Part shown: positions 1 to 64,000 of the stretch, piece by piece
Layout of the letters: the number at the start of each line of letters is the position of its first letter
How positions within the stretch are numbered: position 1 is the first letter of the stretch
DNA from: a virus
Length of the DNA stretch: 64,000 nucleotides
Direction: 5' to 3' (one strand)
IMG/VR virus record: IMGVR_UViG_3300009030_000001
Coordinates: 1 to 64,000 of that record
The notes under the pieces: generated by a model
What the model saw: only the letters and a program-made list of their open reading frames with translations
Database searches by the model: none
What the model was told of the DNA's origin: nothing
Translations under genes and position numbers: made by a program

Positions 1-471
1 ATTGCTGACGCCGACGCATACCTCGCGTCCGTTGGTCGTGACGGCGATGCGACGAATCCATGGACCGGGTTTAGCGAACCGGAGAAGGAAGAATTCATAC
101 TCAACGGGACCGTCTATCTCGACGACGAATACCGGTCCATCCTGGATGGCAGCAAGAGGACGAAGGAACAGGCGCTCCAATTCCCTCGCGTCAACGTGGC
201 GCTGGACGGCGGTTTCACATTGGACTCAGACGAGATTCCGGCCAAGCTCAAAAACGCGGACTTCGAATCAGCCCTTTTGTTCTCCCTGGGCATCGATCCG
301 CATGCCGACGTCACCGACTTCGGCAACCTGTCGAGGAAGAAGATCGTTATCGGGCCGTTGACCATCGACAAGGCGTGGTCGCCCCCAGCCTCTGCACAGG
401 CGGTACGGCAGCGGATCCAAAAGCTGATGGCCGATTTCGTGGTTGATCAGGACAAGGTGATCCGTGCATGA
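1..471 (+). CDS. Head-tail adaptor (DnaT-like/gp6-type), 5'-truncated
   Basis: Frame +1 is open from base 1: ADADAYL...W...E...YLD...G...EQALQFPR...DEIPAKLKNA, typical of siphophage adaptors. It precedes the neck genes. Confidence 0.7.
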   Translation: MADADAYLASVGRDGDATNPWTGFSEPEKEEFILNGTVYLDDEYRSILDGSKRTKEQALQFPRVNVALDGGFTLDSDEIPAKLKNADFESALLFSLGIDPHADVTDFGNLSRKKIVIGPLTIDKAWSPPASAQAVRQRIQKLMADFVVDQDKVIRA

Positions 472-857
472 CCACACCGAACGACATCGAAGCCCGGGAG
501 GAAGCCAAGATCGCGATCGACGAGAACGGCAAGACCTACACCGTCACCACGAAGGTGAACGTCAACGATCCGGCTACGGGAAAGGTGGTGCAGACTCCAA
601 CGCCGATTCCAGGCGTGAAAGGTACTCCGCCATCTCAAGTCAGCGAGTGGGAAGGCGAGACTCTGGTGGGAACCGGTTTCATCATGGTCATCTTCGCCGC
701 GCTGGATCTCGTGTTCGTACCGGTCAAGGGTGTCGATGTGCAGTTCGATCGCAACGGATTGACGCAACACTTCATCGTCGAGAAGGTGATCGACCACTAC
801 TCCGGCGACTTGATCGCCATTCACGAATGCCTGCTCGCGTTCCAGGGGGAAGAGTAG
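468..857 (+). CDS. Head-closure/stopper-like protein
   Basis: 129 aa, beta-rich, ATGA overlap with the adaptor; called from position in the neck module. Confidence 0.5.
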   Translation: MTTPNDIEAREEAKIAIDENGKTYTVTTKVNVNDPATGKVVQTPTPIPGVKGTPPSQVSEWEGETLVGTGFIMVIFAALDLVFVPVKGVDVQFDRNGLTQHFIVEKVIDHYSGDLIAIHECLLAFQGEE

Positions 858-1261
858 TGGCGTTCAAGAACCTGCCAAGATTTCAGCGAGAGTTGAAGAA
901 GGCGATGAAGAAGGTTCCGGAGGAACTTCTCGTCGTCGCTCACACCAAGGTCCATCTCGATCTGTTGGCGGACATCATCGAGAACAACGATGTGGACACG
1001 GGCCGATCACAGAACGGTTGGCAAAGCTCGATCGGTGCGCCGACTGAAACCGACCCGCCTGGTGGTGCGCCGATCAAGGACACGGAGATCGTGAAGTCGC
1101 AGGCGCTCGAACGCGCCGCCGCCGTGCTTTCGGGTCTCGGACCGTTTGACTCTTCCCACATCTTCAACAACGTCAACTACGTGAAGTACATCGAGGAGCG
1201 GACCAGCTTCATCGACTTGGCGCTTCAGCGCGCGGTTGCAAGAATCAACAGCCCGGTGTGA
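857..1261 (+). CDS. HK97 gp10-like tail-completion/neck protein
   Basis: GTG start overlaps the upstream TAG; motifs VDTGRSQNGW and NNVNYVKYIE. Confidence 0.7.
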   Translation: MAFKNLPRFQRELKKAMKKVPEELLVVAHTKVHLDLLADIIENNDVDTGRSQNGWQSSIGAPTETDPPGGAPIKDTEIVKSQALERAAAVLSGLGPFDSSHIFNNVNYVKYIEERTSFIDLALQRAVARINSPV

Positions 1262-1264
1262 ACC

Positions 1265-1669
1265 ATGGGATCCAAGACCAACAACCTGGAGAACAAGATC
1301 CTGGACTACATCCTCGCGAATGCCGCCGACTTCGCGCCGTCCACGATCTACCTCGCGCTGTTCACCACGGACCCATCGGAGACCGGCATCGCTGGCGCAG
1401 AGGTATCGACTGGCGCGTACGTTCGTGTCGCGATCACGATGGGTACTTTGGCTGCTGGTGGTTCGAAATCGAACACGGTCCAGGTCACGTTCCCCGTCGC
1501 GACTGCCAACTGGGGAACCATCACTCACTTCGCCATCGTCGATCTTGCGTCGGGTGGATTGGCAGAGGTCAACACCTACTACCAAGGCGCTCTGGCTGCT
1601 TCCAAGATCATCGACGAAGACGATCAATTCGTATTACCAATCGGAAACATCACCGTCACCGAAGACTGA
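1265..1669 (+). CDS. Virion structural protein (fibre-associated, 'YLALFTTDP...GAYVRV...FPVATANWGTITHF' family)
   Basis: Recognisable widespread phage structural motif set. Confidence 0.65.
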   Translation: MGSKTNNLENKILDYILANAADFAPSTIYLALFTTDPSETGIAGAEVSTGAYVRVAITMGTLAAGGSKSNTVQVTFPVATANWGTITHFAIVDLASGGLAEVNTYYQGALAASKIIDEDDQFVLPIGNITVTED

Positions 1670-1690
1670 AACTACACACAGGATAAAACC

Positions 1691-2149
1691 ATGGTTTGGT
1701 ACAACAGAGGAAAGTTTGTGATCTTGGATGCTTCTGCGGCGGGTGTCGGCGAAGCGCCGCTAGCCCTGTTGCTCGACATCGTCAAGGTCGCACTGATCGA
1801 AGCGGCGTACACGTTCGATAACGATCACGAGCAGTTCGACGAGGTTACCAACGAGGGCACCGCGACGAACTACGTCACCCGAGGTAACGCTCTCGGAACG
1901 AAGGCGACGACGCAGGACAATACCGGTGATCGCGCCGAGTTCGATGCAGCGGATACGGTGTTCTCTTCGCTCGGTAACGGCGGCAACATGACGTTCACTC
2001 AGATCGTCATTCTGCGAGAGCAGGACGCAGGCCCGACAGCCGCCAACTCCGAGCTGATGGCACACTCCGCCGTCGGGTCAACCACGTCGAACGGCGGTGA
2101 CGTCACCATGGTCTGGAACTCAGAAGGCATCCTTCAGATCACGGCGTAG
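1691..2149 (+). CDS. Virion structural protein
   Basis: Motifs VKVALI...EV...NY..G..L...AEFDAADTVF...NGGDVT.VWN..GI, typical of small tail/fibre proteins. Confidence 0.6.
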   Translation: MVWYNRGKFVILDASAAGVGEAPLALLLDIVKVALIEAAYTFDNDHEQFDEVTNEGTATNYVTRGNALGTKATTQDNTGDRAEFDAADTVFSSLGNGGNMTFTQIVILREQDAGPTAANSELMAHSAVGSTTSNGGDVTMVWNSEGILQITA

Positions 2150-2152
2150 TCG

Positions 2153-4070
2153 ATGGAAAGCGCGTCAGCAAAGCCGACCACGGTTCGGGTCTGGTTCGAC
2201 GAGGCGTCTCGTCTCTGGAAAGCCCAGAGGTGGGACGGCGTCGGCGGGATCTGTACCGCGAAGCGGATCCACTGCGGGTCGCCGAGCTTTGGGACCAAAG
2301 GTCGGGAGATGATGTTCGTGCACAGCCGGTTGAAGCTGCGCGGCATGAACGTCTTGGATGACGACAGCGCCACAGTCGACGTGATGGTGATCGACAACAA
2401 GCGTGGCGACAAGGAGGAGTACCGGGTCTGGTACGAGTCCGTGGCAGGGATGTGGATGCTCGCGCGTGTCGGTGCGCCGGGCGGAATCATCCGTGCATCG
2501 AGGATGCAATCCACCAACCGGATGGAGACCGACGGGCGGTTCCTTAGGTTCTTCCATGCTGAGATCAAGATCGGAACGGAGGACTGGCTACAGACGGGCG
2601 ACCGGGTAGTGGACGAGGTCCGCATCATGCCGCGGTCGCAGTATGTACCTGTTCCACTGATGAAACTGTCGAGTCGGGCGCTCAATCCTGGAAGGTGATC
2701 ATGGATGATTACACCACCAAACTTCGTGACGAACTGAACGATGCCGGCAGCCCACTTCACGATGCGTACGTGAACGCGGGATGGGAAGACCCTTTGCCGA
2801 CGATGGGTGGGGATCCGACCGTTATGAAGACCGTTCCCGGTACGACGATCGGGTTAGAGAGTGAGGCGGACGTTCTCGTTCACGCGAACCCGTTCACGCA
2901 AGCGGACAACGACGCTCGCTTCGCGCAGGGAGTCAAATACACAGCGATTGCCTCGATTCTGAATAACACCGTCGATGGTCAGGACCACTCGCAGCCTCTG
3001 CCGGGAGCACTGGTCTCCGCGAAACAGTTCACGGATGCCCTCGATCAAGGCGAGTGGAACGCTCTCACTCAGGCACAGCGCGACTATCTCGGGATGCTCC
3101 AGCGGGCCGGGTCAACGAATTGGATGGCCGAGTGCTTGACGATGTTCGAAGCTGCGAGCACGACGGACACGAAGGACGCTCTCGCCGCGCTGACGTGTAG
3201 CAGGGCGAAAGAGCAAGGGCTCCCCCGCACAAAGGCAGGGCACGTAAAGCACGCTCGGGGGGACACAATCTAATGGGACGGGTCTACTCATCCGCAGCAG
3301 GCGTTCCATTGACGGTAACGCTGGCGTCGATCCCAGACGGCGACGGTAGGAAGTCGGCCTACGTCGACAATTCCAGCGATCGTTTCGAGGAGGTACGGCT
3401 CACCGGCATCATTCGAAGTGGCAGCTCCGCACCTACGGTTGGCACGATCTACGAATTCCATCTGTTCACTGGAGACGGTGCAACGGTGGCGATGAACACG
3501 GACGACAATGCAGGGGGAGATACCGCGATCACTGTCCCGATAGAGAACGCGCCCCTGGTCATAACTGCGGTCGTCACTGCAACGACGGGTAAGGACTTCT
3601 CGTTCGAGGTGATCTTCGACATCACCGGAGTCGATGAGTGGTCAATTGCGTTCATCAACGAGACTGGTCAGACCACTGACAGCACAGAGGCGAATTCGTT
3701 CATGAACTACGTCGCGTCGAAGGCGGCTGCGTAAGTCGTGGCCATTCGCTGGAAAGCATGGTACGCCGACAACTCGGTCCGTTCTTCCGCGACGGATAGT
3801 ACAAGCGACCTACCGCGGGATGGGGTAGTGGTCATCATGCTCTGGACCGACGGCGGTCAGGTCATCTTGGAGGGCACCGATTACTACTTCGTTCTCGATG
3901 AGGTATGGGGCCAAGCCATGCCGAATGACTACCCACCCGGCACTCCCGAAGCGGTCGCCGCAGGTATCGAGGCACGCTACCCCGGTGCACGAGTGTTGCG
4001 GGGTCAGCAGGTTTCCGATAACCAAATGGTCATCACGCGGGAGGCGGCGTACGAAAGTGCGAGACCGTAG
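2153..4070 (+). other. Four co-oriented hypothetical genes in the structural operon (2153-2698, 2695-3273, 3273-3734, 3738-4070)
   Basis: Abutting or overlapping + strand ORFs. 2153-2698 has an internal duplication (RVWFDEASRLW / RVWYESVAGMW). Confidence 0.6.
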
Positions 4071-4072
4071 CC

Positions 4073-7000
4073 ATGGGTCAGAACTTCGTCCAAGAGGATT
4101 CGACCACCACCACCTGCGGTGCGGTGCAAGCGTGCGCGGCTAACTCGTTAGCCTCAGTCAATCAGGAACACCGAGCAACGGTTGCCGCGACTCCCGGTTC
4201 TACTGGCGATACAGGTCTAGGTGCGATCGACTCTGGAGTGACTGCGGGTGTGGTCATGTACGAGTGCGCGCCCAACCAAACGGACTGGGCTGCCGGTACC
4301 GCTGTTGTTCGAGTCAACGTCGGTGTGGGCAACATGCAATTGGATATCGTTGCCATCTACTTGTGTCAGAGAAGTAGTGCGTGCGGCGCAAAGGCAACAT
4401 ATGGGAGCCTGACGTCGATCGGGCAGAACATAGGCACAGCACAGGTCTACAGCTTCAACGTCACATGCAGCGCGATCACGGCGCTGACTTCGGATCTGCT
4501 CTACATCGTAGTCGAGTTCGCTGGGCAAGCAGGGATGAGTCAAACCTGCGGGATTACGCCTAGCGAGACCATTGACACACCGATCTCCACCGGGGGCCAA
4601 GACGTCTCGGTTGGAGCCATCGCGGCGGGCACCACGATCAACGAGCCACAGGTAGCCCAGACCGTCCCGGTGCCAGCAATCTCAGCGGCAACCACGATGG
4701 TTGCCCCCACGATTGCCCAGGGCCAGACCGTTGCCGTTCCAGCGATGGCGGCAGGAACGGCAATCGTCGAGCCGTCGCAGATCAATCAAACCGTGCCAGT
4801 CCCGGCTATGGCGGCGGTTGCAGCAATCCCTGCCCCGGTCCTGGATCGGACCATCCCGGTACCCGCGATCCCGGCTGGAAGCGCGATCATCGCGCCGACC
4901 GTCGCCCGCGTGGTGGACATCCCGGTTATGGCGGCGGGGACGGCAATCCTCGCCCCACCGATCAACCAGACTGTTCCGGTGCCAGCGATGTCCGCGGCGA
5001 CGGCAATCATCCAGCCGGTACTGGACCGCACCATTCCCGTCGAGGCGATCACGGCGGGCACCGCAATACCCGCTCCGACGATCGATGCCGGTGCGGGCAA
5101 CCAGAATGTTGCTGTTGCTGCGATCTCCGCTGGGACAGCGATCGTTACTCCCCAGGTAGACCAGACGGTTCCGATTCCATCGGTCGCGGCAGGGACGGCA
5201 ATCCTCGCGCCACAGGTTGACCAGACTGTGGACGTCTCGGCGATGGCTGCCGGGACTGCGATCCCTGCACCGACCCAAGTCGATCAGACTGTCCCGGCCC
5301 CGGCGATCGGCGCGGGTACTGCGATCGTCGCACCGACACAGATCGACCAGACGGTAATCGTCCCGGCGATCTCTGCGGCCACTGCGATCATCGCGCCGAC
5401 CATTTCGGTTCCAGGGACATCCAGTAGCGTTCGTGTTCGCGGCAAGTGGTCGAAGGTCAAGCCGCCGAACCCGGTGTTGCATACGGGGCACGGGCTCGCG
5501 AAGGGACTGATCTTGTTCTGCCCGTTGATGGAACGAACCATTAGCGCGGACGCGAAGCATCGGGATCTATCACTGTTTGGTCGCGACGGCACTCCTAACG
5601 GGTTAGCTAGTGGCTTCTTCGCTAGTCCCTATGGAAACGCCATAGACTTCCCCACAATCGACCCCATCATAGATTTCGGAGACGAGGGCTTCATACCGAA
5701 AGAGAACATTACGTTCATGTGGGTGGGTAAGGCTGATGGGACGGTCACCAACCGTGCGATATTCGGTCATGACGTCACTGGTGGAGGGGGTAACGATCAA
5801 CGAATTGATTTCTCGCTCGGGGCTGATGCTACCGAGGCAAGGTTCAAGATCAGGAACTCAGAACTTATTGCTACTGGGATTGTGTGGACCGATTGGTCAG
5901 TGTGGATATGCACGATTGGCTCACGGGGGATGGAGATTTGGAAGAATGGCATCAAGGTTGCGAGTAACGGCACCACTACCACGGTGCGGGTTCCTGGTGG
6001 TGCGACCTTTACCCTTGGTGAGAATGGCGGCTTCCGAGCACAGGAAGCAGACCATGTAGCTATTGCGGTTTGGGATCACCAGTTGCCGCTGGAATTGATC
6101 CAGCAACTCACACTCGACCCGTGGGAGGTCATCCGCCCCTCCAAGATCATCGACGTCGGTGGCGCGGCGGCGGGTGGTGATCAGAATGTAAGCGTCGGTG
6201 CCATCGCGGCGGGCACAGCGATCGTTGCTCCCCAGGTTGACCAGACGGTTGACGTTCCCGCGGTCGGCGCAGGCACCGCGATCGTCGAGCCACAGATCGA
6301 CCAGACGGTGCCGATCCCCGCCATCGCAGCAGGCACGGCAATTCCGAGCCAACAGGTAGCCCAGACCGTCCCGGTGCCAGCAATCTCAGCGGCAACCACG
6401 ATGGTTGCCCCCGCGATTGCCCAAGGCCAGACCGTGGCGGTGGATGCGATAGCGGCCGGGACGGCGATGCTCGCTCCGGTCGTGGATCAGACCGTGAACG
6501 TCGGCGCGGTACCTGCGGCAACCGCAAGTCCTGCGCCCACAATCGCACAGGGTCAGACTGTCGCCGTTGCAGCCATGTCGGTAGGCACGGCGATCCTAGC
6601 GCCGACGCTCGACCGCACAATTCCTGTCCCTGCCATGGCCGCTGCCACCGCTGCACTGGCTCCACAGGTCGATCAGACGGTGAACGTCGGCGCGATGTCA
6701 GCCACGGCGGTGATTCCGGCGCCCACGGTCGCCCAGGGTCAGACCGTCGCAGTCGGGCCCATGGCTGCGGGGACTGCGGTAGTTGCGCCGCAGATTGACC
6801 AGACCGTGCCCGTTGGGACGATACCGGCCGCGACAGCCTCCCCCGCGCCCGCTGTGGCCGCCGGTCAGGACGTAGCGGTTCCGGCAATGGCCGCAGGCGC
6901 AGCTGCACCAGCGCCCGCACAGGTAGCCCAGACCGTCCCGGTGCCAGCGATCCCGGCGGCGACCGCCATCCCGGCCCCCGTTCTCGACCGGACTATCCCG

Positions 7001-8383
7001 GTGCCAGCCATTGCCGCCGCCGCGGCATCCCCAGCGCCCGCCCAGGTCAGCCAGACCGTGGACGTCCCTGTGATGGCCGCAGTGACCGCAAGTCCCGCGC
7101 CTACAGTTATTACCGGCAAGACCATCGCGGTCGAGGCCATCGCCGCTGGCACCGCGATCCTGGCACCGGTGCTCGACCGGACCATCCCCGTCCCGGCGAT
7201 AGCTGCTGGCACGTCGAGTCCAGCGCCGACAGTCGGTCGGATTGTTGAGGTTCCGTCGATCGCCGCTGGCACCGCGTCGCCCGCGCCGGATCAGGTCCAG
7301 CAGACCGTACCAGTGCCTCCGATGGCCGCTGCGACCGTGTCTCCAGCCCCGTCGATCGTGGCGGATCAAAACGTGGCGGTGGCCGCAATAGCTGCGCGGG
7401 CGGTTGTCATCGCGCCCTCTGTCACGTTCGGACAGGTCATCAATGTGCCGGCGATGCCTGCCGCCACGGCGTTCCCGGCGCCCGTCGTGGAAGTCCTGGG
7501 GCCATTCGGCGACTGCTGGACCAAGGTAGCGTCGAAGTTCAACACCGACATCACGATCGGGGCGTCGGTCGAAACCCAGTTCGACAACATGGAGTTCCAG
7601 CCCAGCGGGTCGTTCGATCCGACCACGGACGAATGGGTGCGGTTCCAGATCCGGTTCACGAAGTGCGAGTTCATGCAGTCTGGCGGTCCCAAGGGTTCCC
7701 AGCAGGAGTACCGAATCTGGGGCGAGGCGATCTGCTCGATTCGAAGCCCGGTGGTCCTGGGTGAGGCTGACGGCCGCGTGATCGCTGATCTGTTCGTGAC
7801 CAAGTTCCGGCGCGTGGTCCAGGATGGCGTCTACTACCGGAATCCTGGGAGGCGAAACGATGCCCGCCGGGAGGGTGCGTGGTGGATTCAGGACTACATC
7901 TGCCTGTTCTACTGCGACTTCGACGAGGACCGCAACGCGCACACGCCAGCGACAGTGTCGCCGAAGCGTGAGGACGTCCCCAACATCTTGATCTCCAGAT
8001 ACATAGCGAAGGTCGCCACGCCGCTTTCGCTACCGACCCTGTACGACAACCAGTTGACCGGGATTCCGAACGAACCTTACGTCCTGCTTCTCGTCAACGA
8101 CGGTTCGTCGCTACAGTTGGACTCCCGGCCTGGACACAGAACCATCGGCATCATGACCGCCGAGGTGAACGTCCCGGTCGAAACTGGAACATTCCGACAA
8201 CTCCAGATCGCTGACGCGATTGCTACCGCTTTTCGGGCCGTATCCGAGAAGGGAGTTACCTGCACTGTTCCCTTCGTGCGGACTGTGAACACTGTGCCCG
8301 GTGCCGGTGTTGCCCCGTCTGCGAGGGACGGATCATGGTGGATGGCGAAGGTCGTCATCCCATTCTATTTCTCTGAACAATAG
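4073..8383 (+). CDS. Giant fibre-like protein: Pro/Ala repeats + LamG-like lectin domain + two tandem tail-terminator-like (DUF4128-type) domains
   Basis: Dozens of ~21-23 aa repeats (QTVPVPAIAAGTAIVAPQVD); central LamG-like region; C-terminal duplicated DN..P...(W/Y)V...G...I..P...G...IAD...F...WW...F motifs. Lies directly before the tail tube gene. Confidence 0.7.
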   Translation: MGQNFVQEDSTTTTCGAVQACAANSLASVNQEHRATVAATPGSTGDTGLGAIDSGVTAGVVMYECAPNQTDWAAGTAVVRVNVGVGNMQLDIVAIYLCQRSSACGAKATYGSLTSIGQNIGTAQVYSFNVTCSAITALTSDLLYIVVEFAGQAGMSQTCGITPSETIDTPISTGGQDVSVGAIAAGTTINEPQVAQTVPVPAISAATTMVAPTIAQGQTVAVPAMAAGTAIVEPSQINQTVPVPAMAAVAAIPAPVLDRTIPVPAIPAGSAIIAPTVARVVDIPVMAAGTAILAPPINQTVPVPAMSAATAIIQPVLDRTIPVEAITAGTAIPAPTIDAGAGNQNVAVAAISAGTAIVTPQVDQTVPIPSVAAGTAILAPQVDQTVDVSAMAAGTAIPAPTQVDQTVPAPAIGAGTAIVAPTQIDQTVIVPAISAATAIIAPTISVPGTSSSVRVRGKWSKVKPPNPVLHTGHGLAKGLILFCPLMERTISADAKHRDLSLFGRDGTPNGLASGFFASPYGNAIDFPTIDPIIDFGDEGFIPKENITFMWVGKADGTVTNRAIFGHDVTGGGGNDQRIDFSLGADATEARFKIRNSELIATGIVWTDWSVWICTIGSRGMEIWKNGIKVASNGTTTTVRVPGGATFTLGENGGFRAQEADHVAIAVWDHQLPLELIQQLTLDPWEVIRPSKIIDVGGAAAGGDQNVSVGAIAAGTAIVAPQVDQTVDVPAVGAGTAIVEPQIDQTVPIPAIAAGTAIPSQQVAQTVPVPAISAATTMVAPAIAQGQTVAVDAIAAGTAMLAPVVDQTVNVGAVPAATASPAPTIAQGQTVAVAAMSVGTAILAPTLDRTIPVPAMAAATAALAPQVDQTVNVGAMSATAVIPAPTVAQGQTVAVGPMAAGTAVVAPQIDQTVPVGTIPAATASPAPAVAAGQDVAVPAMAAGAAAPAPAQVAQTVPVPAIPAATAIPAPVLDRTIPVPAIAAAAASPAPAQVSQTVDVPVMAAVTASPAPTVITGKTIAVEAIAAGTAILAPVLDRTIPVPAIAAGTSSPAPTVGRIVEVPSIAAGTASPAPDQVQQTVPVPPMAAATVSPAPSIVADQNVAVAAIAARAVVIAPSVTFGQVINVPAMPAATAFPAPVVEVLGPFGDCWTKVASKFNTDITIGASVETQFDNMEFQPSGSFDPTTDEWVRFQIRFTKCEFMQSGGPKGSQQEYRIWGEAICSIRSPVVLGEADGRVIADLFVTKFRRVVQDGVYYRNPGRRNDARREGAWWIQDYICLFYCDFDEDRNAHTPATVSPKREDVPNILISRYIAKVATPLSLPTLYDNQLTGIPNEPYVLLLVNDGSSLQLDSRPGHRTIGIMTAEVNVPVETGTFRQLQIADAIATAFRAVSEKGVTCTVPFVRTVNTVPGAGVAPSARDGSWWMAKVVIPFYFSEQ

Positions 8384-8395
8384 GACCGTCCCTCA

Positions 8396-9538
8396 ATGAC
8401 CGCAGCAGCAACCAACCTCCTGGATCTTCGCTTCGTCGAAGAAGTCACCTTCAACGTCACCCCGTCTGGAGAGTACACCCCGATTCCGTTCATGTCGGAG
8501 TCGCTGGAGACGAACCAAACAGCAATCGCCTCACAGCAAGTGAAGAAGACCCGTCGGCGCACGTCGGTGTCGCGTGTCGACAACCAAACCTCCGGCGACA
8601 TCCAGACGGAGTTCCTGTACGGCGAGCACGACAAGCTATACGAGTACTTCTTGCAGTCGCCGACACCCGCCGCGCAGCCATCGGACGAGACGGGTGTCAC
8701 ATCTACCGCGCCGGATAAGTTCGAAGCGTCCGGGCTGGATGTCGCGGTTTCGATCGGGCAGTGGGTTCGGGCCGATGGCACCGAGGCTGGAATCTACAAG
8801 TGCATCGACAACTCCACTGCCGATGAAATCACCGTCGAGGGTCCGGTACTCGCTGGCGGCGGAAGCAACCTGACGCTGGAAATCTCGCGCGTGATGAAGG
8901 AGGGAGTCACGTTCAAGACGCTGTCGATCGAGAAGGCGTTCACCGATCTGTCATCAGAGTTCGCGCTGTTCTCCGGGCAGGCATTGCAAGGGCTCTCGCT
9001 GTCTGGTGCACGCGGCGACATCCTGTCGATGGGGTTCACGTTCCTCGGTGCCAACGAAGTCAGCGCCTCCGTCACAGCATCCAGTTCACTCGGAACGGAG
9101 TTGGGGAACGAGCCGATCACGTCGATCAACGCGCTGTCGTCGGTGCGAGACAACGGCATTCCGTACGCGGTGCAGTCCCTGGGATTCGATGCCCAGAACG
9201 CCCTTCGTCCGCAGGGGGATATGTTCCAGCTTCCACTGACCGGCATCGGCAACGGATCACTGACGGTCACCGGCCAGCACGTCGCCTTCTTCAAGACGAA
9301 AGCGATGATGGACAACTTCCTGAACTTCGTGACGCGGTCGCTCGCGTACGTGGTCGAGGATCCCGACGCCAATGTGTTCATCTTCGACTGGCCGCACGTC
9401 AAGTACACCGGGGGCAGGCGGGTCGGTGGCGGAATCGATACCGACATCTTCGCGGAGATGACATGGGAGGCGTTCGCGGACACCAAGTCGTCGGCGACGG
9501 ATCCGGACACACAGATGCGCATCGCCTGGATCGGATAG
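8396..9538 (+). CDS. Tail tube (major tail) protein
   Basis: 380 aa; motifs LRFVEEVTF, ESLE, SGDI.TE, TLSIEK.F.D, VTG..AFF. Precedes the chaperone and tape measure genes. Confidence 0.8.
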   Translation: MTAAATNLLDLRFVEEVTFNVTPSGEYTPIPFMSESLETNQTAIASQQVKKTRRRTSVSRVDNQTSGDIQTEFLYGEHDKLYEYFLQSPTPAAQPSDETGVTSTAPDKFEASGLDVAVSIGQWVRADGTEAGIYKCIDNSTADEITVEGPVLAGGGSNLTLEISRVMKEGVTFKTLSIEKAFTDLSSEFALFSGQALQGLSLSGARGDILSMGFTFLGANEVSASVTASSSLGTELGNEPITSINALSSVRDNGIPYAVQSLGFDAQNALRPQGDMFQLPLTGIGNGSLTVTGQHVAFFKTKAMMDNFLNFVTRSLAYVVEDPDANVFIFDWPHVKYTGGRRVGGGIDTDIFAEMTWEAFADTKSSATDPDTQMRIAWIG

Positions 9539-9549
9539 ACCTGAATTCC

Positions 9550-9589
9550 GCCGGGCATGGGTGGCGTCGTGCCAAGAGCCATGCCCGGC
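9550..9589 (+). promoter_or_regulatory. Stable hairpin after tail tube gene (mRNA stabiliser/attenuator)
   Basis: GCCGGGCATGG...CCATGCCCGGC 11-bp stem with no U-tract. Confidence 0.45.
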
Positions 9590-9617
9590 ATCACAACAAC
9601 ACGATAGGTACGACAGT

Positions 9618-10109
9618 ATGGTGGACCTTCTAGATTACTCGGTGGACGTTCCTGCGGTCACATCTGGGGCCTGGGCGCGATGGCGCGACGACGGGTGGGT
9701 CAAGATTGGATGTGCGACGAGCGACGAATGGCGCGACGCATCGTCCGACGCTTTGGCTCAACATCAGGAAGCGGTCAGACAAGATCTGGATCCAGACGAC
9801 CCGAGCAAGACCGCCGAGGATGAGGCTGAAGCGAAGTGGAACAAGATCCACATCCGCCTGTTCTGCCGAATCCTCATGAAGGAGTCCCGCAACATCACCG
9901 TGGCTGGGAAGCCGGTCGACTTGTCGGACGAAGACGCAGCCTACGCTGTGTTCATCCAACCAAAGCACCAGCCGTTTTGGGTGTTCTGTCAAACGCTGGC
10001 GCACAACACCGAACGGTTCACCGAGAAGAACGTCGCCGACATGGCAAAAAACTTCGACGCCGCCTGCTCTGGGACTTCAAGTTCGGAAGCTACGCCTCAA
10101 CCCTCCTAG
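9618..10109 (+). CDS. Tail assembly chaperone (gpG-like)
   Basis: Lies between tail tube and tape measure; slippery heptamer near the 3' end. Confidence 0.75.
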   Translation: MVDLLDYSVDVPAVTSGAWARWRDDGWVKIGCATSDEWRDASSDALAQHQEAVRQDLDPDDPSKTAEDEAEAKWNKIHIRLFCRILMKESRNITVAGKPVDLSDEDAAYAVFIQPKHQPFWVFCQTLAHNTERFTEKNVADMAKNFDAACSGTSSSEATPQPS

Positions 10110-10390
10110 CGCAGAAAGAGATCGATGGAAAACCGAATCCGATCGACGATCGATACGCCATCCGGGATTGGGAGCGCCCGGTGTGGGAGGCGTTTCTTCG
10201 GCTGTCGGCAGGCCGTAGATTGGCTCACGACGGTAGTCCACTTCGGATCACGTTCGTGGAGATCCGCGGACACTTCGATCTCTACGCCGTGCGTAGCAAC
10301 AGAGCAAGGCGGCTATTCGCCACGATCATCGACAGTCTCGACACCGCATTCATGCAACACGCTCGCAAGGAGATGAAGCCCAATGGCTGA
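10046..10390 (+). CDS. -1 frameshift extension of tail assembly chaperone (gpGT-like)
   Basis: A AAA AAC at 10046-10052 in the correct register. The -1 frame encodes VWEAFLRLSAGR...ITFVEI...IIDSLDTAF and overlaps the tape measure start. Confidence 0.8.
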   Translation, partial: KKLRRRLLWDFKFGSYASTLLAQKEIDGKPNPIDDRYAIRDWERPVWEAFLRLSAGRRLAHDGSPLRITFVEIRGHFDLYAVRSNRARRLFATIIDSLDTAFMQHARKEMKPNG

Positions 10391-13130
10391 TGTAGACATT
10401 GAAGTTGGCACCGACAAGGCGGTGAAGAACGTAAAGAAACTCGGTACCGAGACCGAAAAGCTGACCAAGTCGACGGATAAGGCCGACAAGTCAACCCGCA
10501 AGTTCGAGGGTGGTCTAACCAAGACCGAGAAGAAGGCTGGCCTATTGACGGGCGCCATGAAGAAGCTAGCCGTCGCCGCGGCGGCATTCTTCACGATTCG
10601 TGCCGGTGCACAGGTCATCAAACAGATGGCTGCCTACGAAACGCAGTTAGTCGCCGTAGGAAAGACGGCCAACATCTCCGGCAAGGAACTCAAGGACATG
10701 GGGAAGCAGATCCAACTGATCGCTGCCCAATCCCCGCTGACGATCAAGGAGTTGTTGGACATCGCTGCCGCTGCGGGTCAACTTGGAGTTACCGGGGCCA
10801 GCAACATCATCGTGTTCGCCGAAACTGTGGCGAAGCTCGGCAGGGTATCAGACGTTGCAGGCGAAGAGGGCGCGAAGCAACTGGCCCGATTGCTTGGAGT
10901 CACCAGAGAATCGATCCAGACGATTCCACGACTTGCCGCCGTCATCACCGAACTCGGTAACACGTCGAAGGCGACAGAATCCGAGATTCTACGCACCGGC
11001 CTTGAAGTCGCGAAGGCTACGGCGATCTTCGATATCTCATCGGGTCAAGCCCTAGCCTACGGCGCGGCGTTGGCTTCCATCGGTGTGCAGGCGGAACTAG
11101 CGTCGAGCACTCTCGGTATGGCGTTTCGTTCCATGGACAAGGCGATTCGAGCGGGCGGTGATGAACTTGAACGCCTAACCAGGATCACCGGCGGTACAGG
11201 AAAAGAGATCGCTGACTTGTTTGGCCGGGATGCACCAGCAGCGTTCAACAAGTTCTTGGAAGGACTCGGGAAGATCAAACGAGAGGGCGGCGATGTGACC
11301 GCGGCGATGAAGTTGATCGGCCTGTCGGGACGCGGGATCAACAAGGTGCTGCCTGCCTTGGCCCTGAATGCCGACATGGTAGCGAAGAAGTTCCATGACA
11401 TGGAGGCAGAAGCAAAGGTCGCGACAGCCACAGACATTGAGTTCGGGCGGTCGGCAGACACCTTGGACGGCTCGTTCGTGAAACTCGGCAACACTTGGGA
11501 CATCTGGATTGCGACTCTGTCGAGCAGCAACTCCGACATCCAGGGAACGATCGAGATGTTCACAAAGTGGATTCAGGAGATCACTGGGGTTAGCGAAGCT
11601 CTCAAGAAGCTAGAATTCGACCGAGCGAACCTCACACAGTTGGGACCGCAGTTCGGGAGGCAGGGACTCGAAAGGGCTCAGGCGGTTCAAGTCGGCGATC
11701 CGGAGCGGGAACAACAAGCAATTCAAAACCAGATCGCGATTCTGGAGCAATTACGTGAACGTGCGGTCAAACAAGGATCAGCAGCGACGAGCACGCTGTT
11801 CCAAGTCGGTTTCGGAGTTCCTGGAGCGAAGGATCTCCAACAGGTTATCGATCAGTTGCGTAGCGAGCGCATCAAAGATGCAGCAGATCCTCGGGTGGGA
11901 GTGAGAAGGATAGCAACTGAGACCCAACCTCAGATCGTGGCTACACGATTCTTAGATCAGTTGATTAGTACACTGCAATCGAAACTAGCAACAGTCACGC
12001 TACGAATCGATGCGACTGGACGAGGAGCAGTACCACCCGGAGCACCGACGGTTCCAGGTGGTGGTGTTCCATCACCGTCGGGAGCAGTGGTTGGTGGCGG
12101 TGCATCTCCATCCGAAACAGGTAGAGACATAGGCGGCCCGGGTGCAAACGCTGCGCTGGATACCTTGCGCGCTACGACTCTGGAACGGATGGAGCAGATT
12201 CGACTACTCGGAATCGAACTGGAGTTCGGTGAAGAAGTCGCGCAGCAAGAGAAGGCACGTCTCGAAGCTGCGAAGGCAGCGAAGGACGCGTTCAAAGACC
12301 TCGGTGGGTTCCGAGAACTAGCTGTGAAGCGTGCTGGCGATGAGGCTGCCAAACAAGTCAAAGCCCAACAGGATGTGATAGCCCTGTTGGAGCAGAAGGA
12401 TGCGCTGGAATCGGCGAGCCAAGAGGTCGAGAACCTGCAACGCGGACTGAATCTCCTGAAGGCGACCGTGGACGAACGCGCACGAATGCAGGCGCAGCAG
12501 ACACTTCTTGAGATCGGACTTAGCAAGGAGCACGAGCAGTACGAAGAGATCCTCGCGACGCTTATCAAGATCAACAAGGCTCGTGACGACGAGACTGGGA
12601 AGTCGAGGGAGTTGACCATTCTGGAAAGGGCCAAGGGCGACGCAGCCGACCGGGTCCTTCAGGCATCGGTTGATCACTTGGTGAATCTGAGAAACGGGAT
12701 CAGGGAGACGAAGGCTTTGATTCAGTCTCTTCTAGACGATCTGCTTCGGATAGCGGCCAACGCTGCGATCAGCGGCATCATCAGATCGAACACGACCAAC
12801 GCTTTGGGGAACGTGTTCAGCGGTGGGAGAGTGATACAGCACGCGCTCGGCGCGGTCGTTACGGTTCCATCCGCGTTCCCGATGGCAGGAGGAAACATCG
12901 GCACGATCGCCGAGAAGTCACCGGAAGGGATCTTCCCGCTTGGAAGGAACTCGCGCGGCGAGTTGGGCGTGAAGAGTATCGATGGCGGTGGGCAAGCGAC
13001 GATCATCGATCGACGGCCGACCACCCACAACTACTTCGGGGTCCAGGACACCGGAGATGCGATGCGCCGCAGCCGCAGGCAGGAGGTCAGGGACACCCGT
13101 GACAGCACGGTGAGGAGTGGACCGCTGTAG
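10383..13130 (+). CDS. Tape measure protein (TP901-like core)
   Basis: 915 aa, Ala/Leu helical; ELLDIAAAAGQLG core; C-terminal ALG.VF.GG...IAEKSPEGIFPLGR...LGV motif. Confidence 0.9.
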   Translation: MADVDIEVGTDKAVKNVKKLGTETEKLTKSTDKADKSTRKFEGGLTKTEKKAGLLTGAMKKLAVAAAAFFTIRAGAQVIKQMAAYETQLVAVGKTANISGKELKDMGKQIQLIAAQSPLTIKELLDIAAAAGQLGVTGASNIIVFAETVAKLGRVSDVAGEEGAKQLARLLGVTRESIQTIPRLAAVITELGNTSKATESEILRTGLEVAKATAIFDISSGQALAYGAALASIGVQAELASSTLGMAFRSMDKAIRAGGDELERLTRITGGTGKEIADLFGRDAPAAFNKFLEGLGKIKREGGDVTAAMKLIGLSGRGINKVLPALALNADMVAKKFHDMEAEAKVATATDIEFGRSADTLDGSFVKLGNTWDIWIATLSSSNSDIQGTIEMFTKWIQEITGVSEALKKLEFDRANLTQLGPQFGRQGLERAQAVQVGDPEREQQAIQNQIAILEQLRERAVKQGSAATSTLFQVGFGVPGAKDLQQVIDQLRSERIKDAADPRVGVRRIATETQPQIVATRFLDQLISTLQSKLATVTLRIDATGRGAVPPGAPTVPGGGVPSPSGAVVGGGASPSETGRDIGGPGANAALDTLRATTLERMEQIRLLGIELEFGEEVAQQEKARLEAAKAAKDAFKDLGGFRELAVKRAGDEAAKQVKAQQDVIALLEQKDALESASQEVENLQRGLNLLKATVDERARMQAQQTLLEIGLSKEHEQYEEILATLIKINKARDDETGKSRELTILERAKGDAADRVLQASVDHLVNLRNGIRETKALIQSLLDDLLRIAANAAISGIIRSNTTNALGNVFSGGRVIQHALGAVVTVPSAFPMAGGNIGTIAEKSPEGIFPLGRNSRGELGVKSIDGGGQATIIDRRPTTHNYFGVQDTGDAMRRSRRQEVRDTRDSTVRSGPL

Positions 13131-14140
13131 TGGGATTCCATCGGGCAGTCCTACCGAAGAAGTTCTTCGGCCGAGGATCGGTGATCGGACCGGGACACAA
13201 GACGATGATTCCGGACGCCCACAGTGGTGTTGTGGATACCAGAGTCTCCCGGTGGCCGCAGTCGCGTCGGCTGTTCACGATCAAGAACGAATTGAGCGGT
13301 GACGATGCTCGCGAGTTGATGGAGTTCGTGATTGCTCGCGCTGGGATGGCGCATTCGTTCCTGATCCAAGACGAAAAGGACTTCTCCACGGCCGCGGACG
13401 ATACCGGTGCCTCCGCGTTTGGCGACGTGGTGATTGGTGTGGGGGATGGTGCCAACACCGAGTTCGAACTACAGAAACTGTACGGCGCATCCGGATTCGA
13501 ACAGACCCGGATCCTACGCAAACCCCAACGGGACAGCGTCCTGATAGGGGTGGACGGTGCGCAGAAGATTCCCGAACAGGAATTCACGATCGATCACGAT
13601 CTCGGACGCGCATCCTTCGATATACCACCCGCCGATACGCTTGACGTCACCGCCGGGTTCAAGTTCTACAACCATGTCCGCTTCACTGAGAAGGTTGATA
13701 CGTGGTTGAACTCCGCACACGTCGATACTGACATGCACGATGTCAACGTGGAGATGATGGAGGAACACGTCACGGTAGGCGTCGCGGGCCCAGTGGAATG
13801 CGTGACCGATCTAGACTACTACGGCGGCGCGTTCAACTTGCCCGAGGTCTCGGGGGTTGCGTTCCTGTCCTTCAATTTCGGTCGATTCCTGGTCGCGACA
13901 CCATCGTCGCCGCTGACGCTCCGATTCCCATTCCCCGGCCTGCTGGAACTTGGTGGCCCATACTTCGCCGTGTACAACGCGGGCACGGCGGACGTCACCT
14001 TGGATGCCTACACGAATCTCGCGCACAGCGCGATCTTTGCTTTCGCCCATGGATCAGTTGTGAAGCCGCACCGGCTTCGCGAGTGCTTCATCGTGAAGGG
14101 CGTTTCTCCAATCTTCGACAGTGAGTGGATAGCGAGGTGA
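13130..14140 (+). CDS. Distal tail protein, DUF2460-like (copy 1) with C-terminal extension
   Basis: FH...P...GPGHKT...SG...R..W...R...FVIARAG.AHSF...D..DF...GVGDG..TEFEL.K.YG...R...KP. Confidence 0.8.
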   Translation: MGFHRAVLPKKFFGRGSVIGPGHKTMIPDAHSGVVDTRVSRWPQSRRLFTIKNELSGDDARELMEFVIARAGMAHSFLIQDEKDFSTAADDTGASAFGDVVIGVGDGANTEFELQKLYGASGFEQTRILRKPQRDSVLIGVDGAQKIPEQEFTIDHDLGRASFDIPPADTLDVTAGFKFYNHVRFTEKVDTWLNSAHVDTDMHDVNVEMMEEHVTVGVAGPVECVTDLDYYGGAFNLPEVSGVAFLSFNFGRFLVATPSSPLTLRFPFPGLLELGGPYFAVYNAGTADVTLDAYTNLAHSAIFAFAHGSVVKPHRLRECFIVKGVSPIFDSEWIAR

Positions 14141-14143
14141 ACC

Positions 14144-14806
14144 ATGGCAGATGAAGTTCAACTGAATGCAGGATCCGGTGGTGACAAGATCGCCGCGGAT
14201 GAGATCGCCGGACTCAAGCATCAGCGGGTGAAGATCCAGCACGGGGGGGATGGCGCGGCTACCGATGTCAGTACCGCGTCGCCACTCCCAACTCGCCTCA
14301 CCCTACCGGGAACGCCATTCATCCGGTACCTGGACATCGTCGGGGATGGAACCGGAACGAAACAGGCCGCGGTGGACTATTCGGGAGGCGCCGAAGAGTT
14401 CTTCATCGCGCCACCGAGCGGCGACGACTTCGTGATCCAACAGTTCGCGATGGTGATTGCCGATACAGGATCGTTCGATGGCGACTTCTTCGCGGCCACT
14501 GCTGGCCTACTCAGCATCGGGCTCGCTATCGCCGTGACAGACGCGGTTCCGGTCGTTCAGATCAACCTGCTCGATGGAATCCCGATCAAACGGAACTCGG
14601 AGATCTTCAACATCTTCTCCCGTGTGGTCCTGAACGATCTCGGATCCGGCCGAAAGATCCTGCACGCCGTGATCGACTTTGATTCCATGGGATTCCCGCT
14701 CGAACTGGACGGAGGGATCAACGATCGTCTGATGGTTACTCTGAACGATGACTTCTCCTTGTTGGATGACTTCTACTTCGTAGCGCGAGGGTACGAAAAG
14801 GATTAG
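14144..14806 (+). CDS. Putative tail/baseplate accessory protein
   Basis: N-terminal motif LNAGSGG..IAADEI.G..HQRVK..G.DG.A.DVS...PLP seen in phage structural proteins. Confidence 0.5.
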   Translation: MADEVQLNAGSGGDKIAADEIAGLKHQRVKIQHGGDGAATDVSTASPLPTRLTLPGTPFIRYLDIVGDGTGTKQAAVDYSGGAEEFFIAPPSGDDFVIQQFAMVIADTGSFDGDFFAATAGLLSIGLAIAVTDAVPVVQINLLDGIPIKRNSEIFNIFSRVVLNDLGSGRKILHAVIDFDSMGFPLELDGGINDRLMVTLNDDFSLLDDFYFVARGYEKD

Positions 14807-14808
14807 CC

Positions 14809-15960
14809 GTGCTGCTACCACTGCTAGAAAATCTGCGGGCGCCTCCGCTTATTGCGGATCCGGACTTTAGTGTCCCCGAAACATCCGGTGCACCGTTAGC
14901 GTTGCTGGGTGGTCATCACGACGTACTGATGCCGAGAAAGTTCGTCGATACGCTGCAAACCTACGGTCCAGGCCATCGGACAACCCGATTCACCGCTGCG
15001 GCAGGAGCGGATCGATTCCAACAGCATTGGTCACAGGCGCAGCGTCAGTACGTCTCTTCGATCAGCAATCTTCCGACGGCTGACATCGATGAGTTGGTCG
15101 ATTTCGTACTTGCCAGGAAAGGGGGCGCGTTCTCGTTCAACATCGAGGATCCGAACGACTTCACGACCGCGTCGAACCACATCGCAGCGCACACAGCTTT
15201 CGACGTGACGGAGGGCCCGACCAAGGAAACTGGCACGTTCGTGACGCCGATCTACAAGCGGTATGCGGACGACACCAGATTCGAGGTAACCCGAAGGCTG
15301 CACTACGTCGAGGAGATCCTTGTCGCTGTCGATGGATCTCCGGTGACCGCAGGCATTAATTACTTCCTGACGAAGTCGCCGGCGACCATCAACTGGATCC
15401 TGGCACCAGGGCAGGGCAGCGTGGTTACCTGGGGAGCACTGTTCTACACCCGAGTCCGGTTCAACGCGGATCTTGACCAATGGTTGAGGGCTATCCGAGA
15501 TGTCGAAAGCGGAAGCACCGAACTTCCCCTGATCGAGGAGAAGGTGGCCGGCCAGATTCTGACGCTGGACGATGTCGATAGGCTACGACCGAACGCGCTT
15601 GAAGACGGCGCGCATGGCGTCACCGGACCGCTGACCAACGTCGAGTTCAGCCAGGGCTTCATCCACTTCTTCAATCCGGCTGGGTTCACTCACGTCCGGA
15701 TGCCGCCAATCCTGCTGAACGGGGAGATCGTCGGTTTCGACTGGCGTACTCCCAAGGGTGGACCGCACTTCTGGATCTTCAATCAGTCCGCGGCCAACAA
15801 GCTCCTGCTATTCGAGTACTTCCCCACGGGAACCAGTGGTGGAACCATTTGGCAGCCGATTCAGGCCGGAGGTCCAAGCACGGTGGAAAATAACATCATC
15901 GGACCAGGACAAGCCCGCAAGCTGTGGGTGACGTTCGACTCGCGATGGAGGGCGTTCTAA
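14809..15960 (+). CDS. Distal tail protein, DUF2460-like (copy 2)
   Basis: Paralogous motifs GPGHRT...W..A.R.Y...FVLARKG..FSF..EDP.DF...K.Y...VRF..D. Confidence 0.7.
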   Translation: MLLPLLENLRAPPLIADPDFSVPETSGAPLALLGGHHDVLMPRKFVDTLQTYGPGHRTTRFTAAAGADRFQQHWSQAQRQYVSSISNLPTADIDELVDFVLARKGGAFSFNIEDPNDFTTASNHIAAHTAFDVTEGPTKETGTFVTPIYKRYADDTRFEVTRRLHYVEEILVAVDGSPVTAGINYFLTKSPATINWILAPGQGSVVTWGALFYTRVRFNADLDQWLRAIRDVESGSTELPLIEEKVAGQILTLDDVDRLRPNALEDGAHGVTGPLTNVEFSQGFIHFFNPAGFTHVRMPPILLNGEIVGFDWRTPKGGPHFWIFNQSAANKLLLFEYFPTGTSGGTIWQPIQAGGPSTVENNIIGPGQARKLWVTFDSRWRAF

Positions 15961-15962
15961 CC

Positions 15963-16355
15963 ATGGCGTCGCGAGTCGAAGTTATGATGGGTGGGGCTGA
16001 TGTCGTTTGCCTCGCTGGGAATGATCTGCATCAGTTGCACGCCAACCGTCTCCTGTTTGTGGACACGACCGCGCCGGGAGGGGTTGCTGACATTCGACTG
16101 CCTTCGGCCAAAGGATTGCCTACGGGGTCGACTCAATACAAGATCATCTTCGCGACGACCAGCATCGTAGATTTCCGGATATTGGATCGAGGCGACAACA
16201 TCCTGGACATCTTCGACCGGAACCAAGATATACGGACACTGATCGACGTCAGCATTACGGCGCAGTGGTCGACACAGCCCGCTATCGAATGCACGTTGTT
16301 AGTAGCGAGCACGAACAACGGCGTTTGGATCAACCGATTCTGGGGTGAGACATGA
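15963..16355 (+). CDS. Hypothetical baseplate protein
   Basis: ATG at 15963; overlaps the next gene. Confidence 0.5.
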   Translation: MASRVEVMMGGADVVCLAGNDLHQLHANRLLFVDTTAPGGVADIRLPSAKGLPTGSTQYKIIFATTSIVDFRILDRGDNILDIFDRNQDIRTLIDVSITAQWSTQPAIECTLLVASTNNGVWINRFWGET

Positions 16356-17326
16356 CCACTGGAGCGTTCCAAGGCAACATCGATGCGATCGACCGGGGCA
16401 CCTCGGCGTTTGCTTTCCTGTGGGCGATCAAACGCATCGATGGGAAGTTCGAATACTTCACGTCACATGATCAGGACATCGTGATTGGCATCACCATCCC
16501 TGTGGTTGATGGCGGCACCAAGGTAATTCGATTCGTAGCAACCGGTAGCTTCGCGTTTTCGAACGCCCGCAAGGAGGTTGGTCTGCGACCGGAAAACCGA
16601 GAAGCCAACGCGGTAGTCAACGGGTTCAACTTCATGGCGAGCGGGGGATGGAACGCGTTTCGCGAGAGGCGATACCTCGGCGCCGATATCATTCAGTGGC
16701 GGGTGGATTGGCGTTGGCCGAAGTGGTCAGCGTTGGATCAGATCACCTACACGATCACATCCGTCGAGTACGATCGCGACACGGTGACGCTTGAAATGCA
16801 GCAGAAGCACCTGACGCGGGCGCGTGAACACTTCGGGGTGGCGTTCTGTCGGAACTGCCGATTCTCGCTAGGAGATCATGACGCTGATGGTCGCGGCTGT
16901 GGGCGTGATCGAACTTCACAGGGTGGCGTTCACATCCAGATCGAAAACCGAACCTATACGAATCGTGCGATTGCTACGGTGATCACGCAACGGCGATCCT
17001 TCCAGATATCGAGTCTCGGTCTTCCAATCGGTCACACGTTCACCCAGGGAGCGGTGAAGTTCCAGTCCAGCGACAACGTCGACATCACCCTGGAGGTTTC
17101 GTTCTACGATGAAGCAACCCTGACGCCGTTTTTATCAGGGACGATTCACCTCGTCGAAGACACTCCGAGGGACTTCGCTATCAACGATATCGTTACCGTC
17201 ATCGAAGGTTGCGACGGCGAGTTCACTACCTGTAAGGATACGTACAAGAACGAACTGAACTTCGGCGGTGAAAAGGACATGCCGGGGCCACGCAAGGCAA
17301 GGCAGCCGGCGAGGGAGAAGGTGTAG
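16352..17326 (+). CDS. Baseplate hub protein (DUF2163/BR0599 family)
   Basis: W.I.R.DG...FTSHD.D; C...LGD...CG; GCD....C...Y.N..NFGG...P. Confidence 0.85.
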   Translation: MTTGAFQGNIDAIDRGTSAFAFLWAIKRIDGKFEYFTSHDQDIVIGITIPVVDGGTKVIRFVATGSFAFSNARKEVGLRPENREANAVVNGFNFMASGGWNAFRERRYLGADIIQWRVDWRWPKWSALDQITYTITSVEYDRDTVTLEMQQKHLTRAREHFGVAFCRNCRFSLGDHDADGRGCGRDRTSQGGVHIQIENRTYTNRAIATVITQRRSFQISSLGLPIGHTFTQGAVKFQSSDNVDITLEVSFYDEATLTPFLSGTIHLVEDTPRDFAINDIVTVIEGCDGEFTTCKDTYKNELNFGGEKDMPGPRKARQPAREKV

Positions 17327-17328
17327 AC

Positions 17329-20202
17329 ATGGCCCTTCGGGATTTCGGCGCGACTCTCATTCAGTTGGTATTCACCGTTGCCGGCGCCGCGGCTGGTGCT
17401 TACTTCGGCAACCCGATACTCGGTGCGAAGGCTGGTGCAGCAGTAGGCGCAGCGGTCGGCGGCGTGGTGGGATCTCTCGTCGCCAACGAACTGATCTATC
17501 CCGATGGGAGAATCGGTGATAGTCCGGCGACGATACTTCCAGATTTGACCAATACCGCCGAGGGCGGTCCTGCGATCTATGCGTTCGGCAGCGGTGTCAG
17601 GGTGCGTGGTCAGTTGATCTGGATGTCGACAGTCTTCATCGACAACGGGCACCGAACAGCGCATGTGGCGATAGCCGTAAATCGTCGCCTGACCAATTCC
17701 TTGTTCGCGATCTACGCGGACGGCTACAAGATTTTCACCACGATAGGCACGCGGGTGATCGGCACTGGACAGGTCCAGATTCGTCACTTCTTGCAGACTC
17801 CGAACCTCGTATTCACCCGCCTAGATTCTCCAGGGGGGCAGGTTGATCTGACCCAAATCAAGGTCGGTGGTGGGGAGTTCAAGATCACCCTCAGTGGATT
17901 CTCCAAGCCACAGAACAATGCGGCCAAATTCTTGGTCTTGTTTACCGGCCGATTCAAATCAGGCGGCGGCACATACGTGATGCTGCGGGCTGAGGACATG
18001 ACCACCTTCCTTCCGACGCCGTCGAACTTTGACGAGGGGATCACCCCGAATGTCACGGTTACCGAAAAGATCACGATCGGTGTCAATCGTGATTTCGCGA
18101 AGGCGATCACGTTCCATGACGGCACAGCGGGACAGGCACTGGACCCTCTCATGGTTCAGCATCAAGTCGAGCCGGTCGCGCATGAAGGGCTGTCCTACTA
18201 CGTCATCGACTCGCTGCGTCTGACGCAATTCGGCAACCGTGTTCCTCTAGACACCACACATATACTGGTCGCGGACGATGCTACGTACACGCTGGGCGAC
18301 GTGATTCGCGACGTGTTCGCGATCGGCGCTGCTCCGGCTCACCCCGACGGTCCAGTCGTCCCGAATACTGACGGCGTGACTGGCGCCTTGGATCAATTCA
18401 GAGGATTCGTCAGCTACGGTAACAATTCGATCGTCGGCAGGATGCAATCGCTGATCACCGCCTACAACCTTCTCGCTCAGGTTCGCGACGATACCGTTTA
18501 CATCTTCACCCCAGACAACGCCCGCATCTCATTCATCAACGAGTTCGAGTTCGGGATCACATCAGCGGCGACCGGTGCCGGGATCCGATTCTCCCCGGAG
18601 CGATCCGACAGCGAACTACCATCCGGCGTCACGTTGCATTTCTCCGATGTGGACAAGAACCTGGAGGATGCGGCGGTCGACGAGCACAAGACGAGGAACG
18701 AATTTCGCCATGACAACATGGTGAATGTGGACCTTCGCGCCCATTCGCTAACAGTGTCTGAGGCACGTTCAATCGCACTTCGAATTCTGTGGGAGCCGTC
18801 ACGACAGCGACAGGCATGGCGTGGGTCATTGCCGGCGAATTTCTACTACCTGCTCGAAAACGACGCGATCAACACCACGGTGAACGGGGAGAAGGTGAAG
18901 CTCCTGATCAAGAAGATTGACCAGGGCGCGATGGGGACGATTGAGTTGGAGGGGTTCGTGATCACCGATCCCATCACCCTCAGCATCGCTGAGTCATCTA
19001 CCTTCGAAGACTTCTCGACCGACGATTCAGAGGTCAACGATGGCCGCTCCCAGTTGACTCTTGCGATCTGCGAACTGCCTGCACTGACGCCGGACGAGAT
19101 CGTAGAGCCGTCCTATTACCTGCCGGTCGCATCGTACGGCGAGCGTCGGATCGAGTCGGCGCAGATCCAACAGACCTGTGATTGTGACGGGGTGACATTC
19201 GAGAAGATTGCGGATGTAGTTGATGAGGCGGCGATAGGGATCGTCGTCGATGGCTCAGACTTCCAAGACCGCGCGATACCGAATCAGTTTGATCGAGAGT
19301 CGTCGATCGATGTCGTGCTATTTCAGGGCACGCTACGAGCGCATGAAGAGCCGATGGTGCTGTGCGGTTCGAATCTAGCCTGCGTCGATGGCGAGGTATT
19401 CGCGTTCTCTGGCGTCGAGGATCTTGGGTTCGTCGATGATGAACTCGGTCGAGTCTACCGGCTGACTACGATGCTGCGGGGCATGATGGACACCGATCCT
19501 AGCCACCGGCCCGAGCGTGGCGTTCAATTCGTCATGCTCACGAATCACGCCGCGTTGAACCCGATCAGAATCCCCTGGGGGTCGATCGGATCCCCACGCA
19601 CGGTACGAGCCACAACTGGCGGCGATGTTCTCGATGACGAGGTATTCGATGCGGACACGTTCACCCCGCTCGCGCACAACCTTCGTCCGTTCGCGGTTGT
19701 CAACATCACCGGGTCGATCGATGGCTCGGACAACTGGAACATCTTCTGGGTTCGACGCTCGCGTTACCCCGGGTTCCGAGTCGTGTCGCAGTTCAACGAT
19801 CAAGACGTGGACGCCAGACTGTACCAAGTAGAGATCTTGGATGGCCCGAACGGAACGATCAAGCGATCGACGACGGGGGTCACTGAGTCGTTCCAGTATC
19901 TGTCCGCTGATCAGGTCACCGACTTTGGTTCCAACCAGACCCGAATCTACGTGCGGATCAGTCGCATCGGAACCTGGGGCATCGGTAAGCCTGCTGAAGC
20001 TACGCTCCCAGGTGACATCGTCTACGGCCGGTCAAATGCTGACGGTGTTGCCACTGCGGTAGCCACTGGCAAACTCATCGCAGGCGGAAAGGCGTTGGCT
20101 GACGGCGTTGCTACAGCGACGGCGCGAGGCGTCCGAATCATCCAGGGAACTGCTACAGCGGCAGGAACATCAACAGCAACCGCAGATGGAAACGTGATCT
20201 AG
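17329..20202 (+). CDS. Central tail/host-specificity 'megatron'-like protein
   Basis: G..RV.GQLIW, Y.VI..L.LT.FGNR.P, ELPS.V.L.F.D, N.A.V.GE...F, Y.LT..LRG..T, W.RRSR; C-terminal Ala/Thr repeats. Confidence 0.85.
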   Translation: MALRDFGATLIQLVFTVAGAAAGAYFGNPILGAKAGAAVGAAVGGVVGSLVANELIYPDGRIGDSPATILPDLTNTAEGGPAIYAFGSGVRVRGQLIWMSTVFIDNGHRTAHVAIAVNRRLTNSLFAIYADGYKIFTTIGTRVIGTGQVQIRHFLQTPNLVFTRLDSPGGQVDLTQIKVGGGEFKITLSGFSKPQNNAAKFLVLFTGRFKSGGGTYVMLRAEDMTTFLPTPSNFDEGITPNVTVTEKITIGVNRDFAKAITFHDGTAGQALDPLMVQHQVEPVAHEGLSYYVIDSLRLTQFGNRVPLDTTHILVADDATYTLGDVIRDVFAIGAAPAHPDGPVVPNTDGVTGALDQFRGFVSYGNNSIVGRMQSLITAYNLLAQVRDDTVYIFTPDNARISFINEFEFGITSAATGAGIRFSPERSDSELPSGVTLHFSDVDKNLEDAAVDEHKTRNEFRHDNMVNVDLRAHSLTVSEARSIALRILWEPSRQRQAWRGSLPANFYYLLENDAINTTVNGEKVKLLIKKIDQGAMGTIELEGFVITDPITLSIAESSTFEDFSTDDSEVNDGRSQLTLAICELPALTPDEIVEPSYYLPVASYGERRIESAQIQQTCDCDGVTFEKIADVVDEAAIGIVVDGSDFQDRAIPNQFDRESSIDVVLFQGTLRAHEEPMVLCGSNLACVDGEVFAFSGVEDLGFVDDELGRVYRLTTMLRGMMDTDPSHRPERGVQFVMLTNHAALNPIRIPWGSIGSPRTVRATTGGDVLDDEVFDADTFTPLAHNLRPFAVVNITGSIDGSDNWNIFWVRRSRYPGFRVVSQFNDQDVDARLYQVEILDGPNGTIKRSTTGVTESFQYLSADQVTDFGSNQTRIYVRISRIGTWGIGKPAEATLPGDIVYGRSNADGVATAVATGKLIAGGKALADGVATATARGVRIIQGTATAAGTSTATADGNVI

Positions 20203-20206
20203 AGCC

Positions 20207-20713
20207 ATGGTAACGACCAAGAATCTCAACCTCACCCATATCGCCGACAGCGCGAACCAAGCCGCGGCGGTCAACACGGCATTGAACATCATCGACGCGA
20301 TGACGCGCGGCGGCGTTGCCATCAACGAGACCGACACGCCGCCTGGGTCTCCAGGAGAAGGTGATACCTACATCGTCGGCACGGCACCGACAGGTCTATG
20401 GTCTTCGAACCCGGAGGACATAGCGATGTACTTCACCGGTTGGGTGTTCGTCACGCCGAAGAAGGGTTGGCTCGTGCACGAACAGACCAACGACATCGAC
20501 AGGTTCTTCGATGGCGCGAGCTGGATCAACCATCGGCAAGGCGATGCGGTAACCAGCTTGACCGACAACAGTGGCGGTGCCGCCTCCAATACGATCGCAT
20601 CGATCGGTGCGACCTACGATCAGAACGAGGTCCGCAACGCGGTGGCGTCTCTCGCAGCCAAGATCAACACGCTCATCTCGCGAATGGAGGGGAACGACTC
20701 CCTGGCACCATAG
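20207..20713 (+). CDS. DUF2793-family tail protein
   Basis: T..L.L..I...Q...VN.AL..ID...TPPGSP.EGD.YIV...PTG.W...IA....GW.F..P..GW. Confidence 0.85.
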   Translation: MVTTKNLNLTHIADSANQAAAVNTALNIIDAMTRGGVAINETDTPPGSPGEGDTYIVGTAPTGLWSSNPEDIAMYFTGWVFVTPKKGWLVHEQTNDIDRFFDGASWINHRQGDAVTSLTDNSGGAASNTIASIGATYDQNEVRNAVASLAAKINTLISRMEGNDSLAP

Positions 20714-20715
20714 CC

Positions 20716-21030
20716 ATGCAAGCATCGAAGGTAGTACTGGCCCGTGACGGCGAGCCTTCGCTCGCGTTCCACGGTGTCATGATTGCGCAGGCTGGTCGGC
20801 GACGAAGCGGACAGATCCGTTGGCATGTACTACGGGTCTACCAGACCGACGATGAGCCGTCACGTTTCGTGGTGCACACGATCAAGTACAGCACTGAGTC
20901 GACGGAACGGATCCTGTCGTCGGTGGAAGTCTTGGAATCGCTCGACGACTTTGGACAGCAATTCGGTGGAAAGGCGCTCGGCAAGATCGTCTGTGAGCAG
21001 TTGAAGATCGACAACGTGGAGGAAGTGTGA
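20716..21030 (+). CDS. Hypothetical protein (paralog of 21027-21329 and 28018-28329)
   Basis: RDGEPSLAF.G..I...RW..L.VY.T. Confidence 0.6.
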   Translation: MQASKVVLARDGEPSLAFHGVMIAQAGRRRSGQIRWHVLRVYQTDDEPSRFVVHTIKYSTESTERILSSVEVLESLDDFGQQFGGKALGKIVCEQLKIDNVEEV

Positions 21031-21329
21031 GGTACACGTTCACGGACGAAGATGGTGGCACGCACGAGTTCGTTGCGGTGAGCGTGGTGGTGCACTCCAC
21101 TCGTGGGGCTAGGAGTCTGCGATGGTACGAGGGCACGCTGATCAAGACCGTCGATGGTACCTGGGCGTGCCAGATCCTGGGGAAAAGTCAGGTGGAAGGG
21201 GAGACAACCCGAGTAGTTCTGCACACGGCCCGAACCGACCGGGAGTTGACGGCCAAGTTAGGGCAGACTCCGGTGGCGCAGAAGCTGTACCAGTTGGCCA
21301 GAGTGGACAACGTGGAGTGGTTGGAGTAG
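21027..21329 (+). CDS. Hypothetical protein (same family)
   Basis: RW.E..L.KT..G......G.S..EGE. Confidence 0.6.
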   Translation: MRYTFTDEDGGTHEFVAVSVVVHSTRGARSLRWYEGTLIKTVDGTWACQILGKSQVEGETTRVVLHTARTDRELTAKLGQTPVAQKLYQLARVDNVEWLE

Positions 21330-21448
21330 GGGTCCAGGTTTTTCGCTACCCCCACATCTTGCGGCTTCCATCCAGCGTCGTAGACGGTAGTCTACCGGTC
21401 TATCAGAACCGTATACGGTAACCAACCAAACCCACGGAGGAAGGCCCC

Positions 21449-21823
21449 ATGGCCCTGGAACAGTTCAATCTGGAATCCCTGAACACGATCGACGATGGTC
21501 GCATTCGCGAGGCGGTGAACGCCGCTCTGAAGCGGTGCGATGCGGATTGTCGCGATCGGCCAGCGTTGAAGGACGCGCGGAAGGTGGTCGTCGAAATCTC
21601 GCTCGAACCACAGGTCGGCGACGACGGCAATCTGCACAGCGTGGACGTATCGTTCTCGGTGAGCGACAAGCAGCCGAAGCGGAAGTCCCGCACCTACAAC
21701 ATGGCGTCGGTTCCCGGCGGCCTACTTTTCAACGAGCGGTCTCCCGAAGACATCAAGCAGGGAACGCTCGACCTAGATACCGGCCCCACGAAGGCCGTAG
21801 GAGAAGCTGCCGATGCTCGCTGA
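21449..21823 (+). CDS. Conserved phage early protein (partner of DUF2303-like gene)
   Basis: GGAGG RBS; L..I..G...E.V..AL.....D..DRP...AR.V...I.L.P. Confidence 0.6.
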   Translation: MALEQFNLESLNTIDDGRIREAVNAALKRCDADCRDRPALKDARKVVVEISLEPQVGDDGNLHSVDVSFSVSDKQPKRKSRTYNMASVPGGLLFNERSPEDIKQGTLDLDTGPTKAVGEAADAR

Positions 21824-22562
21824 ACTCGTAGACCGTCTCGTCAATCTCGGTCAGGAAGTTGACGATCCAAGGTTCGTCACGATCGAAGCACTTCGCAAGA
21901 TCATCATCAAGGGTAAGGATGGCGAGAGCGAAATGCTGGACATCCCGCCGCCGGATCGGGCGCACTTCATTAACTCCTACGACGACATAGCGCGGGTGGT
22001 CGAAATCCTTGGGAGTGAAGATTCTGAGGTTTGGGTCGGCGCAAAAGCAGTGCATATCGTTCTTGATGGCGAGAAGCGACGCGACAAGGTTTTAGTCACG
22101 GTCGGCAGATCTACGATGTTCGGGACACTCGTAAACATGGAGTGGGATCCGCTTCGCCTGTCGCCGCGCGCCGCGGTTAAGTTCATGCGCTTCGAGATGT
22201 CAGGTAGGTTCCCGAATCTGGAACAGGCGTTTGGCCGTGTCGACTTCAAGCGCAAGAGCGACGGCAGCGTGGTAACGGAGCACGGCAGGGAATCGATGGG
22301 GAAAGCCGTGGAAGCTGTTGTGCAGAACATCGAGAGCATCCCGTCCACGTTCACGGCGGAGATCCCGATCTGGAAGAACAGCGGATTCCTGGGCTATAAG
22401 GCTTCGATCTCTGTCGGGGTCTACATCGACATGGAGGAGGAGTTGTTCGAGTTCCGGACGCTGCCAGACCAGTGCGAATTGGCGGTGAACTCCGCGGTCA
22501 GCCAGTTGGCGACGGATCTGCGCGCGAACCTGTCCTGCCCTGTCTTCGAGGGCTGCCCGTAG
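21813..22562 (+). CDS. DUF2303/YfdQ-like protein
   Basis: Size, pairing with the upstream gene, IP..F...IPI and terminal PVFEG.P. Confidence 0.5.
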   Translation: MLAELVDRLVNLGQEVDDPRFVTIEALRKIIIKGKDGESEMLDIPPPDRAHFINSYDDIARVVEILGSEDSEVWVGAKAVHIVLDGEKRRDKVLVTVGRSTMFGTLVNMEWDPLRLSPRAAVKFMRFEMSGRFPNLEQAFGRVDFKRKSDGSVVTEHGRESMGKAVEAVVQNIESIPSTFTAEIPIWKNSGFLGYKASISVGVYIDMEEELFEFRTLPDQCELAVNSAVSQLATDLRANLSCPVFEGCP

Positions 22563-22665
22563 GGTCGGCGAGGATCGCCTGTGCTGGCCCCGTCGCCTGA
22601 TCTCGCCATGATCGGACACGGGGCTGGCCGGGGGCGGTAGGCGGGAACGTGGGCTGGATTGTGGG

Positions 22666-22694
22666 TTGACTCGGACTCTGCTACTGCCTATGAT
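22666..22694 (+). promoter_or_regulatory. Sigma70-type promoter, probably leaderless transcript
   Basis: TTGACT-17 nt-TATGAT; ATG at 22701 lies at the expected +1. Confidence 0.7.
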
Positions 22695-22700
22695 TCCGGC

Positions 22701-22901
22701 ATGAGTGACACGCCAAGGATGGTTGCGGCTCGGGCTGGCCTCAAGCGGTTCGAAGGCAACCCCTGTCCCAAGTGCGATGGCACGATCCGGCACACTTCGA
22801 GTGGTTCATGCGTCCGCTGCACCATCAAACGGGCGACCGCCAGGACCAACGAGATCCGTGAGACGCTGCGGGAGGCTGCGAAGAATGAGGCTGATTCCTA
22901 G
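22701..22901 (+). CDS. Small Zn-binding protein
   Basis: AAR.G.KRF.G.PCPKC....R....G.CV.C. Confidence 0.6.
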   Translation: MSDTPRMVAARAGLKRFEGNPCPKCDGTIRHTSSGSCVRCTIKRATARTNEIRETLREAAKNEADS

Positions 22902-23634
22902 GCACTGGGACAGGTTCCAGCACTACCGGCATCGTCGACCACCGTGGATCAAGGTGCACCGGTGCCTTCTAAGCGATCCCGCTTTCATGTCGCTAGCACT
23001 TGCTAGCAGGGCGCTAGCAGTATGCCTCTGGTTGCTGGCGTCCGAATCCAGTGATGGCACCTTCGATGCGGATGCGGACCAACTGTCATTCGACCTTCGC
23101 ATTACAGAAGCCGAACTACTGTCGGCATTTACGCCTCTTCTTGAATCGGGATTGTTTCTTGATGCTAGCACTATGCTAGCGCCTGCTAGCAATCCCCTCT
23201 GTACCTCTGTACCTCTGGACTCTGTACCTCTGGACTCTGGCCGTACTTCTTCAGCATCTCTCAACGGCTCTTCTGATTTGGTAGAGCAACAGACCCAAGG
23301 TACTCCAGTACGTACACACCGACCTTCAGTCGACCTTGAGCCTTTCGAGAGGTTCTGGGAAGCCTTCGACAAGAAGATTGAGAGGAAGAAGGCCGTAGAT
23401 GTCTGGAAGAAGATCAGGCCGGACGATGCCCTGACGGAGATGATCCTTCGCGCCGCCACGGCCTACCGGGAGGCGACCCCGGACAAGTCATTCCGCAAGG
23501 GCGCGTTCCGGTGGCTCAGGGACGAGGGTTGGACTGACGAGATAGTGAAGCGTGGGGGTAAGTGCCACGACGGCCCAGCCCACCCCGCAGAGACTTTCAA
23601 CGATACGGACTACGGAACGACAGGGGCGATCTGA
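22885..23634 (+). CDS. Phage replication initiator protein
   Basis: N-terminal W.RFQHY..R.PPWIK; C-terminal FERFW.AF.KK..K..A...W.K...WL....W.DE; precedes the loader. Confidence 0.8.
   Translation: MRLIPRHWDRFQHYRHRRPPWIKVHRCLLSDPAFMSLALASRALAVCLWLLASESSDGTFDADADQLSFDLRITEAELLSAFTPLLESGLFLDASTMLAPASNPLCTSVPLDSVPLDSGRTSSASLNGSSDLVEQQTQGTPVRTHRPSVDLEPFERFWEAFDKKIERKKAVDVWKKIRPDDALTEMILRAATAYREATPDKSFRKGAFRWLRDEGWTDEIVKRGGKCHDGPAHPAETFNDTDYGTTGAI
22992..23240. repeat. Iteron cluster / putative replication origin inside the initiator gene
   Basis: GCTAGC at 22992, 23002, 23013 and 23164, 23175, 23185 (10-11 bp phasing), followed by tandem CTCTG(T/G)AC repeats at 23197-23240. Confidence 0.65.
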
Positions 23635-24257
23635 TGGAGATTGACACCGCACGATTGGATGCTATGGGGATTCCTCTCCGGTTCCAGTCTGTCACCTTGG
23701 ACAACTACGTCGCGGAGACCGATGGGCAACGGGCCGCTCTCAAATGGGCGATGGAGTTCGCGGCAGGATTCCAGACTAACAGTCGATCCGCACTTCTCGT
23801 CGGCAAGCCTGGCACCGGCAAAACCCACCTTGGGATCGGGATTGCCATGGAGACTCTGAAGTCCCCATGCGCCGCTAGGTTCTGCGAGGCGACCGTATCC
23901 TATGTCTATTTTGAACCCGTGCTCTACATCTCGGTATCGGATGCGATCCAGAGGGTGAAGAATTCATGGAATGAAGCTGGTGAATCCGAAAGTCAAGTTC
24001 GCGAATCGATGACCAAACCGCGGCTCCTGATCCTTGACGAGATCGGCATTCAATTCGGTACCGACTTCGAACGAAACTTTCTGTTCGACATCATCGACAA
24101 GCGGTATCTGGACATGAAGCCGACAATACTGATTAGCAACAAGACGCTGGAAGGTGTCACCGACTACTTAGGCCCGCGGGTGATCGATCGTCTTCGTGAG
24201 GACGGCCTGGATTTGATTGCCTTCGGTTGGGAGTCTCACCGAGGAAAAAAGACATGA
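23634..24257 (+). CDS. DnaC/IstB-like helicase loader ATPase
   Basis: GIPLRF, Walker A GKPGTGKTHL, Walker B LLILDEIG, IIDKRY...PTILISN, RVIDRL. Confidence 0.9.
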   Translation: MEIDTARLDAMGIPLRFQSVTLDNYVAETDGQRAALKWAMEFAAGFQTNSRSALLVGKPGTGKTHLGIGIAMETLKSPCAARFCEATVSYVYFEPVLYISVSDAIQRVKNSWNEAGESESQVRESMTKPRLLILDEIGIQFGTDFERNFLFDIIDKRYLDMKPTILISNKTLEGVTDYLGPRVIDRLREDGLDLIAFGWESHRGKKT

Positions 24258-27200
24258 CTTATTCCTATCCTGGATTCCGCCGCAAGATCGTCGTCTTCGG
24301 CGAGACCTACAAGGCGCTCGACGTGGATGACAAAACGAACCCGGAAGACCCGATTGTCCTCTACCAGAACGTGACGGAGAAAGGCAGTTCGCCCCGCGCC
24401 GCGCCGATGTCCGATTGGATTGCTTGGGACGTGAACGCCACCAACGCTCGGCAAAGGGTGATCGACTGCCAAAACGGCAGAGCGGAAGGCGAGAAAAACC
24501 GATGATTCCCTTGAACAACCGCACACAACCCCGATAGTGAACCCGTCGGCCATGTGGCCAGCACGAACACGGAACCAGGAAGCCCACAGGAGGGCGCGAT
24601 GCAGAACAGCACGGACAGGACCACCAAGAACGAGCCGAGGATCCTTTCCATCCACCGGGTGGGCGGACTTGAACTGGCTAGATTCCTCACCCGCTTCGGC
24701 GACGTCGTCTGGATGGTTTCGGATCCCAACGAGAGCGGACACCATGGCGTGTGCCAGGGCGATCGATTCAAAGCGATCAACTTCCTTCGCGAGATGCGAA
24801 CCGCGGCGGCTAGTCGGTACGCTCGGTGGGTTGCGAGGCAGATACGATGAGCAAGCACACACATATACCTTGGCCGGAACTTGCAAAGCCGCTCGTTCGG
24901 ACCGGGAAACGTCTATTCGATCAGCGGCCTCGACACTACGGAAATTGCGCGGTGATGTCCTACGACGACTACGCCTACGCTCGGAGTTGTGTGAATGTGC
25001 ATGCCGGACTCGTGGCTGCGCTGAAGAACGCAGTACAAGAATTGGAGCGGTTGCGGGATGTCCACCTTCCTCGTTTCGATGACAAGATCGGTGAACCCGA
25101 CCTTGATGTGCTGGACCAAGCCCGCGCCGCACTCAAGGCCGCTAAGGAAGACACGCCATGACCGACCAATCGAACATGCACCCTGCGGTTCTCCTGAAGC
25201 GCATCATCACGCTTGAAGACGGCGCATCCCGACTGGAGGCCAAACTCGACGAGGCCGCTCGTCGCCTAATCGACGTAATCGAAGCGACGGGAAGCGGTCT
25301 CCACAAACGTATCGATGATCTAGATTCCATGCGAGCCAACATCGCGGCCAGGGCGTTACAGAGCATCCTCGTCTCGCCTACGGAGCCGACGACTCCACCA
25401 GTGATACAAGCTGTGCGGCTTGCGGATATGCTCCTAGACGAACTCGCAAAAGACAAAGGTGAAGCATGATGACCAAGACCAAGAGCACAGCAGTCGAGAG
25501 CAAGCACACGCCGACGCCTTGGGTAGTTGCCGCCGGTAGCGACACCGTTTACGCGGGTCCAATCTTCGTCTGTGACCTTGAATTGGACGACGGCGACCTT
25601 GAGGTAATGGCCGCCAACGCCGAGCACATCGTCCTCTGCGTGAACGCGCACGACGGGTTGGTGGCTGCGTTGGAGTCGATCCTTGAGGAAGCGGTGTACA
25701 TCGTCAAGCACGATTCACCGGGGGGCGAGTTGCTTGGCTATCTGCAAACGGTTCGAGGAACATCCCGCGCCGCCCTCACCCGCGCCGCCAATGGAGAAGA
25801 CTCATGACCACAACCGACACCAAGCAACAGCACACGGCGGGACGGTTGGCGGTCGCTGACAACGACTCCGATTCGGGATGCAAGATCATCAACGCCGAGG
25901 GTCGAACGGTTGCGCTGACGAATCCGCCCGGGCCTCCTGTGAAAGAGTGTCAAGCCAACGCCGCCCACATCATCCACTGCTGGAACATGCATGACGAGTT
26001 GGTGACGGCGCTGGAAACCATGACGAGATATGCCGAGACGCTCGCTGAGCACGTCGACTTGCGCGACCTCGGCGGTGATGACGGCCAAGGTCACTTCGAA
26101 GGCCCAGCCCTGTTCGCCGGAGCCGTCACACATGCCCACGAAACCCTCGCCGCCACCCAACAACCCACCCCCAACACGGAGACCATCGATGCCGACTGAC
26201 GAAGACCTGATGACGATTCGACAGAAGCTCCAGGAGACCGAGAGCGAGCGGGACATCCTCCAGGGAGAGTTGAACTTCCACCGGAAGCGCGATCCATTGC
26301 TGGTGGAGTTCATCCGCAAGTACTCCTACCACTCCACCAACTGTCGCTACCCACAACTGTCCTGTAACTGCGGGTACTCAAGAGCCCGTGCGAGGTGTGA
26401 TGTATGAGTGAGAAGACTACGGACGAGTGTCGTCACAAGATGGTGATGCTGAAGGATTCCGCCCACGCGTACTGCGAAATCTGCTGCGAGTGGGAATCGA
26501 AGATTCAATCCAAGCGCATCGCCGAACTGCTCGCCCTCGCCTACGAAGGTGATATCCACTACCCCAGTCACACCTACAAGACACGGCTGGAGGAAACGAA
26601 GGAAGAGTTAGACACGGTCAAAGATGCGGGCCGCGCCATGGAAATCGAGCGGAACACCGCGAACGATCTAGCAGAGAAGGCGGTCGAAGAGGCCAACGGC
26701 CTACGACGAGAGCGGGACGAACTCAAAGCCGAAGTTGAGCGGTTGCAGAAAGAACCAATGCACCCCGCCCATCTGTACCGAGACCACATCACGAAGTTGC
26801 TGGCCGAGATTGCTAAACTACAGGCTGTGGAGAAGGTGGCGCGGTTCATCTTCCCGATGAACTCAAGACGATGGCCAGAGACTCTGCGTGATGCCCTTGC
26901 CGAATATGCTGCCATTCCTGACAAGGAGCCCGCCCATGACTAACCCCACCATACGCAAAGACGTGAATGACACCATGAGTGAGAAGACGGCAAGGGAGTT
27001 GGTTCAGCATCTCGGCATCGTTGCGTTCAACCATGGCGTATTCTGTGAAAGGGGCGACGGGAAACGGCCAGAACGGAACGAAGAACGCACCAAACGCGCG
27101 GAGTTGGAAGACACCCTTACCACCACTCTAGAAGAAGCGCGGAAGGACAGGGACACGGCTATCGGCAACCTCAATCACACCTGTGACGAGCAGAACGAAG

Positions 27201-27406
27201 TGATCGCGGACTGGAAGCGAGAAGAAGCTACCATCCGTGCCGAGAACCTGCGCCTGCGGGCGGCGTTGAGACACGCCCAGAGCTGGATGTACTGGATGGC
27301 GAGGATGGACAGTTTCCACGACGGCGCTCACAAGGATACCTTCAACAAGGACATCGCCGATATCCGCGCCGCCCTATCCACACCAACCCCAACGGAGGGT
27401 TCGTGA
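24254..27406 (+). other. Cluster of small accessory genes (24254-24505, 24599-24850, 24847-25161, 25158-25469, 25466-25807, 25804-26199, 26189-26407, 26404-26943, 26936-27406)
   Basis: Mostly ATGA-coupled ORFs. Three share the HT..W...ANA.HI..C.N.H..LV.AL motif. Confidence 0.6.
24511..24539 (+). promoter_or_regulatory. Promoter family copy A (TTGAAC-N16-NATANTG)
   Basis: TTGAAC aaccgcacacaacccc GATAGTG; same motif at 36637, 39836 and 49492. Confidence 0.6.
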
Positions 27407-27592
27407 TCACTTCCCCGCCGCGTCGAGAACCAACTTCTTCGCGAAGCTCGCCATGTCGACCGCCTTCTTCCGCCTCACTGCGGCACGGATCAATCGCAGT
27501 TGCGCAGCAGTCACCCGGAACGAGACTACATGCTTCATCGGAGGCCCGCCCCCGGTTGGACGACCGCCACGATTCTTCAGCTTTTTCGACAT
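27407..27592 (-). CDS. Ribbon-helix-helix transcriptional regulator
   Basis: GGRP...VVSFRVT......I..A......MA.F...LVL; a lone minus-strand gene divergent from 27668. Confidence 0.65.
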   Translation of the reverse strand: MSKKLKNRGGRPTGGGPPMKHVVSFRVTAAQLRLIRAAVRRKKAVDMASFAKKLVLDAAGK

Positions 27593-27667
27593 CGGTTTGG
27601 AATCCTAGCCCAGATCATGGGTAACGTATACACCAATCCCCGGCAGTACCGGGAAGGAACCAGGAAC

Positions 27668-28021
27668 ATGGAAAGGATGCCGAAGCGAAAGCCGGGCGAG
27701 ACCCTGACCGATCATCAGGCCAAGATGTTGAAGTGGATGGGGTGGCAGCGCGATCAAAATGGATCGATATCGAAGGCCGACGAAGAGTTGTCGCCTCAAC
27801 AGATCGACGCGATGCTGGCGGACGCCACGCCTGTTCCGATCAGCGAAGAGATAGTACGACGCACCCTGGAATCGATCGCGGCTCAAGAACATTGGATGGA
27901 GAAGTATGCCTTGCTAGCTGACATACGATCGTCCAAGCGCCGAGTCTTCTCCGATGGCATCGTTCTTGGCGTAGTGTTGGGCACAGGGATAATGTGGTTG
28001 ATCGATTGGCTGACATCATGA
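27668..28021 (+). CDS. Hypothetical membrane protein
   Basis: C-terminal hydrophobic helix GIVLGVVLGTGIMWLI. Confidence 0.55.
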   Translation: MERMPKRKPGETLTDHQAKMLKWMGWQRDQNGSISKADEELSPQQIDAMLADATPVPISEEIVRRTLESIAAQEHWMEKYALLADIRSSKRRVFSDGIVLGVVLGTGIMWLIDWLTS

Positions 28022-28329
28022 AAGAGATCACATTCCCACGCGACGGCGACCGGCCTCTACGATTCGTAGGCGAGGAGATAGTTTCGGTGTCGTCTCAAGC
28101 TGAGGGCAAGGATCGATGGACCGAGTTGGTGGTGTACCGAACGTCAACAGGCAAGTTCGTACTGCATTCGATCGGATGTTCCGACAGGGAAGGCGAGGAC
28201 GACCGGAGCAAGGCAATCGCGGTTGACGAGTTGACACGCGCGACGATGGAACCGTTCTTCAAGGACTCGGGACTGGTTCGTAAGCTGTACGGTTTGCTCG
28301 GCCTGAACGAAGATGCGGAGGTGATCTGA
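28018..28329 (+). CDS. Hypothetical protein (paralog of 20716/21027)
   Basis: RDGDRPLRF.GE.I...RWTEL.VYRT..GKFV. Confidence 0.65.
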   Translation: MKEITFPRDGDRPLRFVGEEIVSVSSQAEGKDRWTELVVYRTSTGKFVLHSIGCSDREGEDDRSKAIAVDELTRATMEPFFKDSGLVRKLYGLLGLNEDAEVI

Positions 28330-28331
28330 CC

Positions 28332-28691
28332 ATGAACCGAACCGAAGCGATCAAGCGACACAAGGCGCGTCTAGCCAACCTCACCGATACCCAGGTACGT
28401 AACCTGATGACGCACGCCTCGAACGAGACGCCGCTGTTGCCTATCAGCCTGTTCTTCAGCGGGTACGAGCGAGACGGCAAGTGTTGACCCTCCCGGCTTG
28501 CCGGTTCCCGTGTGGAACCACATGGCAAATATCGCTACAGCGAGGCTTGGCGTCATGCGCTGATGCGGCTCATCCATGTGGGCAGTGGGAGTTACTACCA
28601 AGAGATGAACGCCATCGGCACCCACGCCGCGCTGCGTCGCCTCTGGATCGCCGAAGGCAAGCGCCGCGGCTACGAACTGGTGAATGCATGA
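28332..28691 (+). CDS. Candidate selenoprotein / UGA-readthrough gene 1 (119 aa, UGA at codon 52)
   Basis: GGAGG RBS; the frame stays open after TGA 28485-28487 (GKC*PSRLAG) up to a TGA overlapping the next ATG; hairpin GGTTCC-CGTGT-GGAACC 21 nt downstream. Confidence 0.6.
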
Positions 28692-28906
28692 AGGTCACCT
28701 ACTACGGCAAGGTGAGCAAGACCTGGGAGGGTCAGCCGGAGTGCCTGTTCTGCGGCGAGCCGGTGACCGAGCCGTCAGCCGATGGTCCCGGGGTGTGCGG
28801 GTGGTGCGACTGTGGATGCCACCGGAACGGAACCAAGTGGACCTATCAGGAGTACCGTAAGTTCCAGCAGACCGCTAACGCGAAGCTGGAGGAGTGGGCG
28901 GCATGA
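28688..28906 (+). CDS. Small Zn-finger protein (paralog of 33985-34206)
   Basis: C.FC..PV...S..G..VC.WCD.G.HR.GTKWTY.E. Confidence 0.65.
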   Translation: MKVTYYGKVSKTWEGQPECLFCGEPVTEPSADGPGVCGWCDCGCHRNGTKWTYQEYRKFQQTANAKLEEWAA

Positions 28907-29139
28907 AGCTCTTCTCCGGCTACTTCAAGACCAGCGACGGCCGCAAGTGGTCGGTAGCGTTCCGCGCCCATAGCTGGGACGACGCCTTCTCGCTTGCAGA
29001 CCTGTTCGGGGTCACGGTCGAGGGAACTCTCGTCGCTACGTACGACGCTGACACGGGCGAAGAGAAACCGGGCGTTGCTCACTTCGCGGCATGGAACTGC
29101 GACGGAGAGCGTTTCTACCAGGAGGTTGAGACCCCATGA
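28903..29139 (+). CDS. Hypothetical protein
   Basis: ATGA-coupled ORF. Confidence 0.5.
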   Translation: MKLFSGYFKTSDGRKWSVAFRAHSWDDAFSLADLFGVTVEGTLVATYDADTGEEKPGVAHFAAWNCDGERFYQEVETP

Positions 29140-29633
29140 AGCTCACCAAGAATCTCTGGGACGTAGCGAGGGAGGAGATGCCCGAGAAGGTGCAGGATCG
29201 GTTTTGGGACAAGGTGCGGAAGCCGAACGCCAACGGCTGTTGGCTGTGGAATGCCGCAACAGACACGGGCGGCTACGGTCAGTTCTGTTACCCCAGAGAC
29301 AAGGCCCTCTTGTCTCACCGAGTTGCCTACGAGTTACTGGTAGGACCAATCCCGGCAGGGCTTGTGATTGACCACTTCTACTGCCAGACCCCGGCCTGTG
29401 TGAATCCGTCACACCTTGAGGTGGTGACCCACAGGGCCAACACTCTTCGCGGCAAATCCGTTCCCGCTGAGAACGCCAGGAAAACCGAGTGCAAGAACGG
29501 CCATCCATTCACCGAGAAGAACACACGCATCAGTTCGATCGGAGGGAGGGTTTGCAGGGAGTGCCGCCGGGCGTACGGCAGGCGCTACTATCAAGAGAAC
29601 TATTCGGTAGCAGCGAGGGAAGCCACCCAATGA
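29136..29633 (+). CDS. HNH endonuclease
   Basis: RFWDKV...CWLW...GYG...HRVAYE...IDH..C....CVNPSHLE.VT...N..RG...C..GH. Confidence 0.9.
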   Translation: MKLTKNLWDVAREEMPEKVQDRFWDKVRKPNANGCWLWNAATDTGGYGQFCYPRDKALLSHRVAYELLVGPIPAGLVIDHFYCQTPACVNPSHLEVVTHRANTLRGKSVPAENARKTECKNGHPFTEKNTRISSIGGRVCRECRRAYGRRYYQENYSVAAREATQ

Positions 29634-29968
29634 AACTCACCGCGGACCTATGGACTGTCGCTATCAAGGCGTTGGACGACGTGAAGGGGTTGCCGGACAA
29701 GGTGGTATCTGATTGGGAGGGCATGGTTCGGCTGAGTACGACTGGTAAGTTCCCTTGACCTGGGCTCGCCCTGGGCCTCGCGTGCGAGGGCAACGACAAT
29801 AGGTTGAGCCAGGACAGTGAAGAGTTGGTTGCGAACGAATACGCACGGATCCTCGCCAGTGCTGTTTATCTCGATTTAGATGAGTACCTCACACTCCTTG
29901 GTCGCGGCCAATCCGGCATAGCCGAACTCCGCAAGAAGTTCGTGCAGGCGAGGGAGGTATCGGCGTGA
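29630..29968 (+). CDS. Candidate selenoprotein / UGA-readthrough gene 2 (112 aa, UGA at codon 43)
   Basis: The frame stays open after TGA 29756-29758 (GKFP*PGLALG) up to a TGA overlapping the next GTG start; hairpin CCTCG-CGTG-CGAGG 22 nt downstream. Confidence 0.6.
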
Positions 29969-31042
29969 GCGACGCAGGACAGAAGGTCTACGAGTGCATC
30001 TACAACGCAGTTATCGCCGCCGATCCTGACCAGCCAATCCTGGCTGCACTTGACGCTTTGTGCGAAATGATTGCTCGCATGGAAACCCACCACGCCCTTG
30101 CAGAGAAGGTGGTGGAGGTTGTGAGATGCATCGACCCGGATTGGCTGGCAGAGCACATGCCGACACTCGCCCACGTCCTCGCTGAGTTCGAAGCCCTTCC
30201 CCCCAAGGAGCCCCCCGAATGAGTCTCGACGCCACACACATCGTCTGCGAACTCTGCCTGCGTGACGGGAACACGGTCAGCGCCTTCAGCTACGAGATCA
30301 CCAGTGGGTCACTGCGGATCCGAACCTACCTCTGCGAAAGGCACTCGGAGCAGGCGGAGGACGCCAAGATGCCTGATCTCAAATGGACCAAAGCCGATGA
30401 ACTGAAAGGCATCTCGCCACACGATCCCAACTTGCCGGGTAACCCCAAGGAGCCCCCCGATGCCTGACCGGACCAAACAACGCTGCGTCTGCGGTGACGA
30501 GATCCTTTTGCGTGGCCCAGCGCAGGGAATGTGTCCAACCTGCGAAGACACCGACAAAGCCTACCGAGAAGCCGCGGAGGAACGGTACCAGGACCGCCTA
30601 CACGAGGCGGAGATAGAGCGGCAGTACGGAGGGTTCGATGCCTGACCCGACCACAGCAACAGTCACGCCTCGCTTGGTCATCGTGATGGACTACCCGAGA
30701 GTGTGTGGGTCCGGTGGCGCATCCGTCTTGACTGGATGGGATCACGACACAGAGATCGAGTTTCCAAATCCGCACGACAAGGCGTTTCGATTCATCGCTG
30801 TCTACGGTGAAGGCATCTACGAGATTACCCACGCAGAGGCGAGACGTTGCTTGCAAGCGTGGGAGATGGGCGACGAAGATGGACCGGTTGCGCCAGCGCC
30901 GAAGTATCATTCGGGACATCGATCTCTCAAGCGGGCTAAGGAGATCGCACGGATGCAACCCATGGCCGAAATTCTGGATCGACTGCAACGAATCGAAAGG
31001 ATGATACGAGATGACAACGACGAAAGGCCCCCCGGTCCATGA
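29965..31042 (+). other. Four small hypothetical genes (29965-30222, 30219-30467, 30460-30645, 30638-31042)
   Basis: Coupled ORFs; two contain CxxC motifs. Confidence 0.55.
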
Positions 31043-32072
31043 CCGGACGATAGGACTAGGCGCGACGGACTCGGCCGGGCTCGCGAACAAAGGATGGAAG
31101 ACCAGAGTTCGGATCTACCGGGAGACCATCGGTGAGGTGAAGCAGGACGAAGACCTTCCCGAGGTTGTGAAGATGGGGATCATCCTGGAGCCGGTGGTGG
31201 CGGATCTTTACACGGCACAAACGGGAGTCAAGTTGGCGAGGGTGAACAAGACGCTGCGCCACCGCGAACACGACTTCATCGTGTGCCATCCGGATCGGCG
31301 AGTGATCGGATCGGTTGGCAAGAAGATCGTCGAGATCAAGAACGCGTTTCCGCGGAACCAGGAACAGCGGGACCGATGGGGCAAGGAGGGGTCCGACCAA
31401 GTCGCAGCCTACATCCTGTTCCAGGTGCAGCATCAGATGGCGGTGACTGGTGCGGAGGTTTGCGACGTCGCGGTGCTGATCAACGGCCACGACTTCCGGA
31501 TCTACACCGTGCCGCGCGACGAGGCGTTGATTCTCTTCATCATCGAGAACGCCCAACGGTTCTGGCACGACCACGTCATGCCGAGGATTCCACCAGAGCC
31601 GACGCTGGCCCAGGAAGATCTCGACTTCGCGTATCCCACATCGAACGGGGTCGCGGTCATGGCGGACGCGGATGCGGAACAGGCGATGTTGGAGTACGCT
31701 GCGTACAAGCAGTTGGAGAATCTTGCGGAGAAGAAGTGCAAAGCCCTTCGCCCGATCCTTCACAAGGCGCTCGGCAACAACGAACGGTTCGATAAGGCAA
31801 CCGGAAAGTTGGACAAGGACGGCAAGCCGATCGTCGAGACGTTGCTGTCCTACAAGCACCAGAGCAGCTTCAGTTGGGACACCGGGAGGATCGAGGTTCA
31901 GTGCGAACGTACGCCCGACAGGAGTTACACGCTCGAAGAGTTGCGACAGGAGTTCAAAACCCAGAAGACTTGGCGAGTCATGCGGGTAAAGAAGGCACTG
32001 ACCGCTATAGTGGGAGCAGTGACGCCGGGCGTTCCGGCGTTGAACCAAGAAAACGAACAGGAAGAATCATGA
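31011..32072 (+). CDS. YqaJ-like recombination exonuclease
   Basis: R..GLGATD, G.ILEPVVA, HPDR, VEIK, Y..QVQHQMAV, FW..HV....PP. Confidence 0.9.
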   Translation: MTTTKGPPVHDRTIGLGATDSAGLANKGWKTRVRIYRETIGEVKQDEDLPEVVKMGIILEPVVADLYTAQTGVKLARVNKTLRHREHDFIVCHPDRRVIGSVGKKIVEIKNAFPRNQEQRDRWGKEGSDQVAAYILFQVQHQMAVTGAEVCDVAVLINGHDFRIYTVPRDEALILFIIENAQRFWHDHVMPRIPPEPTLAQEDLDFAYPTSNGVAVMADADAEQAMLEYAAYKQLENLAEKKCKALRPILHKALGNNERFDKATGKLDKDGKPIVETLLSYKHQSSFSWDTGRIEVQCERTPDRSYTLEELRQEFKTQKTWRVMRVKKALTAIVGAVTPGVPALNQENEQEES

Positions 32073-32593
32073 AGACCATCGAGTACAGGACACGCACGGA
32101 CAAGTTGGAACAATGGGGCGCTGGTCCCTGGGTCGACGAACCCGACAAGAAGCAGTGGCCAGATGCATCGACCGACATGCCTTGCCTGATTGTCCGTAGC
32201 CGCAGAGGGGCGTTGTGTGGATACGTTGGTGTGCCTCCAGGGCATCCCGCGCATGGTGCCCACTACGACAGCGTGGATCCACATCCCGACAACGTGGAGT
32301 TGACGTTTTCGGAATCGTGTGATCCAAAAGGAGAATCGGAACCGGAGCATCACATCTGCCACATCGTAGAACCGGGCGAACCGGATGACGTGTGGTGGCT
32401 AGGATTCGACTGCGCCCACTATGATGACTATGTCCCAGGGATGGATGTCGGATGCGATGATCGGAGTAGCTACAAGGAGATCGCCTACGTTGAAGAACAG
32501 TGCGCGGCATTGGCGCATCACATGAAGCACCGATTCCGTGTGGGAATCATCGCTATGATCCGACGCATCTTCACAAGGGGGTCGGGATCATGA
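32069..32593 (+). CDS. Conserved phage protein (CGYV...WWLGFDCAH family)
   Basis: GPW.DEPD, GALCGYVGVP.GHP, LTFS, WWLGFDCAH. Confidence 0.7.
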   Translation: MKTIEYRTRTDKLEQWGAGPWVDEPDKKQWPDASTDMPCLIVRSRRGALCGYVGVPPGHPAHGAHYDSVDPHPDNVELTFSESCDPKGESEPEHHICHIVEPGEPDDVWWLGFDCAHYDDYVPGMDVGCDDRSSYKEIAYVEEQCAALAHHMKHRFRVGIIAMIRRIFTRGSGS

Positions 32594-33981
32594 CGGAAGA
32601 ACAGACAGTCGAAGCGGACGCACCTCCTGCTGAGAAGAAGCCACCGACGGAGGCCGAGAAGGAAGCGTTCATGCTGGCGCCGGTCGGGAACCGAACCAGT
32701 CTCGACCTATTGCTCAAACAGAAGTCGGATGCGCTGATTGAGTTGGTCGGCAAGCCGAAGATCGCGCGGTTCCTCGCCATCGTGAAGACGCAGAGTCGAC
32801 GCCAGCCCGAGTTGCTGGAATGCACCCGCGAATCGATGATGGACGCGGTGATCCTGTGCGCGCTGACCGGATGCATGCCGGGCCCGATGGGTCACATGTA
32901 CCTGATTCCGCGATACAACAAGCACAACCGGGACGAGAACAACAAGCCGCGACAAGAGGTGTCGCCGATGCTGGGCTACAAGGGCCTGCTCAAGCTGAGT
33001 CGGGATCATCCAATGGTTGCGCTGGCCGAAGCGAAGGTGGTGTACGACGGCGACGATTTCCACGTTGACCACGGCAACCACACCATCCGACACATCGAAA
33101 ATGCGAAGAGCAAGACCGGCGACAAGGTGACGCACGCGTACTCGCGGGTCTATCTCAAGGCAGCGATGGATTACCCGCTGATCCATGTGTTCAACCGTGA
33201 GCAGATCGAGGCAGCGCGTGCGAAGTCGCAGAAGCCGACCGGATCCTTTTGGAAGGACAATTACGCGGCGATGTCGTGCAAGTCGGTAATCCGATCGCAC
33301 CACAACGGCGGGCAGGTTCCGCTGACCGACGCCCTCGAAGACGCGATCAGTCAGGAGTTGGAAGAGGAGTTCAAGGAGGCCGACGTGATCGTGCACGACG
33401 TCGCAGGCAGCGGGGTCGGAGCGTTGAAGGCGCAGCTTGGAATCACCGACCCGACGGACGATGGGGCAGCGGACGACGGATACCCCGACGCGCAGACGGA
33501 GGTTGACGCCAACCGTGGTGGTGTCGCGCATGACGACGACGGCGACCTGACGGTGATGCCGTGCGGCACGTGCGACCAGCCGGTGGAATTCACCGGGTCT
33601 GCTCCAGAGGATTGCCCCCACTGCGGATCCAAGCTCGGAATCCGAACGAGCGCAGGAGGCGGCGCCGCTCCGGGCACCTTCGAGGGTGCCGAACAGGCGC
33701 ACGGCGAGCGAGCGAGACGGATTGACGCGGAACGCGCCGCCGATGAGTCGAAGGATCAGGGCGTGGAAAACCCGCCGCCCAATTCCGACCGCGACATCAT
33801 CATGGAGGACATCGCGAAGCAGACAGAGCGGTTGCAAATCAACCGTGCCTCAGTTATGCGCGAAGCCAGCCTCGTGCTTGGCAAGTCGTGCACCGATCTC
33901 GGAGAACTTCACATCGACACGCTGTCCGGATTGCTTGGCGCCCTGGAATCGAAGACCGAAGAGGATTTTTTGCCTTTCTGA
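32590..33981 (+). CDS. recT: RecT-family recombinase with acidic/Zn-ribbon C-terminal extension
   Basis: L.EC...S, G..YLIP, GYKGLL.L, VY.GD.F, W...Y.AM..KSV; CxxC...CPHC later in the protein. Confidence 0.85.
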   Translation: MTEEQTVEADAPPAEKKPPTEAEKEAFMLAPVGNRTSLDLLLKQKSDALIELVGKPKIARFLAIVKTQSRRQPELLECTRESMMDAVILCALTGCMPGPMGHMYLIPRYNKHNRDENNKPRQEVSPMLGYKGLLKLSRDHPMVALAEAKVVYDGDDFHVDHGNHTIRHIENAKSKTGDKVTHAYSRVYLKAAMDYPLIHVFNREQIEAARAKSQKPTGSFWKDNYAAMSCKSVIRSHHNGGQVPLTDALEDAISQELEEEFKEADVIVHDVAGSGVGALKAQLGITDPTDDGAADDGYPDAQTEVDANRGGVAHDDDGDLTVMPCGTCDQPVEFTGSAPEDCPHCGSKLGIRTSAGGGAAPGTFEGAEQAHGERARRIDAERAADESKDQGVENPPPNSDRDIIMEDIAKQTERLQINRASVMREASLVLGKSCTDLGELHIDTLSGLLGALESKTEEDFLPF

Positions 33982-33984
33982 GCC

Positions 33985-34206
33985 ATGAAGACAACCGAGT
34001 TCAACCCTGCGTTCCTCTGCATCTACTGCGAGAAGCCTGTGGAGGAGTTGAGCGTCGGCGGGAGTGCCGTCTGTCCGTGGTGTGACAGCGGATACCACCG
34101 TGACGGCACGAAGTGGACCTACCGCGAGATGGTCAAGCTCTTCGAGAACGGGAGGCGACGGATTGAATCTGACGACAAGGCCCGGGCTGCGGGAGGGGGG
34201 CCGTGA
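33985..34206 (+). CDS. Small Zn-finger protein (paralog of 28688-28906)
   Basis: CIYC...VCPWCDSGYHRDGTKWTY. Confidence 0.65.
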   Translation: MKTTEFNPAFLCIYCEKPVEELSVGGSAVCPWCDSGYHRDGTKWTYREMVKLFENGRRRIESDDKARAAGGGP

Positions 34207-34952
34207 ACAGAAATACGTTGAAGAAGCTCCGACGTGGGATCCGAGATCGCGAAGCCCAACACGAACGTGCCGAGGACTACGCGACCAACGCGGCATGGCG
34301 ACTCCGAAAGATCTGCGCAAGCGGTCGAAATGAGCGCGGGGATTTCGATACATCGGCTGCCGCGTCGGGTGCTGCGCGGTTCCTGTCTCTACTAGTACAC
34401 AACGATTGGGATAGCGGCGAATTCCTCTGCGTCGAATGGGCTTTGGATCGCCTCTTGGGCGAGTTTGTGAAACGGCACGCTCGCTGTGTAGACAGAATTC
34501 ACCACGCCTTACAGCACGGTGCCCATGATCGCAGGAACCCGATCGTCTGGAACGATTTGGACAACTCAGCATTCTTCGTTCCATGTCCATTGGATGATCG
34601 ACACGACGACCGCCGTGCATTCGTCCTCGATTCGCAGGGCCGCAGCACTCTATTCGTCCAGGAAAGAAACGCGGCACTTGAGAGCCGCACGATTCACGTC
34701 CGCCACCTTCATAGACGCACCGGGTCCAGCGGACTGCGGGAGCAACGGAGTCTCGCTTCCTATATTCGCGATGGTATGAAGCTGGAGTACAACGACTGTC
34801 GTGACGCTGGCTACATCCTGTCGTGCAGTTGGGGAGGCATCCCGAAAGAGGCAACCGTCGACCGCGGACATCTCCATTTCTCGGAGATCACACACATTCT
34901 GTGGTGGTTGCGGCAGGCACTGGAAGCGGTCAAAACGGGATGCTCCCCATGA
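34203..34952 (+). CDS. Hypothetical protein
   Basis: 249-aa ORF coupled on both sides. Confidence 0.55.
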   Translation: MNRNTLKKLRRGIRDREAQHERAEDYATNAAWRLRKICASGRNERGDFDTSAAASGAARFLSLLVHNDWDSGEFLCVEWALDRLLGEFVKRHARCVDRIHHALQHGAHDRRNPIVWNDLDNSAFFVPCPLDDRHDDRRAFVLDSQGRSTLFVQERNAALESRTIHVRHLHRRTGSSGLREQRSLASYIRDGMKLEYNDCRDAGYILSCSWGGIPKEATVDRGHLHFSEITHILWWLRQALEAVKTGCSP

Positions 34953-35584
34953 CGAGAACCGAGGTCGAGATAGCTCTCGCAGTCATCGCTTTCCAAGAAG
35001 ATGAAGGGTACGAGACGTTCAAGGAAGTCTTCTACGAGGGGTGGACTGCCGACATCGTCTCGACCAGAGGTCGGGACACGATCGTAACCGAGGCCAAGCT
35101 GTCCCGGTCAATCGCAGTGGTCACGCAAGCGACTCGCTGGAAAGGCTATGCCACTCAAATCTACGTCGCAGTGCCGAAGCGGAAACAGGGCGACAGCTAC
35201 GAATGGGATCGTGCGCTGCACCTTGCCGGAATCGGGGAGTTCACGGTTGACGACGAGGGCGAAGTCATTCGTGCACGATCGCCTCTGCGTTGGCGCGTTG
35301 ATGGACTCGGCATTCGCGCAGTCCTGAAAATCCAACACAAGACCTTCGCAGAGGCAGGCAACGCCAAGAGCGAGAGGTGGTCACCGTTCAAGGAGCAGGC
35401 CCGCGCCCTGCTCGCCGCCGTCAAAGCCAAGCCAGGGATCACGCTGCAAGAGTTCACTCGTGGCGACGACTACGCGTCGGCTTCTCTGCGCCGCAACATC
35501 AAGCGCGGTGCCATCAAGGGTCTCGTCGTCAGGTCAGGCAAGGTCTACGAGGAAGGATTCAATCGGCATAAGTTCAAGCAGTAG
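34949..35584 (+). CDS. PD-(D/E)XK nuclease-like protein (MmcB-like)
   Basis: KEV...ADIV...TEAKLS...Q...W...YVAVP...GIG. Confidence 0.65.
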   Translation: MTRTEVEIALAVIAFQEDEGYETFKEVFYEGWTADIVSTRGRDTIVTEAKLSRSIAVVTQATRWKGYATQIYVAVPKRKQGDSYEWDRALHLAGIGEFTVDDEGEVIRARSPLRWRVDGLGIRAVLKIQHKTFAEAGNAKSERWSPFKEQARALLAAVKAKPGITLQEFTRGDDYASASLRRNIKRGAIKGLVVRSGKVYEEGFNRHKFKQ

Positions 35585-35595
35585 GAGAAGATCCG

Positions 35596-35802
35596 ATGAC
35601 GACGACCGTAGGCGAAGACTTTCCAGTTCAGCAGGCCCGCGTCCGCACGATCAGAGGGCACGCAGCCGAGATCGGCCCCTCGGGCGGGTTCCTCGTGGCG
35701 ATGTGCGACCAAGCCTTGAAGGAGGCCGAAGAGGCTGCGATCAGCGGCGACGTGGTTCGCATCCTTACGGCCTACAAGCGGCTCCAGGAGTTCCAAGAAT
35801 GA
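35596..35802 (+). CDS. Hypothetical protein
   Basis: AGGAG RBS; 68 aa. Confidence 0.6.
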   Translation: MTTTVGEDFPVQQARVRTIRGHAAEIGPSGGFLVAMCDQALKEAEEAAISGDVVRILTAYKRLQEFQE

Positions 35803-35972
35803 AGGCCCTGACCATCCGCGAGGTGCGCGATGCCCTGGAAGACTAGACACCAACACTCTTTGGCGTGGTAGACTGGCCTTCTCCATCGCGGGCAACCGTC
35901 GATCGCGGGGGGTGGTTCCAAGCCGCCCTGCCCAGCGGTGGTTTTCTTGGACGCATCACTTGGAGGTGCAAC

Positions 35973-36437
35973 GTGAAGACAATCGAAGAACGGTTCTGGG
36001 CGAAGGTCGAGAAGAGACCTGACGGATGCTGGGAGTGGACCGGGGGCACAACAGGGAGCACCGGCTACGGCCAGTTTTGGGTAAAGCATCGGCACCAACT
36101 GGCTCACCGATTCTCTTACACGGTGATTCACGGCTTGGAGATCCCTCCAGGGCTGACCATCGACCACCTGTGTCGGAACCGGCTGTGCGTGAATCCGGCT
36201 CACCTAGAGCCCGTGACCAATCGGGTGAACGTCCTGCGAGGTAATGGGCCTGCGGCCCGGAACGCGAAGAAGACCCACTGCAAACGCGGCCACGAGTTCA
36301 CGCCAGAAAACACCTATCGACAACGCCGCAAGAGGGGAGTCGTCGCTAGGTTGCGTCGGACGTGTCGGACGTGCCGGCGCCGCCTCGAACATGAGTATCG
36401 GAGGAGGGTGCGATTATCGGCACGGCCGAAGTCGTAG
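35973..36437 (+). CDS. HNH endonuclease
   Basis: GGAGG + GTG start; ERFWAKV...CWEW...GYG...AHR...IDHLCRNRLCVNPAHLEPVT..VN. Confidence 0.9.
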   Translation: MKTIEERFWAKVEKRPDGCWEWTGGTTGSTGYGQFWVKHRHQLAHRFSYTVIHGLEIPPGLTIDHLCRNRLCVNPAHLEPVTNRVNVLRGNGPAARNAKKTHCKRGHEFTPENTYRQRRKRGVVARLRRTCRTCRRRLEHEYRRRVRLSARPKS

Positions 36438-36640
36438 GTGTCGGACCCCACCCCACGTCGCGTTGGGCGGGCCCAGTAGCGGTACACTGGCTCCTAGCGA
36501 GACCAAGGGCGATCGAGACGCCAATCCCCTGCAAGGGCGCACTGGGCCTGTGGGACGTCCCTGGGGACATCTTGGAACGGCTCGTCGTATCCGGCGTGGC
36601 GGAATACACCGATCCGCCGAAAAAGGTGGAGAAGGCTTGA
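36407..36640 (+). pseudogene. C-terminal remnant of an ASCH-domain gene (N-terminal stub MKALTIR at 35799)
   Basis: Start-less frame reading GAIIGTAEVV...HWLL..PR.IETPIPCKGALGLWDV. Confidence 0.65.
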
Positions 36641-36665
36641 ACAATCCCACCCCTCCCCTATATTG
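36637..36665 (+). promoter_or_regulatory. Promoter family copy B
   Basis: TTGAAC aatcccacccctcccc TATATTG. Confidence 0.65.
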
Positions 36666-36709
36666 ATACCCGTTGGCCAAGTTGGTCAGCAGAACCAGGA
36701 ACACGGAAC

Positions 36710-37156
36710 ATGACCAAAACGATCGAAACCCTCTCTCCCAACGACACCGGCAAGGCGCTCCGCGCCGCACTGAAGACGACTTTTCCCGGCGTGAAATTCA
36801 GCGTTCGCAAGGACGGCTACAACACTTTCCGGATCCGTTGGACCGATGGACCGATGCAAACGGAAGTCGACGTGATCGCGAACGCGTTCCAGGGAACGAC
36901 CTTCGACGGTTCTACCGACTCGACGATCTACCTCCATACGCAGATCGAATGGAATGGCGGGATCTACGAGACCGGCGCCGGATACGTCTTCACTAGCCGC
37001 GATCTGAGCGATGGGTGGAAAGCCGCCGCAGAAGAACGCATCCGATTCCTCGGCTACAACGGCAGCGACTTGGACATGGCTTGCGCCATTCGGATGTTCC
37101 TCAACGGGGAGAGCATCGAGAGTGCTGCGCACCACAACCACCTTCAACTGAACTAG
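36710..37156 (+). CDS. LPD29 (large polyvalent protein-associated domain 29) protein
   Basis: K.LR.ALK..FPGVKFSVR......I.WTDGP....V......F.G..FDG..D. Confidence 0.75.
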   Translation: MTKTIETLSPNDTGKALRAALKTTFPGVKFSVRKDGYNTFRIRWTDGPMQTEVDVIANAFQGTTFDGSTDSTIYLHTQIEWNGGIYETGAGYVFTSRDLSDGWKAAAEERIRFLGYNGSDLDMACAIRMFLNGESIESAAHHNHLQLN

Positions 37157-37159
37157 AAC

Positions 37160-37534
37160 ATGAAGACCGTCGAACAACGCGGTCAGGAACCGACACTCGA
37201 ATGCAAAGGACTCTGCCAGGACTCGTGCGGCCCAGTCCCCATGACCGCGGAACAGGTGGCGACTCTCCAAGACGCCAGCGGCGAGACCTACAGCGTGAGT
37301 CCGTTTCCGATGTTTCCCACCATGTTCATCTTGCAGCTACAGGAAGGTGGCTACTGCCCCGCTCTAGATGTCGAGAGTGGCAAGTGCAAGGGCTACGAGG
37401 GGCGCCCGAGAATCTGCCGACTGTTCGGTATGGTCGAGAAGATGAAATGTCCACACGGGTGCGAGCCGTCCCGGTGGATCACTGACGAGGAAGCGGCGAT
37501 CATGATTCCAACCATCATCAGATCGGAGGACTAG
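37160..37534 (+). CDS. YkgJ-like Cys-cluster (Zn/Fe-S) protein
   Basis: CKGLCQDSC...CPAL....C..YE.RP.ICRLFG...CPHGC. Confidence 0.75.
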   Translation: MKTVEQRGQEPTLECKGLCQDSCGPVPMTAEQVATLQDASGETYSVSPFPMFPTMFILQLQEGGYCPALDVESGKCKGYEGRPRICRLFGMVEKMKCPHGCEPSRWITDEEAAIMIPTIIRSED

Positions 37535-37536
37535 CC

Positions 37537-38080
37537 ATGCCACAGGAACCGAAACCAGTCTGGTCGGCCCTTCACAAGCTGTGGACGAAGGCCGTCGGTA
37601 CTCCCGACTACGACAAGAAGGAATGGCAAGCGTTCGAACTGCTCGTCTGCGGGACAGATAGGGACGGACTGTCAGCGTATCGGGACGACACGCCCACCGG
37701 CAAAAGTCCGGGAGGGTTCCAACTACCGGAGCCATCGGCGAAAGCGAAGGCGGTCAACGTCCTGAGCGAATTGATCGGCGGCGAGTTCCCGTACGACCCG
37801 TCACCGGAGGAGTGCAGGAACCGGGAAGCGTTGATGGACAAGGTATCCGATGCCGTAGATCACATCATCGCTGCGTCGGTGAATGAAACCCTTGGAAGAT
37901 TCCGACCGACATAAGAGGCAAGACATGACACACCACCCCCGAGAGTGGCCGAAAGAACAGGAACCGATCGACTGGGATTACGGCGTCGACCACAAGATGT
38001 CAGGCGTGGCGCTGGTCTTGTTGGTGGCGGCGTTCGTTGGGTGCTTTTGGGGAGTGTCTGGATTCTGGGGGTTCATCTGA
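37537..38080 (+). other. Two hypothetical genes (37537-37914; ~37926-38080, membrane peptide)
   Basis: RBS-preceded ORFs; the second has a hydrophobic helix. Confidence 0.5.
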
Positions 38081-38089
38081 TGCAAATTT

Positions 38090-38162
38090 GCCGCCAATGG
38101 TTGAGCCGGAGGTCTGCTTTCATCCTCCTGGTGGCGAGGTTCGATTCCTCGCGGCGGCACCA
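38090..38162 (+). tRNA. Degenerate tRNA / tRNA-like element
   Basis: Acceptor GCCGCC/GGCGGC + A + CCA; perfect T-arm CGAGG-TTCGATT-CCTCG; no D-arm; 11-nt central loop containing CTTTCAT. Confidence 0.55.
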
Positions 38163-38242
38163 TCTTGAGGTAGCTGTTACCTCTTTACAGCCCAGCCATG
38201 GGCGCCATCAATCCACAGGCCCGCAAGGGAAGGAAAACGACA

Positions 38243-38872
38243 ATGGCAGACAAAGTAGAAAGGCTAGTAATCCCCCGTCCGAATCTCCAAACCATCAAGA
38301 TTCCGATTCGTGGAACTGCGCCATACGTGCAGCATAAGTTCTCTGCGAAGGTTAGCCAGGAGATGCTACAAGCGCAGGTGGATGGGGCCAAGTCGAAGAA
38401 CCGCAAAAAGACAAAGCCGCGCGACGTCGATGCGGACTACGAGAGCGCCATCCACTACTCGACGGAGGGGTGGATCGGCATCCCTGCGCCAGCATTCCGT
38501 AGCGCGTGCATCCGAGCGTGCAAACTCGTCGGCATCGAGATGACGATGGCTAGAATGTCGGTGTTCATCGAGCCCGACGGATTCGATGCTGACGAAGGGA
38601 CGCCGCTTGTCCGCATCTATGGTAAACCAGAACGGAACGAGTCCCCCGTCCGGATCGGACAGGGTACCGTTACCATCGCCATCCGCCCAATGTGGCGAAA
38701 GTGGACGGCCAAGGTCAAGGTCACGTTCGATGGCGACCAGTTCTCAGCACAAGACGTGCTCAACCTGATGCATCGCGCAGGGCTCCAAGTTGGAGTCGGG
38801 GAGGGTCGTCCCTTCTCCAAGAAGAGCGATGGGGTGGGGTGGGGTACCTTCGAAGTAGATGATACCAAATGA
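38243..38872 (+). CDS. RAMP/Cas7-like RNA-binding protein (Vipr-like)
   Basis: N-terminal strand I.GTAP, IPA.AFR.A, R....W...V, and a C-terminal Gly-rich loop AGLQVGVGEGRP...GWGTFEV typical of RAMPs; lies next to the GGY-NN array. Confidence 0.75.
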   Translation: MADKVERLVIPRPNLQTIKIPIRGTAPYVQHKFSAKVSQEMLQAQVDGAKSKNRKKTKPRDVDADYESAIHYSTEGWIGIPAPAFRSACIRACKLVGIEMTMARMSVFIEPDGFDADEGTPLVRIYGKPERNESPVRIGQGTVTIAIRPMWRKWTAKVKVTFDGDQFSAQDVLNLMHRAGLQVGVGEGRPFSKKSDGVGWGTFEVDDTK

Positions 38873-39342
38873 TGAACGACGAACAACTGGCAGCCTTGCA
38901 GGCTATCTATGACCGCGATGGGAACCTCAAGGCCAGCACTGTGCTGGCCGAGGCGACTCCGCCGGATGCTCCGTGCCACTCGCTGTTTGAGTGGGATGTG
39001 GAGAAGGCGGCACGGGAATTCAACCTCGACATTGCGCGGCAAATATGCCGGACCGTCGTCATCAGTCATGATGGTTTGGCGGAACGGTTGGTCAACGTCC
39101 CATCAATCCGGCGGGAGGGTGAGGAAAGTCAAGAGGGCTACTACCAGTTCCCGGGTGTGATGGTGCAGGACGAACACGATCGAGCGATGGGTCAGGCGTT
39201 GTCGGCGCTGCACGCGGCCCATGAGAATGTCGATGTGCTTGCCAAGGGTCCGAAGGGTTCACCTAACCTGAGGAAGGCGTTGAAAGGCATCAAGAGGGCT
39301 CAGGATCTCCTAGAATCTGAGCGTCAAGGCCCGGCGTCGTGA
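38869..39342 (+). CDS. Accessory protein of the RAMP-like locus
   Basis: L..IY..DG.L....V...A......H..FEWD...AA......AR...R; coupled to the RAMP gene, and its stop abuts the array. Confidence 0.7.
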   Translation: MMNDEQLAALQAIYDRDGNLKASTVLAEATPPDAPCHSLFEWDVEKAAREFNLDIARQICRTVVISHDGLAERLVNVPSIRREGEESQEGYYQFPGVMVQDEHDRAMGQALSALHAAHENVDVLAKGPKGSPNLRKALKGIKRAQDLLESERQGPAS

Positions 39343-39660
39343 GGCTGGGCAAGGCAGGTACTGCGAGGCACGGCAGGCAATGCGCGGCGTGGCACGGCGA
39401 GGCGGGGCAGGGCGTGGCTCGGTCCGGCACGGCACGGCAGGCGGGGCGCGGCGGGGCCTGGCCCGGCATGGCGAGGCGCGGCACGGCACGGCAGGCGAGG
39501 CGGGGCAGGGCGTGGCTCGGTCCGGCACGGCACGGCAGGCGTAGCGCGGTGTGGATAGGCAAGGCATGGCGAGGGCGGGCATGGCAAGGCAATGCAGGCA
39601 TGGCACGGTGTGGCTTGGCAGGGCGCGGTACGGCACGGCTTGGCAAAGCAGGCATGGCAT
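39343..39660 (+). ncRNA. GGY-NN pentamer array punctuated by 4-nt NGCA units (VIPR-like guide RNA array)
   Basis: ~58 pentamers of GGY + variable dinucleotide, split by seven GGCA/TGCA/AGCA units into blocks of 2, 3, 12, 10, 8, 11 and 10, plus 2 terminal pentamers. Confidence 0.75.
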
Positions 39661-39835
39661 AGTTTCCCACGACAAATGAACCAAGGTGCAGGCAGCCCAG
39701 AACAAATACCGCCGGTCAGGAGCCGGCTTGGCCTATCTGGTTTGCGTCTTCGTTCGAGGCAAACACCAACCCAATAACGGTGCTGCCTGCACCGACTTCT
39801 ACGATGATGGATTCGACGAAACCTCAAGATTCCAG

Positions 39836-39864
39836 TTGAACAAACCAACCTGACCCCCATACTG
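39836..39864 (+). promoter_or_regulatory. Promoter family copy C (upstream of ATPase-TIGR unit)
   Basis: TTGAAC aaaccaacctgacccc CATACTG. Confidence 0.65.
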
Positions 39865-39913
39865 CACACAGGCTGATCGAGTTGGTCAGCTAGAACACGA
39901 AAAAGGAACGGCC

Positions 39914-41251
39914 ATGACTGAAGAGACCTTCTCCGACCTGACACTGATCGGGCTTCGCGTCCGTGATTTCATGCGTGTCAGTCTTGTCGAACTCAAACCG
40001 GACGAGTCTGGAACGATCGAACTACGCGGTGCGAATGCTGCTGGCAAGACGAGCGTGATTTGGGCGATCTGGGCGGCCTTGGGCGGTGGCCGCGTGTCGC
40101 CGGATCGACCCATCAAGGAAGGCGCGGAAGAAGCGTCGGTCATGCTCGACTTTGGTGACATCCTAGTCAAGCGGACCTGGGACGAGACCGGCACCAAGCT
40201 CGAAGTGCGACGGTCCAGCGATGGCACCACGATCAAGTCGCCGCAGAAGCTGTTGGACTCGCTCGTGTCCCAGTTCGTCGACCCGTGCCAGTTCCTCATG
40301 CTTCGACCCGAGGATCAGGCCGCGCAGGTTCTCGCCATGACAGGGTTAGCCGAACCACTGAGAGAACTGGACGACAAGGAAGAACGGGCGACGGAGGTTC
40401 GACGGGATCTTGGTCGAGATATGAAGCGGGCGCAAGGCGCCCACAGAACCGCGGCGGATGATCTTCCCGCACTCGACAAGGACGCGCCATCCATCTCGGA
40501 TGCGGCGGTAGCACTGAAGACGGAGACCGATTACTTTTTGCTACACACGTCGGAGAAGGAGAGTTTGGACTATGCCGTGCGCGACATCGATCGTGTGAAG
40601 GGATATATCACGACGCTGACCGAAGAGATCGCAGCGCGGACCACGCAGATTGGCGAACGCCAAGAGCAGTTGACGCGAACCCAAGGGGCGATTGTCGCGC
40701 ACACGAAATACCTCGCCGACAATCGCCAACCGGATCTTGACGGTGCGCAGAAGGCTTTGGACCTTGCAGAGACCCAGGCTGGAGCAGTCGCGGCACACAA
40801 GAACGAGAGGGATCTCAACACGGCGTTCTGCGCCGCGAAGAAACTGCACGACGGCGCCGAACATCGGGTGAAGGAGATTCGGTCGAAGCGCGCAACGATT
40901 CTGGAGGGCGCGGAGTTCCCGGTGGCCGCAATGAGCTACGACGCGGACGCGAAGACCCTGATGCTCGGAACGGTATCGTTCACGCAGGCGTCCAGCGCGG
41001 AACAGTTGAAAGCATCGATTGAGTTAGCCATTGCGGGCAGCCCTGGGATCAAGCTCCTGTTCGTGCGCGACGCTTCGCTGCTAGATTCGGATTCGCTCAC
41101 CGTCATTCGAACCATGGCCGCAGAGCGAGGGTACCAAGTCATCCTTGAGATCGTAGACGAAGACCCGGAAGGCCCAGGCGTGTTCATCGAGGATGGATGC
41201 GTACGAGAACAGAGTGAACCAAACAAACCGACACCCAAGGCATATGAGTGA
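39914..41251 (+). CDS. SMC/Rad50-like ABC-type ATPase
   Basis: Walker A GANAAGKTS, long coiled coil, signature ASSAEQ, Walker B-like LLFVRDASLLD. Confidence 0.85.
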   Translation: MTEETFSDLTLIGLRVRDFMRVSLVELKPDESGTIELRGANAAGKTSVIWAIWAALGGGRVSPDRPIKEGAEEASVMLDFGDILVKRTWDETGTKLEVRRSSDGTTIKSPQKLLDSLVSQFVDPCQFLMLRPEDQAAQVLAMTGLAEPLRELDDKEERATEVRRDLGRDMKRAQGAHRTAADDLPALDKDAPSISDAAVALKTETDYFLLHTSEKESLDYAVRDIDRVKGYITTLTEEIAARTTQIGERQEQLTRTQGAIVAHTKYLADNRQPDLDGAQKALDLAETQAGAVAAHKNERDLNTAFCAAKKLHDGAEHRVKEIRSKRATILEGAEFPVAAMSYDADAKTLMLGTVSFTQASSAEQLKASIELAIAGSPGIKLLFVRDASLLDSDSLTVIRTMAAERGYQVILEIVDEDPEGPGVFIEDGCVREQSEPNKPTPKAYE

Positions 41252-42031
41252 GCCAGACAGTCCGATACACATGCTCTCAGAGCGAACCAAGCCCCGCGAT
41301 ACCCACCGAGAATGAGTGAGCCAATCGTTGCGATACTCAGTCACTCCGAACGAGCCATCCACGTCGACACCCATACCACATGAGCGAACCAACTCCCCCG
41401 AAACCCAGAGACGATGAATGAGCCAGACTCTGCGATACCCACAGACGTCGATCGAACCAGAGACCCAGACACCCAGGCAAGAAGAGTGAGCCATCACGCC
41501 CGATACACACCCGTTGAGAGCGAACCACAGCCCTCGATACCCACGCACAGCGAGTGAACCACGTGAACGAACACCCAAGTGCAACGATTGATCCACACAA
41601 CCGGCGATCGAGCCAAGGATACTGATGTCCAAATCGTTCGAGCGAGTCAAAGAAACAGATACCCACACCATATGAGCGAACCAGCCGACCGGATGCCTAA
41701 AACCACAGAGTGAACCATCCAACATGATACCCACCCCCACGGAGTGAGTCAGGATCGTTGAAACACAAGGACTCGAAACGAACCACATGCCACGATGCCC
41801 AATTCGACAGAGTGAGCCACACCGAGTGACGCCCACTAGGCACGAACGAACCACGATGACCGATGCACAGAAAACAAGAGTGAACCAGGGCCACCGATAC
41901 CCAGATGCGATGAGTGAACCATGAGGGCCGATATCCAAGTCGGGTGAGTGAGCCAATAGCTGAGATACCCAGACGTCGTGAGCGAACCAGTACGAGCGAT
42001 ACCCAAACAGAACAAGTGAACCAAACAGGAT
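41212..42031 (+). ncRNA. TIGR-like dual-repeat array, upstream (23 full 34-nt units + 1 truncated + terminal partial)
   Basis: Unit = GANYGARCCA (10) + 8-nt spacer + GATACCCA-like (8) + 8-nt spacer. Starts at 41212, 41246, ... 41552; a 20-nt unit at 41586; then 41606 ... 42014. Confidence 0.9.
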
Positions 42032-42038
42032 AACAACC

Positions 42039-43151
42039 ATGACCGATACGAGTGTGCAGACCGCGTTAGACCTGACCCCCGCTGTTCAGCGGATAACGAA
42101 GGATCTACGCGAAGCCGTGAAGACCTTGAACGTGCAAGAGGCCCGGTACCTGGTCGACTACTACTACCAGATGCAGGAGGATCGGAAGCGGTCGGCGAAT
42201 CAGGAGCGGGCGGTGAAGGACGGCGCTGATACGGAAGGCCCGTCCGGTGCGGTGGCTTGGCTCGCTGCGCAGGGAAGGTGCATGGAAAGCCGGGTCAGGA
42301 CGTTCCTGGACATCTACTCCGGCCACCACCCTCTTGGGATCTGGGCCCGATCGAACGTGGGAATTGGCCCTGTTATCGCAGCCGGATTGCTCGCGCACAT
42401 CGACATGGCGCAGGCGCCGACCGCAGGACACATCTGGTCGTTCGCAGGATTGGATCCACGGGTGAAGTGGACCGGTGCAACCGAGACGGCGAAGGAACTG
42501 GAAGCGTGCCTCGGCGGGCGGCCCGACAAGGTGTCCTACGAGCATCTCGTCATGGCGTGCGAACACTTCCGGCGCAAGCCAGCCACGATTGAACGCTACG
42601 CCAAGCCGCTCAACTGGACGACGTTGGTGAAGGCGCTGAACCGGCGGCCGTGGAACACGCCGCTCAAAACTCTGTGCTGGAAGATCGGGGAGAGCTTCTG
42701 CAAGGTCTCGGGTAATCCAGACGCCTTCTACGGCAAGCTGTACGCCGAGTACAGGGTCGAAGAAGACCGGCGGAATATCGCTGGCGAGTACATACAGCAG
42801 GCGTATGACAAACTCGAACGCTTCAAGATCGGCAAGGACACCGACGCGCACTTGTGGTATGCGGGATGCCTTACTTCTGTCAACGCGAAAGACATTCGAA
42901 AGGCGGAGTCGAGCAAGCGTATGGGAATGGCGAAGAAACTGGCAGGCGATCCCGGAAGCGGACAGCCGATGTTGCCACCGGCCCACTTGTTCGCTCGCGC
43001 CAAGCGCCGTGTTGTCAAATTATTCCTCAGCCACTATCACCACGTCGGCTACATGCTCTCGCACGACGGCGAAGAACCCCCGCGCCCCTGGGCCCTTTGC
43101 CAAGGGGGGCATACCCATTTCATCCCGCCGCCCAACCTAGACAAACTGTAG
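42039..43151 (+). CDS. TasA-like Nop-domain RNA-guided protein (IS110 C-terminal/Nop fold, no nuclease domain)
   Basis: Coiled coil LVDYYYQMQEDR; GIGPVIAAGLL...IWSFAGLDP; WN..LK..CW..GESF; Y...Y; H...RAKR..VKLFL.H. No N-terminal DEDD RuvC and no HNH. Flanked by arrays. Confidence 0.85.
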   Translation: MTDTSVQTALDLTPAVQRITKDLREAVKTLNVQEARYLVDYYYQMQEDRKRSANQERAVKDGADTEGPSGAVAWLAAQGRCMESRVRTFLDIYSGHHPLGIWARSNVGIGPVIAAGLLAHIDMAQAPTAGHIWSFAGLDPRVKWTGATETAKELEACLGGRPDKVSYEHLVMACEHFRRKPATIERYAKPLNWTTLVKALNRRPWNTPLKTLCWKIGESFCKVSGNPDAFYGKLYAEYRVEEDRRNIAGEYIQQAYDKLERFKIGKDTDAHLWYAGCLTSVNAKDIRKAESSKRMGMAKKLAGDPGSGQPMLPPAHLFARAKRRVVKLFLSHYHHVGYMLSHDGEEPPRPWALCQGGHTHFIPPPNLDKL

Positions 43152-43528
43152 TCAGAACCCACGACACCCAGGACATCAGAACGAGTCAGTTCGAATGACA
43201 CACACACGATGAGAACGAGCCATGAAGTAGAATGCACAAAGTTGAGGATCGAGCCAAGATGAGCGATACCCAAACCCTCTGAGTGAGCCAACCCCTCCGA
43301 TACTCATCATCTAGGAGCTAGCCACCGTAGGCGATACCCATAACGCAAGATCGAGCCATGACAGGTAACACCCACAACATTAGATCGAACCACCACTGGT
43401 GATACACACTACCTCAGAGTGAGCCATAGGAGTTGATACCCAACATGATCGAACGAGCCACTTCTTGAGATGCCCAGAGCCTGAGATCGAGCCAGTCGCC
43501 AAGAGACCCATGAGAATCGAGCGAACCA
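43150..43528 (+). ncRNA. TIGR-like dual-repeat array, downstream (11 units + terminal repeat)
   Basis: Same 34-nt unit: edge repeats at 43179, 43213, ... 43519; the first, degenerate edge overlaps the Tas stop codon. Confidence 0.9.
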
Positions 43529-43605
43529 CATAACCACATTTGGCACCGGGCAGGAGTTGACTCTCCTTCTTCCCCTTTTCCCGAACCCTGTCCGGTGCGT
43601 TTACC

Positions 43606-43929
43606 ATGACCAACCGCCCAGACCCATCGAGCACCCACATCCGAATCCACATCCTGTCCATGCTGTCGCCGACTGAACCGAAAGCTGGCGAAGACATCAG
43701 GGCCGAAGTTGCATGGGTGCCTTCCGTCGCGGCCTTCCTGAACATGCTTTCTGGCATGGATGATTGTGACTACGTCGCAACCCACAGAACGCCACGGTCC
43801 AGGGATGGACACGGCACAACCGTAAACGAATACACCATCACAGCGCGCGGTCGCCAAGTTCTAGAGGAGGCTGTCGCCTTCTACGCGGACTTGTCGAAAC
43901 CAAACGCAAAGGAGACTGAGACGAGATGA
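43606..43929 (+). CDS. Winged-helix (PadR-like) protein
   Basis: HILSML...YV...R......EYTITARGRQVL. Confidence 0.6.
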   Translation: MTNRPDPSSTHIRIHILSMLSPTEPKAGEDIRAEVAWVPSVAAFLNMLSGMDDCDYVATHRTPRSRDGHGTTVNEYTITARGRQVLEEAVAFYADLSKPNAKETETR

Positions 43930-46753
43930 CAGCGACCGAAGATATGAAGACGGAAGAACCGAAGACCGAGAAGCTTGCGAAGATCGATGCGGTGACGTTC
44001 CGAATCGAACTCACGCCAGGGATGGATCCGTGCGACGCTGCGGCGAGCGACGACAACCGCAAGGTGCGACCACACCGTTTGCTCATCACTGCGAGGAATG
44101 GCAAGTGGGAGATCCAAGGTCTAGGTGTTCCAACTACCCGCAAGGGCTTGGACTACAAGGCCGGAGACTCCAGGTTGATTCGGTTCTGCGAGGTAACGGC
44201 GCAACGGCTGGCCGACTCGTGGATAGAAGAGATCCTGTCGCAAACGGAGATGAGATCGTTCGACCTTCCGCCAGCCCCGGTTCCTCTGCTCACGCCCAGC
44301 GAGAGCGACAAGATAGGCGTCCTGGGATCCATGTTCGGCGACGACGTCAGCGCATGGCCAGCGGAAGTTCGTGAGAAGGCGAAGGCCGATGGTCTGCTCC
44401 GCTTCGAGCAGGAAACGTCCGCGCCGAGCCCGGACTGATGCTGTTCTTCGACCAACTACTCGTGGAGGACTGGTTCCCGCTGTTCAACATGCGCGACGGC
44501 AAGGAAACCAAGGAACGCGAGATGCCGATGGTGAAGGATGCGGTCGTGTTCGAGATCACGAACTGCGCCGACTACCGGACCGAGCATCCGTGCACGGAGC
44601 CAATCCTGGGGCGCCGCATCGCGGTTCCTGATGACATCGAAGTGGCATGGTTCGAGTTCAAGGAGAAGCTGGCGGTTCCAGACGATGCGGTAGGCGCCGT
44701 TGAGCACGCCATGACGTCGGGCACCTACACCTCGTTCGGTCACGTCGTCAAGTTCATCGACCTAGAAGGCGAAGAGGCTCGGAACGACGAGTTTGTCAAC
44801 CCGTCGCCAGGGTCGAAGTGGTGGATCATCTTCACCGACTTCATGCGCAAGAAGGTGGGTGGCATGGCACGGATCCTCGGCCCGATCTTCAACTGTCAAC
44901 TCGTGGTCGGCCATCACGGCGATGTGCAGCACGTCGACTTGGGTCCGTACTTCAACCGGGCCCGTTGGAACATGCCTCATCCTGACATCTCGCCGAAGCA
45001 GAAGACCGGCGCGAGCAGGATCTGCGAACCGGCGTTGTTTGCGATGCAGATGCTGGATGAATCGGGGTGCGAAGTGTTTGACCCAACACAGACAGGCCCG
45101 TCTCGCACTTACCGGCGCCAACACGGCCGCGACCTGTGCGTATACAACAAGGTGAGTGTACCAACATGACCAGCGGTAGCCAATGACTGACGAAGACCTA
45201 CAAGTATCCATGGAGGAACATGCCAGGCGCGTGATCCGTCTCGCCCAGGTGTGGAAGTTCCCGATGGACGCCAAGTTCCACATCGGATCGACGGACCTAC
45301 TCGGCGCAGGCAATTACCTGGAGCGTCTGGTCAAGTCGACTGTCCAGCAGACGGCAGGACTGGTCAGGCAGGCACATGCAGCGAAGACGGAGACGGTTGA
45401 GACGATCGCGAAGGAACTGGCGGACAGCGCCTACGAAACCACGACATACGATCACTTCCAGGAGATGATTGTCGATCGGGACATCTTGGCTCGATTGGAT
45501 ACTGCATTGGCTGCGCCCATCCCGTTAGAATCCAAGCCAGAGGGGCCGGACAGTTCGCCGGCCGATGAACCATGAGACCAACCAGACGAGAGTTCTTGGC
45601 GCTGTTCGGCGGCGCGGTAGCGTCCGTGACGGTCCTTCGTAGGATCACCGACGGCAAGGTTGCCGCGCCGAAGAAGGCTATCCCCGACCCCAATGGAATC
45701 GGGCTACACCACCAAGACGGCACCGAAGTCAACGGTGGGGGCTATTCCCGCGTGTCGCTGCCAAGGGATTGGAAGACCGCGAAGGCCATCACGTTCCCCG
45801 TTGCGGAATCGGACTGGGGCGAGGTCTCGTTCATGTCGATCCCGCACGGCTCCGGCCGCGTCCTGATTCCGATGCTCGGCAGCAACATGGTCGCATGCAC
45901 GAACCAGATCCGCATCGATGGCATCAACCTGCGCCCCGTACCATGGGAGAACGGGCAGGAGCGTGTGCTGTGTGGGAGGCGGGTATGAGCGACGAGCGCG
46001 AAGCGACCGAACTACCACCCGGCAAGTTCCGGATCTACCTAGCTATGGAGTCGTGGGATTACGAAGGCACGACTGTGCACGCGATTTTTGCGACTGCACA
46101 GGAAGCGGCGGAACGATGCTACAAGGCTTGGTGCGATGGCGTGTACGGTGATCTGACGCCGCACTTGGCACCGTCGCCGCACCCGATCGGTGACGACCCG
46201 GCGAGGTACGAGATCAAGCACAGAAGTTGTTCGATCTACGTGAAGACATGGACCGTTGAGCGGGAGTCGTGAACCGATGACCGACGAGCACGAAGCACCG
46301 GAATTTTCAGGCGTCACGTCCGCCACTTACCGCGGATGCGGCTGCAAGGAGATCGAGTTCACGGATGGCCACAAGGTATTCGAACCGTGTCTCGCCTGCG
46401 CTCTATACCAAGCCGGTCATGCCCTCCAACAAGCATCGCTGCGGATCCGAGAGCAGCGGGAACGTGACGCTCTATGACGATCCATGGCCGATAAGTCCCC
46501 GTACCGAACCCGATGCGACTACTGCGGCGAGCACGTTGGCTACGACAAGCCGTGGGTGTTGCTGAACCGCTACGGTGTCGGAACTGGCTCGAAACGATGC
46601 CTCTCCGAGATCGTCACCGATGGTGAGTACCTGTGGGAAGTAGACGAAGACACCGGCGACGTCGAAGCTGGCGGCGCCCTACTCTGCTGGCCCCAGTGCC
46701 TCCATTCATGGATCGAGGGGAAGATGATCCAAGTCGACGCCGAAGCGCCCTGA
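43926..46753 (+). other. Accessory genes (43926-44438, 44438-45169, 45183-45575, 45572-45988, 45985-46272, 46277-46477, 46484-46753)
   Basis: Coupled ORFs. 45572 has a twin-arginine leader and resembles the gene at 1265. Confidence 0.6.
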
Positions 46754-46754
46754 C

Positions 46755-46900
46755 TGGACACGGGGCCCGATTCGTTGTAGGTTCCCATCGTCTGGAACAA
46801 CCCGACCCGGCTGAGAGGCTGGAAACGAGAACCAAGTGACGAACATGCTGCCCGCCCTGAGAGGGGCGAACAGGACAGCGGACCTGAGAGGGGTCGCTGG
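46755..46900 (+). promoter_or_regulatory. Putative promoter plus leader with three GAGA-tetraloop hairpins
   Basis: TGGACA-17-TAGGTT; CTGAGAGG hairpins at 46811, 46857 and 46884. Confidence 0.5.
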
Positions 46901-47126
46901 ATGAGAGAAGACCAAGCACAACGCTACATCGTCGAACTTGACGATGGCGACGGTCTGTGGTTTCCGATTCACTGCATTGGAGACCACCCTCATGGACTGA
47001 CGCAGGAACAGGCCAAGGTCCGCGCCCATGGCTACGCTGAAGGCCAAGCTACTGCGCGCATTGCTCCGGTCATAGGATTCAGGCGAGACAGCGGCGGACG
47101 CACCATCGAACCGATCTCGGGAAACG

Positions 47127-48362
47127 ATGTCGTCTGACAACACGCACATCGTCGAACAGCTACGGTCGCTGGCGCGGCCCGTGGACGAGTTCACGCTCGA
47201 TCCCACCAACGCCAGGATCCACGACGAAGACAACCTGGAAGTGATCAGGACTTCGTTGAAGAAGTACGGCCAGCGGCAGCCGATCGTCGTCCAGAAGGAC
47301 GGCATGATCGTTCGGGCCGGGAACGCGCGCCTGATCGTCGCCAGGAAGCTGGGGTGGAAGACCATCGCCGCGGTGGTGATCGACGAGCCTGACCTTGCCG
47401 CAACTGCTTACGGCATAATCGATAATCGTAGCAGCGAAATGGCCGAGTGGAGTGACGAGACCCTAGCGAAGCTGCTGGCGTCGATTCAGTCCGAGAATCC
47501 GGAGATGCTAGAAGCCACCGGATTCGACGAATCGGAGTTGGAAGAATTGCTAGCCGAGATCGCAGGCGAACCGGACGTGATCCAAGATGACGTCCCGGAA
47601 CCGCCAGCGGAACCGGTCGCAAAGCTCGGGCAGTTGTGGGCGTTGGGTGATCATCGTCTCTTATGTGGTGACTCGACGAAGACGGATGACGTGGAGCGTC
47701 TGATGGACGGCGAGAAGGCTCGGATGGTATTCACCGACCCGCCGTACGCGCTATTCGGCAACTCGACTGGGGTTGCTGGGATAGTGGACGACAAGATGAC
47801 GCGTCCGTTCTTCTTGGAGGTATTCAGGCAGAGCCGAGCCTTCACCAAGTTGTTCGCCCATATCTACGTCTGCTGTGATTGGCACTCGGCGTTTTCGTTG
47901 CAAGCAATGGCCCGAGAAGCCGGGCTGACGGAAAAGAACCTTTGCATCTGGGACAAGGGGGACGGTGGCATTGGCGCTATGTATCAGCAGTGTTACGAAA
48001 TGGTTTGGTTTTTCGCTAATTCCCCCATAGCCGCCGGGGCGACCGCCAAGAAAGCCGTAGGGGAACGAACAATCAACGGCAAGCCGAACATCTGGCGATT
48101 TCCCCGCGAGTTGGCGGACAGATCGCACAATGCGCAGAAACCGGTGGAGATGGTTGCTGGTGCGGTGAGTAACAGCAGCGACCCAAAGGATATAGTACTG
48201 GATTTGTTCTTAGGCGGTGGAACCACTCTGATTGCCGCCGAACAACTTGATCGCACTTGTTACGCAATGGATCTAGAGCCAAAGTATTGCGACGTCACCA
48301 TTGCCAGATGGGAGAAGCTGACCGGCCAGAAGGCAGAACTCTTGGAGGAATCCCATGCCTAA
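47127..48362 (+). CDS. ParB-like domain + DNA N6-adenine/N4-cytosine methyltransferase
   Basis: NARIH...SL..YG...PIVV...AGN.R; HRLLCGDST; TDPPY; H..QKPV; DLFLGGGTT. Confidence 0.9.
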   Translation: MSSDNTHIVEQLRSLARPVDEFTLDPTNARIHDEDNLEVIRTSLKKYGQRQPIVVQKDGMIVRAGNARLIVARKLGWKTIAAVVIDEPDLAATAYGIIDNRSSEMAEWSDETLAKLLASIQSENPEMLEATGFDESELEELLAEIAGEPDVIQDDVPEPPAEPVAKLGQLWALGDHRLLCGDSTKTDDVERLMDGEKARMVFTDPPYALFGNSTGVAGIVDDKMTRPFFLEVFRQSRAFTKLFAHIYVCCDWHSAFSLQAMAREAGLTEKNLCIWDKGDGGIGAMYQQCYEMVWFFANSPIAAGATAKKAVGERTINGKPNIWRFPRELADRSHNAQKPVEMVAGAVSNSSDPKDIVLDLFLGGGTTLIAAEQLDRTCYAMDLEPKYCDVTIARWEKLTGQKAELLEESHA

Positions 48363-48837
48363 CCCACCGCAGGAACGCATGGACGCCTTCCTTCTTCCCG
48401 GCAACGATCCGGAACGGTCTGCGGAGCTACCATGGCATGCGGAACTGGAGCGAGCCGGATTCACCGTGAGGGTCTTCGCTGGCAACCGGACCCGGGACTA
48501 CTCCAAGGATGGATCGGCCGCGTTCATCTGCTGGAAGGCGGAGCAGATCCGAGAACTGGCCAGGATGTTCGACGCCGAGCAGGCACCGAGCAAGCGCGTC
48601 GTGATCGTCGCCCTAGACGCATGCCCCATGATCACGGCCGCAGTGCACATGATTCGAGTCGCAGCAGACCGACGCGACATCCGGTTCATCGCAGTTCACA
48701 CAACCGACCGAGGGTGCGAGTACGATGGAACCCAACTTCCGTCGAACGTCGCAGACGGCAAATTAGTCGGCGACAATCCCGGCTTCGAACCGGTGCAAGC
48801 GATCCGCGAAACGATCTTGCCATTCATCGAACGCTGA
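48355..48837 (+). CDS. Hypothetical protein
   Basis: GGAGG RBS; alpha/beta-like pattern. Confidence 0.55.
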   Translation: MPNPPQERMDAFLLPGNDPERSAELPWHAELERAGFTVRVFAGNRTRDYSKDGSAAFICWKAEQIRELARMFDAEQAPSKRVVIVALDACPMITAAVHMIRVAADRRDIRFIAVHTTDRGCEYDGTQLPSNVADGKLVGDNPGFEPVQAIRETILPFIER

Positions 48838-48840
48838 CCG

Positions 48841-49458
48841 ATGGCAACCCCACCAACAGGCAAGCCGGAAGGGCGACCGAGCAAGCGGTCGGAGGAGACG
48901 GACACGACCATTCTGGCCAATCTGACCACGTTCGGATGCAACGAACATGCCGCATCTACGGCCGGGGTTTCGTCGTCTACGTTCTACAAATGGATGCGCG
49001 AAGACCCCGAGTTTTCGCACAGATGCACGATAGCGCGGTCTAAGTTCACGTCTACGCAGTTGACTAGGGTAGTGAAGCGATCGATGGAGAAGGCAAACGT
49101 GAAGGACAAGGAAGGCAAACCAAGGACAGACAAGGATGGCAAGATCATCGAGCGGTCAACGGACAAGGCGATTGAAGCCGCCCAGTGGCTGTTGCTACAC
49201 CTGTCGCCATCGTTCCGAAGACGTCGTCCGAGTGATCCGGTGACCGACATTCTGGAGTTGCCGAAAGCGATTGATGCGGCAGGATGTCGCGCGGCGATGG
49301 ATCTCGTCATCCAGGCCGCGTCACGAGGCGAGATCTCGATGTTGGGCGCGAAGGACTACGCGGAACTGCTGGACCGTCAAGCGAAACGGATCACCGAGGA
49401 GGACTTGCAGGCCCAGATCGACGAATTGCGTGGGTTGATGGGCGATGCTGGCGCGTAG
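48841..49458 (+). CDS. Terminase small subunit-like protein
   Basis: GRPSK, HTH AA..AGVS.STFYKW..EDPEF, AAQWLL; follows the methylase. Confidence 0.7.
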   Translation: MATPPTGKPEGRPSKRSEETDTTILANLTTFGCNEHAASTAGVSSSTFYKWMREDPEFSHRCTIARSKFTSTQLTRVVKRSMEKANVKDKEGKPRTDKDGKIIERSTDKAIEAAQWLLLHLSPSFRRRRPSDPVTDILELPKAIDAAGCRAAMDLVIQAASRGEISMLGAKDYAELLDRQAKRITEEDLQAQIDELRGLMGDAGA

Positions 49459-49491
49459 TGGACCAGATCCGTCGAAACCCGCCGGATTCGC

Positions 49492-49520
49492 TTGAACAGA
49501 TGCACATCACCCGTATAGTG
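49492..49520 (+). promoter_or_regulatory. Promoter family copy D
   Basis: TTGAAC agatgcacatcacccg TATAGTG. Confidence 0.65.
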
Positions 49521-49644
49521 CCTTGTGGTCAACCGAGTTGGTGGACGTGAACAGGAACCTAGAAATCGATGGCAAGTGACAACACGACGGGAGAAGAAGG
49601 CTGGGATAGGCACAGCGTTGTGAGATCAACCCCCGGAGACCCCC

Positions 49645-50594
49645 ATGAGTGAGCGAGATCGGGTTCGTAGAGGGCATCTGGTGACTCGTGAGAATCATCC
49701 ACTGTGGGGCACCAACGATTTGTGGTGGCACGTAGGCGACTTGCACGTCTACATCAAATCCCTACGGGACTCCCTCGCCGCCACTGAGAAGGTGGTGAAG
49801 TTTGCAAGGCATCGACCTGAGTGCCCCCTATGGCAGACCACTCGACCGCAGAACTTCACTTGCGACTGTGGATACGACGAAGCCCTCGCCGCCCTAGACA
49901 CCACCCCCAAGGGAGGAGAAGACCATGAGTGAGCGATGGGAAGAGATCAGAGACGAGATCAATAACGTCTACATCCCACTGCCAGCGTCCGGGGATACAC
50001 GCTGGGATCAGCTAGGCATCGCTGCCAAGCGCATCGCTGCCGCTGAGAAGGTGGTGGAGGCTGCGAGGCCCCTAATGGAGACGGAGGTTGGAGACTACGC
50101 CGCGCACCTGACTGCGCTGCTGATTTTGAAGCAAGCCCTAGACAACACACCCAAGGGAGAAGAGTCGTGACCAGCGTATTGTACTGCACGAAGCACGGCC
50201 AAGTATCGCCCACCACGGTTGGAACATGCCCGAACTGTCCCAGTCAGATCGACATCACGCCGCTACCGGAACCATCCACACGGCCAAACCAAGGCTGGCT
50301 GTGCCCAGCGTGCGGACGAGGCAACGCGCCATTCGTGACGCAGTGCAGTTGTGAACCCAAGGGAGTAGGAGAAGACACATGCAACTAGCGAATGAATCAG
50401 CGGCTATCGCGCTCGACGTTGTGGACCCTGACCCGGAAACGGTGGAAGCCCTCAACGCCAAGATTCGACAGTTCTTGGAGCTTGCCGTAGACACGCGAGA
50501 CCAACACCGGGAAGTGACGTTCCGCCTCGCCTGCGCCCTCGCCGACTTCGCAGACGTGTGGGCACCCAAGGGAGTAGGAGGCGAAGGCACATGA
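49645..50594 (+). other. Four small genes each ending in ...PKG / CCCAAGGGAG (49645-49932, 49925-50170, 50167-50388, 50379-50594)
   Basis: Shared junction motif at 49906, 50150, 50356 and 50565. Confidence 0.6.
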
Positions 50595-52006
50595 TTGAGA
50601 ACACACCAGACCCATCGTTCTATCACGAGTCGATCGCGACATGGCTGGCAGCAGGCGGTGACTTCACCGTGGAGGGGCAGTCGTTCGTGAAGTCGAAACC
50701 GGGGATGAGCGAGCGCAACGGCCGACGCGTGTTTGAGCAACACTTTTGGCTGATTCAAGAACGCTGGGTGAAGCTCGCCGTGTCGATCCGGCCCACCAGC
50801 CCGCTCGCGGACTGCTTCGCGACGATGGGATACGGACACACCGCGACGAGTGCGCCTGTGTTCATGCGGCGTGGCACGTACATCGGTACAGGCGCAGCCG
50901 ATGTCTATCTGGACTTCAACGAGGGCATGTGCGTGCATGGCCAAGGCGCATCGTCTGTCCATTTTACGTTCAACTTTGAAACCGGTAAAACCGGCCCCGT
51001 CACCACATCGAAAGACGCAACCAAGAACGTCCCGCATGACGGCAATCAGACCGGCGGGCACTGGCCGTACATGCAAGTCACGACGCCGTTGGAGACTGGC
51101 ACGATTGACGACTGGCGCCGACGACTCTACGCGCACGCACGCTACGGCGGACGGTTCGTACACAAGGACACAGGCATCGTCGTAACCGAGACGGACTGGC
51201 CCAAGGCCGTGCTGCAAAACGGCACGCACTTCCACCGCGAGACGAAGACGTGGATCAACTACACGCATCCATCAGAACCGTGGCGGGACAAAGGCGACAT
51301 GCGCACCGCGGACGATCAGCACTTCAGCGTGTACGATGCGCTGTGCGAGGTCTACACGGAATACCCATGGGACGAAGGGCTGCGCTGGGAGGTGATCTTC
51401 GCAGCGAACCGGTTCCTGTTCCAGATCCCGGGCCATGACAAAGGCACTTACCAGTGGGATCCGGGGCAGGCCAGAGCGATGGGGCGCATCCCGAAGTTTG
51501 CGGCGAAGTGCGTCAAGGCGCTCCTTGCTGCCGGAGAGGATGATCTTGCGAAACAGGTAGGGATCCGGTCGGCGCAGCGGCTGAACAATCAGGTCAACGA
51601 GTTCCGTGACAACGTCGTCAACGGTCGGACGCCCTGGCCGAACTTCGAGGGGCGTGGCAAGCACTCGCCGGCCGAGATCGGTATCTGGTGGTGGGGTCTG
51701 GATGCGGCGCGGAAGATGTTCGCCGAATACGGCGTCGACTTCCTGGAGGCAGAGGTGCGCTACATGATGAACGTGATCGCGCGGTTCTGCTTCGACTCGT
51801 TCTTCTGGAAGGATGGCCGTCTGGAACTGCCGTACTACGTGCGCACCGACGACACCCATCCGCGATCACCATCAGGCGGCAGACACTTCGCTTGGCTCGC
51901 GTCACGACACGCCGACGTCCGCACCCTCGACGACGAGACCAAGATGGATGCCATGATCGATATGGGGAATGGAATCGAGGCCCGGTTCAAGGGTGATCTG
52001 GCGTGA
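50591..52006 (+). CDS. Large hypothetical protein (471 aa)
   Basis: RBS GGAGG; aromatic/His-rich; no family recognised. Confidence 0.7.
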   Translation: MIENTPDPSFYHESIATWLAAGGDFTVEGQSFVKSKPGMSERNGRRVFEQHFWLIQERWVKLAVSIRPTSPLADCFATMGYGHTATSAPVFMRRGTYIGTGAADVYLDFNEGMCVHGQGASSVHFTFNFETGKTGPVTTSKDATKNVPHDGNQTGGHWPYMQVTTPLETGTIDDWRRRLYAHARYGGRFVHKDTGIVVTETDWPKAVLQNGTHFHRETKTWINYTHPSEPWRDKGDMRTADDQHFSVYDALCEVYTEYPWDEGLRWEVIFAANRFLFQIPGHDKGTYQWDPGQARAMGRIPKFAAKCVKALLAAGEDDLAKQVGIRSAQRLNNQVNEFRDNVVNGRTPWPNFEGRGKHSPAEIGIWWWGLDAARKMFAEYGVDFLEAEVRYMMNVIARFCFDSFFWKDGRLELPYYVRTDDTHPRSPSGGRHFAWLASRHADVRTLDDETKMDAMIDMGNGIEARFKGDLA

Positions 52007-52461
52007 CGGACAGACCGCCGATCAGGCTAATCCTGCCGTACCCGCCGACCATCAACACGTACTACCGATTCGCGCCGGGCGATACCCAGCCGAGGATAAG
52101 CCCAAAAGGGCGAGCGTACCAAACGCGGATCACGATGCTATGCATGCGGGTGAAGCCATTCCGAATGGACGAACGCCTGCACATGACGATCGGCGCGTGG
52201 GTGCCAGACAAGCGGATGCGAGACATCGACAACATCGAAAAGCCGCTGATCGATTCCATGGAGAAGGCTGGCATCTACCCCAATGACGAACAGATCGACG
52301 TGCTCTCGATCGATCGGTTGTTCTCTGATCCGATCCGTCCGGGTGTCCGGTTCCTTGACGGTGAGGTCTATGTGACGATCCGACTGGCCCAGGACATGGA
52401 GTTACGAGTGGCCGCGTTCCTCGAAGACTTCGGTTCCATCAAAACCGTCGACTCGCTCTGA
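52003..52461 (+). CDS. rusA: RusA-family Holliday junction resolvase
   Basis: LPYPPTIN.YY, PDKR.RDIDN..K...D.M..AG...ND.QID. Confidence 0.9.
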   Translation: MTDRPPIRLILPYPPTINTYYRFAPGDTQPRISPKGRAYQTRITMLCMRVKPFRMDERLHMTIGAWVPDKRMRDIDNIEKPLIDSMEKAGIYPNDEQIDVLSIDRLFSDPIRPGVRFLDGEVYVTIRLAQDMELRVAAFLEDFGSIKTVDSL

Positions 52462-52503
52462 ATTATGTATACGATGGCGGCATTCCAACCACAGGAGCAG
52501 AAC

Positions 52504-52608
52504 ATGCCAAGACACATCCCGGCCAGGAAGAAGACGAAGAAGGCCACGAAGAAGGTGGTGGTTCCCAAGAAGGTGACGAAGAAGAAGGGCGGGCGGCGGA
52601 GGCGGTAG
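52504..52608 (+). CDS. Very basic 34-aa peptide (histone/protamine-like)
   Basis: AGGAG RBS; MPRHIPARKKTKKATKKVVVPKKVTKKKGGRRRR; below the ORF-track size cutoff. Confidence 0.55.
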   Translation: MPRHIPARKKTKKATKKVVVPKKVTKKKGGRRRR

Positions 52609-52613
52609 GGCGG

Positions 52614-54044
52614 ATGACAACCTGCGTCAATCACGAGTTCGAGAGCGATACGTCCACGACGTGCATGCATTGCGGCGATAGGTTCCCGCTCGTGAAGCGG
52701 AATCCTGGGTATCGAGATCGGTGCGAAGCCCAGATGGTGGCGTGGGTCGACGGTGATTCACGGCACAACGATATCGACGACGAGTGCTGCCCGGACTTTT
52801 CGTGCTGCTCCGAACAGCGGACGCCACGAGATCAGCGGGAAGCGTTCGCTGCTGCCACTGGCAGGGAACGGGAGATGATGCTGATGACGTTCATGAGTCG
52901 AGGAATCGAACTGATGGGACATGGCGGGAAGGTCCACATCGCAGGAAGGGAGGGCGGATAATGCCATATCACTCGTTCAAGATTACGAATCCAAAACCGA
53001 TGCCGTTCCTCGGCGAACAGTTCATGCCGACGCCCGGTGGCATCCTCGTCCCGAAGGACTCCGACCTAGCGAAACCAGCGGCTGATCACTTTACGCTTGC
53101 CAGTTGGATGGATCCGAAGTACGTGATCGACCCGGCGATGATGAAGGCGCAATTCAGCACTGGTAGCTACGCATGCGCCAAGGTCCAGCAGGCCGAGATG
53201 GACAAGGTCATCGAGAATCCCAAACGGCACACAAGCTCCGAGATTCGCCGGATCGGTAACTGCGCCGTCGCCGACCTACTCAAGATGAGGCGGTGGTAGG
53301 CCCGTCGCCATGAACCGCCGCGCCGTCCTGAAATCTCTGATCAGGTCCGACGATGGCAAGCGTCTCGCGCTCGGAGTGCCAACTGATCTGTACGACCATC
53401 CACCGCGATGGGAACACATGCGCGGACGCAAGGCGATCGTCTGCCTGATGACCAGCTACGAACGTCTCATGGCTTCGGATGCACCGTTCAAAATCTCCGG
53501 GGTCGAGGGGAACACGATAGTCGTAGCAGCCACGGTCGCCCGCAATCTTCGCGCTCGTGCACCGTTGCCAACCGAGGCTACGCCACAGCCCACCGATACG
53601 ATCCGAGTAGCGCCGACTCGTAGAGAAGTCAGTGTGATGGTTTGCGATCCTGTCGTGTTCGACCTGTCCAGCTTCCTCAAGATCTTTAGATGGAAAGTAC
53701 CGCTGTCACACTACAGCGTGTCTTGGATGGGAGAAGACGGGTCGATTCAGCACATGGCGAGTCCGTTCGGATTCCATCTGGAGACGAGGTACGCGAGTAT
53801 CACGATGCCATTCACGGAGGGACTGGTCACATTTGCGCCCAATGGCTGACGATCCAGCATGCTCGAAGTAGTCGACACAACCACCGCAGGATTCGGAGAC
53901 ATCGTGATCATCGACGGTCCGGTCCCTATCCTGCTGATCATCGAGCCGTATCGCGAGTCACGGCCTGAACTCATGACTCGCCCACGTTTGTTCGGCGTGG
54001 CCCCCGTCACCTGGGCGCCGGACCACCGTCGCAGGAAAGGTTGA
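52614..54044 (+). other. Hypothetical genes (52614-52961, 52961-53299, 53310-53849, 53859-54044)
   Basis: Co-oriented ORFs; the first has an ECCPDFSCC motif. Confidence 0.55.
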
Positions 54045-54152
54045 CCCGCGCCGGGGTGAGCCCGGCTGACTAAGCTCGCGGCGATCTACAACAATCGACC
54101 GCTGGCTTGGTTGCAATGGACATCGGCTCGCCCAGGGTGGCGGGCCGACTTG

Positions 54153-55730
54153 CTACCAGAGCGCATCCTCGCCGTACTGCGCCCCGTCGATCGGGAAGTC
54201 GGCATAAATTCGGTAGCCAAATCCATCCGAACAATGGGTGAGCATGCTGCCTTGGGTCTTCTCGATTTCGCGCGTGCCTTCCTTCGGGCACACGTCTTCG
54301 AAGTCAGTCACGAGATGCGGTGCCTTGTCCGGGTCGATGAGAGTGGAAACCGTGCCGTCGGTTGCCATCAGGTGGGCATTGACGGCGTTGGTCCTGGATA
54401 CTTCAGGTGGGTTGGCGCGTGGAACCCGGAACATACACCGATCGGGGAACTGCTTTCGCGCCATCTCGCGGATGATGTCCCAGTCTGATCCTCGCACGGA
54501 TGTTGTCTTCTTCGCTCCGCCGGTAGCATCGCCGAAGAACCTGACCCGGCCCTTGTGCTGGCCCCAGTCCTTGTTGAACTGCTCCATGACCCGGGGCGTA
54601 TTCGACATCGATTGGATCCAGACTTCGCCGATGACTGCGGTGACGACGTTGGCGACATCGGATCTCGGCCCGGTGTAGGGTTGCTCCTGCGAGATGATCA
54701 GGACGCCGGGAGCAGTGTTGAAGTCGGCGGATACGTCGATCGGTAGACGTGGGTCGTAATCCAAGTGCACGAGGTGCGCTTCGCGGCTGAACTGGTAGTA
54801 GATTCGGTCCCCGGTAGTCTCGAACGATGCCTCCCATTCCGAGGCGAAGGTCATCGGATCGGTGCGCCGCTGGATCCGTTCTAACTTGGCCGGCGACAGG
54901 ATGTCCTTCGACTTCCAAGTGAACCCATCGAAGTCTTGCCAGTCTGGCGTGTCGAGCTTCGCGTTGTCGTAGAACTTCTTGTAGTGCGGCCGACCACGAG
55001 GCACGCCGAAGATCCATGCCCAACCCTCGCGACCAACTTCCGTCAGCACGGCTTCAAGGTGCTTCTCCCACAGCTTGTCGCCCTTCCGCATGTCGCCGAA
55101 CTCGTCAACGATCATGCCGTCGACCGGCTTGCCTTCAACACGAGACGGCACGTCCAGTCCTCGGATTCGGATCTGCGCACCGTTCCACAGGTAGATGGTG
55201 AGTCGACCCTCGGAGATGTCAGTGATGAACCGCGGCGGGATGAATGCCTTGATGTCGTCCCAGAACAAGTCCCGAGCCTGATCGTGGGTTGGTGCACATG
55301 CGAAGAACCGGCCGTCGGGGTGGGCGTGAAACGACAGCGCACGCATGACGAAGAAACGCATCGCGCGCTCACTTTTGCCAGAACGTCTTCCCGACGGGAT
55401 GACCACGAATCGAGCGACGCAGTTCCACAGCGCGTGCTGGATGGCGTGGATGAACAGGGGGTACCAGCGCGGGGTCAGGACTCGGGGCCATTCCTCGCGC
55501 TTCAGGGCCAACACAGCCTCGAAGTCTTCTTCCGGGCCCGGTTTGTCGTAGTCCAGGTCCAGGGACTTCATCGCCGCGATGGTCTCGGCCAGATCCTCGC
55601 ACCGGTCCTTCCACTTGGTTGGTGGTTCGTTGCCGGTTCTGAGGAAGTCGCGGCCAGCCTGTTGGAACCCACGGTCGCCGAACAAGGCGCGGAGCTTGCG
55701 CAGAGTGGTCTTGAGGGTTCGGGTGCTCAC
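54153..55730 (-). CDS. terL: Terminase large subunit
   Basis: Walker A GRRSGKS, APTHDQA, Walker B MIVDE, E..ASF, nuclease DFN, GDATG, H.SDGFGY. Confidence 0.92.
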   Translation of the reverse strand: MSTRTLKTTLRKLRALFGDRGFQQAGRDFLRTGNEPPTKWKDRCEDLAETIAAMKSLDLDYDKPGPEEDFEAVLALKREEWPRVLTPRWYPLFIHAIQHALWNCVARFVVIPSGRRSGKSERAMRFFVMRALSFHAHPDGRFFACAPTHDQARDLFWDDIKAFIPPRFITDISEGRLTIYLWNGAQIRIRGLDVPSRVEGKPVDGMIVDEFGDMRKGDKLWEKHLEAVLTEVGREGWAWIFGVPRGRPHYKKFYDNAKLDTPDWQDFDGFTWKSKDILSPAKLERIQRRTDPMTFASEWEASFETTGDRIYYQFSREAHLVHLDYDPRLPIDVSADFNTAPGVLIISQEQPYTGPRSDVANVVTAVIGEVWIQSMSNTPRVMEQFNKDWGQHKGRVRFFGDATGGAKKTTSVRGSDWDIIREMARKQFPDRCMFRVPRANPPEVSRTNAVNAHLMATDGTVSTLIDPDKAPHLVTDFEDVCPKEGTREIEKTQGSMLTHCSDGFGYRIYADFPIDGAQYGEDALW

Positions 55731-56098
55731 GCCTTCACAACGGCCATCTGTTTTCGACTAAGTCCAAAACGGGCGAGGATGATGTCGGCAGCATTTGCGT
55801 TCAGCTTCGATATCGGATCTCCAGGATTCTTGCAGATCATCCTCACCACGGGCTCTATCGATGGATTTGGCTCGTACCACTCTCCACGTAGACGCGTGAA
55901 CTGTCGCTTCAGAACACGGTGGCATCGCCTTTCGGTACGCTGTGACCCAGGTAACGTGAACACGATCGTCATCGGCAAGTGATTACCACTTTGCAGGACT
56001 TGCCGTCTGCGGTTCACATCGCTGGATGAGAATCCGACCTTGATTGCCCCGTCGCAGGCGATGCAATATACGGTTCCTTGGTGATGCGCATCAGTCAC
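55727..56098 (-). CDS. GIY-YIG (T5orf172/MUG113-like) nuclease
   Basis: VYCI....IKVGFS....RR..LQSGN...ER..H......R.RGEWY. Confidence 0.8.
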   Translation of the reverse strand: MTDAHHQGTVYCIACDGAIKVGFSSSDVNRRRQVLQSGNHLPMTIVFTLPGSQRTERRCHRVLKRQFTRLRGEWYEPNPSIEPVVRMICKNPGDPISKLNANAADIILARFGLSRKQMAVVKA

Positions 56099-56628
56099 GA
56101 CCGAACCTCATCGAACCTGATGTCTTCGATTGTGCACGGGGCGCCGTGGTACGGTGTCAACGTCCCTGCGCGGAATTGCTTTCCGCGGTCTTTCCCTAGC
56201 ACGCTGTCTTGCACGTCTGGCGATTGCTTGCTCAACCATTTGCCGTAGGTCATCGACGATCCTTTCAGCCGGGCAATCTCAGCCTCCGCGTCGTCTAGTC
56301 GCTTGTGACACCAGCAGACTTCGCACCAGCCATTGGGACGGCCGTACTCGTCGACCGTGTCATCCGGACCGTCATGTATTCCTGGCATCGATAGTCCAGG
56401 AATCCCGATGTAGTGCGCACAGTCGCCGCGATGCGGACCGGCATGAAGACATCCATGCCGTAGCCTGAGATCGCCTCGTTGCCATCCACAGCATCTATCG
56501 TCAAGCAGCCACCGGTCCCGAGTAGTACCCCGAGGTTTCGACGCCGCAGCGAGGATCGCACTGGGCAGCAGGCCAGCCAGAGGTAGCGGGATCAGTCCCG
56601 CGAGAAGTGCACGTCGGTCCATGGTCAT
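56095..56628 (-). CDS. Chimeric hypothetical protein: twin-Arg leader + Cys/His region + Mu-F-like C-terminal fragment
   Basis: DRRALLAGL...; C-terminal TYGKWLSKQ...VQDSVLGK.RGK.FR.G. Confidence 0.5.
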   Translation of the reverse strand: MTMDRRALLAGLIPLPLAGLLPSAILAAASKPRGTTRDRWLLDDRCCGWQRGDLRLRHGCLHAGPHRGDCAHYIGIPGLSMPGIHDGPDDTVDEYGRPNGWCEVCWCHKRLDDAEAEIARLKGSSMTYGKWLSKQSPDVQDSVLGKDRGKQFRAGTLTPYHGAPCTIEDIRFDEVRS

Positions 56629-56655
56629 CCTGTTTCTCCTGTTGGTGTGCAGAAT

Positions 56656-57159
56656 CTAGACGCCGCGCTCCGCAGCATCCTTGATCCCAGCGGCAAGCCG
56701 GTTCGACTCCATGTACTTGTTGCGTCTCTGTGCCGGGTACCATTCATCCTCGCGCCAGCGATCTGCATGTCCCTTCCAGTCCCGCGCGAACTTGACCCTA
56801 TTCGGGCGCCCATCGTCGGCTTCGCCTTCGACCCTCACAGATTCGTAGGCATCAAAGATCAAAAACCATGCAGAGTACATCGCACCCATCAGGCGCTCGT
56901 TCTCGGCCTTGAGTTCGTCGCGTTCCTTCGCGACTTCTTGGAGAGTGTCGGCCACGCTACCGATCTCGGCCCGCTGATGTGCGATCAGACCGCCAACGGA
57001 AGTCGCATCGGTTCCATGCAGGGCTTCGAGGCATTCGGCCTTCCAACTATTGACCTCGGCTTGCGCTTCGTCCTTCTTGGGCTTGGAGTCAAGCGAAGAT
57101 CGGAACGAGAAGGGGATGAGAGCCGCAATAGCGGACAGCGAGAACAGTCGACGATTCAT
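56656..57159 (-). CDS. Hypothetical protein with RR leader and coiled coil
   Basis: MNRRLFSLSAIAALI...ERDELKAENERL. Confidence 0.55.
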   Translation of the reverse strand: MNRRLFSLSAIAALIPFSFRSSLDSKPKKDEAQAEVNSWKAECLEALHGTDATSVGGLIAHQRAEIGSVADTLQEVAKERDELKAENERLMGAMYSAWFLIFDAYESVRVEGEADDGRPNRVKFARDWKGHADRWREDEWYPAQRRNKYMESNRLAAGIKDAAERGV

Positions 57160-57248
57160 GATGGACTCCTAGTCACGGGATGAAAACCGGCCTGATGCCG
57201 TTGGCTTGGACAGCTTACCGTATACGGAACGTCGCCGGCTTTGAAGTG

Positions 57249-57812
57249 TCATTCCGTGGTTGCTGGCTTCGGAACCCTGATCCGCCTAGACCAGATCCGG
57301 AGCCCGATCAGGCCGAAGATCAGCACGACCACGATGCCGAACAGGCCGTAGCGTTCCCAGATGGCCTGGAAGTATCGGTAGTAGTCCTCCGATTCCGTCA
57401 GTTCGACGCGCAACTTGGCAACCTCCGCGGTTCGTTCCGTCAACTCTCGGGTGCGGTCGACTAGATCACGCGAGATCGCGTCCCGTTCGCGCGTGCGAGT
57501 GGACAGGTCACCTTCGATGTGAACGATCTGATCCCGCAGTCCCTGTGCGGCTGCGCGTTCCTTCGCGGCGTCAGCTGTCAGCGAGGTCACGCGTTCGGCA
57601 GTCCCCGCTCCGCCGGATCCCGTCCGTCCCCTGAAGATCTCCTTGGACTCGTCGTCCATGTGGAAGCCAGGAGCGAGCGTTGCCCCGACATGGTAGAACT
57701 GATTACCGGTCAACGGATCGTAGCTCACGCCACCGCTTGGCACGATGCGGTAGTTGCCCCAAGGCACGCAGGACGAAAGGGCTAGGAACGCCACCACGAA
57801 CATGGTCTTCAT
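57249..57812 (-). CDS. Lipoprotein with C-terminal TM helix (unimolecular spanin-like)
   Basis: MKTMFVVAFLALSS-C lipobox; coiled coil; C-terminal YGLFGIVVVLIFGLIGL followed by a basic tail. Confidence 0.55.
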   Translation of the reverse strand: MKTMFVVAFLALSSCVPWGNYRIVPSGGVSYDPLTGNQFYHVGATLAPGFHMDDESKEIFRGRTGSGGAGTAERVTSLTADAAKERAAAQGLRDQIVHIEGDLSTRTRERDAISRDLVDRTRELTERTAEVAKLRVELTESEDYYRYFQAIWERYGLFGIVVVLIFGLIGLRIWSRRIRVPKPATTE

Positions 57813-57894
57813 GGGGGCAGAATGGTAGCCGAATCGGTGAAATCCGAGGTTTCCGTATACGAAACCGCACGCGGGCAAGGTAGAGTCTCGACTT

Positions 57895-60068
57895 ATGAAG
57901 TACTGTGCAGGTTGCAATGGCGCGATTTCGGACGGCAATGACGTGCAACGTGATGGGGACGACTACCACACTGAATGCGCGTCCAAGTTTGATTCGGAGC
58001 ATGGTGTTCCGTCTGTTGCGGCAAGTCCGTTGACCGAGGATGTCGAAGCTCGCTACTGCCCACCGAAGGATGGTCCTCAAATCGAAGTGACCCGCCCCCT
58101 TCGCGGTTATCTGGGTGTCTACCCCAGTGCCCTGAGTGATCTTCGCGACATCGTGGAATCAGCAAGCTCGACCGAAGCGGACATCGTGACAGCTTCGATA
58201 AGACTATTTGATCGTACAACCAAGCCGCCTAGAAAACGGATGGCCGAAGCGATGATCGAAGAACGCGGAACGGCGCGACTGGCCGAGCGGCACCGGTTGC
58301 TTCTGGCTGCTATGGAAGAACTTCGGCAGCCGGTCGATGAGATGACCCGCCGCATTGCCGCGAAAGCAGTGGCGCAAGACCGTGAATTGGAAGACTACGA
58401 ATCTGAGGACTGACATGGAACAGGGCCAGTTCAACTTCGAGGAAGGCAAGCGCAGGCGCGACGAGGCGATGGGACGGGCGGACAACCACGCCAACAACGA
58501 ATGGAAGGTGCTCGCCAGCATGGCGGTCTTCCTGCTCGCCGGAGGAATGGAGACGTTCACGACCGACGACGTGTGGCAGTTGCTCGCGACTCGACCAGAG
58601 GTTACTACGCACGAACCGAGGGCATTGGGGCCGGTGATGACCAAGGCCCAAGTGAGTGGACTGATCGAACCCATCGATGGACTGTTCAGGAAGTCGATTC
58701 AGTCGGTTTGCCATCGTAGATCCAAGCAGGTTTGGAGGGCGACTGATGTCTAAGCCTTGCAAGCCCAGATTCACCGCAGCGGACTTTCCGCCGCATCCCT
58801 ACGAGCCATCGCCCACTGGCAAGCCGTGTCCGACATGCAAGCAACGGGAGGGCGACAACAACCTGCTTGGAGACTGTCGCGTTTGTGCGGCGGTGTTCTT
58901 CAACAAGATCGCCGACGAGGATGAACCCCATGTCTAAGTTCGAGTTCTTCGAATGCGAAACCTGTCAGGCCAAACCAGGATCGCCGAGTCTGTGTGCTGG
59001 CTGCATCAAGAATCGCGAGACCATTTCGGAGCTAAACCGATTCCTGCGCCGCGCCGAGCAGGGCATGGACGCAATCGAGTTGTTCCCAGGTGCAGCCAGG
59101 GCAATCGCTAGTTACTACAACATGGAACTTCGCTGCACCGGATACACCGATGGATGAATCCAAGGCCGAGGCAGTCGAGAAGGCAATCCTGGACGCGGTC
59201 CCCCACGTACGCGCGATCGTTCGCATGGTCGCTGGCGGTCAAGTAGCCGATGCCGCTTCCGATTCAGTGTTCGTGCCTGCTGCCAACTACCTGATGGGTG
59301 TGGTGAGTGAGCGCACATCCGAGTTGAAGGCCGAGCGGGACGACTCCTGGAAGAATGGTAACGAGGCGATTATCGGTTGGGCAAAGGACAAGTCAGAGAT
59401 GATCCGTATGGCCGTCGAGATCGCCAAGCTAAAGGCTGTGGTAGATGCAGTCCCGAAACTGCTGGAGCGAATTGAAGGTGTCGCAGAGTTCTACTACGAC
59501 CTAGATCAATCCCCCGATGGGGCGACACCTGCATGGGACTTGCTCAAGTTGGCGATGGATAAGATCCGTGCCACCACCGGAGCCTCCCATGAGTGACCAC
59601 GACAATACTGAGGATGAAAGGTGCCCAAAGTGCGGGTACACAGCCAAGGACGCTTTCATTCACGGCGATCACCACCTATGCGACGGCGAGATCCCGATCG
59701 CGATGACTCCTGACGAGTTGGTGATCGATACCCTACAAGACCGTATCATCGCCCTAGAGTCCGCCATGCCCAAGACCCCTGAAGAGTTGGTGTTCGAACA
59801 GTTCGTGACCGGTGCCTCGAAGGCGATCCAAGACCGCGACAAGTACCGTCGCGACTACCACGAGATAGCCGGGATGCACATGGCTGCGGTCATCGAGCGG
59901 AACGAGATGCTGCGGCTTCTGCGGGAGATAGACTGCGTCTTGCCGGAGTCGAGCACCGACATGGAAGATCGCATCACCGAATTGCTTCACCGGTACCGAG
60001 ACGTCAGGATCCCGAACGTGGTGGTCGGCGAGGCGCATGCCACCGGCGGAAGCAGCGCGAAGGGCTAG
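57895..60068 (+). other. Accessory genes (57895-58413, 58415-58753, 58746-58937, 58930-59157, 59150-59596, 59589-60068)
   Basis: Coupled ORFs, several with CxxC. 58415 has an FTTDDV...HEPRALG.V wHTH-like motif. Confidence 0.6.
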
Positions 60069-60134
60069 CTCTTGCCTCGACAGGTCCGCTGGTGCTAGGA
60101 TTGTTCCAGCCGTTGGAACCCACCCGGCGAACCG

Positions 60135-61645
60135 ATGTCGATCTACAACAGAGTCACCGAACTCGAACGCGATGTCCTAGCGGCCCAGGCCGATGCTACC
60201 GCTGCACTTGCACCGGTCGAGGGTTCAACGATTCGTGTCGTAACTGCTGACGACACGCTGAATTCAGCGGACAGAGTTCTCCTGGTCGATGCCTCAAGCC
60301 GTCCGATCACCATCAGCCTTCCCGCTGCTGCGACTAGCACCAGAAAGCGGCAGGATGTGAAGAAGACGGACAGTTCACGCAACCCGGTTACGCTCGCCGG
60401 CAACGGGTCGGAAACGATCGAAGGTGGTCCGACAGCCGTTTTGAGGGTGCAGGGTGAAAGCATTACGGTCATCTCGGATGGCCTAAACCGGCATATACAT
60501 TAGCACGAATGGCCTACCAACCTATCCCCACAGATGTCAACCGCGGAGAAACCCGCATTGTCAGTAGCGATAGCACCGCCGAGGAACTTCTGCTGGCGAT
60601 CGTGGTCCGGCTCGACATCTTACTGGCGCACCTCGCGCTGATCACAGAGACCGAAATCGGACCCTCTGACATAGGAGAATAATCTCATGACCACAATAAA
60701 CGACCCAGATGGCAAAGCTGCCATGGTCAACGATGAAGGCCAGTTAGTCACTCGTTCCATTATCGAAACCGAGCTAGAGCACGCCTCGGTACAGGGCAAT
60801 GCCTACTCTTGGGACTCGCTCGAACTGGATATCGCCGCTGGCGGCACGATGCTGTTCGTACGCAACGACAGCGACACGCTGCTGGTCTTGGACTTTCTTA
60901 TCATCAATGGATCCGACGTGATCTGCACGTGGGATGTCGGCCTCGGTGAGGAAACGACCACGCCTGCCGGGGGAACCGAGGTCATCGGCGTCAACCTGAA
61001 CCGGGTCTTCAGTAGCAAGCGGGCCGCCGCGACTTCCAGGTCGGATGAGACGGCGGTGGCGGACGCGGATGTCATCGCTCGCATCAAGACCCCCATTAGT
61101 GGTCACCACATCCACCGATTGGACGGGGTGATTCTCGGCAAAAACCATTACATCCAGATCAATCAGGAAACCGAGTCAGTCTCTGGTTCCGTCGGCCTGG
61201 TCGCTCACTATGAGGCTCCGGAATGATCAAGGTGAGGATTGCTGACGGCACCTCGGGCCGCGTCGCCAAGGTCACCAAGGCGGGAGGGCTGGCCCAGACT
61301 CCGCCCGCTTTCGACCTGACCAAGTTCCAGGAGTTGAGCATCGCCGACACGGCCTTCAACTTCTACAGCCCACGGCCCCAGCAGAAGTTCGTCATCACTG
61401 GGATGCGGATCAAGGCGAATCGGGCAGTCAGCAATACGGTGGACGCCACGATCATCGTCTATGAAGCCGAGCAGGTCGATACGACTACGGTCGGCAAGGT
61501 TCTGCACGAAGAGGCACTGATTCGAGGCGAGGGAGCCACCTTGCTGCCCATCAACCTTGAGGTCGCGAAGGGCAAGTGGATCAACGCCAAGACGGACGAC
61601 GCTAGCGTGTTCATCACGATTCTGGGATTCTTCACCGCTGCATGA
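60135..61645 (+). other. Putative virion structural/decoration genes (60135-60503, ~60509-60682, 60687-61226, 61223-61645)
   Basis: Beta-rich proteins. 60135 has the D..LLVDA....ITI.LP.A......VKK.D...N.VT......ETI.G motif common in tail proteins. Confidence 0.5.
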
Positions 61646-62029
61646 CCATGATCATGGACGGAAGGCCCACCGTTCGTGTATACATGCGCACCGCTGGCAC
61701 TGGGAGTGCCGGAAGTGGACTGCCCTGGTGGTTTGGAGGGGCCTTCGGCCACCAGGGCCTTTACTTCGTGACAGCCCAGAACATCGGTGGCAGTAACCAT
61801 GGTAGAAGCACGACGACCAACGAGTCGAGAGATCGACGCGGTCAACGAACGGAGACGGGGACTCTCCACGGGCGAACGCCTTGAACTCTCGGCTGCGATT
61901 GGAGTCGAAAGGCAGATGATGGCGATGGTCGATTGTTCCACGGGCGAACGCGTCAGCGACGACGAATTTTACCGCCGATTGATGAAGCACTACGGGATCG
62001 AACTCGGCAGGGTGTAGGATCCCACAACT

Positions 62030-62255
62030 AACGCTGAGACGTCGAACAGCGACCGTGATTCCGCGGGGCACAAGCCGGCCCGGAACCGGGCCACAGGCGT
62101 GACGGGCCGGAGAGACGGCCAACAGGCAGCGCGCTTCGGGGGCGACCCCCGGATGCCGAACGCAAGTTCGTGATGGGAATAGAAATCCCCAGCCCGGTGT
62201 GAATCCGGGGCGCTGTTTCCACACACCCTGAAGGGGAGTTCGCTACTCCCCGTTG
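62030..62255 (+). ncRNA. Highly structured non-coding RNA with a tRNA-like domain (62125-62221)
   Basis: Serial hairpins with GNRA loops (GCGA, GCAA), T-like arm CCCGG-TGTGAAT-CCGGG, closing helix + T + CCA. Confidence 0.55.
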
Positions 62256-62262
62256 ACTCCTG

Positions 62263-62300
62263 CCCACCGCAGTTCTCCCGGCTGCGGTGGGTTTTTCTTT
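62263..62300 (+). terminator. Intrinsic terminator
   Basis: CCCACCGCAG...CTGCGGTGGG followed by TTTTTCTTT. Confidence 0.85.
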
Positions 62301-62400
62301 CCATGCGTTGTGTCGTGCCTCGAATCGACTTGCATCGATCCGTCGAGAAATCTCGCTAAGGTTGCGGAGTAGTACGTTTCGTGGCTACCATGCGAACGCC

Positions 62401-62978
62401 ATGGATTCGTCTACGAAGTCGCCGCCGCCTGCTCAAGTCGTGATCGACAAGAACAAGACATCCGTGACCCTGGGAGTAGCCGCCGCGCTTGTGCTAGCCT
62501 ATTCTTGGAATGCCGTTGCCATCAACGACATGCAGAACGGCATCGCCAACAACGGCAAAGCAATCGAGGAGGTCAAGGTCCAGGTCGCGAAGATCGGAGA
62601 AGCGGTAACGGGTCACGCGCGAGACATCATCCGTCTCCAAGAACGAAGCCGCGAATACGACAAGCGACTACAGGCTCTTGAAAAGGAGAAGTGAAATGGC
62701 TGAAACGCGAAAACATCGTCGTTACCGTCTTGATCGCGCTGCTGTTCCTCGCCATCTACGATCGGTGGGCGACTAGCACGCTGTACAGAAGTGTCCAAAC
62801 CGCCATCGAACTCAACAACGATCTTATGTCAAAGCTAAGCCAAACCTTCGTGACTGATTCAGGCGTTACCCAGACCTACACGCTGACCCGGGACGAGGAT
62901 GAAACCACCGAAGAGTTTCGTGATCGCTTCAAGGCCGACGTCGCCAAGCTGATAGACGACAACCCTCCGGCACCGTAG
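62401..62978 (+). other. Two single-TM membrane proteins (62401-62694, 62691-62978), holin/lysis-like
   Basis: N-terminal TM helix plus coiled coil or soluble tail. Confidence 0.45.
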
Positions 62979-63849
62979 TGGTAACCAAGCGGAGTAGGCA
63001 CGGCGGCTTGTGGACCGAGACCAAGCGAGTCGTCGATGGTGAGGTAAAGCAGGTGATCTGCGCATGCCCGGAAAGAGGCGCGGCCGAGACTCGACGAGTC
63101 TGCGCTGACTTCAAACAGGCGAAAACGCCGTGTGCGTGCTACTGCCACAGCACGGAGATATTCCACGCTGGAGGCGCACTTGCCTGAGACGTCGTACTGC
63201 CCGTGGTGCAAACAGGATGTCGAGAAGGCTGTCCTCGCCGAAGCCTCGAACCTGCGTGAGATTGCCCTAGAGGACGTTGACGAACTCCTGTTCCATGCCG
63301 AGCACGATGAAGCCAACGACATGAAGACGGTTATGCGGCTTCGCGCTGCGATCCGTCAGTTGAGATGTTGCACCCGATGTCATTTTGTGACCTGTGAGTG
63401 TGAACCCGCCGCTGCCGGAGGTCCGTCGTGAGTGTCCAGACTGGAGGAGATCCTCCGACCTACACGACTCGCTACCGCTTTCCGCCCGATGATGGTCGGT
63501 GCGGCATAGGACCGAAGTTCGAGGATGAATTCGGGTTCGGAGTGCCGGTCGACTTCAGCGGCTTTCGAGATATTCCTACGCCACCCGAACCGCTCGGCTA
63601 TCGATGCGACGGTTCGCTCCGACTTCCTCCAGAGGAGAACTACGAATGAGCCACCATTTGACAGACGACGGGGACTTCAAGAGCGATAAGTATCCGTGGT
63701 GTCCGGTTGGATTCTTCCCGCTGAATGTCACCGACCCAAGAGCGCAATCGTGCATGTTGCTCTACGCTGAGTTGACGAAAGATCCAGAGTTGGCCGCCGA
63801 TCTCCGGCAAGCTGTCATAAACCATCGGAAAATCCAATGCGAATCCTGA
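62978..63849 (+). other. Small hypothetical genes (62978-63187, ~63180-63431, 63428-63649, 63646-63849)
   Basis: Coupled ORFs, some Cys-rich. Confidence 0.5.
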
Positions 63850-64000
63850 TCCTATCGTTCATCGTGTGCTGCCTTCCGTCCTGCAAAATGGTCGGTGCGC
63901 TGTTGCAGAATCAGGACAGCATCCAAACGGTGATCGGTGGAGTGGCGAAGCTCGCCGAGGTGTACGAAGCGGGCGAGAAGAAGTTCGCTGAGTTGAAGAA
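63837..64000 (+). CDS. Lipoprotein, 3'-truncated
   Basis: MRILILSFIVCCLPS-C lipobox; open to the window end. Confidence 0.5.
   Translation, partial: MRILILSFIVCCLPSCKMVGALLQNQDSIQTVIGGVAKLAEVYEAGEKKFAELK

What the first reader, a model, noticed from the sequence alone, without database searches (positions are those of the whole stretch)
38243..39660. RAMP/Cas7-like gene + partner + GGY-NN pentamer array (non-contiguous guide code, VIPR-like)
Seen: directly after the stop codon of 38869-39342 are ~58 pentamers with a fixed GGY and a free dinucleotide, cut into blocks by 4-nt NGCA units. NN strings of the main blocks: AA GC GT AC GA GG AG GT TC CC AC AC; GG GC GG CT CC AT GA GC AC AC; GA GG AG GT TC CC AC AC; GT GC GT TA AA AT GA CG AT AA AA; AT AC GT TT AG GC AC AC TT AA. 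The upstream 209-aa protein has RAMP hallmarks including the C-terminal Gly-rich loop, and no cas genes or CRISPR array are nearby. Known: Cas7-type RAMPs polymerise on RNA with a fixed nucleotide period. From memory (please verify), a viral system called VIPR with this GGY/NN design was recently reported. Inference: one subunit binds each GGY, the NN pairs spell a gapped target, and each block is one guide.
Basis: partly seen in the sequence, partly recalled or inferred. Interest (0 to 1): 0.92.

Follow-up and report, generated by a model that had tools for sequence, protein, structure and literature searches.

The report
Phage VIPR system with staggered guides
This is a real example of VIPR, a CRISPR-like RNA-guided DNA-silencing system of phages first described in 2026 preprints, so it is a good new member of a known kind and not a new kind of system.

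Summary
Directly after the stop codon of 38869-39342 lie 58 GGY-NN pentamers in 8 blocks, cut by seven 4-nt NGCA units. Runs reach 11 units, against at most 5 in 200 simulated genomes.

The 209-aa protein folds as a RAMP (pLDDT 92.6; Z 10.9 to Cmr4/Csm3). It is a sequence relative of the solved SUSP1 Vipr protein.

In IMG/VR, 78 of 80 loci encoding a homologue carry same-strand GGY-NN arrays. GGY is about 94% fixed and NN is near-random.

VIPR is in print (bioRxiv 10.64898/2026.04.26.720920). That paper's legend to fig. S18 describes "staggered" arrays with 1-nt overlaps, which fits the GGCA|GGC junctions here.

Local particulars:
- There is no 3' tail between guides.
- The accessory protein is unrelated to SUSP1 vap1.
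- The vipr-vap-array cassette is far more diverged than its flanks in the closest relative.
- A TIGR-Tas gene lies 2.4 kb downstream.

No convincing target was found, and no RNA data exist. This scan has noted such loci before on other DNA: 272 findings in at least 170 genomes.

The parts
38243..38872 (+). vipr: 209-aa stand-alone RAMP (Cas7-like) protein. It has a G-rich loop GVGEGRPFSKKSDGVGWG (residues 184-201) and a beta-hairpin at 129-151 that I take to be the thumb.
   Evidence: Matches phrog_4652, E 2.6e-21. AF2 model pLDDT 92.6, pTM 0.87. Foldseek PDB top hits are Cmr4/Csm3/type VII Cas7, E from 3.6e-5. VIA-align Z 10.9 (rmsd 3.5, 149 aligned) to 6s6b_I, and rows 1-31 are all CRISPR RAMP entries. 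PDB sequence hit 36pp_D 'SUSP1 Vipr protein', E 1.4e-5 and 1e-5. hhalign against SUSP1 agp039 gives probability 93.9%, E 1.6e-7.
38869..39342 (+). Accessory gene (vap-like), 157 aa. Conserved motif H..FEWD...A..YR..QAR..IR. The model shows an N-terminal helix/beta-wing domain and a C-terminal helical hairpin. The start overlaps the vipr stop (ATGA).
   Evidence: Matches phrog_15946, E 2.8e-13. tblastn finds relatives beside vipr in 43 of 83 fetched loci. Alignment A2 has invariant H37, F40, W42, A47, A56, Y92. AF2 pLDDT 94.4. Only weak winged-helix-type fold matches, best E 1.2e-2. Not similar to SUSP1 vap1, hhalign probability 0.12%.
39343..39660 (+). vrRNA array: 58 GGY-NN pentamers in 8 blocks punctuated by seven 4-nt NGCA units (a 'staggered' array)
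39343..39375 (+). Two short leading blocks (2 and 3 units), probably degenerate or a leader
   Evidence: The closest relative's array (L004) also starts with a short block.
39376..39439 (+). Guide block 2: 12 units plus GGCA
39440..39493 (+). Guide block 3: 10 units plus GGCA
39494..39537 (+). Guide block 4: 8 units plus GGCA, identical to the last 8 units of block 2 (a duplication)
   Evidence: TRF period 98
39538..39596 (+). Guide block 5: 11 units plus TGCA; three units depart from GGY
39597..39650 (+). Guide block 6: 10 units plus AGCA
39651..39660 (+). Two trailing units at the end of the array
39685..39793 (+). Structured non-coding element just after the array, closed by a long helix. 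It may be a terminator or 3' end element of the operon. Whether it belongs to the system is not shown.
   Evidence: MFE -52.1 kcal/mol, z -3.55, 0 of 200 shuffles fold as well. 88.5% identical in the closest relative L004 although the arrays differ entirely. Found only in the window and in L004 among the 83 loci searched. No Rfam match.

Best explanation
This is a VIPR (Viral Interference Programmable Repeat) system on a complete 73-kb phage genome.

Proposed mechanism:
1. vipr, the accessory gene and the array are read as one operon. This is inferred from the ATGA overlap and from the array starting at the base after the stop codon.
2. Vipr, a minimal Cas7-like RAMP, polymerises on the transcript with one protomer per 5-nt repeat. 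It buries each GGY and presents each NN pair. This is shown for SUSP1 by cryo-EM and inferred here from homology.
3. Each 4-nt NGCA unit shifts the pentamer register by -1. A filament therefore cannot continue in phase, and the transcript is divided into tail-less guides of about 8-12 units, five of them here. This is inferred. It matches the published 'staggered array' legend and the block lengths across the family.
4. Each ribonucleoprotein binds double-stranded DNA whose sequence reads NNxNNx... and blocks transcription of a competing mobile element or host gene. The rule is shown for type II VIPR and inferred here.
5. The 157-aa accessory protein, possibly a winged-helix DNA binder with a coiled-coil hairpin, assists. 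Its role is unknown.

The targets of the five guides are not identified.
For: Array:
- The array is real and far beyond chance.

Vipr protein:
- RAMP fold with high confidence.
- Sequence homology to the solved SUSP1 Vipr: phmmer E 1.4e-5, profile E 1e-5, hhalign probability 93.9%.
- In those alignments, and by my own counting of residues, SUSP1's GGY-contact residues R138, D177 and R179 correspond to R148, E187 and R189 here. H17 corresponds to H31 only in a weak N-terminal alignment. The residue list comes from 10.64898/2026.04.26.720927, section 5.
- Large family: 2527 representative clusters at E<=1e-3.

Homologous loci:
- 78 of 80 IMG/VR loci have same-strand GGYNN arrays beside the gene. 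So do Cyanophage Cy-LDV1 and Gordonia phages Pipp and ODay.
- Over 5031 pentamers from 106 distinct arrays, G is 0.945, G is 0.935 and Y is 0.948, while NN entropy is 3.86 of 4 bits.
- No guide of this window recurs in the other loci.
- 596 of 616 irregular units are 4 nt long. The junction consensus is GGC(A)N|GGCA|GGC(R)N, and internal blocks have a mode of 9-10 units.

Context:
- The accessory gene is conserved beside vipr in 43 of 83 loci.
- Viral setting: PHROG hits, direct terminal repeats, rated 100% complete, no Cas1.
- No self-target reaches 80% of NN bases for any guide of 10-12 units (block 2, 16 of 24; the 8-unit duplicate block 4, 13 of 16 = 81%). This agrees with the published finding that VIPR guides do not self-target (paper section 27).
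Against: - There is no RNA evidence. The only run listed is DNA.
- No convincing target was found by the NNx rule.
- The arrays lack the conserved 3' tail and pseudoknot of the characterised type II vrRNAs (compare). Processing and capping therefore cannot be copied from SUSP1.
- SUSP1's stacking residue W178 aligns with an invariant glycine here (G188), and the G-loop carries an 8-residue insertion.
- The accessory protein is not a relative of vap1, and its DNA-binding fold rests only on weak matches.
- 5 of 58 units depart from GGY.
- According to the paper's text, the staggered architecture has not been confirmed by sRNA-seq.
Confidence: 0.92

Rival explanations
1. The array is a passive pentanucleotide satellite, or a Gly/Ala/Arg-rich coding repeat that only happens to lie beside the gene. 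The equivalent stretch is annotated as a CDS in Gordonia phage Pipp.
For: Open reading frames cover the array on both strands. In Gordonia phage Pipp the array lies under an annotated CDS, gp43.
Against: - Several frames on both strands are open across the array, as expected from the G/C-rich composition, and the seven 4-nt units break any single reading frame.
- NN is near-random while GGY is fixed, the opposite of a slippage satellite.
- The arrays sit on the gene's strand in 78 of 80 homologous loci, each with different NN content.
Confidence: 0.02
2. It is a VIPR-type ribonucleoprotein whose output differs from SUSP1-style DNA silencing. It might bind RNA, act as a decoy or anti-VIPR array against rival phages' Vipr, or recruit the neighbouring ATPase or another effector for cleavage.
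For: - The accessory gene is unrelated to vap1.
- The vrRNAs have no 3' tail.
- No DNA target was found.
- An SMC/LmuB-like ATPase gene follows at 39914-41251.
- Published work shows solo vrRNAs used as decoys and anti-VIPR guides (10.64898/2026.10.15.759431: abstract and passages).
- The closest fold matches are RNA-targeting type III Cas7 proteins.
Against: - The locus encodes its own Vipr, so it is not a solo-guide decoy.
- The paper applies the same NNx DNA rule to other types and reports hits there (section 27).
- Fold similarity to Csm3/Cmr4 says nothing about the substrate.
- The ATPase is also present in the relative L004, but linkage across the family was not tested.
Confidence: 0.06

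Closest known systems
VIPR systems with 'staggered' vrRNA arrays (bioRxiv 10.64898/2026.04.26.720920, legend of fig. S18; the figure and data tables were not visible to me)
   Same: Stand-alone Vipr RAMP, one accessory gene and GGY/NN pentamers. Guides abut with a 1-nt overlap (GGCA[G]GC...), so the end of one guide marks the start of the next. There is no ribozyme (Rfam scan) and no spacer. The setting is a phage genome.
   Different: I cannot say which of the seven published types this is, or whether its accessory gene is one of vap1-6, because the supplements are closed. The text I read says only the ribozyme and single-guide architectures were confirmed by sRNA-seq, not the staggered one.
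Type II VIPR of Escherichia phage SUSP1 (NC_028808.2; vipr agp039, vap1 agp038; PDB 36pp)
   Same: Homologous Vipr. Same gene order, vipr-accessory-array, on one strand. Guides have about 10-12 repeats. The GGY-contacting R138, D177 and R179 have counterparts here.
   Different: - SUSP1 vrRNAs are separate units, each with a leader and a structured 3' tail, and use mostly GGT. Here the guides are contiguous, tail-less and mostly GGC.
- vap1 is not related to the accessory protein here.
- W178 is replaced by glycine, and the G-loop has an 8-residue insertion.
CRISPR-Cas Cas7-family RAMPs (Csm3, Cmr4, type VII Cas7, Cas7-11 domains)
   Same: RRM core, G-rich loop and thumb hairpin. Best structural matches are Z 10.9-9. 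These proteins also polymerise on guide RNA with a fixed period.
   Different: No CRISPR repeat-spacer array. No Cas1 in the genome, and no cas-type family (Pfam, NCBIfam or PADLOC) matched vipr or its partner; other cas families were not searched genome-wide. The period is 5 nt with only 2 read bases, against 6 nt with 5 read. The protein is a single small RAMP without a second RRM.
TIGR-Tas (tandem interspaced guide RNA) systems
   Same: Another compact phage-borne RNA-guided system with short tandem guide arrays. One is encoded 2.4 kb downstream in the same phage (NF052498.1, 153.4 bits against a cut-off of 100).
   Different: Unrelated protein (Nop-domain Tas, not a RAMP), a different repeat period and a dual-spacer logic. 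It is a neighbour, not part of this system.

Membership tests
VIPR | Vipr protein with RAMP fold (RRM core, G-rich loop, thumb) | tested here: met
   AF2 pLDDT 92.6. Foldseek finds 23 PDB matches at E<=1e-3; all those listed are CRISPR effector RAMPs. VIA Z 10.9, with rows 1-31 all CRISPR RAMP entries. The G-rich loop is invariant in the family alignment (G180, G188, R189, G197, G201).
VIPR | Sequence homology to an established Vipr protein | tested here: met
   PDB chain 36pp_D 'SUSP1 Vipr protein': E 1.4e-5 with the single sequence and 1e-5 with the profile. The profile finds SUSP1 agp039 in its genome at E 2.5e-7. hhalign probability 93.9%. The match covers only the C-terminal 55-80 residues.
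VIPR | Tandem YNNGG / GGYNN repeats (at least 4 units) next to vipr on the same strand | tested here: met
   58 pentamers at 39343-39660, with runs of up to 11 units against at most 5 in simulations.
VIPR | GGY conserved and NN hypervariable across related loci | tested here: met
   80 loci, 106 arrays, 5031 pentamers: GGY about 94% per position, NN entropy 3.86 of 4 bits. No shared guides. The closest relative L004 (Vipr 74% identical) has entirely different NN strings.
VIPR | Minimal locus of vipr plus an accessory (vap) gene, with no cas genes or CRISPR array | tested here: met
   The partner gene is conserved beside vipr in 43 of 83 loci. No Cas1 in the complete genome. No PADLOC or NCBIfam family matches either protein. 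Whether the partner is one of the published vap1-6 could not be tested. It is not vap1.
VIPR | Viral or proviral genome context | tested here: met
   The genome is a 73,154-base virus record with direct terminal repeats, rated 100% complete. Neighbouring genes match PHROG families.
VIPR | Array transcribed into discrete vrRNAs that co-purify with Vipr | not testable with these tools
   Only one DNA run is listed and no RNA holder.
VIPR | Natural targets that match by the 1-nt skip (NNx) rule | tested here: inconclusive
   - No match of 80% or more in the phage's own genome for the 10-12-unit guides, in the 83 fetched loci, or in the closest relative's 41-kb contig.
- 7 exact scans of IMG/VR gave 0 hits.
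- One lone 22/22 hit for block 2 in a MAG contig; by my estimate about 0.07-0.1 would be expected by chance.
- 3 unrelated hits for block 3 in metagenomes, at chance level.
- The collection scans were exact-match only, so imperfect targets would be missed.
VIPR type II (SUSP1-like) | Each vrRNA ends in a conserved structured 3' tail (pseudoknot), and units are separated by spacers | tested here: not met
   Blocks abut directly through 4-nt NGCA units. SUSP1 shows tails and spacers in the same analysis. So this is not type II; it fits the 'staggered' architecture.
CRISPR-Cas (class 1) | CRISPR repeat-spacer array plus a cas gene set including an adaptation module | tested here: not met
   No Cas1 in the genome. 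TRF lists no repeat-spacer array near the gene. Only the fold is shared.

The most novel reading that the evidence does not exclude
The most novel reading combines three ideas.
- In this VIPR clade the guides have no tail, ribozyme or spacer. The only punctuation is a -1 register slip (a 4-nt GGCA unit), so the phase of the Vipr filament itself would define where one guide ends and the next begins.
- The FEWD-motif accessory protein (phrog_15946) would be an accessory class not covered by the characterised vap1.
- Together with the array it forms a fast-evolving cassette inside an otherwise conserved phage backbone. The accessory protein is 39.5% identical, and the guides are all different, between phages whose flanks are 88% identical.
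This would point to an arms race acting on the accessory protein as well as on the guides.
Probability: 0.35. Interest if true: 0.5.

Novelty: new member of a known kind. Interest (0 to 1): 0.3.

Why it matters
VIPR is a months-old class of programmable DNA binders, proposed to be ancestral to CRISPR effectors. This locus adds nothing categorically new.

It is, however, a clean and complete example of the staggered, tail-less array type. As far as the text I could read says, that type has not been tested experimentally. The whole system is a compact 1.4-kb operon that could be expressed to ask two questions: how guides are delimited without a tail or ribozyme, and what the non-vap1 accessory protein does.

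The same complete phage genome also carries a TIGR-Tas gene 2.4 kb away. It is therefore a natural case of two unrelated RNA-guided systems in one virus.

Tried and rejected
Target search by the published NNx rule:
- Own genome, best per guide: 16/24, 15/20, 15/22 and 14/20. The 8-unit duplicate block 4 gave 13/16, which means little for so short a guide. The 0- and 2-nt skip controls scored the same.
- 83 fetched loci (616 kb): best 17/24, 16/20, 17/22 and 15/20, the same as the control skips.
- The closest relative's whole 41-kb contig: best 14-16 matches, the same as the controls.
- Exact scans of IMG/VR with block 2 (12, first 10 and last 10 units), block 3, block 5 (first 10 and last 10 units) and block 6: 0 hits in all 7.
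- Metagenome scan with block 2 (11 units): 0 hits.
- Genome-contig scan with block 2 (11 units): 1 hit, L084. This is an uncultured Dehalococcoidales MAG contig. The site is non-coding, about 130 nt upstream of an ORF with an excisionase-type HTH N-terminus as I read its sequence, and matches 22 of 24 over the full guide.
- I treat that hit as probably chance, for four reasons. About 0.07-0.1 hits are expected for this scan alone (my arithmetic). The other three guides have no match with up to 3 mismatches in that MAG. Among 301 genomes of its order only this site matches, and the reversed-pattern control also hits once with 3 mismatches. No Vipr homologue was found in those 301 genomes. Rfam finds nothing at the site.
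- Metagenome scan with block 3: 3 hits in unrelated genes on GC-rich contigs. By my estimate 1-4 are expected by chance.

Other attempts that led nowhere:
- RNA evidence: no RNA holder is listed.
- Accessory protein function: no Pfam, NCBIfam or PADLOC family. The PDB profile search gave nothing significant. Foldseek's best match is E 1.2e-2. VIA-align matched only the C-terminal helical hairpin and is uninformative. The ESM Atlas gives only unnamed viral clusters. The word-index search found only the protein itself.
- VIPR type assignment and the link to the paper's seed proteins: not possible. Supplements are closed and the listing of cluster members gave no accession numbers.
- Hammerhead or other ribozymes in the array: none found by Rfam at E<=1.
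Full report
**What is there**

The window is the first 64 kb of a single-contig virus record of 73,154 bases with 59% G+C. The record has direct terminal repeats and is rated 100% complete.

At 38243-38872 (+) lies a 209-aa gene. Its stop overlaps, as ATGA, the start of a 157-aa gene at 38869-39342. The base after that gene's TGA begins a 318-nt tract of pentamers.

Within 39343-39670 there are 59 GGY sites. Of the 58 spacings between neighbours, 45 are 5 nt, 6 are 4 nt, and the rest are 10, 9 or 6 nt.

Parsed, the tract holds 58 full pentamers in 8 blocks of 2, 3, 12, 10, 8, 11, 10 and 2 units. Each block is closed by a 4-nt unit: GGCA five times, TGCA once and AGCA once. Block 4 repeats the last eight units of block 2. 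By my reading, 53 of the 58 units are strict GGY.

Uninterrupted GGYNN runs of 11, 10, 8 and 10 units occur only here in the genome. In 200 Markov simulations of the genome the longest run was 5.

**The protein**

Pfam, NCBIfam and PADLOC have no family for the 209-aa protein. PHROGs places it in phrog_4652, of unknown function.

It belongs to a large family. There are 2221 proteins at E<=1e-3 in the word-indexed search and 2527 representative clusters in the exhaustive search.

With a 44-sequence alignment AlphaFold2 gives pLDDT 92.6 and pTM 0.87. Foldseek against the PDB returns 23 matches at E<=1e-3. All those listed are Cas7-type subunits of type III, VII and III-E effectors, starting with Cmr4 in 6s6b at E 3.6e-5. 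The Foldseek-independent aligner gives Z 10.9 (rmsd 3.5 A, 149 residues) to the same chain, and its first 31 rows are all CRISPR RAMP entries.

By sequence, the only PDB match is chain 36pp_D, named 'SUSP1 Vipr protein', at E 1.4e-5 with the single sequence and 1e-5 with the profile. hhalign of the family profile against the SUSP1 gene product (NC_028808.2 agp039, located) gives probability 93.9%, E 1.6e-7 and 32% identity over 65 columns.

In these alignments the SUSP1 residues reported to hold the GGY bases have counterparts here. R138, D177 and R179 fall on R148, E187 and R189. H17 falls on H31, but only in a low-scoring N-terminal alignment. W178 falls on an invariant glycine, and the G-loop carries an 8-residue insertion containing a GWG motif. 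The residue mapping is my own counting.

**Linkage of gene and array**

The scan of IMG/VR confirmed 542 stretches encoding a relative. The tool kept the best 80 loci.

Of these 80, 78 carry clusters of in-phase GGYNN units on the gene's strand. One of the two without an array has only 561 bases of sequence downstream. Small minus-strand clusters occur in two loci.

Arrays sit in three places: upstream of vipr in 24 of 80 loci, immediately downstream in 41, and after one further gene in 47. In 24 loci the array lies only after the further gene, as it does here.

The three GenBank phages I inspected (of six hit), Cyanophage Cy-LDV1 and Gordonia phages Pipp and ODay, show the same arrangement. 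In Pipp the array lies under an annotated CDS.

Over 5031 pentamers from 106 distinct arrays, the first three positions are G 0.945, G 0.935 and C/T 0.948. The NN pair uses all 16 dinucleotides with 3.86 of 4 bits of entropy. The parser scores GGY, so the first three figures lean towards it; the NN figures do not.

No guide of this window recurs in any other locus.

**Punctuation**

In the window, the three GenBank phage loci and the 80 IMG/VR loci together, 596 of 616 irregular units are 4 nt long. Among 389 internal blocks, 297 end in GGCA and 41 in CGCA. Block lengths run from 6 to 23 units, with a mode of 9-10.

The junction consensus is GGC(A)N | GGCA | GGC(R)N. Read with a shared G, this is the '1-nt overlap' of the staggered arrays described in the legend of fig. 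S18 of the VIPR paper.

Nothing like the SUSP1 leader, spacer or structured 3' tail is present between blocks (compare). Rfam finds no ribozyme.

**The partner gene**

It has no Pfam, NCBIfam or PADLOC family, but it matches phrog_15946.

tblastn finds relatives next to vipr in 43 of 83 loci. A 25-sequence alignment shows an invariant H..F.W....A core within the motif FEWDD..AA..YRL.QAR.LIR.

The model (pLDDT 94.4) has an N-terminal three-helix plus beta-wing domain and a C-terminal helical hairpin. Fold matches are weak. The best is a MarR-like archaeal DNA-binding protein at E 1.2e-2, followed by MukE, PadR and forkhead winged helices. The wide search saw only the hairpin. A winged-helix DNA-binding role is therefore a guess.

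The partner is not related to SUSP1 vap1 (hhalign probability 0.12%).

**What is known**

VIPR was reported in bioRxiv 10.64898/2026.04.26.720920. It comprises a stand-alone ancestral RAMP (Vipr), an accessory vap gene and vrRNAs of 9-16 YNNGG repeats. The NN pairs read double-stranded DNA with one skipped base per repeat, giving programmable transcriptional silencing aimed at competing phages and satellites. Seven types are described, including staggered, ribozyme-interspersed and single-guide arrays.

The companion structure paper shows one protomer per repeat, each GGY held between two adjacent protomers, and the skipped target base in a thumb-bundle pocket.

A third preprint shows the SUSP1 system protecting the phage from a satellite, and describes solo decoy guides. 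A fourth recovers 99 VIPR-like array clusters from a language-model survey.

This locus meets every sequence-level criterion of the class. It fails the type II tail criterion, so I file it as a VIPR system of the staggered-array kind, type not assignable without the supplements.

This scan has already noted such loci on other DNA: 272 findings in at least 170 genomes.

**Targets**

I applied the published NNx rule.
- No guide of 10-12 units matches this phage's own genome at 80% or more. This agrees with the paper's report that VIPR guides do not self-target.
- No guide matches the 83 fetched loci or the closest relative's whole contig above the control skip rules.
- Seven exact-match scans of IMG/VR and one of the metagenome collection found nothing.
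- Block 2 has one exact 22-base match in a non-coding stretch of an uncultured Dehalococcoidales MAG contig. It stands alone. The other guides do not match that MAG. A reversed-pattern control also scores once in the same 301-genome sample. No Vipr homologue is found in that order. About 0.07-0.1 chance hits are expected for that scan.
- Block 3 has three exact 20-base matches in unrelated genes of GC-rich metagenome contigs, as many as chance predicts.

The targets are therefore unknown. The exact-match limit of the large scans means this is weak negative evidence.

**A local observation**

The closest relative (L004) shares 88% nucleotide identity in the 300 nt upstream and 88.5% in the 130 nt downstream of the cassette. 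The next gene is 83% identical. Inside the cassette, vipr is 71% identical at the nucleotide level (74% protein), the accessory gene 59% (39.5% protein), and the arrays share no guide (5 main blocks here against about 10 there).

The cassette, and above all the accessory gene, is thus a hot spot of divergence in a conserved backbone. That is what a conflict system would show. I did not test recombination against point divergence.

**Verdict**

The class is published and has been seen many times in this scan, so it counts as a new member of a known kind. Interest is modest. Two questions remain open: how tail-less staggered guides are delimited, and what the non-vap1 accessory protein does.

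Noticed in passing
window 42039-43151 (+), with repeat arrays around 41212-43528: The 370-aa gene matches NCBIfam NF052498.1 'TIGR-Tas system RNA-guided endonuclease' (153.4 bits against a cut-off of 100). It has a weaker IS110/Transposase_20 match. This complete phage therefore carries a VIPR and a TIGR-Tas system within about 5 kb. Another note of this scan calls the protein nuclease-less; I did not examine that.
   Followed up: partly
window 38090-38158 (+): A tRNA-like element lies about 85 nt upstream of vipr. It has a 7-bp acceptor stem, a T arm with a GGTTCGATTCC loop, an encoded ACCA end and no D arm. ARAGORN does not call it. Rfam gives a below-threshold mascRNA-menRNA match, 29.2 bits, E 0.0084. 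MFE is -34.3 kcal/mol with z -2.29. It is conserved in the closest relative L004 only.
   Followed up: partly
window 39685-39793 (+): A structured element of about 110 nt, closed by a 12-bp helix, lies directly after the array. z is -3.55 and 0 of 200 shuffles fold as well. It is 88.5% identical in L004 although the arrays differ. No Rfam family matches.
   Followed up: partly
window 39914-41251 (+): A 445-aa SMC/RecF/LmuB-like ATPase (AAA_23, phrog_1499) follows the VIPR operon. It is conserved at 83% in L004. Linkage to VIPR across the family was not tested.
   Followed up: no
L002 3626-3895 (Gordonia phage Pipp gp43): This annotated 'hypothetical protein' CDS lies over the phage's GGYNN array and is probably a mis-annotation of a vrRNA array.
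   Followed up: partly
window 35865-37534 (+): Upstream neighbours are an HNH endonuclease (phrog_826), an LPD29-domain protein and a CxxCxxCC zinc/iron-chelating-domain protein.
   Followed up: no

Follow-up and report, generated by a model that had tools for sequence, protein, structure and literature searches.

A probable dual-repeat TIGR-TasA locus with 34-nt guide units in a tailed phage

The locus described here is very probably a dual-repeat TIGR-TasA system of a tailed phage, serving as a guided DNA binder rather than as a cutter. The TIGR-Tas family, of which more than 20,000 loci have been catalogued, was described in 2025. The window analyzed is a stretch of 64,000 nt; the phage genome is complete (73,154 bp, with a 123-bp terminal overlap), is that of a tailed phage, and encodes tape measure, terminase, and RecE/RecT proteins, with the locus set among early/middle replication and recombination genes. 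The reading is carried by the anatomy of the array, the family and fold of its protein, the lack of a nuclease domain, a compensatory base pair in each guide, and a fast turnover of the guides, all of which were observed directly.

The array consists of 34 guide units of 34 nt on the + strand between 41212 and 43528, 23 of them upstream and 11 downstream of tasA (Table 1), and unit mapping confirmed the position and guide numbers given in the original prediction. Each unit is composed of an edge repeat GAGYGARCCA (10 nt), spacer A (8 nt), the loop repeat GATACCCA (8 nt), and spacer B (8 nt), and its length of 34 nt is due to a loop repeat of 8 nt instead of 10 nt. Besides the guides there are one 20-nt remnant and one degenerate unit. 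The strict 34-nt period that had been claimed holds for all units and is broken at the remnant, which is the sole phase shift in the array and in which column 7 (T) is unpaired with column 4 (C) of the following edge. The first unit of block 1 overlies the final 12 codons of the upstream ORF, whose phrog_1499 match stops at residue 433 of 445. The degenerate unit after the last upstream guide contains an AGGA ribosome-binding site and the tasA ATG (42039) and is not a guide, because it has no closing pair. The first downstream unit has a 5'-degenerate edge and overlaps the TAG stop of tasA (43149-43151).

Table 1. Features of the tasA locus (positions in the window)
Feature	Position	Strand	Remarks
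Upstream array block 1, 11 units x 34 nt	41212..41585	+	10+8+8+8
Truncated 20-nt unit	41586..41605	+	GATTGATCCA + CACAACCG + GC (edge + spacer A + GC)
Upstream array block 2, 12 units x 34 nt	41606..42013	+	
Terminal edge repeat AAGTGAACCA, then degenerate unit	42014..42047	+	closes last upstream guide
tasA, 370 aa	42039..43151	+	intact ORF
Downstream array, 11 units x 34 nt	43145..43518	+	
Terminal edge repeat GAGCGAACCA	43519..43528	+	closes last downstream guide
Hairpin, 12-bp GC-rich stem GCACCGGGCAGG ... CCTGTCCGGTGC	43543..43601	+	long loop, then GTTTACC

In a stack of 35 units (the 34 guides and the degenerate unit at 42014), the information content was 0.6-2.1 bits in columns 1-10 and 19-26 and 0.0-0.3 bits in columns 11-18 and 27-34. 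Since it follows the borders between repeats and spacers, the 10+8+8+8 division proposed earlier is correct. All 35 of the stacked spacers A, the spacers B, and the A/B pairs are unique, in agreement with the earlier remark that no spacer pair recurs. Both repeats begin with GA, of which the A is invariant in the loop and present in 34/35 edges, and both end in an invariant CA, which is CCA in most units. The GA start and the CCA end match the positions of box D and box C in Tas arrays (PMC12045711), as the prediction of box C/D-like motifs had supposed. The pattern GANNGANNCA-N8-GANNNNCA has 28 matches in the window versus 0.21 expected from shuffles, none of 100 shuffles reaching 28; 27 of the matches are inside the array and all 28 are on the + strand, whereas the - strand of the whole 73-kb genome has none. 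Tandem Repeats Finder did not report the array in 40000-45000 because the variable spacers hold the score under its threshold, and Rfam gave no match for the locus at E up to 1.

In 34/34 units, column 7 of the edge forms a pair with column 4 of the following edge (19 G-C, 14 A-T, and 1 G-T), which none of 100,000 permutations equaled, whereas the same columns inside one repeat pair in only 24 of 34 cases. The rule is kept in 33/34 pairs of a partly sequenced sister phage (L001) and is also found in relatives, for example, in 21/21, 18/18, 24/24, and 15/15 units of loci L005, L024, L028, and L050. An extra edge base pair was seen in the TasR structure by Faure et al. (PMC12045711); the column-7/column-4 pair is this extra pair and joins both ends of one tigRNA. 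Judged from the array sequences, selection acts on each guide to join its two ends by a base pair, and since all 34 guides keep both this pair and the box motifs, we argue that the selection is ongoing.

The pairing is a signal of RNA structure on the + strand, and it bears on whether the repeats could instead be a protein-coding repeat belonging to a 319-aa ORF on the - strand (41081-42040). One - strand frame is open over the entire upstream array, for 275 codons. However, 34 is not divisible by 3, so that the reading frame would change from one unit to the next, and T makes up only 11.7% of the + strand of the array, so that stops on the - strand are rare; the remaining two - strand frames hold 5 and 3 stops. 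The GC3 of the - strand ORFs is 0.52-0.57, compared with 0.77 for tasA and about 0.7 for the neighboring genes, the downstream array lacks a comparably long ORF, and 28/34 units are replaced wholesale in the sister phage. The period, the GC3, and the unit replacement thus speak against a translated array, a possibility that the original prediction had itself raised, and its probability is negligible.

The TasA protein passed the NCBIfam model NF052498.1 (TIGR_Tas_endo) with 153.4 bits against a cut-off of 100 (residues 35-336) and matched phrog_4285 at 5e-36; its sequence matches in the PDB were TaTasR (9mty, E 5e-9) and SpTasH (21kl, E 1e-4). The AlphaFold (AF2) model, with a pLDDT of 93.6 and a pTM of 0.90, is composed of helices with zero strands. 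The top 10 Foldseek matches of the model were all TasH or TasR chains at a probability of 1.00, and VIA-align gave a Z of 18.1 for TasH (223 aligned residues, model 30-370 versus chain 66-309), 16.6 for TasR (194 aligned, model 32-368 versus chain 111-322), and 11.8 for the IS110-family ISCro4. Because the alignments start at residues 66 and 111 of the TasH and TasR chains, the HNH and RuvC parts of these have no counterpart in TasA, in which the coiled coil begins after only about 30 residues. In the model, a coiled-coil hairpin at about residues 32-96 is followed by a Nop-type C-terminal domain, and Pfam showed neither HNH nor RuvC in TasA up to E = 10. As far as sequence and model can tell, TasA is a nuclease-less protein of the TIGR-Tas family with a coiled coil and a Nop-type domain. 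The family-model and structure comparisons proposed as checks, with a Tas model passed and a Tas fold found, uphold the initial assignment to a nuclease-less Nop protein (TasA). Nop5 was absent from the matches listed by Foldseek or VIA-align, which comprised Tas proteins, IS110, and helical hairpins, and the 42 ORFs scanned included no gene resembling fibrillarin or L7Ae.

It could also be proposed that the locus is the remnant of an IS110-type transposase with bridge-RNA-like repeats, or a decayed and non-functional TIGR locus. The sole Pfam domain above threshold in TasA is the IS110-family C-terminal domain (Transposase_20, residues 107-149, E 9e-7), an FTZ match remaining below threshold (12.2 bits, cut-off 25); the family is labeled 'transposase' in PHROGs, and one unit of the array is truncated. 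However, the NCBIfam model for IS110 (NF033542) reached 28.8 bits against a cut-off of 140, over residues 108-150 only, while the Tas model passes, and the all-alpha model begins at the coiled coil and has no DEDD/RuvC domain. Decay is at odds with an intact ORF with a high GC3 and 90% identity in the sister phage and with the retention of closing pair and box motifs in 34/34 guides. Both forms of this explanation are highly improbable, and we return to a working TIGR-TasA system.

TasA carries two helical insertions, at about residues 141-203 and 270-312, which had been regarded as a variant feature. However, an alignment of the query with 102 of the 120 listed best homologues (103 sequences in all) shows the first insertion in 37, the second in 81, and the two together in 15. 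As aligned, the insertions are variable in the family and are extra only relative to TaTasR and SpTasH. The processing dyad of SpTasH, Y289/H296, is located in a C-terminal loop (PMC13421893), and the catalytic H296 aligns with H358 of TasA, which is invariant in 103/103 sequences. The position of Y289 is occupied by W351, in a column with 81 Y, 17 W, and 5 F, and because the tyrosine of the dyad is replaced, an autonomous processing like that of SpTasH is not assured for TasA. TaTasR, which also aligns a W at this position, reportedly requires another factor, and Xu et al. (2026) link a 'fixed' or 'uniform' 36-nt unit to the Y/H dyad. The 34-nt unit together with Trp for Tyr may mark a dual-repeat subtype that matures its guides differently, outside the 'fixed 36-nt, Y/H-dyad' geometry, although we consider this rather unlikely.

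Arrays of 34-36 nt were found at 80 of the 134 relatives' loci scanned, with a period of 36 in 69, of 35 in 6, and of 34 in 5. The 36-nt units of the relatives are built as 10+8+10+8, so that 8+8-nt spacers are usual in the clade; they have also been published for SpTasH ('16-nt for SpTIGR', PMC12045711), and their proposal as a variant feature does not hold. The departure from the relatives is mainly the 34-nt unit with its 8-nt loop repeat, 2 bases shorter than 36. Because Faure et al. give ranges, with repeats of 8-12 nt (PMC12045711), 36 nt is a typical and not a defining value. The predicted number of about 34 guides was right, but it is long rather than exceptional, as relatives have up to about 40 or more consecutive edge pairs with loop-loop pairs set aside (e.g., L040 and L066). 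In a FastTree tree of 71 Tas proteins, a single origin of the 34-nt arrays could not be told from several: the trait needs 3 changes, of which well-supported branches force only 1, and 54/500 shuffles were equal.

The sister phage shares most of its genes with the phage studied here, and its TasA is 90% identical; only 6/34 guides are common to both, and 28/34 differ. The gains and losses of units are interstitial, colinear, and scattered through the arrays, not placed at one end only. The guide sets therefore turn over fast while TasA stays 90% identical. Megablast and tblastn searches of the INPHARED phage collection with the locus and the protein gave no matches, and the TasA peptide and the sister contig had no match in the covered portion of Table S1 of Faure et al., which does not imply absence from that catalogue. 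A scan of genome contigs found TasA relatives of at most 44% identity in many phyla and no close prophage, so there was no host genome for a target search. Because the terminase and the tail protein match only distant phages (<=43% identity), no host is named.

Targets were sought as 16-bp sites in the two possible geometries, rc(A)+B and B+rc(A), against a mispaired-spacer control. Neither the 34 guides in their own genome and in the sister phage nor the reciprocal search gave matches above this control, nor did the guides of the sister phage in the sister phage itself, and the spacer-match search suggested by the original prediction thus returned nothing above chance in the two phages. The best match to the own genome was 14/16, and 13/16 matches there were, if anything, depleted (12 and 15 versus 23.5 and 25.4 expected). 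Because the control alone yielded a perfect 16/16 match, false targets arise easily; in large sequence collections, a 16-mer would turn up many times by chance.

These results are relevant to the hypothesis that a working TIGR-TasA regulates the phage's own life cycle, by self-targeting repression or by help with DNA bending or integration, instead of acting on competitors or the host. Faure et al. (PMC12045711) and Xu et al. (bioRxiv 10.64898/2026.09.09.750476) count a role in life-cycle regulation or in assisting an integrase among the possibilities still open, and the genomic setting of the locus is in agreement with such a role. However, the guides match their own genome no better than mispaired controls, which is also the case in the sister phage, no integrase is present among the 42 ORFs scanned, and a set in which most guides differ between sister phages fits poorly with fixed self-regulatory sites. 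We consider self-regulation improbable and suggest that the likely target of the guided binder is a competing mobile element or the host.

For transcription, processing, dimer binding, dual-strand pairing, and repression, the model draws on what has been published about other Tas proteins. By this analogy, the + strand of both arrays would be transcribed together with tasA, probably by read-through from early/middle genes lying upstream: the array directly adjoins the ORF before it, and a scan of 39500-44500 showed no sigma-70-like promoter on the + strand. The hairpin beyond the array has the same sequence in the sister phage and a folding z of -2.45, 2/200 shuffles folding as well. A consensus terminator scan did not call it and found terminator-like sites no more often than in shuffles; it may act as a weak terminator for transcripts of the array. 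No public RNA run is listed with the locus, the sole public run being a DNA metagenome from which the record may itself derive.

The transcript would be cut in the middle of the edges into 34 different 34-nt tigRNAs of the form 5'-(A/G)CCA - spacer A - GATACCCA - spacer B - GAN(U/C)-3'. A TasA dimer joined by its coiled coils is predicted to bind each tigRNA, one Nop domain holding the joined edge halves and the other the loop repeat, with contacts to GA (box D) and CCA (box C). The two 8-nt spacers would then anneal to a 16-bp DNA site, one to each strand, and, because TasA has no nuclease, the complex would stay on the DNA and block transcription (or replication) without cutting. FpTasA has been found to bind processed unit-length RNAs (PMC12045711), and MbTasA binds target DNA and represses transcription reversibly (bioRxiv 10.64898/2026.09.09.750476, 2026). 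Binding or repression instead of cutting, as originally predicted, is thus the published activity of one TasA, which is a different protein, so that it applies here by analogy only.

Taken together, the locus is an ordinary member of TIGR-TasA, and the claim of a notable variant is not supported; as one more phage TIGR-TasA locus among thousands, it leaves the known picture unchanged. Its value is that of a clean natural example, in which a complete phage genome can be compared with a partly sequenced sister phage, selection on the closing pair of every guide is visible from sequence alone, and the guide sets turn over almost completely by changes spread through the arrays next to a well-kept TasA. 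In addition, dual-repeat units of 34 and 35 nt occur beside the 36-nt norm, which needs to be allowed for in tools that search for arrays and in the proposed coupling of unit length to processing. If the doubtful 34-nt/Trp subtype were real, TIGR arrays would evolve by the exchange or insertion of tigRNA-sized modules with borders at the processing site. Such module exchange would be a first concrete clue to guide acquisition, which is called unknown in the literature; its basis is the unit-by-unit compensatory pair, with A-U and G-C mixed in one array, together with the interstitial and colinear gain and loss of units.

Compared with known systems, the locus has a predicted Nop-type RNA-binding domain in common with the IS110 bridge-RNA recombinases and the box C/D snoRNPs (Nop5/Nop56/58), in whose guide RNAs, too, box C/D-like motifs flank two guide segments. 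Unlike these, it has no DEDD recombinase domain and no fibrillarin/L7Ae partners among the 42 ORFs scanned, and it combines a long guide array, in place of single RNAs, with a predicted DNA target as against an RNA target. The coiled-coil and Nop fold is common to SpTasH from Salicola phage CGphi29 (PDB 21kl, 9w03, and 9w04) and TaTasR (9mty). The histidine equivalent to H296 of SpTasH is kept, and SpTIGR spacers are likewise 8+8 nt, whereas those of FpTIGR are 9+9 nt. However, SpTasH and TaTasR have an N-terminal HNH or RuvC domain and cut DNA, whereas the TasA studied here begins at the coiled coil; they also lack its two helical insertions, which many TasA relatives have. Box D is UG in TasR arrays and GA here. 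MbTasA and a dead-RuvC TasR, which are nuclease-free and nuclease-dead, respectively, were shown by Xu et al. (bioRxiv 10.64898/2026.09.09.750476) to mediate reversible RNA-guided repression, and the activity expected here, by analogy, is a repression as in MbTasA. That study, however, is centered on stem-loop binding Tas proteins, whereas the present array is dual-repeat, and MbTasA is compared by description only.

The dual-repeat TIGR-TasA systems, represented by FpTasA from Flavonifractor plautii (Faure et al. 2025, PMC12045711), differ from the locus in a unit of 36 nt, as opposed to 34 nt with the 8-nt loop GATACCCA, in a Y at the processing-tyrosine position where a W is found here, and in a guide number that is 'most often 5 to 15' compared with 34. 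Otherwise they are alike: a solo coiled-coil and Nop protein without nuclease is accompanied on both sides of its gene, and on the same strand, by alternating edge and loop repeats with two short spacers; the repeats have a box D start and a CCA (box C) end and an extra edge pair supported by covariation; and the first unit has a degenerate 5' edge, a hairpin lies past the last edge, and the system is phage-borne.

The array lies on the + strand and, when 41212-42047 and 43145-43528 are laid out in 34-nt rows, resolves into units in which a 10-nt edge repeat (consensus GAGYGARCCA) and an 8-nt loop repeat (GATACCCA) are each followed by 8 variable nucleotides. In a stack of 35 units (the 34 guides and the degenerate unit at 42014), columns 1-10 and 19-26 have an information content of 0.6-2.1 bits, compared with 0.0-0.3 bits for columns 11-18 and 27-34. 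Every spacer and every spacer pair in this stack is unique, in agreement with the original prediction that no pair is repeated, and the row layout confirmed its count of 23 guides upstream and 11 downstream of tasA. The 34-nt period, which had been called strict, holds throughout the array except at a single 20-nt remnant. For the skeleton motif, the window contains 28 occurrences where 0.21 are expected, and the - strand of the entire genome has none.

An array of this kind might encode a repetitive protein rather than RNA units, and a long ORF does run along its - strand. However, this ORF is accounted for by a content of only 11.7% T on the + strand, and its GC3 is 0.52-0.57 versus 0.77 for tasA. 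Moreover, the period of 34 is no multiple of 3, and stop codons are abundant in all three + frames of the array (10-13 each). Translation of the array, which the original prediction had named as a finding that would count against it, does not stand.

Features of the TIGR locus and the candidate target site of one guide
Feature	Position	Strand	Basis or location
Upstream array, 11 units	41212-41585	+	Row layout
20-nt remnant, single phase shift of the array	41586-41605	+	Row layout
Upstream array, further 12 units	41606-42013	+	Row layout
Terminal edge, then degenerate unit with AGGA ribosome-binding site and tasA ATG (42039)	From 42014	+	Row layout
Downstream array, 11 units; degenerate first edge overlaps tasA stop codon	43145-43518	+	Row layout
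Terminal edge after downstream array	43519-43528	+	Row layout
Site with 15/16 match to guide 41844	L138 (stretch of sister phage contig G001), about G001 contig 39812-39827		Sister phage tail-region gene

Column 7 of each edge repeat (A/G) pairs with column 4 (T/C) of the following edge in 34/34 consecutive pairs (19 G-C, 14 A-T and 1 G-T), a result reached by 0 of 100,000 permutations, whereas columns 7 and 4 within the same edge repeat pair in just 24/34. Therefore, each 34-nt stretch from mid-edge to mid-edge is closed at both ends by a base pair. Neither the 20-nt remnant nor the unit spanning the start codon follows the rule, and neither is expected to serve as a guide. It holds for 33/34 in a sister phage (IMG/VR contig G001) and also at loci of tasA relatives with polymorphic columns, such as L005 (21/21), L024 (18/18), L028 (24/24), L050 (15/15) and L066 (67/70); the "AA" class in the pairing table of the relatives consists of 10-nt loop repeats also caught by the search pattern. 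An edge-repeat base pair of the same kind has been described for TasR in the structure reported by Faure et al. (PMC12045711).

The 370-aa product of tasA passed the NCBIfam TIGR-Tas model with 153 bits (cut-off 100) and failed the IS110 model with 28.8 bits (cut-off 140). In Pfam, the IS110-type C-terminal motif (Transposase_20) was above threshold, and the other match was a sub-threshold FTZ alone. Its sequence matches in the PDB are TaTasR (9mty) and SpTasH (21kl). The AlphaFold model, for which 103 sequences were used (the query and 102 of the 120 listed best homologues), is confident, with a pLDDT of 93.6 and a pTM of 0.90, and all helical. The best ten Foldseek matches are every one TasH or TasR chains, and VIA-align gave Z 18.1 over 223 aligned residues for TasH and Z 16.6 over 194 for TasR, followed by the IS110-family ISCro4 (Z 11.8), with only generic helical hairpins in the lower rows. 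The structural alignments start at TasH residue 66 and TasR residue 111, and the nuclease domains of these enzymes therefore have no counterpart here; in the model, only about 30 residues stand ahead of the coiled coil. The protein is thus a TasA, as originally proposed. Archaeal Nop5 was absent among the structure matches listed for the model, so that the Nop fold is backed via the Tas structures and not directly.

The processing dyad of SpTasH, Y289/H296 (PMC13421893), corresponds to W351/H358 in TasA. The H358 column is invariant in 103/103 aligned sequences, and the other dyad column contains Y in 81, W in 17 and F in 5. TaTasR, which likewise aligns a W at the W351 position, has been reported to be needed for maturation without being its catalyst (bioRxiv 10.64898/2026.08.11.744272). 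Because of this correspondence, host-assisted guide processing is a live possibility in this phage.

Alongside the array anatomy, fold, nuclease absence and closing pair observed here, the transcription, processing, RNA- and DNA-binding and repression known from FpTasA, TaTasR and SpTasH (PMC12045711) and MbTasA (Xu et al. 2026) suggest a four-step mechanism, which we consider very probable as a whole. The arrays would be transcribed together with tasA, and the transcript would be cut inside the edge repeats to give 34-nt tigRNAs. A TasA dimer would bind each tigRNA through the box D/C motifs present in both repeat types. The two 8-nt spacers would each pair with a different strand of a 16-bp site, where the complex would block transcription or replication with no cutting.

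The window belongs to a single contig, a complete tailed-phage genome of 73,154 bp whose ends overlap by 123 bp and whose G+C content is 59%, encoding tape measure, tail proteins, small and large terminase, RecE/RecT, RusA and a replication protein; the closest deposited phages are distant (terminase identity at most 43%). The TIGR locus is located amid + strand early/middle genes, directly 3' of an ATPase gene (phrog_1499/AAA_23) in which homology stops at the point where the array begins. No + strand promoter was found near the locus, and a hairpin with a 12-bp stem lies 3' of the last edge. Between an ORF that ends at 39342 and the start of the ATPase gene at 39914, an intergenic G+C-rich run (39348-39615) carries about 50 imperfect pentamers (GGCAN) with higher-order periods of 49 and 98 nt; the run is possibly a regulatory or iteron-like region, and the 49-nt periodicity is seen also in the TIGR locus of the sister phage. 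Elsewhere, a 1,436-aa ORF (4073-8383, +) has a PHROG match (tail terminator, phrog_179) limited to its last ~135 residues, the first 1,300 being without assignment; it could encode a large structural protein or result from fusion or faulty joining of ORFs. A gene 4 kb downstream of the TIGR locus (47127-48362, +) encodes a ParB N-terminal domain fused to an N6/N4 DNA methyltransferase, a fusion common in phages. Occasional TasA-ParB operons are mentioned by Faure et al. (PMC12045711), whereas the ParB-fusion gene here is not adjacent to tasA.

The sister phage contig (41,247 bp, estimated 56% complete) has most genes in common with this phage at ~80-90% nucleotide identity. Its TasA is 90% identical, and the position, repeats and array borders are the same, but its arrays comprise 10 units upstream and 25 downstream versus 23 and 11. 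One upstream unit of its locus (L001, 2703-2737) has a spacer A of 9 nt and measures 35 nt, which moves the phase of the array by one; even inside one array, therefore, units can differ in length. Only 6/34 guides are common to both phages, in the same order and with 1-3 differences per 16 spacer positions; the remaining guide pairs show at least 6 differences, the same distance as unrelated spacers. The common units are dispersed, and others have been gained or lost between them, from which we infer for these two arrays that guide turnover is interstitial and not restricted to one end.

Targets were searched as 16-bp sites in both geometries permitted by dual-strand pairing, with spacer A of one unit joined to spacer B of another as the control. 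In the phage's own genome, no guide matched above chance (best 14/16), and 13/16 matches were rarer than in the control. Comparisons between the two phages, made in both directions, and that of the sister phage with its own guides likewise gave nothing above chance. A single 15/16 match was found, between guide 41844 (spacer A CGATGACC, spacer B GAAAACAA) and the sister phage in geometry B+rc(A); the homologous site in this phage (15886-15901, in a phrog_2913 glycoside-hydrolase-like gene) matches at 13/16. A guide aimed at a competitor and not at its own genome would be expected to show this pattern; with six tests and an expectation of ~0.06 such matches in each, however, the match is no more than a lead. 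A control pair (spacer A of unit 43179 and spacer B of unit 41518) gave a perfect 16/16 match in this phage's genome at 19359, with ~0.04 expected. Single perfect 16-mer matches are therefore not evidence of targeting, and for this reason a scan of large collections would carry no meaning, a point also made in the literature.

The TasA family is very large, with 5,537 proteins at E <= 0.001 among 8,000 candidates scored. A relative is encoded in 92/93 candidate stretches of IMG/VR and in 55/256 from genomes of many phyla, identity in the latter never exceeding 44%. By a crude autocorrelation scan, which includes several near-duplicate loci and lets weak arrays escape, 81/134 loci have an array next to the gene, with a period of 36 in 69, 35 in 6 and 34 in 5; in the one remaining locus, the period is 30 and the repeat a different one. 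The original prediction was correct in the TIGR-Tas family but not in its claims of novelty. The 36-nt units of the relatives are organized as 10+8+10+8, for example GAGCGAGCCA-N8-GAGAGAACCA-N8, and 8-nt spacers are therefore usual in the clade; they have already been published for SpTasH ("16-nt for SpTIGR", PMC12045711). The two protein insertions are family-variable segments, present in 37/103 (insertion 1), 81/103 (insertion 2) and 15/103 (both) aligned sequences. The dual-repeat guide has been described as "uniform" and "fixed" at 36 nt by Xu et al. 2026 (bioRxiv 10.64898/2026.09.09.750476), to which the 34- and 35-nt arrays are exceptions; single and multiple origins of these arrays were not separated by a FastTree tree. 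The locus belongs to an already known TIGR-TasA kind, and compared with the relatives having 36-nt units, with which it shares 8-nt spacers, its distinctive feature is a loop repeat of 8 instead of 10 nt.
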